The notes under the pieces: model-generated | Seen by the model: only the letters and a program-made list of their open reading frames with translations | What the model was told of the DNA's origin: nothing | Database searches by the model: none | Program-made: the position numbers and the translations under genes | Part shown: positions 1 to 64,000 of the stretch, in pieces | Numbering within the stretch: position 1 is the stretch's first letter | Layout: the number at the start of each line of letters is the position of its first letter | Assembly (NCBI GenBank): GCA_963727005.1 | Contig: CAVSEO010000005.1 | Span: 1,227,348-1,291,347, forward strand | Origin: an uncultured Chloroflexia bacterium | GTDB lineage: Bacteria; Chloroflexota; Limnocylindria; Limnocylindrales; CSP1-4 | Reading direction: 5' to 3' | DNA length: 64,000 nucleotides

Positions 1-8836: not shown

Positions 8837-8886
8837 TTGCCCGACCAAGACCCTCGCCGGCCCGCCGCCAGTTGGAGGACCGCAAG

Positions 8887-9963
8887 TTGATCATCGTGAT
8901 GTCCGCAAGCGCAACAGAACAGGACGCAGAGAACGTTCGGTCGCAGATCCGAGCGCACGGCCTGACACCGCACGACAATGTGGGCACCCAGCGTGTGGTG
9001 ATCGCGGTCCTGGGTGACGTAGCTCCGGTACGAGACCATTTGATGAACAAGCTCAACTCGATGCCCGGCATCTCATCCGTGACCCCGATCAGCAGGCCCT
9101 ACAAGCTGGCGTCGCGGGAGTCCCATCCCGAGGACACGGTCATCGAGGTGCGGGGCACCAGGGTCGGCAACGGCACGCTCACGATCATGGCCGGCCCTTG
9201 CTCGGTCGAGAACCGGGAAATGATGCTGGAGACCGCCAGAGCGGTCGCGAAAGCCGGCGCCACGATCCTGCGCGGAGGCGCGTTCAAGCCACGCACGAGC
9301 CCCTACAGCTTCCAGGGACTGGGCCTGGAGGGGCTTCGCTACCTGGCCGAAGCGCGCCAGGCCACCGGCCTGCCGGTGATCACGGAGGTCATGGAGCCGA
9401 GCCAGGTCGAGGTCGTCGCCGAGCACGCGGACATCCTCCAGGTAGGCACCCGCAACATGCAGAACTACTCGCTGCTGACTGCCGTCGGCAAGGCCGGCAA
9501 GCCGGTCATGCTCAAGCGCGGCTACGGGGCCACGATCGAAGAGTGGCTGATGGCCGCCGAATACATCATCTCCTCGGGCCAGCCCAACGTGATCCTTTGC
9601 GAGCGCGGCATCCGAACCTTCGAGACGTACACGCGCAACACGCTCGATCTGACGGCCGTGCCGCTGCTGCACCACCTGACCCACCTGCCCGTGATCGTCG
9701 ATCCGTCCCACGCCACCGGCAAGCGCTGGCTGGTGCGGCCGATGGCCCTTGCGGCCGTCGCCGCAGGCGCCGACGGGATCATGGTCGAGGTCCATCCCAA
9801 CCCGGACGAAGCGCTCTCCGACGGCGAGCAGTCGCTCACATTCGACCAGTTCACCGACATGGCCGGAGCGCTGCGCCACATCCACGATGAGGTCCGGACC
9901 CTCATCAAGGATCCCTACGTCATCGACGGGGCGGTCACGGTCGGCGGCGGCGGCAAGCACTGA
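8887..9963 (+). CDS. aroG: 3-deoxy-7-phosphoheptulonate (DAHP) synthase, type I-beta, with an N-terminal ferredoxin-like/ACT regulatory domain
   Basis: ...[26 protein letters not shown]... (regulatory domain) followed by ...[21 protein letters not shown]...[47 protein letters not shown]... (DAHPS/KDO8PS core). The TTG start at 8887 has a GGAGGA Shine-Dalgarno 8 nt upstream; an in-frame ATG at 8899 is an alternative. Confidence 0.9.
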
Positions 9964-9968
9964 CCGTC

Positions 9969-11360
9969 ATGAGCGCCCCGCCGCTCCCCGTGGAGCAACC
10001 ACGCCCGATCCTGCCTGCCGCGCACCTGCGCGGCGAGCCGCGGCTGCCCGGCGACAAGTCGATCTCCCACCGGGCCCTGCTCATGGCGGCGATGGCCGAG
10101 GGCGAGAGCGCGGTGAGCGGCGCGGGCGACGGCATGGACGTCCGGGCCACGGCCGCGATCGTGGCAGCGCTCGGGGCAACCGTGGAGCGGCTGCGGGCCG
10201 ACGGCCTGAACGTGGACTATCGGGTCGTCTCACCCGGCACGGACGGCCTGCACGAGCCGGACGGCGTGCTGGATTGCCGGAACTCCGGAACGAGCCTTCG
10301 GCTGTGCTCCGGATTGCTCGCCGGCCTGCCGTTCTTCAGCGTCCTGGACGGGGATGCTTCGTTGCGGAGCCGTCCGGTGGCTCGTATCATCGAACCGCTG
10401 CGCCTTATGGGCGCGGCTTTGTATGCGCGCCGCTCCGATACCCTCCCTCCGCTGGTCGTCATCGGTAGTTCCCGGCTAGCCGCGATCGACTTCTCGACCG
10501 GCGTACCGAGCGCCCAGGTCAAGTCGGCGATCCTGCTGGCGGGCCTGCGCGCGGAAGGGCAAACGACGGTGCGCGAGAAGGTCGCCACGCGAGACCACAC
10601 GGAGCGGATGCTCCGATCGCGCGGCGTCGACGTCCGGCGTGAGCCGACGGCGAGTTCGGGAGGAGGCCCCGTGGCCTGGACTCTGGATGGTGGCGCACGA
10701 CTTCGGCCGCTGGACGAGCGCGTCCCGGCCGATCCGTCCGCGGCCGCCTTCTGGCTGGTGGCAGGGGCGATCCACGCCGACGCGGATCTCACCCTGCGCT
10801 CGGTGGGCGTGAACCAGACGCGGCGGGCGGCGATCGACATCCTGGTCCGAATGGGCGCCCGCATCGGCGAAACGGCGCTCGGCGCCGCCACGGCCGCCGG
10901 AGCGGCCCCGGCCGGTAGGCCCGGCGACTCCGGAGAGCCGCTGGCGGACCTGACCGTCCGATCGAGCGAGCTGCGCGCGGTCGACCTGGATCCCGCAGAG
11001 GTCGCGGCAGCGATCGACGAGATCCCGATCCTGTGCCTGGCCGCGACCCAGGCCCGCGGCAAGACCACGATCCGAGGCGCCGGAGAGCTACGCAACAAGG
11101 AGTCGGACAGGATCGCCGGGATAGCCGCGGGGCTGCGCGCCCTCGGGGCCCGGATCTCCGTGGACGGCGATGACATCGTCATAGAAGGACCCACTCCACT
11201 CGTCGGGTCCGCGACTCGAACCCTCGATGACCACCGGCTGGCGATGACCTTCGCGGTCGCCGGCCTGATCGCTTCGGGCTCGACGACGATCGACCGCGCC
11301 GAGAGCGCGGCCGTCTCGTACCCGAGCTTCTTCCTCGAAATGGAAAGGCTGCGAGCATGA
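9969..11360 (+). CDS. aroA: 3-phosphoshikimate 1-carboxyvinyltransferase (EPSP synthase)
   Basis: ...[22 protein letters not shown]...NSGTSLRL...[11 protein letters not shown]...[14 protein letters not shown]... is diagnostic for AroA. 463 aa. Confidence 0.95.
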
Positions 11361-12331
11361 CCAATCGCGTCGTCCTGATCGGCCACCCGGTCGCCCACTC
11401 CTTCTCGGGCGCCATGCAGCAGGCTGCCTTCGACGCCCTGGGCATCGACGCCCGCTACGAGCTGTGGGACCGCCGGCAGATCGACCTGGCCGCGGCGGTC
11501 GCCGAGCTTCGCGGCGACGAGTTCCTCGGCGCGAACGTGACCGTTCCCCACAAGGAGCACGTCGTCCCGCTCATCGATCGAATGACCGAGGATGCCCAGG
11601 CCACCGGGGCGGTGAACGTCATCTCTCGCGAAGGCAAGAAGCTGATCGGCCACAACACCGACGTGCCGGGCTTCAAGGCCGCCCTGGACAAGCTGGTCGG
11701 GCGCCAGAAGATGCCCCGCCACGCCGTGGTCCTGGGGGCCGGCGGAGCCGCGCGAGCCGTGATGTTCTCCCTGATCACCGAGGGCTTCCAGCGGGTGGTC
11801 ATCTTCAACCGCCACCTCCACAAGGGCGAGGCGCTCGTCCGGCATTTCGGCCGCAGCGCCTCCCACATGGACCTGCGCGCGATGCCGTGGCACGAGTCCG
11901 TCCTGGAGGCCGAGCTGGCCAAGACGAAGCTCCTGGTGAACGCCACTTCCGTCGGCCTGATCCCGGGCGAGACGCCCATCCCGGCGGAACTGCTGCCGCC
12001 GGACCTGCTGGTGATGGATCTCATCTACAACCCACCCCAGTCGCAGCTGCTCAAGGACGCCGCCGCGGCACGCTGCGTCATCATGAACGGCGAGCCGATG
12101 CTGCTCCAGCAGGGCGCGCTGTCCTTCGAGCTGTGGACGGGCAAGGCCGCCCCGCTCGAGGTCATGCAGGCCGAACTCGATCGAGCCCGCGAGCACGGCC
12201 TCGGCACTGGGACGGCTGGGAGCCGGCCCGGCCGGCGACGGCGGCTCGGCCGAATCGGCTGGCGCCCGGCCCGACCCGGCCGCCACCCCGACGGCGTAGG
12301 CGGGATACCGTGGGCCGCCTCCGCTTCCTGA
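11357..12331 (+). CDS. aroE: Shikimate dehydrogenase
   Basis: [37 protein letters not shown]...[12 protein letters not shown]...NTDVPGF...[15 protein letters not shown] overlap with aroA. The last ~40 aa (Arg/Gly/Pro-rich) may be an out-of-frame read-through. Confidence 0.85.
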
Positions 12332-13617
12332 CGGCCGGGGAGTCGCACGGGCCTGCCCTGGCGGCCACGGTCGAAGGGATTCCTGCCGGCCTGCCGCTCA
12401 CCGAAGACCAGATCGCGACGGATCTGGCACGCCGCCAGCGCGGCTACGGCCGGGGGGCCCGCAGCACGTCGATCGAGCAGGACCGGGCCGAGATCCTCTC
12501 CGGCGTCCGCCACGGCCTGACCCTCGGCTCGCCGATCCTGCTCCTGGTACGCAACCGCGACTGGGAGAACTGGACGCGGGTCATGCAGGTCGAGCCGCTC
12601 ACCGGGGAGCAGGCCGCGGAGCTGGCGGCGATGGCCCAGGCCGGCGACAAGAAAGCCGCGCCGATAACTCGACTCCGGGCCGGGCACGCGGACCTGGCCG
12701 GCGCCGTCAAGTACGGATTCGACGACGTGCGCAACGTCCTCGAGCGAGCGTCGGCGCGGGAGACCGCGGCCCGTGTCGCGGCCGGGGCCGTGGCGCGAGC
12801 GCTGCTGTCGGCGCTGGGGATCGAGGTCTGGTCGTACACGGCCGAGGTCGGAGGCGTTGCCTTCGATCCGGCCGCAGCCACGCGAACCCGCGAAGAAACG
12901 GAGGCGAGTCCGCTGCGCTGCCCGGATGCCGCGGCCGAGGAACGGATGATCGCCCGGATCGACGAGGCCCGGGCGGCCGGCGACACCGTCGGCGGCGTCT
13001 TCGAGGTGGTGGCCATGGGCGTGCCGATGGGGCTGGGCAGCTATGCCCACTGGGATCGCCGACTGGACGGCGCCCTGGCCGGCGGCGTGGTGAGCATCCC
13101 GATCGTGAAGGGCGTGGAGATCGGGCTCGGGTTCGAGCAGACGCGCAGGTTCGGCTCCGCGGTCATGGACGTGATCGACGGCCGCGACGCCGAGGGCCGG
13201 TGGCTGCGCCGCACCAACAACGCCGGCGGTCTCGAAGGCGGCGTCAGTAACGGCCAGCCGATCGTGCTCCGGGGCGCCGTCAAGCCCATCTCGACGCTCC
13301 CCCGCCCCCTGCCGTCCGCGGATCTGGTGACGGGCCAGCCGGTCGAGAAGGCCCACTACGAGCGCAGCGACATCAGCGTCGTGCCGGCCGCGGGAGTCGT
13401 GGCGGAGGCCATGGTCTGCCTGATCCTGGCCGACTTCGCCCTCGAGAAGTTCGGTGGCGACTCCCTGGCCGAGATGCTGGACAACGCCTGCTCGGCTTCC
13501 GCGAGAGGGCGGCCACTCGCTTCCGCGAGAGGGCCGCCCGATCGCCGGCGGCCCCGACCCACGGCCAGGCCGGCAGCTCGACCGGCGAGACCATCCCGGC
13601 GGAGAGCGAGTAGCGCC
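12310..13617 (+). CDS. aroC: Chorismate synthase; there is no in-frame stop before the aroK start, and the 3' linker contains a 24-nt in-frame tandem duplication
   Basis: [30 protein letters not shown]...[37 protein letters not shown]...[25 protein letters not shown]...[20 protein letters not shown]. An Arg/Pro-rich 40-aa tail then runs straight into MDLVLVG (aroK). Confidence 0.85.
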
Positions 13618-14143
13618 ATGGATCTCGTCCTCGTCGGCCTCCCCGGCAGCGGCAAGACCGCCGTGGGGCGCCGCCTCGCGCAGCGCCACGGGGCGGCATT
13701 CATCGACCTGGACGATCTCGTGGAGCGCCGGGCCGGCAAGCTCCGTGACGGCCATCTTCGCCGCGGAGGGTGAGGCCGGCTTTCGCCGCCACGAGCGCGA
13801 GGCGGTGCTTTCCCTCGGACCGGCGGACCCGGATCCGGAACTGCGCCGGGTCATCGCCTCCGGCGGCGGCGCCGTCATCGATCCCCTCAATCGGTGGCTG
13901 CTGTATCGCGGCCGCTTCCCGGTCTGGCTGGACGGCGCGCCGGAGATCCTGGCCAGTCGCCTGGGCAGGAGCGCCAACGTGCGGCCCCTCATCGCCGGGG
14001 GTCATCCGCTGGAATCCCTTCGCAACCTGGCCGAGGAGCGGCGCCGCTTCTATGCCCCGGCTCTCCAACTCAGCGGCACGACCAACGTCGACGGGCTCGT
14101 CAAAGCCATCGAGAGCAGGCTCGGCGACGGACCGTCTGCCGGC
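13618..14143 (+). CDS. aroK: Shikimate kinase, interrupted by a single-nt insertion frameshift near 13740; it continues without a stop into aroB
   Basis: [41 protein letters not shown] (P-loop), then in +1 frame [23 protein letters not shown]...[18 protein letters not shown]...[15 protein letters not shown]...RPLI. Confidence 0.75.
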
Positions 14144-15278
14144 GTGACCGTGATGCTGGCCGATACCCCGATCGGTCGGGTGCAGATCGGCCAGGGGATC
14201 GCCGCCACGGCCGTCGCCTCCGCCCTGACCCGTGGCGGCGCGCGCCGGGCCATCCTTCTCTCCGAGCCGAAGGCCTGGGACGTGGCCGGGGCCGGGATCG
14301 CGGCCGCGCTGGCGGCGGAGGACTGGCCGGTCGAGCGCGTCTTCCTGCCTCGCGGCGAGAACGCCAAGCGCCTTCGCGTCATCGAGGAGACCTGCCGGGT
14401 CCTGGCCAAGCTGCGCGTGGACCGCGGGGAGACTCTCGTCGCCATCGGCGGCGGGGCGCTGACCGATGCCGCCGGGCTTGCCGCGGCCATGTACATGCGT
14501 GGCGTTCCGACTCGTCAACGTCCCGACGACCCTGGTCGGCCAGATCGACGCGGCGCTGGGCGGCAAGACGGCCGTGGACCTGCCGGAGGGCAAGAACCTG
14601 GTCGGGGCTTTCCACCACCCCACGGCATTCGTCGCCGACGTTGCCTTCCTGGCCACGCTGCCGGCCCGGCAGCGGCGGGCGGCCCTGGGCGAGGTGGTGA
14701 AGGTGGCCGTCCTGGGCGACGAGCGCCTGCTGGAGCTCGTGGAGCGGGAGGGGGAGGCGTTCGTCCGGGGCGCGGCGGAGCCGTTCGAGTCGGGCGCCGT
14801 TGCGGAGATGGTCGAGCGCTGCGTCTGGGCGAAGGTCGAGATCGTCGTCGCGGACGAGCGCGAGTCGAGCGGGCGGATGGTCCTGAACCTTGGCCACACG
14901 ATCGGCCACGGTATCGAAGCCGCGGCCGGCTACAAGACCATCCTCCACGGCGAGGCCGTCGCCTACGGGCTTCGCGGCGCCTTCGCGATAGCGCGTGCCA
15001 TGGACCTCACGCCGGCTCGGCGCGCCGACCGGGTCAACTCCCTCCTGGACCGCCTGGGGCTCGGAGTAGAGCCGCCGGCCGTCTCGCCGGACGCGATCCG
15101 CGAACGAATGGCAAACGACAAGAAGCACGTCATGGGCCGCCTGAACTGGGTGCTGCCGACGGAGTCCGGGGTGGTCATCCGGTCGGACGTGCCGGCGGAC
15201 GCGGTCGCCGCCGGACTGCTCGCCGCCCTCCGGCTGGAGCCCGTCCCGGTTCGATCCGAAGCGACGGTCCGGCCATGA
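14144..15278 (+). CDS. aroB: 3-dehydroquinate synthase, interrupted by a single-nt insertion frameshift near 14507
   Basis: ...LVAIGGGALTDAAGLAAAMYMRGV then, after a +1 shift, RLVNVPTTLVGQIDAALGGKTAVDLPEGKNLVGAFHHP...LNLGHTIGHGIEAAAGYKTILHGEAVAYG (AroB metal and NAD motifs). Confidence 0.8.
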
Positions 15279-15715
15279 CACGCGTCCTCGTCCTCAACGG
15301 CCCCAACCTCAACCTGCTGGGGACTCGTGAGCCGGAGATCTACGGCAAGACGACCCTCGCCGAGATCGAAGAAGGCCTGCGACAGCGCGGTCGCGAGCTC
15401 GGTCTCGAGGTCGAGACGTTCCAGTCGAACCACGAGGGCGTCCTGATCGATCGGCTCCACCAGCGCGACTTCGACTGGGCGATCGTCAACGCGGGAGGGC
15501 TGACGCACACGAGCGTCTCGCTCCGGGACGCGCTTCTCGGCATCGGCCGGCCCTTCGTCGAGGTTCACCTGTCCGATCCGAACCGGCGCGAGCCGTTCCG
15601 GAGCGTCAACTACCTGCACGACATCGCCGCCGAGCAGATCGTCGGGCGGGGCGCCGGGGGCTACGCGCTGGCGCTCGAGTTCATCGCTCATCGCATAGGC
15701 GAGCGACATGGCTGA
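15275..15715 (+). CDS. aroQ: Type II 3-dehydroquinate dehydratase
   Basis: MTRVLVLNGPNLNLLGTREPEIYG...ETFQSNHEGVLIDRLH...AIVNAGGLTHTSVSLRDAL...HLSDPNRREPFR. ATGA overlap with aroB. Confidence 0.9.
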   Translation: MTRVLVLNGPNLNLLGTREPEIYGKTTLAEIEEGLRQRGRELGLEVETFQSNHEGVLIDRLHQRDFDWAIVNAGGLTHTSVSLRDALLGIGRPFVEVHLSDPNRREPFRSVNYLHDIAAEQIVGRGAGGYALALEFIAHRIGERHG

Positions 15716-15995
15716 CCGGCTGGATGAACTCCGATCCGAGATAGACGAACTCGACCGCGAGATCGTCAGGCTGCTCAATCGCCGGACCCGGCTCGGCCTG
15801 GAAGCCGGCCGGACGAAGGCTCGAAACGGCAGCCCGATCGCCGACGCCAAGCGCGAGCGCGAGGTCCTGATGCGCGTCGCGATGGCCAACGAGGGACCCC
15901 TTCCGCAGGACGCCCTGCTGGCGCTCTACCGCCAGTTGATCGAGACTATGACCCGTCTGGAGGAGCTCGAGACTTCGGGCTCCCCGCCCGCCTAG
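15708..15995 (+). CDS. Chorismate mutase (AroQ class, monofunctional)
   Basis: MADRLDELRSEIDELDREIVRLLNRRTRLGLEAGRTKAR...REREVLMRV... is a CM_2 helical-bundle motif. Its start overlaps the aroQ stop by 8 nt. Confidence 0.8.
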   Translation: MADRLDELRSEIDELDREIVRLLNRRTRLGLEAGRTKARNGSPIADAKREREVLMRVAMANEGPLPQDALLALYRQLIETMTRLEELETSGSPPA

Positions 15996-16384
15996 CTCGC
16001 TGCCAAGGGAAGGGTTCGATGGACAAACCACCGCCCGCAAGGCGAAAGATGCGAACGCATAACCGTCGGCGCGCTGCTTGCGCTCTTCGTGGTCGCGGTG
16101 CTCGTGGCGCTGGCCAGCCGGCTACTGCCCGGCGGCCTCTCCGGCATCGTCGCGCGCAAGCTCCGCGGCGGTGAGGAATCGGCGAGTGGCGACGCGTCGG
16201 GGAGTGGCGAAGGCGATTCCAGAGAGCCCTGACCAGAGGGCGGAAGCCAGCTCCGAGGCCGCCCCGGCCCGGGTGCGACAGCGGCTCGAAGGCGCCAGAA
16301 TCGGCCAGCACTATCTGCCCTTCTCCGTCATCTTTAGCGAAGACGCCTCGGAGAAGTCCGAGCACGGTAGAGAGAGTACCCCGT

Positions 16385-17857
16385 ATGGCGGCTGCGGAGG
16401 AGGCGTTCGTGACGAAAGCGAGATCCAGGCGCCAAGCATTCGCTTCAGGGGCACCGCGCGCGGCGCTTTCGCTGCTGGGCCTCGCGGCCACCGTCGTGCT
16501 GGCGGTGAGTCTCCTCTTCTGATCGCCAATCGCGGCCACGGCCTCGGCAGCGCTGGCGCGGCGGCCAGCGCCGGCGCGAGCCCATCGGGGAGTGTCGAGC
16601 GAGAGCTCGGCGACCCAGCGCTGCGAGCGCGAGCGCCGTCGGCGAGTCCCGAGCGAGAGCCCGACGGCCAGACGCGAGCACCGGTCAGCGACGAGACGCG
16701 TCGGCAAGTCCCGAGCGCGACTCCGACGGACCAGCCGTCGATCGTGCCGAGGCCATCGATTTCCATGGGGCCGTCCGGCAAGTTCGGCCCGGCCGGCCCG
16801 ATGGGCGCCGACGTACACCATGGCCGTGGCGCTTCTCTGACGGCCGCGTCCTCTTCGCCGGCGCCGAGGGAGGCGACCTGAACTTCGGCCAAGCTCTACG
16901 ACCCCTGCATCGGGCCAGTTCACTCCCACCGGCACGATGCGCGGGCCTCACACTCAGGGCAGCGGCGACACTGCTCGCCGACGGCCGTGTCCTCATCCTC
17001 GGGGGCTAATACCGGGAGGGGGCAATCGTGCAGCCGGAACTCTACGACCCCGGGACCGGCAATTCAGCCGCAGCGGATCCATGCTTGCGGACCAGTACAG
17101 CTTTCCGTCGGCGGTCCTTGCTCAAGAACGGGAAGGTGTTGGTCGATCGGCAGCGACCAAGAGCGGCGTAGACAGACACGACGTGGGCCCAGCTGTACGA
17201 TCCCGGATCCGGAACGTTCGATACCGACGGGCGCGCCGTCCAGGTTCCGCAGAGTGGAGCGACCGCGACCGTGCTGTCCGACGGGCGCGTGCTCGTCGAC
17301 CGGCGGATAGAACGGCTGTTGCATACGGAGGCAGACTGGGGCCAACGGCCTCGGCCGAGGTCTACGACCCGGCGACCGGCATGTTCGCTGCAACTGGGAT
17401 CGATGACCTCGCCTCGTGGCAGCCACGCAGCCACTCGGCTCTGACGGACGGGCGCGTCTCGTCACGGGTGGCAACAACGGTTCGGTGGGTATTGCGTCGG
17501 CGGAGTTCTATCGACCTGTGCACCGGCACGTTCAGCCTCACCGGATCGATGACGGTCGATCGGAGGGACCACTCCTCGACGTTGCTCGCGGACGGCCGCG
17601 TGTTGATAGCCGGAGGAACGCACGACCCGGGCCCTGTGGCATGCGCCGGGACATCCTGCATCGCCATGGTGGGCACAACCGATCTCACCTCGGCCGAGAT
17701 CTACGACCCGAATACAGGCAAGTTCGAGGCGACCGGCTCGATGGCAACTCCACGCGCCGTCCCTATGGCGATATTGCTCCAGGACGGGCGCGTTCTCGTG
17801 GCCGGTGGCTTCACCAACCGAGGCCTCTGGTCTGACGCAGAGCTGTACCGGCCGTAG
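16385..17857 (+). pseudogene. Decayed paralog of the Kelch-repeat secreted protein at 42007-43215 (signal peptide plus Kelch repeats spread over all three frames)
   Basis: MAAAEEAFVTKARSRRQAFASGAPRAALSLLGLAATVVLAVSLLF is signal-like. Downstream, Kelch units (ELYDPxTGxFxxTGSM...HTATLLxDGRVLIAGG) appear in alternating frames, with at least 4 frameshifts in about 1 kb. This density is far higher than elsewhere in the window. Confidence 0.5.
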
Positions 17858-18788
17858 CGTCTCCGCCCTTCAGCCGGCGCGTGGCGGCGTGCAACTCCGC
17901 GACCAGGGCGGCCAGCGCTGCCACGTCGCGGCCGTCGGGGCCGAGAGCGTCTACGAGGGCCGACGCCACTATCACCCCGTCGGCACCGGCGCCTACCAGC
18001 AGCCGAACGTGGGCGGGAGTGCTCACTCCGAAGCCGACGGCTACCGGCACGGGTGAGTCTGCCCTGGCCGATGCGACGAGGGCACGGACCGAAGGCGGCA
18101 ACGTCGCACGCGCGCCGGTGACGCCCACGAGAGAGACGCAATAGAGGAATCCGCCCGAACGCCGAGCCACCTGGGCCCGGCGGGCAGCGGTCGTCGTCGG
18201 GGCGATCAGGTAGATGACCGCGAGGCCGACGTCGCGGGCGACGGCCTCGAATCGCAGGCCCTCGTCCGGGGTCAGGTCGGCGACGATCACGCCACTCGCC
18301 CCCGCCGCGGCCAGGCGAGTGGCGACGGCCCGGCCGTCGCCGCCGCCGAGGATCTGGTTCGCGTAGCACATCGGGATGAGCGGCAGCTCCGGCCGGGCCT
18401 CCGCGATCTCTCGCAGAAGCGTGACGGAACCCTCGAGCGTGGCCCCGGCCCGCAGTGCGGCCGTGGTCGCCCGCTGGAGAGTGGCCCCATCGGCGAGTGG
18501 GTCCGAATACGGCAGACCGATCTCGAGCAGGTCCGCGCCCGCATCCGCGGCGGCAAGCGCCGCGGCGAGCGAGGTGGCGTGGTCGGGATAGCCGGCCACG
18601 ACGTACGGGATGAGCGCCGCGCGACCTCGGACTGCGGCACGGGCGAAAGCCCCGGCGATCCGACGCGCCCCGGCCGTGTCGTTGGTACCGGCGTCAGGCG
18701 AAAGGGTAGGCGCGGCCGCGCTCGTTGGGGCTTGCGCGGCCGCACCATGAGCGCCGCCGGTGGGCGGGCGGCGAAGTTGAGCGGTCAT
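17811..18788 (-). CDS. trpA: Tryptophan synthase alpha subunit
   Basis: ...RGRAALIPYVVAGYPDHATSLAAALAAADAGADLLEIGLPYSDPLADGATLQRA...GFGVSTPAHV... It has a 40-aa low-complexity N-terminal extension if the start is at 18788. Confidence 0.85.
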   Translation of the reverse strand: MTAQLRRPPTGGAHGAAAQAPTSAAAPTLSPDAGTNDTAGARRIAGAFARAAVRGRAALIPYVVAGYPDHATSLAAALAAADAGADLLEIGLPYSDPLADGATLQRATTAALRAGATLEGSVTLLREIAEARPELPLIPMCYANQILGGGDGRAVATRLAAAGASGVIVADLTPDEGLRFEAVARDVGLAVIYLIAPTTTAARRAQVARRSGGFLYCVSLVGVTGARATLPPSVRALVASARADSPVPVAVGFGVSTPAHVRLLVGAGADGVIVASALVDALGPDGRDVAALAALVAELHAATRRLKGGDATAGTALRQTRGLGW

Positions 18789-18806
18789 CGACCCACCTCA
18801 CTCTGT

Positions 18807-20192
18807 TCAGCCCCACGGAGTTGGGCCTCGCCCAACGCCGGCTCCGCTTTGGGCTTGGCCCAACGCCGCAAGGTCCTTGTCGCCGCGGCCCGAGAGGCCC
18901 AGGACCACGACGGCTTCACGAGGCAGCGGGCCGGCGGCGGAGAAGGAGGTACCGCCGCCGACACGCTCATGAATCGAAGGCCCGGGTTCGGCCTCGCGTG
19001 CGATGCGCGCCAGCACGTCCGGCAGGGCCGCAACCGCGTGGGCCGATTCCACGGCCGCGAGGATCCCTTCGGTCCGGGCGACCTGCCGCATTCCGGCCAC
19101 GGCCTCCGTGTCGGTCGCGGACGAGACGATCAGCCGGCCCGCCTGCATCAACGCCGCGAGCTGAGGCCCGATCCCCGGATAGTCGAGACCCGCCGAGATC
19201 GAGACGGCCTCGATCACCTGGCCGTCCGGGCCCTGGAGCATGTAGGAGCGCGAGCCGTGGAGGATCCCCGGCGAGCCGCCGAGCAGCGCCGCCGCGTGCT
19301 TGCCGGTTCCAATCCCCTTCCCCGCCGCCTCGGCCACCGCCAGCCGGACGTCCGGCTCGCCGATGAACCGGCTCAACAGGCCGAGGGCGTTGGAGCCGCC
19401 GCCGACGCAGGCGATCGCCAGGTCGGGCAGCCGCCCTTCAACGCTCTCCAGCTGCGCCGCCGCCTCGTCGCCGATGACGCGCTGGAAATCGCGCACCAGC
19501 ATGGGGTACGGATGCGGGCCCATCGTGGACCCAAGGCAGTAATGAGAGGTTTCGACGTTCGTGACCCAGTCTCGCAGGGCTTCGCTGACGGCATCCTTCA
19601 GCGTTCCGGAGCCGCCGTAGACGGGCCGGACCTCCGCTCCCAGGGCCTGCATTCGGAGGACGTTCGGGGCCTGGCGCTCGATGTCCTCGACGCCCATGTG
19701 GACGACGCACGGGATGTTCAGCAGGGCGCAGGCCGTGGCCGTGGCCACGCCGTGCATGCCGGCGCCCGTCTCCGCGATGACTCGGCTCTTGCCCAGGCGC
19801 CGCGTCAGCAGGACCTGGCCCAGGGCGTTGTTCAGCTTGTGGGCCCCGGTGTGGTTGAGGTCCTCGCGCTTGAGATAGAGCCGGATCCGTTCGGGCAGTC
19901 GCGAAGCCGCCCGACCGGCCAGCGCTCGGGCCGCGTCGTGGATCTCGGACCCGAGCCGGTCGGCCCGGTAGATCGGCGTCGGGCGTCCGCCGTAGTGGAA
20001 CTGCAGCTCACGCAACTCGGCCCAGAAACGCGCGTCGTGGCGCGTTTCGGCCCACGCCGCTTCCAGCTGGTCGAGGGCGGCCACGAGCGTCTCGGGCACG
20101 TAGCGCCCGCCGAAGTCACGGTCCAGGCCCCAGCGACCGTTCTCGTCGGGTTCGAGGAGCGACTCCGGCACGGGCGTCGGACGGACTCGGAC
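18807..20192 (-). CDS. trpB: Tryptophan synthase beta subunit (the start is approximate; there is no in-frame stop separating it from upstream trpF)
   Basis: ...FGGRYVPETLVAALDQLEAAW...LKREDLNHTGAHKLNNALGQVLL...GAGMHGVATATACALL...GSRSYMLQ...VVVLGLSGRGDKD (PLP-fold motifs). Confidence 0.85.
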   Translation of the reverse strand, partial: VRVRPTPVPESLLEPDENGRWGLDRDFGGRYVPETLVAALDQLEAAWAETRHDARFWAELRELQFHYGGRPTPIYRADRLGSEIHDAARALAGRAASRLPERIRLYLKREDLNHTGAHKLNNALGQVLLTRRLGKSRVIAETGAGMHGVATATACALLNIPCVVHMGVEDIERQAPNVLRMQALGAEVRPVYGGSGTLKDAVSEALRDWVTNVETSHYCLGSTMGPHPYPMLVRDFQRVIGDEAAAQLESVEGRLPDLAIACVGGGSNALGLLSRFIGEPDVRLAVAEAAGKGIGTGKHAAALLGGSPGILHGSRSYMLQGPDGQVIEAVSISAGLDYPGIGPQLAALMQAGRLIVSSATDTEAVAGMRQVARTEGILAAVESAHAVAALPDVLARIAREAEPGPSIHERVGGGTSFSAAGPLPREAVVVLGLSGRGDKDLAALGQAQSGAGVGRGPTPWG

Positions 20193-21904
20193 GTGCGGCC
20201 GATCGAACCGGGCGGCTTTCGCCCGTTTCACGAACAGCGCCACGCGCAAGGGATCCTTGCGGGGCCGCGACCCGACGGCGGCGACCTCTCGCGCCTTCGC
20301 GGCGGCCGCGCTGGCCGTCGCCGCGGACGGGTGGACCTCCACGCCGGACGCGACGTCGACGCCGACCGCGGGCACTTCCAGCACCGCTTCGGCCACGTTC
20401 GCGGCGTCGAGGCCTCCGGCGAGGATGACCGGGATCTCGCGCGCCACGGCGGCCGCGATCCGGCGGGCAACCTGGCGGCCGGTCCCTCCGGGGAACGGGC
20501 CTCCGGCGGTGTCGAGAAGGAGGCGTTCGGCGCCGGCTGCGAGATACAAGCTTGCCTGCCTCGATTGCGCCGGAAACCACCGAGCCGATGGAGGCGGGGT
20601 CCGACGCCGCGCCGGGTTCGCCGGCGGTGGCGGACTCCTCGGCCGCCGGGAGGTGGAGCACCTTCCAGACCGGGCGGCGAATTGCCGATATCGACTCGAC
20701 GGGCTCGTAGCCGGAAAGCTGAACCGCGTCCGGATCGATGGCCTCGATGGCGGCCTCGATCTCGGCCGCCGGGGCATCGGCGAAGACGGCAACCACCCGG
20801 GGCCGCCTGCCCGCGGGAGAGGCCCCGCGCACCAGGGTCGCAAGCCACGCGGCTTCCGTGACCGCCAGGCAGCGCGGCGTCCCCGGCACGAGGTTGAGGC
20901 CGATGGCATCGGCTCCGGACTCGCAGGGCGGAGAGCGCACCCTCCGAGTCCGTGACGCCGCAGATCTTGACGATCGGCTGCCGCGCCTCCGCCGCCACGT
21001 CGCGTGGCACCGAACCGGCGGAGACGAACGCGCGGGCCGCCGAGGCCGGATCGGCCGAGCGCATCAGCGCCTCGCCGATGAGGGCAGCGTCCAGCCCGGC
21101 CGCCCGCCAGCCGACAAGCGTTCGGGGCTCGCTGACGCCCGATTCGCCTACCGCCAGACGGTCGTTGGGCACGAGCGCCCGCAGGCGCAGGCAGTTGTCC
21201 GGGTCGACCGCGAGCGTCCGCAGGTTCCTGTTGTTGAGGCCGATCAAACGAGCTTCGGTCGAGAGCGCGGCTTCCATCTCGCGCTCGTCGTGAACCTCGA
21301 CCAGGGGCTCGAGGCCGATCTCGCGGGCAAGCTCGGCGAACCGGGCCAGCTTCTTCGCCGGCAGAAGCGATGCCAGGAGCAGGACGACGTCCGCCCCGGC
21401 CGAGCGCAGCACCGGGAGCTGGCGCTCGTCGACGACGAACTCCTTGGCCAGAATCGGGATCGAGACGGCGGCCCTGACGGCCCGCAGATCGTCCACCGAT
21501 CCGCCGAACCAGTGCGGCTCGCAGAGAATCGAGATCGCGCTCGCCCCACCCGATTCGTAGGCTCGAGCCAGGGCCACCGCAAAGTCGACCCCGGTCGACT
21601 CTGCGTCCGCGACGATCGCCCCGGCCGACGGGGAGCTGCGCTTCACCTCCGCGATCAGGTGCAGGCCCGGCGCCGCCAGGCGCTCGACGATCGGCCGCGG
21701 CGCGTTCCCGGGCCGGGCCGAGTAATCGGCCGCGTCGTCGGCGAGGTGGCGGTACGTTCGCGACCCCAGCTCCGCACGCACGTCCGCCAGGCGCCGGGCC
21801 GCGATCTCGGCCACGACTCCGGCCCTCGAGGCAGCGGCGGTGCCGGACGCCCGTGCGGCGCCGGACGCCCGGCCGGGGCGTCGCGGTTCGGCCACGGCCG
21901 TCAT
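20193..21904 (-). CDS. trpC: Indole-3-glycerol-phosphate synthase fused to phosphoribosylanthranilate isomerase (TrpC-TrpF); the TrpF part has two apparent frameshifts near 20940 and 20540
   Basis: TrpC: ...LHLIAEVKRSSPSAGAI...ISILCEPHWFGGS...IPILAKEFVVDERQ...LVEVHDEREME...IGLNNRNLRTLAVD. In frame after a short linker: IVKICGVTDSEGALSAL (TrpF N-terminus). TrpF continues in other frames: ...ESGADAIGLNLVPGTPR...VQLSG...LLLDTAGGPFPGGTG...PVILAGGLDAANV...VGVDVASGVEV. ATGA overlap with the trpD stop. Confidence 0.75.
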
Positions 21905-22959
21905 GCCGGCGCTCCCTGGAGAGACTCGGCCGCTCTCGCCGTGTCCCGGGCCGTCTTCGCGGCACGAAGTCTTTCCAGCTGGTCGGTGGCTGCGCCCGTG
22001 TCGATCACCCGCGCGGCCAGAGGAATCCCCTCCGCCAGGTTCGCCGCACGGCCGGCAGCCACGAAGGCCGCGGCCGCGTTGAGCAGGACGACGTCGCGCC
22101 GAGGTCCGGCCTCACCGGCAAGGACCGCCTCGAGGAGCGCGGCGTTCTCCTCTCGATTTCCACCGGCCAGAGCCGAGAGCGGCGCAGGCGTCAGACCCAG
22201 GTCGGCGGCCACGATCTCCGACCGCACCACGCCCGCCGGCGTCACGTCGTAGAGAACGCCCGACCCGTCGAGCGGCAGCTCGTCCACGCCGTTGCCGTGG
22301 ACGACCAGCGAGTGCTCGGTACCGAGAAGCCGGAGCACTTCCGCCATCTTCGGAGCCGCGGCCGGATCGCCGACGCCGACGACCTGGCGGCGCGTGCCTG
22401 CCGGATTGGTCATCGGGCCGAGGAGGTTGAAGGCCGTCCGGACGCCGATCTCGCGCCGGGTCGGGCCCGCATGCTTCATGGCCGGGTGGTAACCCTGGGC
22501 GAAGAGGAAGGCGAAGCCGTCCTTTCGCAGCGCCGCGCCCGCCTCTGCCGGGGTCAGGTCGGTGGCGACGCCAAGGGCTTCGAGGACATCGGCCGAACCG
22601 CAAGCCGAGGTCATGGCCCGGTTGCCGTGCTTGGCCACGGGCACTCCGGCCGCGGCCACGACCAGCGCCGCGGCAGTGGAGATGTTGAAGGTGCCGCTCT
22701 TGTCTCCGCCGGTGCCGCACGTGTCGATGGCTCCGGGCGGGGCCGTCACCTTCAGCACTCGCTCGCGCATCGCCGCCGCGAAGCCGGCCAGCTCCTCGAC
22801 GGTCTCGCCGCGCATCCGGAGGGCCACCAGCAGGGCCGCCAGCTGGGCCTGCGTCGCCTCGCCGTCCATGACCGATCCCATGGCCTCGCGGGCCTCGTCC
22901 ATCGAGAGGCGCTTGCCCTCGACCACCGCGGCCAGGGCCGCTCTCACGAGCTCACTCAT
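21901..22959 (-). CDS. trpD: Anthranilate phosphoribosyltransferase
   Basis: MSELVRAALAAVVEGKRLSMDEAREAMGSVMDGEATQAQLAALLVALRMRGETVEEL...IDTCGTGGDKSGTFNISTAAALVVAAAGVPVAKHGNRA... ATGA overlap with trpG. Confidence 0.9.
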   Translation of the reverse strand: MSELVRAALAAVVEGKRLSMDEAREAMGSVMDGEATQAQLAALLVALRMRGETVEELAGFAAAMRERVLKVTAPPGAIDTCGTGGDKSGTFNISTAAALVVAAAGVPVAKHGNRAMTSACGSADVLEALGVATDLTPAEAGAALRKDGFAFLFAQGYHPAMKHAGPTRREIGVRTAFNLLGPMTNPAGTRRQVVGVGDPAAAPKMAEVLRLLGTEHSLVVHGNGVDELPLDGSGVLYDVTPAGVVRSEIVAADLGLTPAPLSALAGGNREENAALLEAVLAGEAGPRRDVVLLNAAAAFVAAGRAANLAEGIPLAARVIDTGAATDQLERLRAAKTARDTARAAESLQGAPA

Positions 22960-23690
22960 CGAAACGCCTCCGCTGCGGCGGCAGCAGCCACCCTGGCGGC
23001 CTCCGCCGTCTTTGCCTCGCTGGCCGCGCCGCCTGCGCTCTCGAGTCCGGAGAGCGCGAAAGAGCCGGAAGCTCGGTCGAGCAGCCTCCCCTCGCCCTCG
23101 CCGGCGAGCCGAAGGAAGTTGGCCAGCAGATGCGGGCCCTGGGGCGTCAGGACCGACTCGGGATGGAACTGCACGCCCTCGACCGGGGCAAACCGATGCC
23201 GGATGCCCATGACGACCCGGTCCTCCTCGGTTCGGGCCGTGACCAGGAAATCCGCCGGCAGGGTCTCCGGCACGATGCTGAGGGAGTGGTAGCGAGCGGC
23301 CTTGAACGGGGAGGTGATCCCGGCCAGGAGCCCCTTGCGGTCGTGCCGGATGCTCGAGGCTTCGCCGTGGACCAGCGTCGGGGCACGCCCGATCTTCGCC
23401 CCGAACGCCTGGGCCATGGACTGCATGCCGAGGCACACCCCCAGGGTGGGGATCTGACTCGCGACGCCGACGCGGATCGCGTCCATCGAGACCCCGGCCG
23501 AGTCCGGGTCGCCGGGCCCGGGCGAGACGACGATGCCGCGCAGGTTGGCCGCGGGATCGGCCGCGAGAGCCTCTATGCCGGCCCGGTCGATGGCGTCGTT
23601 GCGGAGGACGTGGACCTCGGCCCCGGCCGCCTCGAGAGCCTGGACGAGGTTGAACGTGAACGAGTCGTAGTTGTCGATCATCAGGATCAT
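22956..23690 (-). CDS. trpG: Anthranilate synthase component II (glutamine amidotransferase)
   Basis: MILMIDNYDSFTFNLVQAL...VVSPGPGDP...LGVCLGMQSMAQAFGA...VQFHPES shows the class I GATase catalytic C/H/E context. Confidence 0.9.
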   Translation of the reverse strand: MILMIDNYDSFTFNLVQALEAAGAEVHVLRNDAIDRAGIEALAADPAANLRGIVVSPGPGDPDSAGVSMDAIRVGVASQIPTLGVCLGMQSMAQAFGAKIGRAPTLVHGEASSIRHDRKGLLAGITSPFKAARYHSLSIVPETLPADFLVTARTEEDRVVMGIRHRFAPVEGVQFHPESVLTPQGPHLLANFLRLAGEGEGRLLDRASGSFALSGLESAGGAASEAKTAEAARVAAAAAAEAFR

Positions 23691-23831
23691 CGGAAAGTCC
23701 CCATGCCACGGCGGTCGGCGTTAAAGCGACGACAGAGGCGTCGCTCCCGACCGCCAAAGCGACGCCCAAAGCGAGGCGCATGCCTTGCTTGGCGTCGCTC
23801 GTTGTCGATCATGAGTATCACGGGGCGCCTC

Positions 23832-25577
23832 CTATCGACCTGCGCCGGCGGGGGCGCCGGGTGATTGGGCGGTGGCGGTGGCAGGCGCAGTGGCGGGGGA
23901 CGTGGCGCCACGGGACGTTGTCTCGCCACTCCCCGCCGCCTCTGCGATAGCCAGCTCGATGGCCCGGCGAACCGCCCCAGCCTTGTGCTCCGTCTCCTCG
24001 AACTCGCGTTCCGGCACGGAGCCCGCGACGATCCCCGCCCCGACGGTGAGATGGATCCGGTCCTCGCACAGGACGGCGGAGCGGATCGTGATCGCGGTGT
24101 CGAGGTTGCCGTCATAGCCGAGATAGCCGACGGCGCCGCCGTACAGCCCGCGCCGCTCCCCTTCCGCCTCGGCGATGAGCTGCATCGCCCTCACCTTCGG
24201 CGCCCCGGAGAGCGTCCCGGCCGGGAAGATGCTGCGCAACGCATCGAGCGCGTCCAGACCGGGCTTCAGCCGCGCTTCCACGTTGCTCACGAGATGAAGG
24301 ACGTGGCTGTAGCGCTCCACCTCCATGTACTTGGTAACGGCCACCGTCCCCGGCCGGGCCACGCGACCCAGGTCGTTACGGCCGAGGTCGACGAGCATCA
24401 CGTGCTCCGCCCGCTCCTTGGGATCGCGCTCCAGGGCGTACGCCAGGGCGTCGTCCTCGAGCGGCGTGGCGCCGCGCGGCCGCGTCCCGGCTATCGGGTG
24501 AGTGGTGACGCGGTCGCCTTCTACGCGGACCAGCAACTCTGGGCTCGCTCCCACGACCGAGAACTCGGGCATCCGAACGAAGAACAGGTACGGGCTCGGG
24601 TTGATGCGCCGAAGCGAGCGATACAGCGCGACGGCATCCAACCTCTCCCCGCCGATGACCGGGCGCTCGTAGGTCTGGCGCCGGGCGACGACGATCTGGA
24701 TCGCCTCACCGGCCGCGATTGCCTCCTTGGCCGACCGAACCGCCGACTCGTACTCGCCTCGGTCGAGACTGACTTCGATCTGGCTCAGACCTTCGATATT
24801 CCCAGGCCCAGCCGTGCCGAGGCCAGCCGGGCTGTCTCCGTCCGAACCTTCGTCAGTCTCGGTCGGCTCTTGCGACGTCGTTGGCGTCTTCTCCCGCCGG
24901 CCCCTTTGGGTGAGACCCGCAAGCTCGGCCTCCGTCGGCCGAGCGGTCCGCTCCAGGGCTTCGAAGATGGCCCGCTCGGCGATGGCGTAGCGGCCTTCGA
25001 TGTCCGGGCCATCCGTGTGCAGCGAGGCGACCGCCGAGAGGGTGTGGGTCAGGTGGTCGAAGACAAGGACCAGGTCCGTCTCCTGGAATGCGGCCATCGG
25101 GACGCCGATCGGGTCGCGATCCGGAAGCGGCACGGTCGGTTCGAAGGTCGAGGCCGCATCGTACGCGAGCGCACCCACGGCTCCGCCCGGGAACCGTGGG
25201 ATGCCCTCGCTCGGGAGAATCCGTCTCTTGGGCATGAATTGCCGCAGCGCCGCCAGCGGGTCGGGCACCGCGAAGGTCTGGGTCGGGAGGTCCGGGGCGA
25301 AGTCGAGGACACCCACCGGGCGAGACTGGATCGTGGCCTGGCCGTCGCGCACCGTCAGCAGGCGCCGCGGCCCCACGCCCAGGAAGGAGTACCGGCCCAG
25401 CCGCTCGCCGCCTTCGACGGACTCGAGCAGGAAGGCCGGGCCGCCGTCGTCGAAGCGCATGAAGGCCCCGATCGGGGTCTCGAGGTCGGCGTTGCGGGTG
25501 GCCGTGAGCAGAATCGTGTCGGCCGAGCCCGACATCTGCCGGACCTCGTGAAGACTGAGCGGATCTGTGAGTGCCAT
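23832..25577 (-). CDS. trpE: Anthranilate synthase component I
   Basis: MALTDPLSLHEV...LLESVEGGERLGRYSFLG...PYLFFVRMPEFSVVGASPELLVRVEG...GTLSGAPKVRAMQLIAEAEGERRGLYGGAVGYLGYDGNLDTAITIRS (chorismate-binding). A GGAGG Shine-Dalgarno sits 10 nt before the ATG. Confidence 0.9.
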   Translation of the reverse strand: MALTDPLSLHEVRQMSGSADTILLTATRNADLETPIGAFMRFDDGGPAFLLESVEGGERLGRYSFLGVGPRRLLTVRDGQATIQSRPVGVLDFAPDLPTQTFAVPDPLAALRQFMPKRRILPSEGIPRFPGGAVGALAYDAASTFEPTVPLPDRDPIGVPMAAFQETDLVLVFDHLTHTLSAVASLHTDGPDIEGRYAIAERAIFEALERTARPTEAELAGLTQRGRREKTPTTSQEPTETDEGSDGDSPAGLGTAGPGNIEGLSQIEVSLDRGEYESAVRSAKEAIAAGEAIQIVVARRQTYERPVIGGERLDAVALYRSLRRINPSPYLFFVRMPEFSVVGASPELLVRVEGDRVTTHPIAGTRPRGATPLEDDALAYALERDPKERAEHVMLVDLGRNDLGRVARPGTVAVTKYMEVERYSHVLHLVSNVEARLKPGLDALDALRSIFPAGTLSGAPKVRAMQLIAEAEGERRGLYGGAVGYLGYDGNLDTAITIRSAVLCEDRIHLTVGAGIVAGSVPEREFEETEHKAGAVRRAIELAIAEAAGSGETTSRGATSPATAPATATAQSPGAPAGAGR

Positions 25578-25666
25578 CGCCGATTTGCCTCCGGAGCTGG
25601 GACGCATGCCCCACGCTTCCGGGTCGGTCGGCTGCCGCCGGCCACCGGTCCCGCGGGGCGGGAATT

Positions 25667-25915
25667 CAAAAGACCTTTCGTCCTGGGACGAAAGGTCGAT
25701 CCTTCCGCGGTGCCACCCACATTCGGCGATGCCGCACTCTGGCCGACGGGGAGTCAATGCTTCGCATTGACTTTCGTCATCGCTTCGCGATGACACAAGC
25801 CAAGCAGCTTGCTCTGAATCGGTGCTGCCCTGTATCGCTGGCGCTCTGCGCCGGAGCCTACTGGCGAGCCCTGGAAGCTCGCGGTTTGGTCCGGAGGCTC
25901 ACGGGTCCATTCGCT
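25667..25915 (-). promoter_or_regulatory. T-box riboswitch leader (tRNA-Trp-responsive) controlling the trp operon
   Basis: The minus strand carries the T-box consensus UGGGUGGCACCGCGG (plus coordinates 25705-25719; consensus AGGGUGGNACCGCG, 7-nt bulge UGGCACC). It is followed by a mutually exclusive terminator ACCUUUCGUC-CCAG-GACGAAAGGU plus CUUUUG (25667-25696). A candidate specifier GAAUGGA (UGG = Trp) sits about 200 nt upstream (plus 25904-25912). The bulge N = C would pair with a discriminator G73, which is the discriminator base in E. coli tRNA-Trp. Confidence 0.7.
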
Positions 25916-26502
25916 CTCGTCGCCGCCCCAGCTTGCACCAACCGCTGGTTCTCTACGCCGGCGCCGGGAGGTACTCGTCCCGATCACAGCCCGTATTCGT
26001 ATGTGGCGGGAGTCTATGGGGAGACCCGGCGCGGTGTCAAATGGCGTGCCGTCCGGTCGCATGGGTCGCGGAAACGTCTCTCAGTTTGGTGGCGCGCCGA
26101 CGCGGAGCCTCCGGGTACGGCCGGCCCGTCGTCGCAGAGTCTGTGGGTCCGGCCGGGCCAGGATCTCGCAGATGTCCGGCTGTACCGGACAAGAATTGGC
26201 CCGCGAGCCGGTCCAGTCCACGAATTGAGTACGTATCCAGCAGCAGCGGGGCGCCAACCCTCGAATTACGCGTCTTCGAGTCCACCGACGGCCCTCGGGG
26301 ACGCGTTCGGCCCGCGAGCCTGCCTGCTCTTGCAGGGGTCGCCTGCCAGATCGCGCTAGCACAGCCGAAGTTGTCCGTCCAGGCCGGACAAATGCAGGAT
26401 CGGAGACGTGGAACCTTGTCCCTGCGAGAGGCGAGACCGATCCGCCGGCAGCGTCCAGTGGCGGCCGCCGCGCGCCAACCGGCCGCCTTGGGCGAGCAGT
26501 CC

Positions 26503-27489
26503 CTACCAGTACTCCTCGGTGTGGAGCGTCCCGATCTCGTGGCCCTTGTCGCGGACGAAACCGCGGGCCCGCGCCAGCTCGATGACCGTCTCGATCATGC
26601 CCGGGTTGCCGCACAGGAAGATGTCGAAGTTCTCGGGCGTGAGTTCGAGCCCGGTCTCGTGTTCGACCGCGTCCGAAGCGATCACGTTCTGGAGATACCC
26701 GCTCCGGCCGCGCCAGGTGGGGTCTTCCTGGGGCCTGGTGATGACCGGCAGGTAGTGGAAGTTGTGGCAGTGGCGGGACAGGCCCGTGAGCTCGGTGCGG
26801 TAGCCCAGGTCCCACGAGTAGCGCGCGCCGTGGACGACCACGAACTGGCGAGGCCCGTTGCACACGAGCTCGCTGCGGAGCATCGACATGTAGGGCGCCA
26901 GACCGGTCCCTGTCCCGACCATCAGGATGTGCTTGTTGGGCGCCTTGTCGAGGGTGAAGACGCCGACCGCCTTTGGGCCGACGTACAGCCGGTCGCGAAT
27001 TTTCAGGTTGAACAGCCGCGGCGTCAGCTCGCCGCTCATGACCACGGTCAGGTAGAACTCCAGATACTCGTCGGGGCGGCTTTCGGAGGCGATCGAATAG
27101 GCGCGCCGGATCATCCGATCCGGCTCGGCGGCGGCTCGGGCGACCGTATCCGCCTGGGCATCGACCGCCCACTGGCTCTCCGGCGTGCCTGGGATATTGC
27201 CCGCGGTGGGGGCCGCCCCTTCGAACGCGAGAATGCCGGTGACGGCGTCGAGCGGCGCCCCGACCGCGGTCGCGGCGTCCGGCGGAGGCTCTCCGACGCC
27301 CGTGGCCAGCACGCCCGCGACGTCGCCCTCCGCTTCGTCGATCCGCGGCTCCGAGGCCTTCATACCCAGGACGACGTACTGGCCCGCCTTGAACTCGAAC
27401 GGCAGCTTGTCGGGGGCGACGCGCATGATCACGAGTCCGGGCGCGACTTCGACCCGGCTGACCACCGTTGCGTTGTACTCGGCCGCCAT
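26503..27489 (-). CDS. fpr: Ferredoxin--NADP(+) reductase (Fpr family flavoprotein)
   Basis: ...RRAYSIASESRPDEYLEFYL... (RxYS FAD-binding), ...HILMVGTGTGLAPYMSMLR... (NADP GTGxAP motif). 328 aa. Confidence 0.85.
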   Translation of the reverse strand: MAAEYNATVVSRVEVAPGLVIMRVAPDKLPFEFKAGQYVVLGMKASEPRIDEAEGDVAGVLATGVGEPPPDAATAVGAPLDAVTGILAFEGAAPTAGNIPGTPESQWAVDAQADTVARAAAEPDRMIRRAYSIASESRPDEYLEFYLTVVMSGELTPRLFNLKIRDRLYVGPKAVGVFTLDKAPNKHILMVGTGTGLAPYMSMLRSELVCNGPRQFVVVHGARYSWDLGYRTELTGLSRHCHNFHYLPVITRPQEDPTWRGRSGYLQNVIASDAVEHETGLELTPENFDIFLCGNPGMIETVIELARARGFVRDKGHEIGTLHTEEYW

Positions 27490-27689
27490 GCTGCCCTCCG
27501 ATTCGCCGACTGGCTCCGATTGGTGGAGTCTCGCAGCGAAGGATACGGGCCATCGAGAGAGGTGTCAGCGGTTTCCGGCGACTGCCTCACCGGGTGGGTC
27601 AAATTGCGCCGTTGAGGCTCCCACTTCGGGTGGGTCGGGCACGAATTGGGACGGAGTGGCTGCGGGCCGGCGGGCTCGCCCGAGCCTCG

Positions 27690-28598
27690 CTACAGGCCGG
27701 CGAGCTTCGCGACCGGGCCGGTCGGGACCATGACCCCCCGAAGGCTGGCCCACGGCACGACCACCGACTGCAGGCTGCTGAGGTTCTTGGCGACCTGGTG
27801 CTCTGCAAAGGTGACTTTCATGCCATTCGGTGTGATTGCCCAATTGATGAAGTTGGTCCGAGACGGGCTCGTGCCCTCGTCCACCACGACCGGATCGTAG
27901 TTGGGACCGAGCTGGTCCATGAGCTGGCTCTGGGCCGCGCTCGAGATCGTAGCCAGGGCAAAGTCCGCGTCGCTGAACAGGTCGTCGAACGCGATCCGCT
28001 GACCGGTGGCGAGGTCGAAGTTGATAGTTCCAACCCCCGTCGCCGGCTCCGAAGCCGAGGCATCGTCCTCCCAGGTCAGCGTGAACGCGGCCAGGGCCGG
28101 AGTCAGCAGCTCCGTCGTGTACTTCCCCGACAGGACGTTGGTCTTGCCCGCAACCTGGCGGTTCGACGCGGGTCCCTGCTCCCACTGCGTGGCCCGCGTC
28201 CGGACCTCCAGCCCGATGTCGGCGTTGATGGCGTCCGCCCAGGGTGTCGAGCCGGCAAGGAAGGCCGGGTATCCCAGGTAGACGATCCAGATGCCGTTGG
28301 GATCGGACTCGGAGATGGCCGAGTTGATGAGCGTCGGACGCGTGTCCGGCACGGATGCGGACGGGGCCGGCGTTGGGATAGACGTATCGGTGGCGAACGG
28401 GATCGCCGTCGGCGCACCGGGAAGCGATGGGCCGGCGCTGGCGGAGGGCGATGGAGAGTTGAAGTCGATGGCCACGGGCGCCGCGCTCACAAGCACGTTC
28501 ATGGCCAGGAAGACTCCAACGACGCAGAGACCCAGGATCCCGACCAGGGGTAGCGTTTCGGCGACTCGCGAGGTGAGTGATGGTCGCCGCTGCCTCAT
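27690..28598 (-). CDS. Membrane-anchored DUF4163/DUF3298 (RsiV/PdaC N-terminal-like) protein
   Basis: N-terminal transmembrane segment LPLVGILGLCVVGVFLAMNVLV and a Pro/Ser-rich linker, then ...GTINFDLATGQRIAFDDLFSD... characteristic of DUF3298. There are two paralogs at 45175-46955. Confidence 0.6.
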   Translation of the reverse strand: MRQRRPSLTSRVAETLPLVGILGLCVVGVFLAMNVLVSAAPVAIDFNSPSPSASAGPSLPGAPTAIPFATDTSIPTPAPSASVPDTRPTLINSAISESDPNGIWIVYLGYPAFLAGSTPWADAINADIGLEVRTRATQWEQGPASNRQVAGKTNVLSGKYTTELLTPALAAFTLTWEDDASASEPATGVGTINFDLATGQRIAFDDLFSDADFALATISSAAQSQLMDQLGPNYDPVVVDEGTSPSRTNFINWAITPNGMKVTFAEHQVAKNLSSLQSVVVPWASLRGVMVPTGPVAKLAGL

Positions 28599-28741
28599 TG
28601 CCCGAGTATGCGGGACCGGCCGGTGATGCGCATGTCAGCGGCATGCGGCCGGGTGGGCCTGCCAGGTGTTCGGGGCCGCGGCTCGCGTCCGGCGGCGGGC
28701 TCGCGCGCAAGTGCGAGGCGGGCTCGCTCGCCCGCGTGCGC

Positions 28742-29035
28742 CTAGGCGGCTCTCGCCGGCGTCTGCGCCGCAGCTACCTCGGCTGCCTTCCGGGCGGTCT
28801 CCTCCGACCGGGGAGCAGCGGCACGCTCGAGGCGGCTCGCCATGGCCATGACCTCGTCGGCTTCGCTCTGTCCGATCAAGCCCGATTGCAGAGCCTCGAC
28901 CAGCAGCTGCTTCCGCGTCGGCTCGTCGGATTCGAGGAGCAGATCGATCAGGTCCGTATGTGGGACGACAGGAGGCTTTCGGCGGAACACGATTTCTTCC
29001 CTCCGGGGCGCAAGCCACCGATGAGTTAGTTCCAT
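28742..29035 (-). CDS. Hypothetical small protein
   Basis: MELTHRWLAPRREEIVFRRKPPVVPHTDLIDLLLESDEPTRKQLLVEALQSGLIGQSEADEV... I do not recognise a domain; coding potential is uncertain. Confidence 0.3.
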   Translation of the reverse strand: MELTHRWLAPRREEIVFRRKPPVVPHTDLIDLLLESDEPTRKQLLVEALQSGLIGQSEADEVMAMASRLERAAAPRSEETARKAAEVAAAQTPARAA

Positions 29036-29181
29036 GAGCGGCTGGAGGAGGTGTCGGCGATGTGGAGACAAAGGGTGTTCCCCGATGGTCCGGGCCCGAG
29101 GCATTCTTTCGGGCTCCGGCAGACTAGCGAATGTGGCGTTGCAATCTCCTCAAAGGCCGGCCGACGGCGCATTATTGCGAC

Positions 29182-30273
29182 ATGACAGAACACAACTCCC
29201 TTGATCGCTCATCGCGGACCCAGACCTCGGTCCGCGAGGTGGATTGCCTCATCGTCGGAGGCGGGGCGGCAGGTCTTTCGGCCGCGATCAACCTGGGGCG
29301 AATGCGCCGCAGCATGATCGTCGTGGACGATAAGGACCGCTTCAGGTGGCGCCATCCGATTCACAACTACCTGGGCTTCCCGGACGGCATCAAAGCCGCT
29401 GATCTCCGGCGGCTGGGACGGCGCCAGGCCGCGAAGTACGGGACCGGCTTCATCATCGGCACGGTTACGACGGCCGCACCGGACGGCGATCGATTCCGGA
29501 TCCGGATCGACGCGCTGGCGGCCAGGCCAGGGAGCGGCGCGGCCGCAGCCGGGGCAGCCGCCGCGGCCGACGGCCCGGACGAGGAGCTGGCCCGCACTTC
29601 CGAACGAGTCCAGGAAGGCCGCCCGATCGAGGTCCTGGCGCGCTCGGTCATCCTGGCCACAGGCGTGCGTGGCCACTTCCCGGAGTTTCCCGGTCGCGAG
29701 GACTGCGTGGGCGTGAGCCTCTTCTGGTGCATCCACTGCGACGGCTACGAATCGATCGACCACGTCGTCGGTGTCGTCGGCGACGACGAGGAGGCGGTCG
29801 AAACCGCGCTGGATCTGCTCGACTTCACCAGCCGGGTGACCATCGTGGCCGGTCGACCCGAAGGGTTCAGTGTCCCGAGATCACGGCTGGCCGATCTCGA
29901 GGCAAACGGAATCCTCGCCTATCCGGTCGGCGTCGCGGAGTACCAGAACCGCGACGGGCAGATGCAGGCCCTCGTCCTGGACGATCCGGCCCGGACCCGC
30001 GTCAACGTGGAGCATGTCTACATCGTCCGGCCCTCCGCGGCCGCCAATGAGCTGGCCGGCCAGCTCGGCGTGGCGCTGAACGGGATCGGCCAGATCATCG
30101 TCGACACCGACCAGCACACCAACGTTCCCGGCGTCCTGGCGGCGGGCGACGTCACCAGCCCGCACGACCACCAGTTCAGCGCCGCCGTCCACGAGGGCAA
30201 CCAGGCCGCCTGCGCGGCCAACTACCGCCTCTACCGGCCGGAGCAAAGGGACCCAGCCGCGGAGGATTGCTAA
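29182..30273 (+). CDS. Thioredoxin-reductase-like FAD/NAD(P)-dependent disulfide oxidoreductase
   Basis: ...DCLIVGGGAAGLSAAINL (FAD GxGxxG), ...LFWCIHCDGYE (a redox-active CxxC at the TrxB position), ...VLAAGDV... Confidence 0.7.
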   Translation: MTEHNSLDRSSRTQTSVREVDCLIVGGGAAGLSAAINLGRMRRSMIVVDDKDRFRWRHPIHNYLGFPDGIKAADLRRLGRRQAAKYGTGFIIGTVTTAAPDGDRFRIRIDALAARPGSGAAAAGAAAAADGPDEELARTSERVQEGRPIEVLARSVILATGVRGHFPEFPGREDCVGVSLFWCIHCDGYESIDHVVGVVGDDEEAVETALDLLDFTSRVTIVAGRPEGFSVPRSRLADLEANGILAYPVGVAEYQNRDGQMQALVLDDPARTRVNVEHVYIVRPSAAANELAGQLGVALNGIGQIIVDTDQHTNVPGVLAAGDVTSPHDHQFSAAVHEGNQAACAANYRLYRPEQRDPAAEDC

Positions 30274-30317
30274 GGGTCTGACCGTCGCCGGCATCCTGGA
30301 GCGCCGGCCGGCTTCGT

Positions 30318-30821
30318 TCAGCCGACAGGGACGCGGGCCTGGGCGATCTCGGGATGGCGCATGTTCATGAGGGAGACGCCGATGCCGTATGTCAGGAAGT
30401 TGCCCTCGGGCGTCAACTCGAGCACGCAGCTCGGCTCGGTGGGGGGCGGCAGCAGCCGGGCGAACTTCGGGGGCAGCGCGCTCTTGTCGAGCATGCAAGG
30501 CTCGCCGACATGGGCTCGGGCCCGGAAGTTGATTACCGCCGGCGGGATCGGGAAGAGCAGTGACAGGAACCCACCGCGGCGGACCGGCACGGTGAACGAG
30601 ACGATCTGGTCGTCGTGGATCGTGCGGGCCTTCCAGCTGGCCGCGGCCACGACCACCAGCACGCGGTGGCCGTCGGTTCCGTAGACGACCCCGCTGGACC
30701 GCGGCTCGCCCGACGCGGTGACGTGGCTCATCACGGCGAAGCTCGATTTCGCGAGGGTGGCCCAGACGCGTTCCGGCGTCAGTCCGGCCGGGTTGGCGGA
30801 CGGGTCCGAGTTGGCGCTCAC
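30318..30821 (-). CDS. Pyridoxamine 5'-phosphate oxidase-like FMN/F420-binding split-barrel protein
   Basis: ...LAKSSFAVMSHVTASGEPRSSGVVYGTDGHRVLVVV... is a PNPOx-like fold signature. 167 aa. Confidence 0.55.
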   Translation of the reverse strand: MSANSDPSANPAGLTPERVWATLAKSSFAVMSHVTASGEPRSSGVVYGTDGHRVLVVVAAASWKARTIHDDQIVSFTVPVRRGGFLSLLFPIPPAVINFRARAHVGEPCMLDKSALPPKFARLLPPPTEPSCVLELTPEGNFLTYGIGVSLMNMRHPEIAQARVPVG

Positions 30822-30985
30822 TTCTACCTCCCCATGTCATCCCCAGACGCGGCGTCACCCAACGACGGCGCCCACGACATGGTAGTCCGCCGCTACCCAT
30901 CCCTGGGCGCGTAGGTAGGCGGTCCGTCGGCTGCCTGCCGGTCTTCTCGGCCGCAGGCCAACCGTTCGCCGGAGGCCGTTCGCCG

Positions 30986-31306
30986 CTAGATCGGCAGCAG
31001 GTAGAGCGCCATCGCCATCGCCGAGCGAGCCACCAGCGCGTGCTTCGTATCGGCCGCCATTCGCACCCACGTGCCCGGGCCGGCCGGGAAAGTGTCGCCC
31101 GCGACGGTCAGCTCGCCCTCGCCGGAGAGGACGTGGATGATCGCCGGCCGGGCCGAAGTGTGCTCCGACAGCTGCTCGCCGGCCGCGAAGGCGAACAGAA
31201 CGAGCTCGATGCCCGCCTCGTCGCTGAGGGTCTGGCTGAGGATGCCACGGGCCGGGATCGGAGCCTCGGCCACGAGGTCCGCGAAGTGGGTATACGGCTT
31301 GGTCAT
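30986..31306 (-). CDS. Cupin-domain protein
   Basis: MTKPYTHFADLV...GIELVLFAFAAGEQLSEHTSARPAIIHVLSGEGELTVAGDTF... is a cupin_2 motif pattern. Start taken at the internal Met (107 aa). Confidence 0.55.
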   Translation of the reverse strand: MTKPYTHFADLVAEAPIPARGILSQTLSDEAGIELVLFAFAAGEQLSEHTSARPAIIHVLSGEGELTVAGDTFPAGPGTWVRMAADTKHALVARSAMAMALYLLPI

Positions 31307-31391
31307 GGCTGGACTCCTGCGGCTTGTCTCCTGGGAAGCGTAGGCGGAAGCGGCCTGCGCCGTAACCTCCCAGGCCGGATAGGATTGGCGC

Positions 31392-31922
31392 ATGAACCCC
31401 GACTTCAGCCAGCTGGACCTGGCCCCTCGAAAGCGCATCGGGCTCGTCGCCCACGACAACAAGAAGCAGGACCTGATCGAATGGGCACGGTACAACCGAC
31501 CCATGCTGGAGATGCACGACCTCGTCGCCACCGGAACCACCGGCCTGATGCTGCAGCGCGAGCTGGACCTCCCGGTGACGCAACTCCAGTCGGGGCCGCT
31601 CGGCGGAGACCTTCAGGTCGGGGCGATGATCGCCGACGGCAGCATCGACTTCCTGGTCTTCTTCTGGGACCCGCTCGAGCCCCAGCCCCACGACACGGAC
31701 GTAAAGTCGCTGCTGCGGATCGCGGTCGTGTGGAACATCCCCGTGGCCTGCGATCGGGCATCGGCCGACTTCATGATCAGCTCGCCGCTGATGACCGGCT
31801 CGTACGCACGCCGCGTGCCCGACTACACGGCCCACAACGAGCGAGAGGTGCCCGTTGCCGAGCCGACCCCGGGCGCCGATGAGGCGGACGGACCGATTGC
31901 ACCGGCGGGGCCGACCGACTGA
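31392..31922 (+). CDS. mgsA: Methylglyoxal synthase
   Basis: ...RIGLVAHDNKKQDLIEWAR...LVATGTTG...GPLGGDLQVGAMIADGSIDFLVFFWDPLEPQPHDTDVKSLLRIAVVWNIPVACDRASADF is typical MgsA. Confidence 0.85.
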   Translation: MNPDFSQLDLAPRKRIGLVAHDNKKQDLIEWARYNRPMLEMHDLVATGTTGLMLQRELDLPVTQLQSGPLGGDLQVGAMIADGSIDFLVFFWDPLEPQPHDTDVKSLLRIAVVWNIPVACDRASADFMISSPLMTGSYARRVPDYTAHNEREVPVAEPTPGADEADGPIAPAGPTD

Positions 31923-31955
31923 CCCCGCGACCCCGGTCACTCGCCGGCTGTCAAC

Positions 31956-34900
31956 TCACTTGACCGGCACCCACTGCAGCAGAAGCGCCTTCGTCTGGTC
32001 GCTTCCCACGCGCGCTATCCATAGCTTCAGGACGCCGTTGCCGTTGCCGATCGGCAGCGGGTCGCCGAAGTAGGAGAGAGGCCCGGAGTCGCCGACCGTC
32101 GGTGCCGACCCGATCTGAGTCGGCGTAGAACCGTCGGCCGGGTATCGCCAGAGCTGCTCGGCAAAGTTGCCGCTCGCGTCCTTGCCCTGCGTTTCCACGT
32201 AGGCCGCGTTGGCGTCGCCGGCCACGATCGTGCCGTTGATCTGGAGAGTGGCCGCCGGCGCGCCCGCCTGCGTGAAGTACTGAGCCGTCTTGTGGTCCGA
32301 GCTGCTCGTCCACAGGCCGGCACCGCCCGGGCGAGCCGTGCCGGCGATCGAGCCCAGAGAGTCGAAGGCCGTCGAGCCGGTCGTCAGCATGTAGTAGCCC
32401 TTGCCGGCGCCGGTCTCGTAGTAGAAGAACGCACCCTGCGAATCGAAGGTGTAACCGCCGGGGAACGGCAGCGGCACGCTCGTGCCCGGGGCGTTGGTCG
32501 CAGGGTCTATGCGGGCGAGCACTGTGCCCGAGTTGGTGGCCAGGTCGTACTTGCTGTCGTCCTCGTACCAGACCGCGTCTCCGTCGCTGGCGACGAGGCC
32601 GACGGTACCGCTCGGGTTGCACGGAACCTGAATCGTGGCCTGCTCGGCCAGGGTCTGGCCGTCGAGGCGCGTGATGCTGCAGTTGTGGCCGTTGGCGTCG
32701 GTCTTGAGGCCGGGCAGCCAGACGGAGCCGGCCGCGTAGTGGACCGGGGTCAGGGCCGACACGGCCACCTGGTTGACGATCTTCTGGGCGACCGGATCCA
32801 CCGCCATCAGGCTGAAGGTGGTATCTCCGGTCTGGACGGAGAGGTAGACCGTGTCGTTGGCACCGACGGCGTAGCCGCCGAGTGACACTGCCCCCTGGAC
32901 TACGGTCATCGCCCCACTGACCGCCCCGGCGCCGGCGGTCGCCGTCGCGGGGGCGCCGGTAGCCTGGGTGGTCGGGGCGGCAATCAGCAGGGACGCCCGA
33001 GTCGTAGAACCCCTGCAGGGACTGATAGGTCTGCGAGAAGCCGGCGTCACCGGTGACGCCGACGTCGAAGACGCAATTGTCGTGGAGGTCCTGGTCGGTG
33101 ACTCCCGAACATGCGGAGTCGCCGGCCGCGACCTGGTCGGACGAGAGGTCGGCCACCGTTGCATACCTGGCGTTTGCCGGGTAGGGCTTGATCGTGTACG
33201 TGGCCGTGGACTTGCCGGAGTCGTAGTCGAAGAGGGTCGTGGAGTCGGTCACGCGCCAGGCGTCGGCGAACTGGCCGTAGACGATGGTCCGCGCCTCGGG
33301 CTGGCTGCTCGCGGCAGGCAGCTGCGAACCGTCAGGCAGGGCCGGTACGCCCAGCCCGCCCTTGGTGATCGGTCCGAGGAGGCCGACGCCGCTCGCAGTC
33401 AGGCCGGCCGACGGACTGACCTGGGCGTTGATGCCCCATTGGCCGACCGACAGGGCCCACAGCCTCGTGCCGTCGGCAAAGTCGATCTCGTAGCCCTTGT
33501 GGACCGCGGCCATCTTTGCGCCGCCGCCCAGATCCTTGGGTCCCGCGGTCAGGTCCACGACGGTCCCGTCCACTCGAGCCTGAAGGTTCGAGCCGACCAC
33601 GTAGACGCCGACCCGATGACTGCCGACCTTCGCCGCGATGGCCGTGTTGATGGAGACGGCGTGGGCCGCCCCGTACGGTTCCTGGCGAGCCTGGATCTGG
33701 ACGCTCCCGTCGGCCGAGCTCAGCAGGGTGAACTCACCGGCGGCCTGGAAGTCGTAGTGATAAGCGTTGACGGTCGTCATGTGCGGATCGCCGTTCGAGC
33801 CCGGGAGCTTGGGCTGGCTCGGCTTCGGCGTGGGCCGCAGCTTGCAGATTTCCTCGAGCTTGGTCCCGATCACCGTCCATTTGGAGCCGCCTTCGGGGGC
33901 GTTGACGGCCACGATGGCCGGGAGCGACAGCTTCTTGGGGGCAACGTCCTGGCCCGCCAGCGCCGTGCCGGGGGGACACACGCAGCTCGAAACGGTGCAG
34001 AAGCTCTCCTCCTGGAAGTCGACCGCGGTGTGGCCGCTGAAGTCGTGGACGCTCGCCAGCCCGTCGGTGGCGATGGTCACCACCTCGCCCGAGGTGGAGT
34101 TGAGGCTCAGCAACGTGTTGGATCGCGACGGGAGGCTGCCGCTCCAGCCGGGCGCGGCGACGCGCCTGAACATCGTGTTGCGGGGCAGCTGGTGTCGACC
34201 GAAGCGCCGAAGCCGTGCAGGACCCATGGATCTTGCCACCCGGAGTTGTTGACGTAGGACTCCGCCCAGGCATCGCGGATGTCGGAGTCATCGCCGTGGA
34301 GAACGGCGATGAAGGTCTCGGACTGCTGGGTCGAATTGGCCGCGGCTATCCAGGCCTTGGCGACCGTGCCCCACATGTCGCGGCCCTTGTAGGCCAGCAG
34401 AGAGTAGTAGCCGAGCGCGTCGTAGTTACGGTTGGTCAGCGAGACTTCGGACACCATGTAGTTCGGCCACGCTTCTGCGAGCACAGGGTCGACGACCCTC
34501 GTATCGTCCGAGGCCAGGTACTCCGCCGTCCCCTCCATGATCCAGCTCGGCATGGCGTTGAACTTGTAGATGTCCCCTATCGCCTCGCCCTGGAAACAGT
34601 GGACGACCTCATGGGTGAGCAGGGCGTGGAGCACGGGGCTGACTTTGTCGCCGGCCGTCCAGGCCGCGTTGCTCCAGGTGTTCTTCCAGGCGATGATCGA
34701 ACAGGGCTGGTAATGGCCCCCGTCTTGTACCGCCCCGCCGTTGAGGAGGACGTTGCCGCCGTCGGTGTCGCTCAGGGTCAGGGTTACGTCCGGGCTGTTG
34801 ATGACCGGGAGCCCGAGCTTGGGCGCCAGGTGGACGATGATGCCGGAGATGTCATCGGCCATCGCCAGGGCCAGATCCGGCGATGCGTCCGGGGCCACGA

Positions 34901-35561
34901 AGGTCGTGAACGGCCAGCCGATGGGGGCGCCGAAGGCGAGGCGGGGCTGCTGGGGACGGGCCAGAGCAGCGAATGCGGCTCCCCTGGTGGACGCGACGGC
35001 TGAGGCGAACCCCGTCTCGAGGCCGGGCACGAAACCGGCGGCCGACGGCGCGGGCGTCATCTGCTTCGTCCCCTTCGTCGCTTCGGGCGGGAGATAGCGA
35101 TCGATCACGGCCTGCTGGGCGGCAGTGAGCTGGCTCCAATTGGCCTGCACCCAACGCATCACGCCGGTGCCCGAAGTGGGGGCGTAGCCGCCGTCCACGC
35201 CCGACGGCACGACGACGCCGGGGATGTCGACTTTGTAGAGATAGGCGAAGGCCTCGAGGGCGGTCTGCTTGGGAACGTTGCTGTCGGTGATGCCGCTCGT
35301 GATCGTCTGCCAGATGGTCTCCTTCGACGACCCGGAGGAGAGGAACTGCGGGACCTCGAGCGCGAGGATGCCGGCGATCACCAGCAGGCCAAGACCGATC
35401 GCGAGCCATCGGCGCCGGATCCGGCGCGCAGGCGGGGGCGTTGCGACAGTCGCAGCCGGAATGGGAGCCGCGTCAGCCGGCGCGGAGGATTCGGGTGACA
35501 CGGGAAGATTGGCCACGCTGGCGACCTCGGGAACGGGCTCGGACGACCGGGCGCTCCCCAA
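31956..35561 (-). CDS. Very large membrane-anchored surface protein with three recognisable domains, split across three frames by at least two apparent frameshifts
   Basis: 34107-35561: transmembrane anchor RRWLAIGLGLLVIAGILAL plus HEVVHCFQGE...EGTAEY (HExxH+E zincin-like peptidase). ~33050-34200: ...GSNGDPHMTTVNAYHYDFQAAGEF... (VWD-like domain with a GDPH autoproteolysis motif), then a Cys-rich segment ACSGVTDQDLHDNCVFDV. 31956-33164: C-terminal beta-propeller/lectin-like region (...GTVGLVASDGDAVWYEDD...). The frame joins near 34150-34200 and 33000-33100 look like single-nt indels. Confidence 0.5.
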
Positions 35562-35732
35562 ACGGGTCGCCTCGGCCCTGCCGGTTCGATGCCACGATCT
35601 CGACCTGCCGCGGTCCCGTCAATCGATCCGGCGTCCAGGCTCACGAGCCGAAACCGCCCTCCCACCAGGCGGTCGGCCGGCCGGCGCAAGCGACGCGCAA
35701 TCGATCGCCGTGAGGCCTAAGCTGGAGCGGTC

Positions 35733-36173
35733 ATGGATACCGAACCGGGCGCCATCTACCAACCGCTGGCTGCCCCGAAGGGGGCCTGGGCGGCCGAACA
35801 TCTCGCCCGCGACGTCGTCGGCTGGCTGACGACGATTGCCGCCGACGGGCGGGTCCAGAGCTCGCCGATCTCGTTCCTGTGGGACGGCGAGTCGATCCTG
35901 TTCTACAGCAAGCCCGCCACGCCCAAGCTGCGCAACATCGCCGCTCATCCGCAGGTGTCGTTCAACCTGAACTCGGACGAGTTCGCCGACCACTACCTGG
36001 TCATCGAGGGGACCGCGGCGGTCGATGAAGCGGCTCTTCCGTCCGACGTCCACCCGGCCTACGCGGCCAAGTACCACGCCCCGCTGGCGCATTGGGAGAT
36101 GGACGAGGCCCAGACGGCCCTCGAGTTCTCGGTCCCGGTCAGGATCACGCCGACTCGTATCAGGGCCGAGTAG
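35733..36173 (+). CDS. F420/FMN-dependent PPOX-class split-barrel protein (Rv1155-like)
   Basis: ...VVGWLTTIAADGRVQSSPISFLWDGESILFYSKPATPKLRNIAAHPQVSFNLN... matches the PPOX class F420-dependent family pattern. Confidence 0.6.
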   Translation: MDTEPGAIYQPLAAPKGAWAAEHLARDVVGWLTTIAADGRVQSSPISFLWDGESILFYSKPATPKLRNIAAHPQVSFNLNSDEFADHYLVIEGTAAVDEAALPSDVHPAYAAKYHAPLAHWEMDEAQTALEFSVPVRITPTRIRAE

Positions 36174-37257
36174 GGCGGTCGACGCCGGCTAAGGAGATCC
36201 GCGCCGATAGCGCCTGCCGCCGCAATTCGAGCACTCGCCAGGCCGCCAGGCTCACGAGGGGATTGCACCGTCGCTTGCCTGTCGGGCCCCAGGCGGCGAA
36301 GCTCCCGCGGCTGACGATGCGGTCCGCCCTGGTCGCGTTGGGGACCTCGAGCGGAAACCCGCCATCCGCAAGGCGCTTGGACTCGAGCAGGCGCACGGCA
36401 TCAACGCAGCGCTCATCGCCTGTCCGTCCCGCCTCGGCCATGACCTCCAGCGCGAAGAGGACGTCGTAGAACTGGATCGGGAAGTGGATCAGCTCGACGT
36501 GGCCGCCCCAGTCTGGATCGATCAAGGCTCCGTCGCGTCGCCGCCACAGCAGCCGTCTCGACAGGAGCAGCTCGGCTGCGCGCCCCGCCGCCTCGAGGGC
36601 CGCGCCGTCGCGGTACCTCTCTCCGAAGGCCGACAACCCCCGCACCGGAATCGCCGTCTCCTGGAACGAGGAGGTCGCTGCCTTCGCTCGATCGTCGCAG
36701 TTCCAGCCGCCGTCGGGCCACTGCCAGCGGATCAGCCTCCGGGCGAGCAGGTCGGTCCGTTCGTCGGCGAGCCCAAGGCGGATCGAATACCAGATCGCGT
36801 TGCCTTCCATGGACGCGCAGAAGCGGGCTCTCGAATCCTGGCCGGGGGGCGTTCGCCGGCCTGGCAGCTCGCGCGCCAGGAGCCAGCGGTAGACCCGGTC
36901 CATCATCGGCTGCAGCGACGTGTCGCCCGGCGGGTAGTTGATCAGCGACAGCGAGTGCAGCGTCCAATGCGGCCCCTGCCACTTCTTGTACGGATGGGTG
37001 CGGATTGTCCCGTCGGGCTCGCGGCCGCTCAGCAACGCCCGAGCCATCGGCGAGTCGGCGATACGAAGGCGCAGGGCCTGCGCTTCCGCGGAGCCCTCGG
37101 CCACCCCAGCGAGGAGTCGCGCCTTGTAAGCCAGGACGGGATCGTCGGATGCGGCGAACCGGGCCAGGGTGGCTTCCCAGGCAACGCCGGAGGGGCCGCT
37201 CGCACCGTGGGTCTGGCGGAGCGACTCGGGTTCGTGACGCCGGTCGATTGCCGTCAT
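36160..37257 (-). CDS. Hypothetical protein with a prenyltransferase/squalene-cyclase-type QW repeat
   Basis: ...RWQWPDGGWNCDD... and ...ESKRLADGGFP... resemble alpha/alpha-toroid QW (QxxDGGW) repeats. Start taken at MTAIDRR (37257). Confidence 0.45.
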   Translation of the reverse strand: MTAIDRRHEPESLRQTHGASGPSGVAWEATLARFAASDDPVLAYKARLLAGVAEGSAEAQALRLRIADSPMARALLSGREPDGTIRTHPYKKWQGPHWTLHSLSLINYPPGDTSLQPMMDRVYRWLLARELPGRRTPPGQDSRARFCASMEGNAIWYSIRLGLADERTDLLARRLIRWQWPDGGWNCDDRAKAATSSFQETAIPVRGLSAFGERYRDGAALEAAGRAAELLLSRRLLWRRRDGALIDPDWGGHVELIHFPIQFYDVLFALEVMAEAGRTGDERCVDAVRLLESKRLADGGFPLEVPNATRADRIVSRGSFAAWGPTGKRRCNPLVSLAAWRVLELRRQALSARISLAGVDRPTRP

Positions 37258-37373
37258 CTTCTCGCTCACTCCCGACGAGGAAACGGTCGTTCTGGGCAAG
37301 TCAAGTCTAGGCCCGACGGCACCTGGACGTCCCCGCCGGCTCGTGCCGCTTCCCGCAACGACCCTTGCGTCTG

Positions 37374-37393
37374 CTATACGTATATGTATACTA
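37374..37393. promoter_or_regulatory. AT-rich palindromic operator candidate in a divergent promoter region
   Basis: TATACGTATA (a perfect 10-bp palindrome, 37375-37384) followed by GTATAC (37386-37391). The local AT content contrasts sharply with the 70% GC genome. It lies between the divergently oriented genes at 37257(-) and 37434(+). Confidence 0.4.
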
Positions 37394-37433
37394 GGCGCAC
37401 ACAGGTCCGAAGCGCGGGAGTTACGATGCTCAG

Positions 37434-37958
37434 GTGCCAAACAAGACGATTTACGTTTCCGACGGCGACCTTCCGATCTACCAGCGCGCACAGGAGCTGG
37501 CCGGAGGAAATCTCTCTTCCGCGATCACGACCGCGCTCCGACGCTACGTGGAATTGGAGGAGGGACGCCTCGAAGGCTTCAAGGAGGTCACCGTCCGCGT
37601 CGGGGCGGGCGGCAACCGCAAGCAGCGATTCGTCGGGAGTCCTGCTCGCCGAGTGGGGCAGCTCGACGTAGAACCGGTTCGAGAGGTATCGCGTATACGG
37701 GACTCGCCGCAGCAAGTTCGTCTTCACATCGAGCGGTCTCCGGAATACGCGGGCCGGGATGCCGAAGGCAATCCGGCGACCGGCTGGCGCAGCTGGCTCG
37801 GTCATGGGCAACTTCACCTGGAGCTTCGCTTCAGGGGAGTCATCGCTCGAAGTGTTCGACGCCGCTCGAGCAGCTTCGCGAGAAGGTCCCGCCCCAGCTC
37901 TACGACCTCGTCGTCGCGTCCGCCGAGCAAGCCGACGGTCGAAGACCTCGACATCTGA
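37434..37958 (+). CDS. Ribbon-helix-helix (CopG/ParD-like) DNA-binding protein; the C-terminal part is of uncertain frame
   Basis: VPNKTIYVSDGDLPIYQRAQELAGGNLSSAITTALRRYVELEEGRL looks like a ribbon-helix-helix. After about 60 codons GC3 drops and coding-like signal moves to another frame, so the gene is probably frameshifted. Confidence 0.35.
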   Translation: MPNKTIYVSDGDLPIYQRAQELAGGNLSSAITTALRRYVELEEGRLEGFKEVTVRVGAGGNRKQRFVGSPARRVGQLDVEPVREVSRIRDSPQQVRLHIERSPEYAGRDAEGNPATGWRSWLGHGQLHLELRFRGVIARSVRRRSSSFARRSRPSSTTSSSRPPSKPTVEDLDI

Positions 37959-38086
37959 CGCTCGCGCCGGACCTGCGACGGCCGCGGACTCGTTTCTAGA
38001 TAGATCCCAGGCAACCTGGCGCTCCGCATGCCGGCCCGCTCCGGCTTCGCCGTGCCCGTTGCTGCCCGCAAGCAAGGCGACACAAC

Positions 38087-39063
38087 ATGGCTACGAATCA
38101 CCCACCGGCCCAACCCGCTATCGAGGTACGAGGACTTCGCAAGTCCTACGGGACTCTCATCGTTCTCGACGGCATCGACTTCGAGGTGGCGCGAGGCAGC
38201 GTCTTCTCGCTTCTGGGTCCCAACGGAGCCGGCAAGACCACGACCATCCAGATTCTCTCGACGCTGATTTCAGCCGACGGCGGGCGAGATCCGAGTTGCC
38301 GGCCACGATCGCCGCCGCGAACCCGAAGCGGTCCGAAGCGCGATCGGCGTGACGGGCCAGTTCTCGGCGCTGGACAAGTTGCTCACGGGCGAGGAGAACC
38401 TGATCCTCATGGCCGATCTTCGGCACCTCGGCAAGCGCGAAGGCAGGCGCCGGGTTGCCGAGCTGCTGCGAGCGATTCGATCTGGCCGACGCGGCGAACA
38501 AGCGGGTGATGGCCTACTCGGGCGGAATGCAGCGACGGCTGGACCTGGCGATGACCCTCGTCGGCCGGCCGCAGATCATCTTCCTGGACGAACCCACGGC
38601 CGGCCTCGACCCGCGAAGCCGCCGGACGATGTGGCAGATAATCCGCGACCTCGTCGATGACGGCGTCACGATCTTCCTCACCACTCAGTACCTCGAAGAG
38701 GCCGATCGGCTGGCCGATCGCATCGCCGTCCTCGACCGCGGCAGGCTCGTCGCTCAGGGAACCGCGGCGGAGCTCAAGCGGCTCGTGCCCGGCGGCCACA
38801 TCAGCCTCCAGTTCGCCGATCCGGTGGCGCTCCAGAAGGCCGCGACCATCTTCGCCGCGTCTGCTCGCGACGACGACGCCCTGACGCTGCAGGTGCCGGC
38901 CGGCAGCGACGTCCAATCGCTGAGGCTCGTCCTCGATCGGCTCGACGCGGCCTCGATCGAGGTCGACGAGCTTTCGGTCCATACGCCGGACCTCGACGAC
39001 GTATTCCTGGCCCTCACCGGCCACCCCGAACCAAACGAATCCGTGGAGGCGATCGCCCGATGA
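38087..39063 (+). CDS. ABC transporter ATP-binding protein (DrrA-like), interrupted by two single-nt insertion frameshifts near 38280 and 38468
   Basis: MATNHPPAQPAIEVRGLRKSYGTLIVLDGIDFEVARGSVFSLLGPNGAGKTTTIQIL (Walker A); then after +1: EIRVAGHD...IGVTGQFSALDKLLTGEENL; then after +1: ERFDLADAANKRVMAYSGGMQRRLDLAMTLVGRPQIIFLDEPTAGLDP (signature motif and Walker B). Confidence 0.8.
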
Positions 39064-39890
39064 ACGCCATGACCAATTCCCTGGCCGACTCTTACACCAT
39101 GCTCCGGCGGCAGCTGCGCCACATGCTGCGCTACCCGTCGCTGACGCTGATGGTGATCGGGATGCCGGTCGTCTTCCTGCTGCTCTTCGTGTACGTCTTC
39201 GGCGGAGCGATCGGAGCCGGCCTCGGCGCCGGCGCCGCGGGATCTGCGGGATCCGGGGCATCCGCCGGCGGTAGTCGCAACGCCTACCTGGAATACGTGA
39301 CGCCCGGGATCCTGCTGATGACTGTCGCGGCCATCGTCCAGGGAACGGCGATCTCGGTGGCAATGGACATGACCGGCGGCATCGTGGCCAGGTTCAGGAC
39401 AATGTCCATATCCCGAGGCTCCGTGCTCACCGGCCACGTGCTCGGGGCCATGGTCCAGGCCGTGATCGCCGTCGGCATCGTGCTGGGAGTGGCCGTACTC
39501 ATCGGCTTCCGGCCCAGCGCAACCCCCTTCCAGTGGCTGGAGGCGATCGGGCTGCTGGCCCTTGCCTCGTTCGCGCTCATCTGGCTATCCGTGGCGCTCG
39601 GCATGGTGACCGACAGCGTCGAGACGGCCAGCAATCTACCCATGCCGCTCATCCTCCTGCCTTTCCTGGGGAGTGCGTTCGTGCGCACGGACACCATGCC
39701 CGGGCCGCTGAAGCTCTTCGCCGACTACCAGCCGTTCACCCCTGTCATCGAGACTCTCCGTGGGCTGCTCACCGGCGGTTCCGCGACCGGCGGCAGCGAG
39801 TGGCCACTGGCCGTCGGCTGGTGCGTGGCGATAGCCGCGCTCTCCTACCTCTGGGCGATGCGGCTGTACGAGAAGCACTCGGTCCACTGA
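39060..39890 (+). CDS. ABC-2 family transporter permease (DrrB-like)
   Basis: Six predicted transmembrane segments and an ABC2_membrane-like pattern. ATGA overlap with the ATPase stop. Confidence 0.8.
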   Translation: MNAMTNSLADSYTMLRRQLRHMLRYPSLTLMVIGMPVVFLLLFVYVFGGAIGAGLGAGAAGSAGSGASAGGSRNAYLEYVTPGILLMTVAAIVQGTAISVAMDMTGGIVARFRTMSISRGSVLTGHVLGAMVQAVIAVGIVLGVAVLIGFRPSATPFQWLEAIGLLALASFALIWLSVALGMVTDSVETASNLPMPLILLPFLGSAFVRTDTMPGPLKLFADYQPFTPVIETLRGLLTGGSATGGSEWPLAVGWCVAIAALSYLWAMRLYEKHSVH

Positions 39891-39906
39891 ACGGGACTAT
39901 CTGTCG

Positions 39907-40638
39907 CTACCGGCTATTGCTACCGGTCCTCAGCAGTAGCCCCAGCGTGCGCTTGTGGCCGTTCTGCTGCGCGAAGCCAATTGCGGAGAGCCCATGACTT
40001 CCCTGAGCCTTGGGGTCCGCGCCATGTCGCAGCAACGCGCTGACCACGGCATCTTGGCCGTGCTGCGCGGCAAACATGATCGCGGTGCTTCCGTCGTTCG
40101 CCTGCGAGCCGACACCGGCTCCGGCGCTCAACAAGGCTTCGACAGCGGGGAGCGATCCCGCGTTCGCAGCAAACATCAGTGCTGTATAGCCCTCCTGATC
40201 CTGCCTCTCGAGCGCGGCGCCGGCCGCGCAGAGCAGGGCGACGATCGAGCCATGGCCCATGTACGCGGCCGCCATCAGCGGCGTCAGGCCGGTCGGGTCG
40301 GCATCGTCGAGAGCCGCGCCGGCGTCGACCAGCAGGCGTACGGTGTCCACAGAACCGTTGGAGGCGGGGAAGATGAGCAGGGGCCCCTGGGTGGCATCGG
40401 GCCTCGAGCTGCGCACGTGCTGCGAGGGATCGGCGCCTGCCTTCAGCAGGACTGCGACTCCCTCCGCCCAGCCCCGGCTGGCCGCGATGCCGATCGCCGA
40501 CACGCCATCGGGATCGCAGGCGTTCGGGTCGCCGCCTTCGGACAGCTGGGCCCGAAGTTCAGCAGCGTCGCCGGATCCGACGGCGTTCAAGATGCGCTGC
40601 GATGGCTTCTGGATTGGCTCCAAAGTCCCTACTCCCAC
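39907..40638 (-). CDS. Ankyrin-repeat protein
   Basis: Repeated ...G(x)TALMFAAxxGHxxxVxxLLxxGAD... units (at least 5 ankyrin repeats). Confidence 0.8.
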   Translation of the reverse strand: MGVGTLEPIQKPSQRILNAVGSGDAAELRAQLSEGGDPNACDPDGVSAIGIAASRGWAEGVAVLLKAGADPSQHVRSSRPDATQGPLLIFPASNGSVDTVRLLVDAGAALDDADPTGLTPLMAAAYMGHGSIVALLCAAGAALERQDQEGYTALMFAANAGSLPAVEALLSAGAGVGSQANDGSTAIMFAAQHGQDAVVSALLRHGADPKAQGSHGLSAIGFAQQNGHKRTLGLLLRTGSNSR

Positions 40639-41885
40639 CCTGATCGCCCAAAGGCACGGACGCGTTCGACTGCCGGCAGAAGCCTACACGGCAGGGCCAA
40701 ACCGGCCTCCAAGGCAGTCGGCCGGCCTACCGGCAGGCGGGAGGCGCCTTCGAGGGGTCGACGCCGGCGCAGACGTCTAGCTTCTTCGCCCAGGCCGAAT
40801 CGATTACGAAGTTGAGGTTGTCCTTCGTGATTGCCTGTGGCGTGACCAGCAGCGCAGGTCACCTGATTGTTGGGCAAGGAGAGCGGTCTGGCGCCGGTGA
40901 CCTTGGAGATGTCCGGGTTCTTGCATAGCTCCACGGCGGCATCGCCCGCCGCTTTCCCCAGCAGCCGCAGGTCCGGCCAGACGTCGACCGTCTGTGTACC
41001 CAGGGCGACCTTGTTGAGGCTCATCGTGTCGCCGCCCTGGCCGGCAACGGCGACCTTGCCGTCGAGGCCGACTTCCTTGAGGGCGGCTATGACGCCGGCC
41101 GCCATGCCGTCGTTCTCGGCGATGACCGCGTCGATCCCGTTGTGGTACTGCGTCAGGACCTGTGCCATCTCGGTATACGCCGTGGAGGGGTCCCAGTTCA
41201 CGGTGTAGGTCTCGGCGACGATCTTGATGTCGCCTCTGTCGATTGCGGGCTGCAGGACCTCGTGAATGCCGGAGGCGATCAGATCGGGCTCGAGTTGGCC
41301 CACGGGATGGCCCTTGATAATCACGTAGTTGCCCTTGGGCTTCGCGGCGAGCATGGCACGCGCCTCCATCCGTCCGATCTCGACCGGGTCGAACGCGACC
41401 AGGAGCGCCTTCGGGCTGTCGACTACACGATCGTAGGCAATGACGGGGACGCCCGCGTCAACCGCCCTGTCGATCGCACCCAGTAGCTCGGCAGTCACTG
41501 CCCCGTCGGGGAACCCTAGCGTTGGCCGAACGACTATGACCTTCGCGCCTTTCGCAACGAACTCGCCGATCTGGGCTATCTGCGTTTCGACCTCCGACTT
41601 GGCGTCGACGAACTCGTACGTGCCCCCGGCAGCCTCGATCGGCTTCTCCATCGATGGCTGGTCCCACATTGCGATTCGTTCTTCGGCATAGGCGTCCCAC
41701 GCCTCGCCGACGAGACAGCTCGATGTTGGTGACGAATACGGGGTCAGGCCGGGGGTCGGCGATGAGGGCGAGGTCGGCGGAGTGCCGGTCGCCGCGGCGG
41801 AGGTGCAGGCGGTGCTGATCAGGCAGGCTACAACGCCGATTGCCATGACCCTGAGCGCCGGTCCGCCGGATTTCATGTTCCTCAT
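40629..41885 (-). CDS. Sugar ABC transporter periplasmic substrate-binding lipoprotein (ribose/xylose-binding family); the 3' end is uncertain
   Basis: Lipoprotein signal (VVACLISTAC) and a Pro/Ser/Thr-rich linker, then ...GAKVIVVRPTLGFPDGA...PVIAYDRVVDSP...IKGHPVG... (periplasmic_binding_1-like). The last ~80 aa are Arg-rich and probably out of frame. Confidence 0.6.
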   Translation of the reverse strand: MRNMKSGGPALRVMAIGVVACLISTACTSAAATGTPPTSPSSPTPGLTPYSSPTSSCLVGEAWDAYAEERIAMWDQPSMEKPIEAAGGTYEFVDAKSEVETQIAQIGEFVAKGAKVIVVRPTLGFPDGAVTAELLGAIDRAVDAGVPVIAYDRVVDSPKALLVAFDPVEIGRMEARAMLAAKPKGNYVIIKGHPVGQLEPDLIASGIHEVLQPAIDRGDIKIVAETYTVNWDPSTAYTEMAQVLTQYHNGIDAVIAENDGMAAGVIAALKEVGLDGKVAVAGQGGDTMSLNKVALGTQTVDVWPDLRLLGKAAGDAAVELCKNPDISKVTGARPLSLPNNQVTCAAGHATGNHEGQPQLRNRFGLGEEARRLRRRRPLEGASRLPVGRPTALEAGLALPCRLLPAVERVRAFGRSGWE

Positions 41886-42006
41886 GTCGCCCCTTCCTGG
41901 AAGCTCCCCTTCGGGCCGATCCGCGCCGCTTTCGCAAAACGATAGACCTTGAGCTGCCGCTTCGACGCTGTCCTCCAGCTCAATGCTGATTGGCCAACCG
42001 GCCCGG

Positions 42007-43215
42007 TTACGGGGTGTAGATCTCCGGCCACTCGACGCCGCCCTCGCTGCGGCCTCCCGCGATCAGGACCTGGCCGCTCTGCAGCAAGGTTGAGGTGAAG
42101 GCGACGCGAATCATCGTCATCGACCCGGTTGGACTGAACGAGCCCGTGGCCGGGTCGTACAACTCCGCCGACGCCAGGTCCGAGTCCCACGGGGCGCTCA
42201 TCCCTCCGGCGATCAGGACCTTTCCAGTTGCCAGCAAGGTCGCGGCATGCCCGAAGCGAGGGCCGGACATCGGACCGGTTGGGCTGAACGAGCCCGTGGC
42301 CGGGTCGTACAACTCCGCCGACGCAAAGTATTGGCCTTCGCCGTTGGTTGGGGTGCCGCCGGTGATCAGGACCTTGCCGCTCGCCAGCAACGTCGCGGTA
42401 TGGCCCCACCGGGGGCTCCACATCGACCCTGTCGAGCTGAACGAGCCCGTCGCAGGGTCATAAAGCTGGGCCGACGCCACCGAGGCCGCCTCGTCGTAGC
42501 CTCCGGCGAGCAGGACCTTGCCGCTCGACAGCAGAGTCGCGGTCTGTCCATCTAGAGGGCCGGTCATGGACCCGGTCGGCCTGAAGGTGCCGGTGTCGGG
42601 GTCATACAGCTCTGCCGAGGCGAGGTCGGCGGGCGAGTAGGCCGACGCGCCGCCGGTGATCAGAACCTTGCCGTCTGCCAGCAAGGTCGCCGTGTGGCTC
42701 GCTCGAGGGTGCAACATGGACCCGGTCGATTTGAACGAGCCCGTGGCAGGGTCATACAGCTCCGCCGACGCCATTCTCTCCTCGCTGGCCTCGGCGCCCC
42801 GGCCGCCGGCGATCAGGACCTTGCCGTTGGCGAGCAAGGTCGCCGTGTGGCTCGCTCGACGGCGCGACATCGATCCCGTCGCGGCGAATGAGTCGGTGCT
42901 CGGGTCGTACAGCTCCGCCGGCGCCATCGGGTAGCCGGAGTCCTCTCCCCCTCCGGCGATCAGGACCTTGCCGTTGGGCAGCAACGTTGCGGTGGGCCCC
43001 AACCGATTGACCAGCATCGGCCCGGTCGTCGCGACGAACTCACCCGGGCGGCCCACCACGGGCCGCGCAGCGGTCTGCGTCGCGGCGGGCGCAGTCGTCG
43101 CTGCACCGGCCGCACAAGCGCCGGCCACGAGTGCCACAGCCAGAAAGACCACCGAGATCCTGAGACTGCTGACCACCGACGCGCCTTCCCTTCTTCCCCT
43201 GCCGCAGGGCCGCAT
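42007..43215 (-). CDS. Secreted Kelch-repeat beta-propeller protein
   Basis: Signal peptide (VVFLAVALVAGACAAGA), then 6-7 repeats of AELYDPxTGSFxxTGSMxxPRxxHTATLLxxGKVLIAGG. Confidence 0.8.
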   Translation of the reverse strand: MRPCGRGRREGASVVSSLRISVVFLAVALVAGACAAGAATTAPAATQTAARPVVGRPGEFVATTGPMLVNRLGPTATLLPNGKVLIAGGGEDSGYPMAPAELYDPSTDSFAATGSMSRRRASHTATLLANGKVLIAGGRGAEASEERMASAELYDPATGSFKSTGSMLHPRASHTATLLADGKVLITGGASAYSPADLASAELYDPDTGTFRPTGSMTGPLDGQTATLLSSGKVLLAGGYDEAASVASAQLYDPATGSFSSTGSMWSPRWGHTATLLASGKVLITGGTPTNGEGQYFASAELYDPATGSFSPTGPMSGPRFGHAATLLATGKVLIAGGMSAPWDSDLASAELYDPATGSFSPTGSMTMIRVAFTSTLLQSGQVLIAGGRSEGGVEWPEIYTP

Positions 43216-43299
43216 CGATAGAGATGCGGCCGCCGCGGCTCGCAGCCCATTGTGGCATGGCCACGTCTGGCCGAACGCCTCGACGACGCTGGGACCAGG

Positions 43300-43776
43300 T
43301 CAGCCAGCGCAGCGAAGTCCGGCGCAGCCGAGCGGTCCAGTGTTGCTCCAGCAGGAGAGGAGAGCGTTCAAGCCGTCGTACCCCGTGAAGACCGGCAGGC
43401 CGAGGTAGTGGTCGCAGGTCGGCTTGCCGAGCACCTCTTCGCAGTGCTCGTGGGCGGTCACGCCAAGGCGACTCAGGTATTCGGAAACGTCGTGCATGTG
43501 GAGCGCACGCCGCCTGTTCGCCGGGTAGTCGATGAGGTCGTAGGCGTACTCGGCGCGTTCGAAACGGCCCGATCCGGTAGGTTGCCAGACCTCCTGGGCG
43601 GTTATCAGCGCGGGTTTGGGATCGTTGGAGCCCGCCAGTTGGGCCGTGATCGCGAACCCGATCTCGCCGGAGTCGTAGCGATCAAGGACAGGTTCGAGTA
43701 CCTCAGCGCCGAGGTTGCGAAGATAGACGGCCAACCCTCCGACGTAGGAGGCGATCTGCGCGGGAGACTGACTCAC
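43300..43776 (-). CDS. Hypothetical Cys/His-rich protein, translationally coupled to the upstream HTH gene
   Basis: ...RRALHMHDVSEYLSRLGVTAHEHCEEVLGKPTCDHYLGLPVF...CWSNTGPLGCAGLRCAG. No domain recognised. The start overlaps the stop of 43773-44057 (ATGA). Confidence 0.4.
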   Translation of the reverse strand: MSQSPAQIASYVGGLAVYLRNLGAEVLEPVLDRYDSGEIGFAITAQLAGSNDPKPALITAQEVWQPTGSGRFERAEYAYDLIDYPANRRRALHMHDVSEYLSRLGVTAHEHCEEVLGKPTCDHYLGLPVFTGYDGLNALLSCWSNTGPLGCAGLRCAG

Positions 43777-44057
43777 GCGCTGCGAACGCGCGCGATGGGC
43801 TCGGCGGCTTCGGGCAGCCGCTCACCCGCTCCTATCCGGGGCCGCTTCTTGACCTCGGCAGAGATGCGCGCGGGCGATGGCGACTCCAGCGCTCCGGCCT
43901 TGTACTTCTCGAACGCAGCGACCGGAATCCTGTAGATGCGCTCTGACACGCGAATGGCCGGCAATCGCTGCTCGTGGATAAGGCGAAGTACGGTCGATGT
44001 ACTGACCGCCAGCTCCGACGCTATCTCATTGGGTGAGAGGAATGGCTTGTCCTGCAC
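43773..44057 (-). CDS. Excisionase-family (HTH_17/MerR-like) DNA-binding protein
   Basis: ...LSPNEIASELAVSTSTVLRLIHEQRLPAIRVSERIYRIPVAAFEKY is a typical Xis-family helix-turn-helix. It lies directly beside tRNA-Ser(TGA). Confidence 0.6.
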   Translation of the reverse strand: MQDKPFLSPNEIASELAVSTSTVLRLIHEQRLPAIRVSERIYRIPVAAFEKYKAGALESPSPARISAEVKKRPRIGAGERLPEAAEPIARVRSA

Positions 44058-44160
44058 GTTATGGCTCCTATGGGCTATCGGCAGGATACGCCACGTTCTG
44101 CAGGAGTCAAGTCAGGCGGACGAGGGCATGATCAAAATGGGGATTTCACGAAGGAATTCT

Positions 44161-44248
44161 TGGCGGAGAGGGTGAGATTCGAACTCACGGGACTCTCGTC
44201 CAGCGGTTTTCAAGACCGCCGCAATAGACCGCTCTGCCACCTCTCCGC
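44161..44248 (-). tRNA. tRNA-Ser (anticodon TGA)
   Basis: Reverse complement is GCGGAGAGGTGGCAGAGCGGTCTATTGCGGCGGTCTTGAAAACCGCTGGACGAGAGTCCCGTGAGTTCGAATCTCACCCTCTCCGCCA. Anticodon loop CUUGAAA, long variable arm. Confidence 0.9.
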
Positions 44249-44300
44249 TGGTCGCGGCACGATGGCACTCTAGCGCGTCGGCCGGGAGCCCGTGCCGAGG

Positions 44301-45089
44301 TTACGGGCCGTACCCGATCAAGCTCAGTCTCAGCCAGCCCGTTCCCACCACGACCCCGGCGACGAACACCAGGTAGCGAAGCACCCAGACCGGCGCGCTG
44401 CCCTCGCGCTCGGCCACCTGACGCGGCGCATACATGAGCATCGCGTAGTACACGGCGGAGAACGCCAGCAAGAAGCCGGCGAGCGGTACCAGTTCCGCGG
44501 ATGCCGCAGGCAGAGGACCTCTGAGGGCGCTACCCGCGGGCCGGCCGATCACTGCGTCGATCATGGTCCAGAACAGCCCACCTGCCGCCCAGACGAACGG
44601 CGCGACGAGTGTTCGCCGGACGGAGACCGGCAGAGGCGGAGCGAGGAATCGCACGGCGGCAATCAACGCCGCGCCGGTGACGCAGAAGAGACCCGGCCCC
44701 CACGACGGCAGGTCGAGGGCGATTCCTCCGGAGATCGCTACGAGCAGCAGCCCGCCGGTGAACGGACCCACGGCGCCCGAGTTCAGGAAACTCGAGTCCG
44801 AAGCGCCTGCGCTTGCCGGCCTCTTCGCGGCAAGACAGGCCAGGGCCGCCAGTACGGCGCCGAGACGCAGGATCCCCTGGAGCGGCTGGTCGGGATCGAA
44901 CGGACCGGCCGGCGACCCCGAGGAGGCGAGCAGCGGAACGCCCAGAGCGACCCAACCGAACAGGATCCAATCCTCGACTCGAAGCGCCGAAGCCAGCCAG
45001 CGCATCACAGCTTTCGCCGGCGCCCGCAGCGGCTCGGCTTCCTGCGAGTCGGCTACGCCGACTGAGTGCACCGGCATCGTCTCGCTCAT
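44301..45089 (-). CDS. Hypothetical polytopic membrane protein
   Basis: Multiple hydrophobic segments (WILFGWVALGVPLL, LRLGAVLAALACLAA, GGLLLVAISGGIAL ...). No domain recognised. Confidence 0.45.
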   Translation of the reverse strand: MSETMPVHSVGVADSQEAEPLRAPAKAVMRWLASALRVEDWILFGWVALGVPLLASSGSPAGPFDPDQPLQGILRLGAVLAALACLAAKRPASAGASDSSFLNSGAVGPFTGGLLLVAISGGIALDLPSWGPGLFCVTGAALIAAVRFLAPPLPVSVRRTLVAPFVWAAGGLFWTMIDAVIGRPAGSALRGPLPAASAELVPLAGFLLAFSAVYYAMLMYAPRQVAEREGSAPVWVLRYLVFVAGVVVGTGWLRLSLIGYGP

Positions 45090-45174
45090 TGCGCTCCTTG
45101 CAGCGCCTATGCGAGCACGATCCCGACCTCGATGCCAGTCCCCGACCCGGGGAGTTGCGCGTCGCGGTCCCCCT

Positions 45175-45993
45175 CTAGCGGATGAACCCCGCGGCCGGGC
45201 CCTTGGGCTTGATCGTGGACTTGAGATCGGCCCAGGCCACTACCGCGTTCGGCATCCCCGCGTTCGGGCTGGCGATGGCCCCCTGCGACCAGGCGAACTC
45301 GAGACCCGCGGGCGTGAACGTCCAGGCCTTGTCGAAGAAGCTCATCGGGATCGTCCCGCCGGGCCACTTGAGGTCGCTGCCGAGCGTCGCGCTCAGCGAC
45401 CCGCGGGTCTTGTCCGTGATGATCGGGAGCGCGGCGGCCGGGTTGGTGAACACGTCACTCAGGGTCAGCGTTGCGCCGGTCGAAGTGTCGAAGTTGATGC
45501 TCCCCGCTTCCCCGACGGTGGCCGTCCCGGTGACCTGGGTAAGGATGCTGAGCCTCAGGCTGACCAGCGAGGAGGTGTTCAGCGCGATCGTGTAGTTGCC
45601 GTCGAGCGTGCTCGGCCCGGCGCCGGTCAAGACCGCCGGGAGGTCGCCGGACGTGAAGGTGGCGATGTACGTGTTCACTTTCGCGGTGATCGCGTCGTTC
45701 ATCTTGGTCGCGACCGCGGCCGACACGCCGCCGATGACCGGCTTCTTGAATGTCACCGTCCAGCGGGAGTCCGGAGCCGTTGTGGCGACGATCTCGGCGG
45801 TGATTGCCGGCGGGGGCGGGCCGGGCGTGGGAGTGGCGCCGGGCGCGAGGTGTCGCGGGCGCGGGGCTGATGTAGATGGTCGGCGGGGTGGCGCTACTCC
45901 CGCCGCAGGCAGCCGCGGCCAGGATGACGAACGCCGCGACGCTCGCCAGTACACCGAAGCGTGTTAGTCGGCTGCCGAGCCTTCCCATCCGAT
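45175..45993 (-). CDS. DUF4163/DUF3298 lipoprotein paralog (one apparent frameshift near 45880)
   Basis: Lipobox N-terminus MGRLGSRLTRFGVLASVAAFVILAAAACGG (alternate frame), then ...DGNYTIALNTSS...GSINFDTSTGATLTLSDVFTNP...SFFDKAWTFTPAGLEFAW. Confidence 0.6.
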
Positions 45994-46057
45994 CCTTCTC
46001 CTCCCCTACCCGCCCGGCTGACGGAGCCGCGCGCATTTCCGACTGGGCAAGCCAATC

Positions 46058-46955
46058 CTACGCCACGAACGGTCCGGCCGGCCCGGACGGATTGATGACG
46101 CTCTTCAGCGCCGCCCACGGGATCACGATCGACGGCGTCCCACTCGCGGCCGAGGCAACCTGGAGTTCCTGGAAGGTGAGCCTGAGGCCGGAAGGCGTGA
46201 AGGCCCAGGCCTTGTCGAAGCTGGAGATTGCCGGAGTAGTGCCGGCGTTGATGGCGGTGGTATCGACGTCGCCCATGAGGGCCGCGGGCAGCAGCGTCCT
46301 CGACTGGGTCGACAACGCGGCGGCGCCGGCATCGGCCGTGGTGAACAGATCGGCCAGAGCGACGGTGGCCCCGCTGGACACGAGGAAGTTGATGCTGCCG
46401 GCGATCGTGCTGGTGCTGGCTCCGCCGAGGTACACCTCCTCGATGAAGGTGATGCCGATCACCGTGGACGAGTTGCTTCCCAGCTGGAACCCGCCGTTGA
46501 GAGTGCACGGCCCGGCGCCACCCCCGGAGGAGATCTTCGACTTGAAGTCGTCGATGAAGCCCGTGACCTTGGCCGTGATGGCGGAGTTCATCGTCGCCGC
46601 GGTTGGGACGCCGGAGGCGACCGGCTCCGCAAAGGTGACCGTCCAGTTGCCGCACTGGGTCGAGGTGCCGCTGTCCGTGACCTTGACGCTCGCGATCGTC
46701 GCTCCGGCAAGCGTAGGCGTGGGCTGTGGGCGAACCCGGCGTCGTCGGGCCCGAAGTATCAGCCGGTAAGGAGGCCTGGCCTGCCGGAGTGGGCACGGCC
46801 GACGGGGTGGCACCGGCGATCGAACCGGACGGCGCGGTGGACGGGGTGACGTAGACGATCGGCGGCGTCTGTCCGCTTCCGCCGCAACCGGCCGCGACCA
46901 GCGCAGCGACGACGGTAAACGCTCCGAGGCTCAGCCCGGCCCTTCGACGGTTCAT
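46058..46955 (-). CDS. DUF4163/DUF3298 lipoprotein paralog (one apparent frameshift near 46780)
   Basis: Lipobox N-terminus MNRRRAGLSLGAFTVVAALVAAGCGGSG (frame a), then ...CGNWTVTFAEPV...GSINFLVSSGATVALADLFTT...SFDKAWAFTPSGLRLTF (frame b). Confidence 0.6.
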
Positions 46956-46985
46956 CTCGATCCAGCCTCATTCGCACAATCGCCT

Positions 46986-48311
46986 CTACCGCACGACCCG
47001 ATCGGTGTGCATGTATGACTGCAGCGCCTCGGGGACCAGCATGCTGCCGTCCGCCTGCTGGTACGTCTCGAGGATGGCCGCGACCGTTCGGGCCAGGGCC
47101 AGACCGGAGCCGTTCAGGGTATGCACCAGCTCGGGCTTGGCTCCCGGTTCGGGTCGATACCGTATCGCCATCCGGCGGGCCTGGTAGTCGCGGAAGTTCG
47201 AGCAGGAGCTGACCTCGAGCCAGCGTTCGACCCCGGGCGCCCAGACCTCCAGGTCGTACTTCTTGGCCTGCACGAAGCCCATGTCCCCGGTCGCCATGAG
47301 CAGGACCCGATAGGCCAGGCCGAGCCGCTGGAGGATCACCTCCGCTCGACCGGTCAGCCATTCGAGCGCCTCGGTCGAAGCTTCCGGCTTCTCGAAGAAG
47401 ACCATCTCGACCTTGTCGAACTGGTGGATCCGCAGGATGCCGCGGGTGTCCTTGCCGGCGGCTCCGGCTTCGCGGCGGAAGCAGGGCGAGTAGGCCGCGT
47501 ACCGGATCGGCAGCTGGTCCGCCTCGAAGATCTCGTTGCGATGGAGGTTGGTGACCGGGACTTCCGCGGTGGGAACGAGGTAGAGGTCGTCGCGCGGGAC
47601 GACGTACATGAGGTCTTCCTTGTCGGGGATCTGGCCGGTGCCACGAGCCGAAGCCGCGTTCACCAGCGCCGGCGGCCAGATCTCGGTCATGCCGTGCTCC
47701 GCCGTGTGGACGTCGAGCATGAAGTCGATGAGGGCCCGCTGGAGGCGTGAGCCCTGGCCGGTGTACACGGGGAACCCGGAGCCGGTGATCTTGGCGCCGC
47801 GCTCCAGATCGAGCATGCGGAGGGTCTCGGCGACCTCCCAGTGCGGCCGGCGAGACCATGTGGCACCGTCGGCGGTCCCGGCGTCGCGTGGCTGGTCCTT
47901 GGGGAGCGGCTCACCCCAGGTGCGGACGACCCGATTGGCCGAGGCGTCGCCCACGGGAACGTCCGGGTCGGCCGGATTCGGGATGCGCAGGAGCAGCTCC
48001 TCGAGCTGGGCTTCGGTCGCGGCCAGCTCGGCGTTCAGCTGCTCGATCTGGACTCCGGCATCCGTGGAGGCTCGGCGGAGAGCGGCGGCCTCGGGGCCGT
48101 TTGGCGCGGCGCCGGCGCGGATCGCGTCGCCGATCTTCCTGGACGCGACGTTGCGCTCGGCCTTGAGACGGTCCGAGTCGCCGAGCAGCTGGCGGCGCTT
48201 GCCCTCCAGGGCCAGGGCCGCGTCCACGACCGACGGGTCCTCGCCCTTGTCGATCGCTCCCTGGCGGATGCGGTCCGGCTCCTCGCGCAGCCTGGCCAGC
48301 CCGATGCTCAT
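46986..48311 (-). CDS. serS: Seryl-tRNA synthetase
   Basis: MSIGLARLREEPDRIRQGA... (coiled-coil N-terminus), ...FRREAGAAGKDTRGILRIHQFDKVEMV... (class II motif 2), ...GSGLALARTVAAILE (motif 3). Confidence 0.95.
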   Translation of the reverse strand: MSIGLARLREEPDRIRQGAIDKGEDPSVVDAALALEGKRRQLLGDSDRLKAERNVASRKIGDAIRAGAAPNGPEAAALRRASTDAGVQIEQLNAELAATEAQLEELLLRIPNPADPDVPVGDASANRVVRTWGEPLPKDQPRDAGTADGATWSRRPHWEVAETLRMLDLERGAKITGSGFPVYTGQGSRLQRALIDFMLDVHTAEHGMTEIWPPALVNAASARGTGQIPDKEDLMYVVPRDDLYLVPTAEVPVTNLHRNEIFEADQLPIRYAAYSPCFRREAGAAGKDTRGILRIHQFDKVEMVFFEKPEASTEALEWLTGRAEVILQRLGLAYRVLLMATGDMGFVQAKKYDLEVWAPGVERWLEVSSCSNFRDYQARRMAIRYRPEPGAKPELVHTLNGSGLALARTVAAILETYQQADGSMLVPEALQSYMHTDRVVR

Positions 48312-48400
48312 GCGTCGCTACTCCCTGGGTTCGTCACTCCTGGGTTCGTCCGGCGGCCGGAGCCGCGCACTGCCTGTGAGTTTAGCCGCAGTCGCGGTGA

Positions 48401-50004
48401 CTACTCCGCGGCCGCGCGCAAGCGCTCCAGGACGAAGGCCGGCTCGAGGCTGGCCAGCAGCCAGCCGGCACGGGGGCCGTTGGTCCGGCCCAGGAAGGCC
48501 GCGTACAGCGCGCCGAAAGCGCGGCCGGACGGCAACTCCGTCTCGGAGGCGACCCGGAAGATCAGGGCCTGCCAGGCGTCGCCGGACCGCGGTGACTCGG
48601 CCTCCGCGGCTGCACCCAGAGCGACGAGGTACCCACGCTGCCCCGCGTCCAGCGCTGCCACTTCATCCGGCACGGCATCGTGCCGGATGACCAATCGGGC
48701 CCGTTCGGGCGCGTAGCTGTCCAGCCAGGCGCGGGCAGAGGCCGTCCGTTCATCGAGAATCGCCGTCTCCAGCTCCGTGAGTGGGGCGCCCTTCTCGGCC
48801 TCCATTCGCTCGCGGATGTCGACGCCGGGGATCTGGAGGAGCAGCGCGAGGTGGGCGAAGGCAGGCCGGAACGCCGCGGCGGCCGCGGCGACCTCGGGCG
48901 CGGTGCCGGGCGCGACCGCAGCCGCCCACGCAGCGAGTAGGCGAAGAGCCGCTCATGGTCGGCCGGGAGCTCGCCCTTTACCTCGCGCCCGGCCGTGGCC
49001 GCGGCGATCCTGTCGAATTCGTCGAAGAGGCGCGGAATCGTGTCGCCCTCCGGGTCGAACTCGATGACCTGGCTCGGGCGCGGCCGGAGGAAGAGGAAGC
49101 GGAGCTGCTCCGGCGGCAGGACTTCGGCGATGGTGTGGGCGGCGACACCCTGTCCCTTCGAGGTGGACATCTTCTTGCCGCCCACGTTGAGAAACTCGTA
49201 GGCGACATTGCGCGGCGGCTCTACCTCGAAGACCTCACGGCTGATCGCGTCGGAGCGATCGCGCGAACCGCCGGCCGTGGCCAGGTCCTTGCCGCAGCCC
49301 TCGATCGTTACACCGAGCAGGCCCCATTTGGCGGCCCATTCCAGGTTCCACGGCAACTTGGCCCGGCCGCCCAACGGCGACACGCGGCCCTCGTGGCCGC
49401 AGCCGCGGGCCCATGACACCATGTCCGGCTTGCACTGGTAGGCGACCGTGGCACCGTCCCAGTCCGTGGCGTAGGTCGTGCCGATCCGGCCGCATTGCTC
49501 GCAGATGACCTGGATCGGCAGCCAGCTGCTGGGGCGTTCGACGTGGCTGACTCGCCGGTAGATGTCGCGCACCCGATCCGCCCGGTCCAGGCCGAGGCGG
49601 ACGTACGGATCCATCCGGCCGGCGGCGTAGAGCTCCGAGACCCAGTAGAACTCGGGCCGGATGCCGAGCGGCTCGAACGTCCGAAAGAAGATCTCGCCGA
49701 CGAAATGGCGGGCGTAGTTGGCCGCGCCGCTTCCCTCGGGCGCGGGGACGCGGGAGAGCGGCGCACCCATGTACTTCTCGATCGCGTCGGGGGTCAGCAG
49801 CGCCGCCGAGTCCATGGCGTCCATGTCGTCGACGCCGTACAGGAACTTGGACTGCAGGCCGGCGCCGATGAGCGCCCGATGGATGGCGTCGTGGAGAACG
49901 ACTCCGCGGAGCGACCCGACGTGAACCGTCCCGGAGGGCGACTTCGAGTCGTTGACGACCTGGGGTCCCGCAACCGCGGCAGCTAGCTCGTCGGCCCAGT
50001 ACAC
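48401..50004 (-). CDS. lysK: Lysyl-tRNA synthetase, class I (LysK type), with an apparent frameshift near 48850-48950
   Basis: ...SPSGTVHVGSLRGVV (class I HIGH-type HVGSLR), ...KMSTSKG (KMSKS). The C-terminal domain continues in another frame (48401-48805: ...ELETAILDERTASARAWLDSY...). Confidence 0.85.
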
Positions 50005-50011
50005 GTGCGGG

Positions 50012-50476
50012 CTAGTGGATGTCGAGGATCTTGTAGGAGAAATCCCCGGCCGGAACGTGGACCACGACCGACTCGCCTTTGCGCTTGCCCAGGAGAGCCC
50101 GACCGACCGGCGACTCGTTGGAGATCTTGCCGTCGCGGGGGCTGGCCTCGGTGGAGCCGACGATCGTGAATACCTCTTTGCCGTCGGTGCCGTCGACCTT
50201 CACGGTCGAACCGATCTGGACGTGATCCGTGCCGTGGGTCTCGTCGATGATCGTGGCGTTCTTGATCAGAGCCTCCAGCCGCTGGATCTGACCCTCGACG
50301 AACGCCTGCTCGTTCTTGGCGTCCTCGTACTCCGCGTTCTCCGCGAGGTCCCCGTGTTCCTTGGCGTCGTGGATGCGCTGGGCGATCTCCTGGCGGCGTA
50401 CGTTGATCAGCTCCTCGAGCTCGGCTCGGAGCTTGACCAGACCGTCTTCGGAGATGTACTGAGTCTTGTTGTTCAC
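50012..50476 (-). CDS. greA: Transcription elongation factor GreA
   Basis: MNNKTQYISEDGLVKLRAELEELINVRRQEIAQRIHDAKEHGDLAENAEYEDAKNEQAFVEGQIQRLEALIKNATII is canonical GreA. Confidence 0.95.
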   Translation of the reverse strand: MNNKTQYISEDGLVKLRAELEELINVRRQEIAQRIHDAKEHGDLAENAEYEDAKNEQAFVEGQIQRLEALIKNATIIDETHGTDHVQIGSTVKVDGTDGKEVFTIVGSTEASPRDGKISNESPVGRALLGKRKGESVVVHVPAGDFSYKILDIH

Positions 50477-50833
50477 CGCGGAGCCGCCCCCGTACTGGTT
50501 CGAAGCGCGACGGCCGGTGCGATCTCCGGCGCGTCATGATCAGAGATAAGGAAACGAACTCCAGGCGCACGTGGCTGGTGTCCTGAAGTTCGGTCGGCGC
50601 GTATCCTAGCCGCCGCCCCGGGTCCGTGTCAAAGACCCATTTGACCAGAACGGAGGTCCCCATACGGGGAGGACCAACGTGCGCTGGCTTTCTGAACTGC
50701 CGCTGCAACAATTCCCCTAGATCGAGCATCCCACAGGCCCCGCCTTCCGGATCCTTTCCCTCCTCCTCCCCGGAAGCCGGGGCCTGCCTGTGACGCCCCG
50801 CAGAGCGGCCTGGCGGCCGGGCGGTCGAGCAGC

Positions 50834-51298
50834 CTAGCGGCCGAGCGAGGCCAGCCTGCCGCGGACCCGCTGCAGCGCGGCGCGGTCGGCGCAGGCAACG
50901 AAGACCGTGTCGTCGCCGGCGATGCTGCCCACTACCTCGGTCCAGCGCGTCCTGTCGAGCGCGGCCGCGATGGCGTGGGCCGAGCCGGGCAGCGTCCTCA
51001 TGACGATCATCAGGCCAGACTCGCGAACGTCCACCGGAAGGTCGTGCAGGAGCGCCCGAAGCCGCTCCTCACCGGTGCTCTCCGCCTCGGTGACGCGGGC
51101 AGGTACGGTGTAGGTCTGGACTCCATCCTGGTTCGACTTGATCAGACCGAGTTCGGCGACGTCGCGGCTGATCGTGGCCTGAGTGGCTCGGAAGCCACGG
51201 TCGCGCAAGGCGGTCGCGAGCTCCTGTTGCGTCCGGATCGGGCGCTGCCCCAGCAGGTCGCGGATCTCGCGCTGCCGAAGCTGCTTGATTACCTCCAT
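50834..51298 (-). CDS. argR: Arginine repressor
   Basis: ...IRTQQELATALRDRGFRATQATISRDVAELGL... (winged helix-turn-helix), ...MIVMRTLPGSAHAIAAALD...GDDTVFV (Arg-binding oligomerisation domain). Confidence 0.9.
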   Translation of the reverse strand: MEVIKQLRQREIRDLLGQRPIRTQQELATALRDRGFRATQATISRDVAELGLIKSNQDGVQTYTVPARVTEAESTGEERLRALLHDLPVDVRESGLMIVMRTLPGSAHAIAAALDRTRWTEVVGSIAGDDTVFVACADRAALQRVRGRLASLGR

Positions 51299-51314
51299 GG
51301 TTCGATCCGACTCC

Positions 51315-52151
51315 TCAGGCGCCGTGCGGTGACAGCAGGACGACGAACACGAGAACCGCAGCCACGACCCGATAGACGACGAAGACGGTCAACGACCGGC
51401 GCTTCAGGAACTCGAGCAGGAGGTGGACGGCGAGGATCCCGGAGATTGCCGCCGCGACGAATCCTATGACGATGACGTTGGTCTCGGGCGACGGTCCGGC
51501 CTCATGTGTCAAGAACTTCCGGGCTTCCCACACCCCCGCGCCACCGATCACCGGAGTCGCCATCAGGAAGCTGAACCGGGCCGCCGCCTCGCGGTTGAGG
51601 CCCATGAAGAGCCCGGCGGAGATGCTGATGCCCGAGCGGCTGATGCCGGGCACGAGGGCCAGGACCTGGGCGATGCCGATGCCCAGCGACTCGCGGAACG
51701 TCAGAGAGTCCATTTCGCGCTGCCGGGCGCCCCAACGATCCGCCAGCCACAGAATCGCGGCACCGACGCACAGCATCAAGGCGATGCGGGCCGGTTCGCG
51801 GACGAGTTCCTCGAACTTCGCCTCGAAGATGGGCCCGACGAGAACGGCCGGAATGGTGGCAATGACGAGCAGGAACGCCATCTTGCGGTTTGGATCGCCC
51901 TTGAAGGAGCGGTCGCGGATGGCGGCCAGACCGGCGGGAATGAGAGTCAGCCAGTCGCGCCAGAAGTAGACGAGCAGGGCAAGCAGGGTGCCCATGTGGA
52001 GGATGACGGTGAAGGCGACCGAATCGATGAACGGATCCTTCCAGCCGAAGAGCCACGGCACCAGCACGAGATGACCCGAGCTCGAGATCGGCAGGAACTC
52101 GGTGAGACCCTGCACGATCCCCATGACCAGCGCCTGGATGGACAGGTCCAC
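51315..52151 (-). CDS. uppP: Undecaprenyl-diphosphatase
   Basis: ...GLTEFLPISSSGHLVL...ILHMGTLLALLVYF...PGISRSGISISAGL (BacA/UppP motifs). 8 transmembrane segments. Confidence 0.9.
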   Translation of the reverse strand: MDLSIQALVMGIVQGLTEFLPISSSGHLVLVPWLFGWKDPFIDSVAFTVILHMGTLLALLVYFWRDWLTLIPAGLAAIRDRSFKGDPNRKMAFLLVIATIPAVLVGPIFEAKFEELVREPARIALMLCVGAAILWLADRWGARQREMDSLTFRESLGIGIAQVLALVPGISRSGISISAGLFMGLNREAAARFSFLMATPVIGGAGVWEARKFLTHEAGPSPETNVIVIGFVAAAISGILAVHLLLEFLKRRSLTVFVVYRVVAAVLVFVVLLSPHGA

Positions 52152-52238
52152 GGGGCGTCTCCTCGGTGCGGTTGTGGGGCCGGGAAGGTGCGCGGGCCGG
52201 CGATCGTTCGACCGCCGGCTCGACGCTTCAGAGCGCGC

Positions 52239-54473
52239 TTAGCGGATGAAGAGCGGGGCCATCACCAGGGTGATGGTTGCCAGCAGCTTCACCAGAACAT
52301 GGAGCGACGGACCTGCGGTGTCCTTGAAGGGGTCGCCGACCGTGTCGCCGACGACGCCGGCTTGGTGGGCCAGGGACTTCTTCCCGAGGACGTTGCCATT
52401 CTCGTCGAGAAGCTGGCCGGACTCGATGTACTTCTTGGCGTTGTCCCACGCGCCGCCGCTGTTGTTCAGGACGGTGGCGAGCAATACGCCGGCGATGGTC
52501 CCAACCATCAGCAGACCCGCCACAGCCTCGTAGCCGAGAAGCAGGCCAACGATGATCGGAGTGGCGACCGCGACGATACCGGGCAGCATCATCTCGCGAA
52601 GGGCGGCGCGGGTCGTGATGTCGACGACTCGGGCGTAGTCCGGCCGGCCGGTGTAGTCCATGATCCCGGGGATCTCACGGAACTGGCGGCGGACCTCGAC
52701 GATGATCGCCTGGGCGGTCGTGCCGACTGCCCGGATCGCCAGAGAGCTGAAGAAGTAGACGAGCATCGCGGCGATCAGGGCGGCCACGAAGACGTCGACA
52801 TTCGCCAGGTTCACCGAGGTCATGAGGCCCTCGGCCGCGGTTCGAGTCCCGGCCGCGATCTGGCGGCCGAGGATGAGGTTCACCTTGTCGATGTAGGCCG
52901 AGAAGAGGAGGAAGGCGGCCAGGGAGGCCGACGCAATCGCGTAGCCCTTGGTGAGTGCCTTGGTCGTGTTGCCGACCGCGTCGAGGCGGTCCGTGATGTC
53001 GCGGGCGCCCTTCTCGGCACGGCTGAACTCGGCGATGCCGCCGGCGTTGTCCGTGATCGGGCCGAAGGTGTCCATCGCCAGCACGTAGGCCGTGGTCATC
53101 AGCATGCCCATCGTTGCGACGGCGGTGCCGAAGACGCCACCCACCGAGCCCAGACCGGAGTGCGCGCCGAGCCAGTTGCTGGCCAGGAGGGCGATACCGA
53201 TCGTGATTGCGGTGACGGCTGTCGTCTCGAAGCCGACCGACACGCCGGCGATGATGTTGGTGGCCGGGCCGGTCTTGGAAGCTTCGGCGATCTCCTTGAC
53301 AGGGCGGAAGGAGCCGGCCGTGTAGTACTGGGTGATGTAGACGAACGCGATGCTGGTGGCGAGGCCGACGCAGCCGGCGCCGAAGAAGTAGATCCAGGTG
53401 GGGATGCCGTTGTCGCCCGTGGCGCCGTTCGTGTTCATCATCGAGTAGGTGACGAGGACCAGCGACAGCGCGCTGAGGATCGTGGTGACCCAGTAGCCGC
53501 GGTTGAGGATGTTCATCGGGTTCTCGGTCTCCTTGCCGCGGATGAAGAACATCGCGACGATGGTGGAGACCAGACCGAAGGCTCGGACGACGAGCGGGAA
53601 GAAGATCCAGGCGGTCGGGTTCGGCCAGCCGGCCTTGAGAGCCAGCGCATAGACGCCGACGCCCAGGATCATGGCGCCGATGTTCTCGGCGGCGGTTGAC
53701 TCGAAGAGGTCGGCGCCGCGGCCGGCGCAGTCGCCGACGTTGTCGCCAACCAGATCGGCGATGACGCCCGCGTTGCGCGGGTCGTCCTCCGGAATGCCGG
53801 CCTCGACCTTGCCGACGAGGTCCGAGCCGACGTCCGCGGCCTTGGTGTAGATACCGCCGCCGAGCTGGGCGAAGAGGGCCACGAAGCTGGCGCCGAAGCC
53901 GTAACCGACGATCAGGAACGGGGCGTCCTTGGTGCTATCGCCGCCGGACAGACCGCCGTTGATGGCGAAGATCGACCAGACGCCGAGCAGCGACAGGGCG
54001 ACGACGAGGAAGCCGGAGACCGCGCCACCGCGCATGGCCACCTGAACTGCCTCGACGAGGCTGCGCTGGGCGGCTGAGGCGACGCGCACGTTCGCCTTGA
54101 CGCTGACCAGCATGCCGATGATCCCGCAGGCCATCGAGCAGGCAGCGCCCAGCAGGAACGCTCCACCGGTGCGAATGCCGATGTCGACTCCGACGTGCGA
54201 CGTATCCGCGACTGTCGCCGTCTCGAGCACGGAGATGATCGCGAAGATCACGACTGAGCCGGCCAGCGCCAGCAGACCGATCGTCGTGTACTGGCGTTTG
54301 ATGAACGCGACCGCGCCCTCGTTGATCGTCGCGGAGACGTCCATCATCGCCTGGGTCCCGGTGTCGCGGGACAGGACATCGCGGGCAAGGTAGATCGCGA
54401 AACCTACCGCGAGCAACCCCGCGATTGGGATGAACGACCTGGAGAAGGTTCGGGTCCATGGGGGGCGAGGCAC
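52239..54473 (-). CDS. hppA: Membrane-bound proton-translocating pyrophosphatase (V-type H+-PPase)
   Basis: ...[29 protein letters not shown]...[16 protein letters not shown]...[15 protein letters not shown] (H+-PPase signature motifs). The listed ORF extends upstream to 54674, but the protein likely starts about 54473, just before transmembrane helix 1. Confidence 0.9.
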
Positions 54474-54815
54474 TCCTTCACTCTGGACGCGGGGCGGGCG
54501 CAGCGGGGACGAGCGCGCTTGCGGGACACGGCCCGGATTCGATAATCGGCATGCATACTCGGGCCGGGCGGAGTGTATCAACGGCCGAAAGCGCGGGTCA
54601 AACTGCGGAAAGCCCGTCGAGTATGCATCAAGGACACCCGAAGCGATGCGATTGGTCCCGGCCGGCCGGGCCATTTGGCACCGGCGCTTCCGCCGGCACG
54701 GGTGACGCGGCGACGGCGCTAGCTGCTGTCGCCATCGCGCAGCACTCTGAGCCGCATGCGGCTTAGTGCGGCGCGATGGGCGACAGCGAGCAAGCGCCGC
54801 GCCGACCCACCCCGG

Positions 54816-56840
54816 CTACGGCAGCCAGCGCGGGAACGCGCCGTCCGCGGATAGCCTGGTCAGGCCGGTCCCGTCCGGCTTGACGGTCCAGATGCCTGCC
54901 GAAACCATCGGATTCTGCGGGCGGACCCGGCCGAAGACGATCAGATTCCCGTCCGGCCGGAACGACGGAGAGCTGTCGCTGAACGCCGGATCGTCGGTGA
55001 TGGGCGCGGGCGATCCCCCCGGGCCTGCCGTATAGACCAGATGGCTGAAGCCGTCGTTGGCGCGGACCGCGAAGACCAGTGCCTTGCCGGCCGAGTCGAT
55101 GTCGCCGATCGCCGGCCCGAAGCTGGTCGCGCTGCCGTCCGTGGCGACCCGCCAGTAGGACCACGTCCGGTTGTCCATGGTTCCGGCCAGGTAGAACGCC
55201 CCTTCGCCCTGGACCCACACCGGTTGCGAGTCGCCCGTGATGGTCAGCTTCCGAGGCGGCGTGGCGCCCGTCATGTCCACGAGTTCGGCCAGGCCGTCGG
55301 ACCCGCGAACGAGAAGCATCGTCGACCCGTCCGCACTGAGGGCCGCACGGGACGCCCAGGACGACCTTCCCGGCTGGCCGCTCAGGCCGTCCCCGGTGAT
55401 GCTGGCGCTGCCGGGGTTCGGGGCCCCGTCAGTGGTCACCTGCTTCGGATCCGCGCCGCTGATCATCGGGATCCGCCAGTAGCCGAGGTCGGCGCCGGTT
55501 GCATCCCGCCGCGCGATGACGAGGCCGGTCCCGTCGGGAGTGAACGTCGGCGCGTACTCGCGGTCGCCGCCGGTGGTCAGGGTCTGCAGGCCGTCGCCGA
55601 CCAGCAACATCTTCTTCACGACCCCCCGGTGCCGTAGGCAATCGCGGAGCCGTCACCGCTGACGTCGAACCCGCTGACCGGCGAAAGCTCCCAGGTGACC
55701 TGGCGAGGGTTCGTCCCGTCCGGGTTCATCAGCCAGACGTTGGCCACGCCTCCTCGGTCGGAGACGAACGCGATCTGATTGAGGGCGTTGAGTGGCGGTT
55801 CGCCGGTGATGAAGGTCCAGGCTTGCTGCGGGGCAGCCTGGCCGTCTGTTCCGCGCACTGTCGGACTCATGGTCACGGAGTAGGTCGTGTGAGCGGCCAA
55901 GGGGCTGTCGGGCGTGAACACCAGGACGTTGGCAGCCGGGCCGGTCGGCGTCGCGGTTGGCTGGGCCGGCGGGCCGCGATCGTCCGGCAGAGCCACGACC
56001 CTCGTCGACCCCGAAACGGGCGGCGTGATCTTGATCGCCCCGGCGATCGAGGCTGGGTCGATCGGGCCGTCGAATGCCACCGCGATCTGGCTGTGGATAC
56101 TCACCCCCGCCACGTCTGCGGCGGGAACCAGCGTCGTGACTCGCAGGCCGATGCCGACGGTTCGGAAGGTGGTCACGTAGTCGGGCAGCCGGCTGCCGTC
56201 CGTGTCGACCGCCGGGTCGCCGATCGTGAGCTTGTACTCGGTTCCGTACAGAAACGGTCGCGACGGCGTGATCGTCATGACCGCGCCCTTCCATGAGACC
56301 TGATAGCCGACGCTGGGCTCGATCTTCAGGCCGGAGACGACCGCCTGGGGGTCCATGAGCCGGTCGAACGTGATCTGGATGGGCGACTCCACCGCGACCG
56401 AGGCGGCACCGAGACCCGGCGACACGGTCGTGACGGAGGGCGGGCCGACCGTCGTGAAGTCGAGATCGCCGGTTCCACCTTGCGTATTCCCGGATTTGTC
56501 CTGGACCCCGGCCGCCATGTGGACGTGGAACGGCGTCGATGGAGGCAGCTTGGCGGACGGCGTGACGATCAGCTTCTGGCCTTGCCAGTGGAACGCGTAC
56601 GGAACGTAAGGTGAGATCGAGAACGCGGCCTCGGCGGTCTCCTGCTTGACCTCCTTGCTGAAGTCGATGTCGATCGCCGTCAGGGTCAGCGCCTGGCCTC
56701 CGGTCGCGGTGCTGCTGACGCGGATGACATAGGTTGGCGGGAGCCTGTCGACCACGGCCGCGTTGTAGATGATCGCCACCAAAACGACTAGGGCGGTCGA
56801 GGCGGACGCGAGCCTCAGGAACCGGCCGCTCCTGAGCCAG
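54816..56840 (-). CDS. Membrane-anchored surface protein with Ig-like domains and a C-terminal TolB-like (PD40) beta-propeller; frameshift near 55619
   Basis: Transmembrane anchor LASASTALVVLVAIIYNAAVV, then repeated Ig-like stretches, then ...IAFVSDRGGVANVWLMNPDGTNPRQVT... / ...TFTPDGTGLVIARRD... (PD40 repeats). The C-terminal 267 aa are in a second frame. Confidence 0.55.
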
Positions 56841-56902
56841 CTCAGACGTTTTGGGAGGTCCACAGGGCAGGACGATAGCACAGCCCCTATACTCGCGAAC
56901 TT

Positions 56903-57550
56903 GTGAACCGTCGAACGCTCGGCTGCCTCTTCGAGCTGCTGGAGACGTTGCTTCTCACCCTCATCGTCTTCCTCGTCGTCCAGCTCTTCGCTGCCCAGCC
57001 ATACCAGGTCCAGCAGGAATCCATGGAGAACACGCTGATGCCGAATCAGTACGTTCTCGTGGATAAGTTGAGTCCGCGTTTCGACCCCTACCACCGCGGC
57101 GACATCGTCGTCTTCACCCCGCCGGCGACGTGGCTGCACGGCCCCCCGGGCACCCCGTACATCAAGAGGGTTATCGGGATAGGGGGCGATACCGTCGCCA
57201 TCCAGGCAGGCCACGTCCTGGTCAACGGCGTACAGCTCAGCGAACCGTACGTCTTCCAGGACCAGCCGACGCAGGTGAGCGGAAGCGAAAGCAAGACGTG
57301 GACGCTCTCGTCGACCCAGCTCTTCGTGATGGGCGACCACAGGCAGGCGTCGCAGGATTCCCGCGATTTCGGCCCGATCGACAAGTCGGAGGTCATCGGC
57401 CGGGCCTGGATCCGCTACTGGCCGCTGAGCCAGTTCGGATTGATCCCGCAGGCCAAAGCCGACGGCAGCTCCGAGCGGGTCACCGGCGTCGTCCCCGTCT
57501 CCATGACCGGTCCGCGCGGCCGGATGGTCGCCGCCGCCAGCGCCGCATGA
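56903..57550 (+). CDS. lepB: Signal peptidase I
   Basis: ...QESMENTLMPNQYVLVDK... (catalytic Ser box SMxxTL), ...YIKRVIGIGGDTV...GDHRQASQDSRDFGPI (Lys box and box E). Confidence 0.85.
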   Translation: MNRRTLGCLFELLETLLLTLIVFLVVQLFAAQPYQVQQESMENTLMPNQYVLVDKLSPRFDPYHRGDIVVFTPPATWLHGPPGTPYIKRVIGIGGDTVAIQAGHVLVNGVQLSEPYVFQDQPTQVSGSESKTWTLSSTQLFVMGDHRQASQDSRDFGPIDKSEVIGRAWIRYWPLSQFGLIPQAKADGSSERVTGVVPVSMTGPRGRMVAAASAA

Positions 57551-60177
57551 TCGATCTGGCAGTCGTCGCGGCCCTCGCGGTCCTCGCCGGCGGGATCGTT
57601 GCCGTCACCGCCCGGGCCGGTTGGGCGATCGCCGTGGGACTGGCCGTGGCTATTGCCGCGGCTCCGCTGGCCGCCTCTCCCGCGCCCGGTCCGCTGAGTC
57701 TTGCCGCCCGAGTCGCCGGGGCGATCCTGGCCGGGTATCTCCTGTGGGTAGGAACCCGCGTGAAGGCGATCCGCGGCGATGGCTCGGCCGTGGGCCTTGC
57801 CGCCGAAACGGCAATCGCTGCCGCGGCATTCCTGATCGGTCTTTGGATCGCCCCCGTGAAGCCGCTGCCGGGGCCCGCGGCGGAGCAGGCCGCCGGTCTT
57901 GCGCTCGTGGCCCTGGCCGTGGTTCCTCTCAGCGAGAGGAACGTGCTGCGAGTGGGAATCGGAGTCGCCCTGCTGGCGGTGGGCCTCTCGATGCTGGGCG
58001 AGGCCTGGCTCGGCCCCGCGCAACCGTTCGCTCAGTTGGCGCTGGCGGCACTTCTCGTGGCGATCCTGGGAGCAACGAGCGCACTGGCCGTACCGGCGGC
58101 CGAGATGCGGAGCCATGGGGCGCACCGGTCCGCCGCGGAAGCGGGCGCGGGCGGTGCCGAGGGCGCTATGGCAGGCGCGGGCGCGGGCGGCTGCCGAGGC
58201 GACCGACGCGGGGCGGTGCCGGCGTACCCGCGGCACCCGATGCGTGGGCCGGGCTCCCGCCTCTCCGACCGGCTCCGCGGGCGGGGTCGATGGTCAGGCG
58301 GACGAGGCATCCTCGCGGTAGCGAGCCACCCCGATGACCCTGGCAGCGTTCCTGGTGGTGTGCGCGGGCGGTGCCGCACTGGGCCAGATGACCGGAACCT
58401 TCCGGCGGCTCGGCCCGCTCGCTACCCTCGCCGGTCTCGCGGCCGCCTGCGCAACCGCGCTCCTAATCGGTCCGACGGACGGAGTGACAGTCGGCGACGT
58501 GCGTCTCTCCGGCAGCACGTACGCGAGTGCGTTCCTTGCCGTTGCCGTGGCCGCATGCCTGCTTCTCTGGCTGGTGCGGTTGGGGTCGGGCGGCGGGTCC
58601 GATCGCCTGGCGCCGGCAACCATGGCGGTGTTCGGCGGTCTCGGGATCGCACTCACGGCCGCGGACGCGCGAGTGGCACTGACGGCGGTGGCTGCCGCGG
58701 CCGTGGCCGGGACCGCCGTCTCGGTCGGGGGCGGGAACGCGAGCGAGGACTCTGACAACCGATTGTCCGAGGCCCGCACGATGGCCCTGCTGGTCGCCAG
58801 CCTGCTCTTCGCCTCCATCGCCGTCTCTCGCCCAGCTTGGACCGACCAGGACGGCCCCGTCTTCGTCCTTGGCCTTCTCGGCCTGGCTGCGGCTCTGGCG
58901 GTCCGAAGCGGGTCGGTGCCCGTTCCACGTGCCGGCAGCCCGGCTGGCCAAGAGCGGACCCTCGATGGCACCCGCGCTTCTGCTCGTCTGGATCCCCGCC
59001 GGCCTCGGTCTCGTTGCCTTGAGCTGGAGCACGACCACGTTCGGTCTCCGCAGCGACGCGCTGGCCGCCACGGTAACCGCAATCCAGGTCGTGGCAGTGG
59101 CGACGCTCATCCTCGGCGCCGTCGGGGCCTTGCTCCACGACGATCTCACGGAGATCGCCGTCTACTCGGTAGTCGGCGACTCGGGATTTCATCCTGCTCG
59201 CCCTGGCGTCGCGCAATGCGGGCGCCGCCGAGCCCGCTCGGCTGTGGCTCCTGGCGTTCCTCGCGGCCAAGACGGGTTTCGTCGCCTGGGCGGTTGCGGC
59301 CTCCCACGCCTTCGGATCCGCGGACCTCCGCGAGCTGTACGGTTGGCTGAGACGGACTCCCCTCCTGGGCCTGGCTCTGATCGCCATAGCCGCGGCCACA
59401 CTGGGCTGGCCGGGCAGCCCCGTGTACGAGGCACGCTCGACGCTGATCGCACTGGCCCTGCCCGGTTCTTTCGGCTTGCTCGGCCCGGCGGTAATCGCGC
59501 TGGCCCTTCTCTGCTACGGCCGGCTGCTGCTCGTCGGTCTGCTCACGCCGTCCGAGGCGGTGAGGGCGGCCGCGGGCGAGCGTCCTCGCTGGTCGCGGGC
59601 CCGGCCGCCGGTCGCTGCCGAGGTCGCCGCGCCGGTCGCTGCCGAGGCCACTGCCCCAGCCACAGCCACAGCCAAAGCCCCGTCCAAGCCGAAGAAACGC
59701 ACTTCGCGCGCGGCTGCCGCGGCCGAGCTCCTGCCGGCCACGACGGCACCGCCGGCGCCACCGCCGGACGAAGCCACGACGGCGCCCGAGTCGCCTGCCG
59801 GCCCCGGCTGGCGCGAAAGGCTGGTTCTGACCTGGGGTCTGAACGGGACTCTGAGGGTCAGCTTTGCCGTCCTTGCGGCAGCAGCCCTGTCGCTGACCCT
59901 TGCCCTCGGCGGCCTGGGCGCCTCGAACGCCTCGCGCAGTGGGATCCCGTTCGATGCCGCCGCCAACTCCACGCCACGGCCAACACCCAGCCCGACGCCG
60001 GCTCCGACCCCATCGCCCGAGCCGACGTTCGCGCCGGTCGGGTCGCACAACCCGGGGACCTCGGGAGGTCCGGGCGCGTCGATCTCGCCGAGCGGTAGCG
60101 GGGGCCCGTCGAGCTCACCGAGCGGCAGCGGGGGGCCGACGAGATCGTCGGTGCCGGCTCCCCTGCCCATTCGCTAG
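57547..60177 (+). CDS. One or two polytopic membrane proteins of unknown function, read across several frames (at least 3 apparent frameshifts); Pro/Ser/Thr/Gly-rich C-terminal tail
   Basis: MIDLAVVAALAVLAGGIVAV... (ATGA overlap with lepB), then MTLAAFLVVCAGG..., ...LTEIAVYSVVGDSGF | ILLALASRNAGAAEPARLWLLAFLAAKTGFVAWAVAA..., and a tail TPSPTPAPTPSPEPT...GSGGPSSSPSGSGGP. There is a weak resemblance to NuoN/MnhD-type transmembrane helices, but the conserved His is absent. Confidence 0.35.
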
Positions 60178-60235
60178 GAGCCCGATCAGGCCGCCGGCTG
60201 GACCGGCGGCGTCCTCTAGAGAACGCCGCGCTCGA

Positions 60236-60697
60236 TCAGCTCGTAGGGCCAAGCACCCAGCGGTCGATCTCGCGCTCGTAGCTGACCAGCTCGCCCGGCC
60301 CGAACCAGATCGCCAGCTCGGTCGCCGCGGTCTCGGGACCGTCGGAGGCGTGAATCAGATTCGGAATCATCTCCATCGCCAGGTCGCCGCGTATTGTGCC
60401 GGGGGCCGCTTCGGCCGGCCTGGTGCCGCCGACCATGGCCCGCACCATCGCGATCGCGTTCGGCCCCTCGAGCGCCACGGCCACCAGCGGGCTCGACGTG
60501 ATGAACGAGACAAGCCCCTCGAAGAAAGGCTTCTCCCTGTGAACGGCGTAGTGGCGCTCGGCCAGGCCGCGATCGACCTTGACGAGCTTCAGGCCGACGA
60601 TCTTGAGGCCTCGCTCCTCGAAGCGGGCGATGATCCGGCCGGCCAGCTGGCGCTGGACGCCGTCGGGCTTGACCAGGACGAGGGTGCGCTCGGTCAC
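60236..60697 (-). CDS. ndk: Nucleoside diphosphate kinase
   Basis: VTERTLVLVKPDGVQRQLAGRIIARFEERGLKIVGLKL...GPNAIAMVRAMVGGTRPAEAAPGTIRGD...NLIHASD (the active-site NxxHxSD). Confidence 0.9.
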   Translation of the reverse strand: MTERTLVLVKPDGVQRQLAGRIIARFEERGLKIVGLKLVKVDRGLAERHYAVHREKPFFEGLVSFITSSPLVAVALEGPNAIAMVRAMVGGTRPAEAAPGTIRGDLAMEMIPNLIHASDGPETAATELAIWFGPGELVSYEREIDRWVLGPTS

Positions 60698-60823
60698 GTT
60701 CGAATACCCCTGCGGTCGATTGATACGACGCGGAGTGTAGCGGTTGACAGGCTGCCGCCCGCGCGTCGATCGCGAAGCGGCCACCGGCCACGGTCTAACT
60801 CGGCCGGCGTGGCGGTCGGCCGT

Positions 60824-62372
60824 CTAGTCCGACCAGCTGATCGGCGGGGGTGGTTCGGGTGTCCGAGTGGCGGGGACGTCGGGCTCTTGCGGGGCCTCGG
60901 CCGGGATGGGGATCGCCGGCTCAGCCGGGGTCTCGCCAGTGGCGGCAGCGGGGGCCGTCGAAGACGGCGCGGTGGCGGCTTCTTCGTTCGGTTCGGGAGC
61001 GGCTTGTGCCGGCAGCTCCGCGGCCGCCCGCGCCGCGCTGAGCGCACTGGCCACCGATCGATAGGCCCGGCCGGCATCGCTCTCGTGGCCCTGTATTCGG
61101 AGGGCGTCGCCTCGAACCAGCTCCAGCGCCGGATTGCGCCGATCGCCGATTGCGGCAAGGACATCGGGTGCCGAACTTGCAGCCAGCCTCAGCGCGATTC
61201 CGAAGTGCAGCGCGGCAAGTCAACGCGTCGCCGGTCTCGAGGAGGGCGACGCCGGCGGCGACCTCGGTCTGCGCGTCGGCACGGCCTGAATCGGCGGCCG
61301 GTCGCTCGGCCGCGTCCGCAGCGGCGCGTTCGGGCGGAACGGCATCGGTGATCGCCGGAACGGCCTCCGGCGGGGTGGGCTCGGGCTCGACTCCGGCAGC
61401 AGGAGCGTCGGGCGCGGCGACCAGCTGCGGCTCGGGAAGCCGGCTCAATCGGTCGCGGCTCCGCTTCCGCCACGACCGCGGGCACGACCGGCGGGGCGAC
61501 CGCCGGCACGACCGCCGGCACGACTGCCGGAGCGACCGCCACAGGAGGTTCCGCAGCCGGCGCCTTCTCGAGGTGGACCATCGCCTCCCACGCGCTCGCC
61601 GCGAACGGCGCCTTGCGCGGAATCCCGGCGAAGATGCCTCGAGGCTCGTCAGCATGCGCAGCTGGGCCTCGTCCATGTAACGTCGCGCCTCGGCCATACG
61701 GCCGGCGAGATAAGCGGCCTCCGCGGCGATGACGAAGCCGAGTGCTTCGCCGCCGCCGGCGTCCAAGTACGCGACCGCCGCCTCGCCGGCTCCGTGGAGG
61801 TCGCCCGTTCGCCAGCGGGCCTCGGCCAGATCCACTGCCCCGGCGGTATCGAGAAGATTGCGTCCGGAGAGGGTCTCGAGCTGGGCGCGGGCACTCGTCA
61901 GGGCGCCGGTCCTCAGCTGGATCCGGGCAATCCGCATCTGCAGCGATGGGTCGTCGGCCGGGACGGAGCCGGCCGGCTCATATGGTGACGGTCCCGGCGG
62001 CAGGCCGGCCGTCTCGGGCAGGAGCGAAGCGTCCGCGACGGGGTCCGTCACGGGCTCGGCCGGAGGATCCGCGACGGGCTCGGCCGGAGGATCCGCGACA
62101 GGCTCGGCCGGAGGTTCGGCGACGGGCTCGGCCGGGGGTTCGACGCCAGGTTCGGCGACGCCCGGTTCGGCGACGCCCGGTTCGGCGACGCCCGGTTCGG
62201 CGGCATCCAACCCGTCAGTGGAGACTCGGACCAGGATCTCCTCGGACTCTTCCGGGGCTGCGAGCGGCAGCTGAGTCCCGGATTGATCGCCGACCGCGGC
62301 CGGCGGCGGGCCATTCGGAATCTCGGCCGCCTCGACCGGCGGCTGACGGCGTGGCTTTCGGCCTTCCCTCAT
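60824..62372 (-). CDS. Hypothetical repeat-containing protein (N-terminal tandem AEPGV and PPAEPVAD repeats, a TPR-like helical middle, and a Pro/Ala/Val-rich C-terminus); several frameshifts
   Basis: MREGRKPRRQPP...AEPGVAEPGVAEPGVAEPGVEPPAEPVAEPPAEPVADPPAEPVADPPAEPV..., then ...AVAYLDAGGGEALGFVIAAEAAYLAGRMAEARRYMDEAQ..., and the C-terminus continues in other frames to ...PPPISWSD. ATGA overlap with the peptidase stop. Confidence 0.45.
62047..62206. repeat. Coding tandem nucleotide repeats (four 24-nt units, then four 15-nt units)
   Basis: Four copies of cgggctcggccggaggatccgcga-like units, then four copies of ccggttcggcgacgc, inside the repeat protein (minus strand, encoding the AEPGV / PPAEPVAD repeats). 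Confidence 0.7.
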
Positions 62373-63646
62373 GCCGGACCTCCGGGAAGCCGCAGCAGCG
62401 ATTCGAGACGCCGGGCCCTGCGCGGAGGCGCGACGACCGCCAGGCGGAGGGCGTCCTCGCGCACGAGCCGGCCGGCCAGCCGGTGGACGCCATCGCTCGT
62501 CACCGCGTTCAACTCCTCGAGCGCTCCCTCCAGCGTCAGGACTCGATCGTGCAACGCCTCCTGACCGCCAAGCCACGAGGCAACGTGACGGGTCTCCTCC
62601 ATCCGAAGCTCGAGCCTGCCGGCGAGGTACGCCTTCGACAGCGCCAGCTCGGCGTCCGGGACCGCGGTGTCGCGGACCCGGGCCAGTTCCTCGAGGATCG
62701 CTCCCACGGCCGGGCCGATCTTGTCGGGATCGACCCCTGCCGAAACGACGAAGGCTCCCGCGTCGGCGTAGTCGACGATGTACGAGCTGACGTCGTATGC
62801 GAGGCCCTTCTCCTCGCGGACCGACTGGAAAAGACGGCTGCTCATGCCATCCCCGAGGATGGCGTTAAGAACCTCCAGTGTCCAGGCCTCGGGGTCATCC
62901 CTCCGAAGACCCGGAAGTCCCAGGCACAGCTGCGCCTGGGTGGTGTCGCGGTGGACGGACATGACTCGCTCGCCGGCCGGAAGAGCGGGCGCCGCCGTGA
63001 AAGGCGAGTGGCTGGCTGCGCCGGTACCGAAAGCGTGCTCCGCCAGGTCGACGATGTCGGCGTGGGAGACATCTCCCGCGGCCGAGACGACCACATTCCC
63101 CGGCCGATACGCGGAGGCCCAGAACGCCCGGAGGTTCCCTTCGGGCAGGCCTCGAACGCTCTCCTCGCTTCCGGCGATCTCCCGCCCCAGGGGCGTGTCG
63201 CCGAACATCGCCAGGTCGAACAGCGTGTGGACGTGCTCGCCTGGGTCGTCCAGGTAGGAGCGGATCTCCTCGACGATGACGGCCCGCTCGGACTCGATCT
63301 CCGCGCTCCGGAGGAGCGGTCGACCGATCAGTTCACCCAGGATGTCCATGCCGCGGGCGACCTCCCGGAGCGGAACGCGAACCCAGTAGACCGTGGACTC
63401 GCGATCGGTCGCGGCGTTGAAGCTACCGCCTACTCCCTCGATCGCCTGCGAGACGGCGAGCGTCGTGGGGTATTTGGCCGTCCCCTTGAACGTTATGTGT
63501 TCCATGAAGTGGGCGGCGCCCGCTTCCTCTGCCGATTCCAGGCGCGAGCCTGCCAGCACGTAGGCGGCTATGGAGACCGAGCGAGCCCCGGCGAGGCGCG
63601 CCGTAATTACACGCGGCCCGTTCGGCAGGGCTGTGCGTTCGTACAT
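62369..63646 (-). CDS. M16 family zinc peptidase (insulinase/pitrilysin-like)
   Basis: ...AGAAHFMEHITFKGT... (inverted zinc motif HxxEH), ...ESTVYWVRV...; peptidase_M16 and M16_C organisation. 425 aa. Confidence 0.85.
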   Translation of the reverse strand: MYERTALPNGPRVITARLAGARSVSIAAYVLAGSRLESAEEAGAAHFMEHITFKGTAKYPTTLAVSQAIEGVGGSFNAATDRESTVYWVRVPLREVARGMDILGELIGRPLLRSAEIESERAVIVEEIRSYLDDPGEHVHTLFDLAMFGDTPLGREIAGSEESVRGLPEGNLRAFWASAYRPGNVVVSAAGDVSHADIVDLAEHAFGTGAASHSPFTAAPALPAGERVMSVHRDTTQAQLCLGLPGLRRDDPEAWTLEVLNAILGDGMSSRLFQSVREEKGLAYDVSSYIVDYADAGAFVVSAGVDPDKIGPAVGAILEELARVRDTAVPDAELALSKAYLAGRLELRMEETRHVASWLGGQEALHDRVLTLEGALEELNAVTSDGVHRLAGRLVREDALRLAVVAPPRRARRLESLLRLPGGPA

Positions 63647-63758
63647 CGAGCGAATGCTAGCCGATGACGGCCGCGGGGCGGAGCAGCCGGGTCGCTCGCA
63701 GACATGAAGCGGCCGGCGCCCTGTCGGACGCCGGCCGCGTAGACGCGCCTCGGGGAGG

Positions 63759-64000
63759 CTACTTGATGAAGGTCTGGATCCAATCCTTGGCGAAGTAGAC
63801 GAGGAAGGAGATGGTGACTGCGTACATGAGCCAATGGACCTGGCTCCACTTGCCCTTGAGCAGCTTGATCAGGACGAACGAAATGAAGCCTGCCCCGATG
63901 CCGACCGTGATGTCGTAGGTGAGCGGCATCAGGATGATCGTCAGCAGAGCGGGGAGCCCGTCTTCGACGTCGGAGACGTTCACGTCCTTGATCAACGTGA
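63759..64000 (-). CDS. Nucleobase permease (NCS2/AzgA-like); only the C-terminal end falls in the window (partial)
   Basis: ...NVSDVEDGLPALLTIILMPLTYDITVGIGAGFISFVLIKLLKGKWSQVHWLMYAVTISFLVYFAKDWIQTFIK resembles the C-terminal transmembrane helices of guanine/hypoxanthine permeases. The gene continues beyond the window edge. Confidence 0.55.
   Translation of the reverse strand, partial: TLIKDVNVSDVEDGLPALLTIILMPLTYDITVGIGAGFISFVLIKLLKGKWSQVHWLMYAVTISFLVYFAKDWIQTFIK

Follow-up and report, generated by a model that had tools for sequence, protein, structure and literature searches.

A probable tRNA-Trp-specific T-box riboswitch in the trp operon leader of a Candidatus Limnocylindria bacterium

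The leader of the tryptophan biosynthesis operon in the stretch of 64,000 nucleotides analysed here (the window) is very probably a T-box riboswitch specific for tRNA-Trp, which would control the trpE-G-D-(CFB)-A operon of a Candidatus Limnocylindria bacterium by transcription attenuation. Such a riboswitch with a Trp (UGG) specifier in front of trpE had been proposed in an earlier note on the same DNA, and the proposal is borne out by a full-length match to the T-box family RF00230, by UGG at the specifier position of every leader with a complete Stem I, and by the trp genes that follow. The features on which this reading is built are collected in Table 1.

Table 1. Features of the trp leader and operon in the window, in the order of transcription
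Feature	Position	Strand	Basis or remark
Promoter -35 hexamer TTGACA	26035..26040	-	consensus scan; conserved in relatives
Promoter -10 hexamer TAGACT, 18-nt spacer	26011..26016	-	consensus scan; conserved in relatives
Full-length RF00230 match	25681..25996	-	73.0 bits, E 7.3e-16, gathering score 93
Stem I	25896..25991	-	model alignment; covariation in 76 leaders
K-turn/GA motif, base of Stem I	25988-25983 with 25901-25899	-	model alignment
Specifier loop 5' side ACGAGUA	25978-25972	-	model alignment
AG bulge AGAGA	25954-25950	-	model alignment
Distal loop GGUUGGUGCAA	25943-25933	-	model alignment
Specifier context GAA-UGG-A	25906..25912	-	sits at RF00230 specifier position
Trp codon UGG	25909-25907	-	specifier of RF00230 alignment
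Stem II, base helix CCGGACC / GGCUCCGG, S-turn-like AAC...AGUA, variable tip	25851..25894	-	model alignment
Conserved block aligned to Stem IIA/B (F-box) region, CGCAGAGCGCCAGCGAUACAGGGCAGCA	25823..25850	-	model alignment; nearly invariant in relatives
Extra hairpin domain, lineage-specific, 3' of IIA/B and 5' of Stem III	25743..25822	-	insertion relative to RF00230
Three hairpins inside the extra domain	25811-25796, 25794-25776 (GUCAUCGCGAAGCGAUGAC), 25771-25753 (GUCAAUGCGAAGCAUUGAC)	-	
Stem III, short, CGGC-AUC-GCCG	25724..25734	-	model alignment; AGUG before, AAUGU after
T-box sequence UGGGUGGCACCGCGG	25705..25719	-	model alignment; conserved core
7-nt bulge UGGCACC	25715-25709	-	Rfam alignment
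UGGC, proposed pairing site for tRNA 3' end GCCA	25715-25712	-	
Antiterminator helix, UGGG/CCCA + GCGGA/UUCGU around the 7-nt bulge	25684..25719	-	model alignment
Intrinsic terminator, stem GACCUUUCGUC / GACGAAAGGUC, loop CCAG, 11 pairs	25697-25672	-	terminator scan
Terminator U-tract UUUU (4 U, short)	25671-25668	-	directly after stem
trpE Shine-Dalgarno GGAGG	25592-25588	-	ATG at 25577
trpE, anthranilate synthase component I, 581 aa	23832..25577	-	TIGR00564 trpE_most, E 2.4e-136
trpG	23690-22956	-	NCBIfam TrpG
trpD	22959-21901	-	NCBIfam TrpD
Fused trpC-trpF-trpB	21904-18807	-	NCBIfam TrpC, TrpF/TrpB (TrpF C-terminal part fused to TrpB)
trpA	18788-17811	-	NCBIfam TrpA

In a permissive Rfam scan of positions 25500-26200, the T-box leader family is matched on the minus strand over model positions 1-219 of 219, and the check suggested in the earlier note, a search of this strand with RF00230, thus gives a full-length and highly significant result, though one that lies about 20 bits below the curated gathering score of 93 bits. 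Because 73 bits do not reach that score, the T-box is missing from the results of a default Rfam scan over the whole window, which are one SRP RNA and five tRNAs. These RNA genes lie at 3421-3683 (-), 4263-4502 (-), 8005-8199 (+) and 44161-44246 (-); the SRP RNA is of the large bacterial type (175 bits), and the tRNAs are four tRNA-Ser (GGA, CGA, GCU, UGA) and one tRNA-Arg (GCG). As for the extent of the element, which has a GC content of 64%, it had been given as 25667-25915; the features named for this interval are present in it, but the element is larger, since the 5' half of Stem I extends as far as about 25991 and the RF00230 alignment as far as 25996.

With one genome searched per species, 80 related loci were found whose TrpE is 67-89% identical to that of the window, and the leaders entered the counts below as 76 with a complete Stem I, 77 with a scorable promoter and 81 with a folded terminator. 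All 80 loci come from MAGs labelled Chloroflexi or Chloroflexota, many of them Candidatus Limnocylindria, which is a class of Chloroflexota, or Limnocylindrales, and all 80 have a T-box element upstream of trpE. The suggestion that a T-box at this place says something about lineage therefore agrees with the relatives found, since Chloroflexota are among the few phyla other than Firmicutes in which T-boxes have been described, trpE included (PMC2494555). The low score of the window is shared by this clade. In seven relatives no T-box is reported by an Rfam scan at the gathering score, and in permissive scans two others, loci L031 and L028, are matched at full length with 65.6 and 72.8 bits, respectively. 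The insertion of about 100 nt in the window was considered as the cause of the low score, and this explanation is wrong or incomplete, as two leaders score similarly to the window, L028, which is devoid of the central domain, and L031, whose insert is short; a low score is thus characteristic of the clade and does not stem mainly from the long insertion. Considering that the window and all nine relatives tested fall below 93, with the scored leaders at 65-73 bits, the gathering threshold is conservative for such a GC-rich clade, and automated annotation of Limnocylindria MAGs will under-report T-boxes.

Stem I shows the hallmarks of the family, namely the K-turn, the S-turn specifier loop AGUA...GAA, the AG bulge and the distal loop, and the residues of these hallmarks are invariant or nearly so in the 76 leaders. 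Its helix was examined as a 20-pair structure in the alignment of these leaders with 500 column shuffles: standard pairs occupy 98.0% of the cells, a share that drops to 29-49% once the 3' partners are shifted by 1-3 columns, 11 of the 20 pairs have changes on both sides, and the observed covariation score is reached by 0 of the 500 shuffles. In the RF00230 alignment AGUA and GAA flank the specifier loop, with UGG and then A at the specifier position itself. The GAA-UGG-A element, described previously as lying about 200 nt upstream, is indeed found at this position of the model, 194 nt 5' of GGGUGG. UGG is the specifier in 76 of 76 leaders, GAA precedes it in 66, and on its 3' side 68 leaders have A and 8 have C. 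The latter leaders (L006, L008, L009, L010, L017, L019, L022 and L071) have UGG-C where the conserved purine A would be expected. Moreover, the amino acid named by the specifier agrees with the genes of the tryptophan pathway downstream.

At the 3' end of the leader, the 14-nt T-box sequence that had been recognized from the letters of the window is confirmed by the Rfam alignment, where it forms the 5' side of the antiterminator with a UGGN bulge of 7 nt, read here as UGGCACC. Its core, GGGUGGNACCGCG, is present in 80 of 80 related loci, once per locus and just upstream of trpE. The residues of the T-box and the antiterminator are invariant, so covariation gives no evidence on this helix either way. 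The variable base N of UGGN is C in 79 of the 80 related loci and U in one (L067), and G is the only discriminator base able to pair with both. According to TBDB, tRNA-Trp carries G at the discriminator position, and T-boxes for Trp have C or, in 46%, U as a G-U wobble. No tRNA-Trp gene occurs in the window, with its five tRNAs, or in the 80 related loci (1.33 Mb), with their 51, and the pairing of G73 of tRNA-Trp with UGGC is proposed here from these published data together with the C/U pattern.

It may also be asked whether the specifier is read in another frame, as A-AUGGA holds AUG (Met) and GGA (Gly) as well; both the -1 and the +1 frames are considered by TBDB, and an A stands before UGG in nearly all relatives. 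In fact the operon downstream is one for tryptophan biosynthesis, the model alignment places UGG at the codon position, and in L031 it is C that precedes UGG, so that AUG is not conserved. Elongator tRNA-Met has A73 and tRNA-Gly has U73, and neither would pair with the C of UGGC. With G73 of tRNA-Trp (TBDB) this conserved C would pair, and a T-box for another tRNA has, in our judgement, next to no chance of being the right reading of this leader.

Returning to the reading as a Trp-specific attenuator, the antiterminator is opposed by an intrinsic terminator. The hairpin and the U-tract expected from the earlier note are both present, though the stem has 11 pairs rather than 10. The 5' arm of the terminator overlaps the 3' strand of the antiterminator, with 25692-25684 as the common strand, and the two structures are mutually exclusive, as had been supposed. 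The computed energy is -19.2 kcal/mol for the terminator versus -5.5 kcal/mol for the antiterminator, and in an unconstrained MFE fold the 3' domain takes up the terminator structure. This is the customary layout of T-boxes, in which termination is the default and the weak antiterminator lasts only with the help of the 3' end of an uncharged tRNA. Among the relatives, the terminator was scored by folding each sequence separately, as loop lengths differ and column-based pair counts from the MAFFT alignment are unusable. By this measure 81 of 81 leaders have a hairpin with 10-16 pairs and, after it, a U-rich tail, and the arms of this hairpin covary among them, as GACC/GGUC, GGCC/GGCC and AACC/GGUU.

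Since the terminator stops about 90 nt short of the start codon, clear of the Shine-Dalgarno sequence, the control is most likely exerted at the level of transcription. The alternative is translational control, with the ribosome-binding site sequestered by the T-box as in the ileS T-boxes of Actinobacteria, and it deserves attention as translational T-boxes are frequent in high-GC lineages other than Firmicutes (PMC7583486) and as the U-tract is interrupted in many relatives, for example in GUUCUUGAUUC. However, the hairpin that competes with the antiterminator has its U-rich tail in every one of the 81 leaders, in the window it stands about 80-95 nt upstream of GGAGG and does not include it, and the distance from the T-box to the ATG varies from 71 to 208 nt in the relatives, which fits poorly to a fixed sequestering helix. 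Translational control is thus considered very improbable here. The interval between the terminator and the trpE start (25578-25667, minus strand) is a GC-rich spacer of about 90 nt, which matches no RNA family; in the relatives it is anything from almost nil to some 130 nt long and shows no conservation. The only weak Rfam match other than the T-box, CC1840 (E 1.3, 25623-25697, plus strand), lies partly on this spacer and ends on the palindrome of the terminator.

Upstream of Stem I, the promoter that had been suggested from its hexamers is the sole promoter-like site found by a consensus scan of 25400-26600, where 0.0 such sites are expected from shuffles. TTGAC(A/G/C) occurs at the matching position in 77 of 77 scorable related loci, the second hexamer is TAGACT (45), CATACT (19) or a close variant, and the spacer keeps a length of 17-18 nt while its sequence is not conserved; in all but a few relatives the end of the second hexamer is followed by Stem I after 15-20 nt. 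The conservation of the hexamers with an unconserved spacer supports both the promoter and a predicted transcription start near 26004 on the minus strand. From this start to the trpE ATG the leader would measure about 427 nt, in good agreement with the length of about 430 nt estimated previously. Directly upstream of the trp promoter lies a gene for a ferredoxin-NADP reductase-like protein (26503-27489, minus strand; NF008178, E 9e-31), which has an N-terminal extension of about 120 aa and a stop about 460 nt before the -35 hexamer.

With respect to the mechanism, leader-peptide attenuation was rejected, as no tandem Trp codons exist in any frame of the leader, and TRAP binding was rejected as well, the leader having no run of (G/U)AG repeats. 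The motifs with their order, conservation and covariation, and the identity of the operon, are seen directly in the sequences; the course of regulation that we propose for a tRNA-Trp-specific T-box draws on what is known of the family for tRNA binding, charge sensing and read-through. Transcription would begin near 26004 from the sigma-70-type promoter, and Stem I would then fold so that UGG in the specifier loop is open to the tRNA-Trp anticodon, CCA, while the AG bulge and the distal loop of this stem would dock the tRNA elbow. If the tRNA is uncharged, its 3' end GCCA would pair with UGGC in the bulge and stabilise the weak antiterminator, with read-through into trpE; if it is charged, the antiterminator would not be stabilised, the terminator with its UUUU would form, and transcription would stop about 90 nt before trpE.

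Between Stem I and the T-box, the leader becomes more variable. Stem II and the block aligned to the IIA/B region are placed by the model with several non-canonical pairs. Both are nearly invariant in the relatives, apart from the variable tip of Stem II, and covariation is therefore uninformative for the Stem II base and unable to confirm the pairing of either element. The short Stem III is flanked by AGUG and GCCGAA, both invariant in 80 leaders. The stretch of about 100 nt from the IIA/B block to Stem III is an insertion in the RF00230 alignment, and it contains an extra hairpin domain closed by CCGAU (25822-25818) and GUCGG (25747-25743) on the minus strand of the window. This domain exists in all full-length leaders, with an interior of 33-113 nt whose sequence is unrelated among relatives. 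The closing helix is part of the MFE structure in 61 of the 76 leaders, and a position beside it alternates between G-U (51) and A-C (23), a split which follows the two clades.

A module of three hairpins, with twin 19-nt hairpins looped by GCGAAGC, fills the domain in the window, L010 and L018. In L006 (5880-5960) the module is the reverse complement of the version in window 25753-25811, L010 and L018: the alignment scores 38.5 in the reverse-complement direction versus 19 forward, while the shuffles have a mean of -4.9 and 0 of 500 reach 38.5. This is most simply read as an inversion between the two arms of the stem that encloses the module; the hairpin structure would thereby have been kept, and the loop sequences turned from GCGAAGC into GCUUCGC. 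The twin hairpins have no further copy elsewhere in the window, and since they are confined to the trp leaders of the window, L006, L010 and L018, a dispersed repeat or mobile element was rejected as their origin.

Deletions are seen in the same region. L028 (9790-9963) is a UGG T-box with no Stem II, IIA/B block or extra hairpin, where about 11 nt link Stem I to Stem III, and still it is matched at full length as given above; L038 (about 1600-1700) has a different deletion, by which Stem II has lost its 3' half and the IIA/B block is gone. Glycine T-boxes are naturally devoid of Stem II, which has been explained by the strong GGC-GCC pairing, and insertions with no assigned function occur in every T-box domain (PMC7583486). 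It is conceivable, but in our view unlikely, that the extra hairpin is a functional module of Limnocylindria T-boxes and that L028 would show Stem II to be dispensable outside glycine T-boxes. If so, the hairpin might provide a further contact for tRNA-Trp, adjust folding during transcription, or be a binding site for a protein or a second signal.

In the relatives, the trpC, trpF and trpB parts of the operon make up a single fused ORF of some 1000 aa (13740-16760 in L001 and 13643-16510 in L031), and such a TrpC-TrpF-TrpB triple fusion is noteworthy in itself. In the window, a tblastn comparison with the intact fusion of L001 reveals the trpCFB region to be split over three frames, with breaks near 20920 and 20549 in the trpF part. 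The breaks are either assembly indels or the mark of a pseudogene, and if they are real, the operon may be decaying in the genome of the window. Accordingly one may ask whether the leader too is a decaying relic, T-box-like but no longer regulating, for its score lies below the Rfam gathering score, trpCFB is broken twice, and two relatives have lost large parts of the central domain. Against this, all functional motifs are intact and are conserved across 80 genomes in which TrpE is only 67-89% identical, and compensatory changes maintain both Stem I and the terminator. Conserved motifs together with compensatory changes point to purifying selection on the structure, and a relic is thus extremely improbable compared with a working tRNA-Trp-specific T-box.

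To sum up, the control of tryptophan biosynthesis by T-boxes, as described for Firmicutes and Dehalococcoides, would extend to Limnocylindria, and in this respect our analysis mainly confirms the ordinary. Limnocylindria is an abundant, uncultured class of Chloroflexota from soil and freshwater. For such a lineage with no cultured representative, the conserved promoter (TTGAC(A/G/C), 17-18 nt, TAGACT or CATACT) can serve as a usable example of promoter architecture. Moreover, the 80 aligned natural variants make up a data set on the changes that a T-box tolerates, among them the hypervariable hairpin, the inverted module and the deletion of the Stem II domain.

As for known systems, three T-boxes were reported in each of two Dehalococcoides genomes (Chloroflexi) by Wels et al. 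in 2008, two of them tied to tryptophan biosynthesis, at trpE and a trpB-like gene (PMC2494555), and Chloroflexi were one of the four phyla with T-boxes in Sun et al. (2013). T-boxes of trpE have thus been known in Chloroflexi since 2008, and the Limnocylindria element adds a class of the same phylum; a limited literature search found no earlier report of a T-box in this class. The Dehalococcoides trpE T-boxes (PMC2494555) resemble that of the window in phylum, in the regulated gene and in belonging to the family of tRNA-sensing leaders, while the class is different and the lineage of the window, Limnocylindria, is known only from MAGs.

Compared with the transcriptional T-boxes with Stem II in Firmicutes (RF00230; tyrS of B. 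subtilis, and the Trp-specific ones on trp operons), the leader in the window has, by the model alignment, the same order of elements: Stem I, with its K-turn, specifier loop, AG bulge and distal loop, then Stem II, the region of IIA/B, Stem III, the T-box of 14 nt with its 7-nt UGGN bulge, and the competing intrinsic terminator. It departs from the Firmicutes canon by its 64% GC, its score 20 bits below the gathering score, its Stem III of only 4 bp and the domain of 33-113 nt before Stem III; also the leader has a single T-box, whereas some bacilli have them in tandem on trpE (PMC2494555). The ileS T-boxes of Actinobacteria (M. tuberculosis, N. farcinica; PMC7583486) are like it in their high-GC host outside Firmicutes and, going by the model alignment, in their S-turn Stem II and their IIA/B region, but they have a shortened Stem I and sequester the ribosome-binding site (PMC7583486), while in the window Stem I is full-length, the distal platform motifs included, and the terminator is followed by a U-tract. 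Finally, the glyQS-type T-boxes, which have no Stem II domain, are similar in layout to L028, where Stem I is joined to Stem III by the same short link, whereas the leader in the window keeps the predicted Stem II and IIA/B region; and L028 differs from them in its specifier, which is UGG and not the GGC whose strong pairing usually explains the absence of Stem II (PMC7583486).
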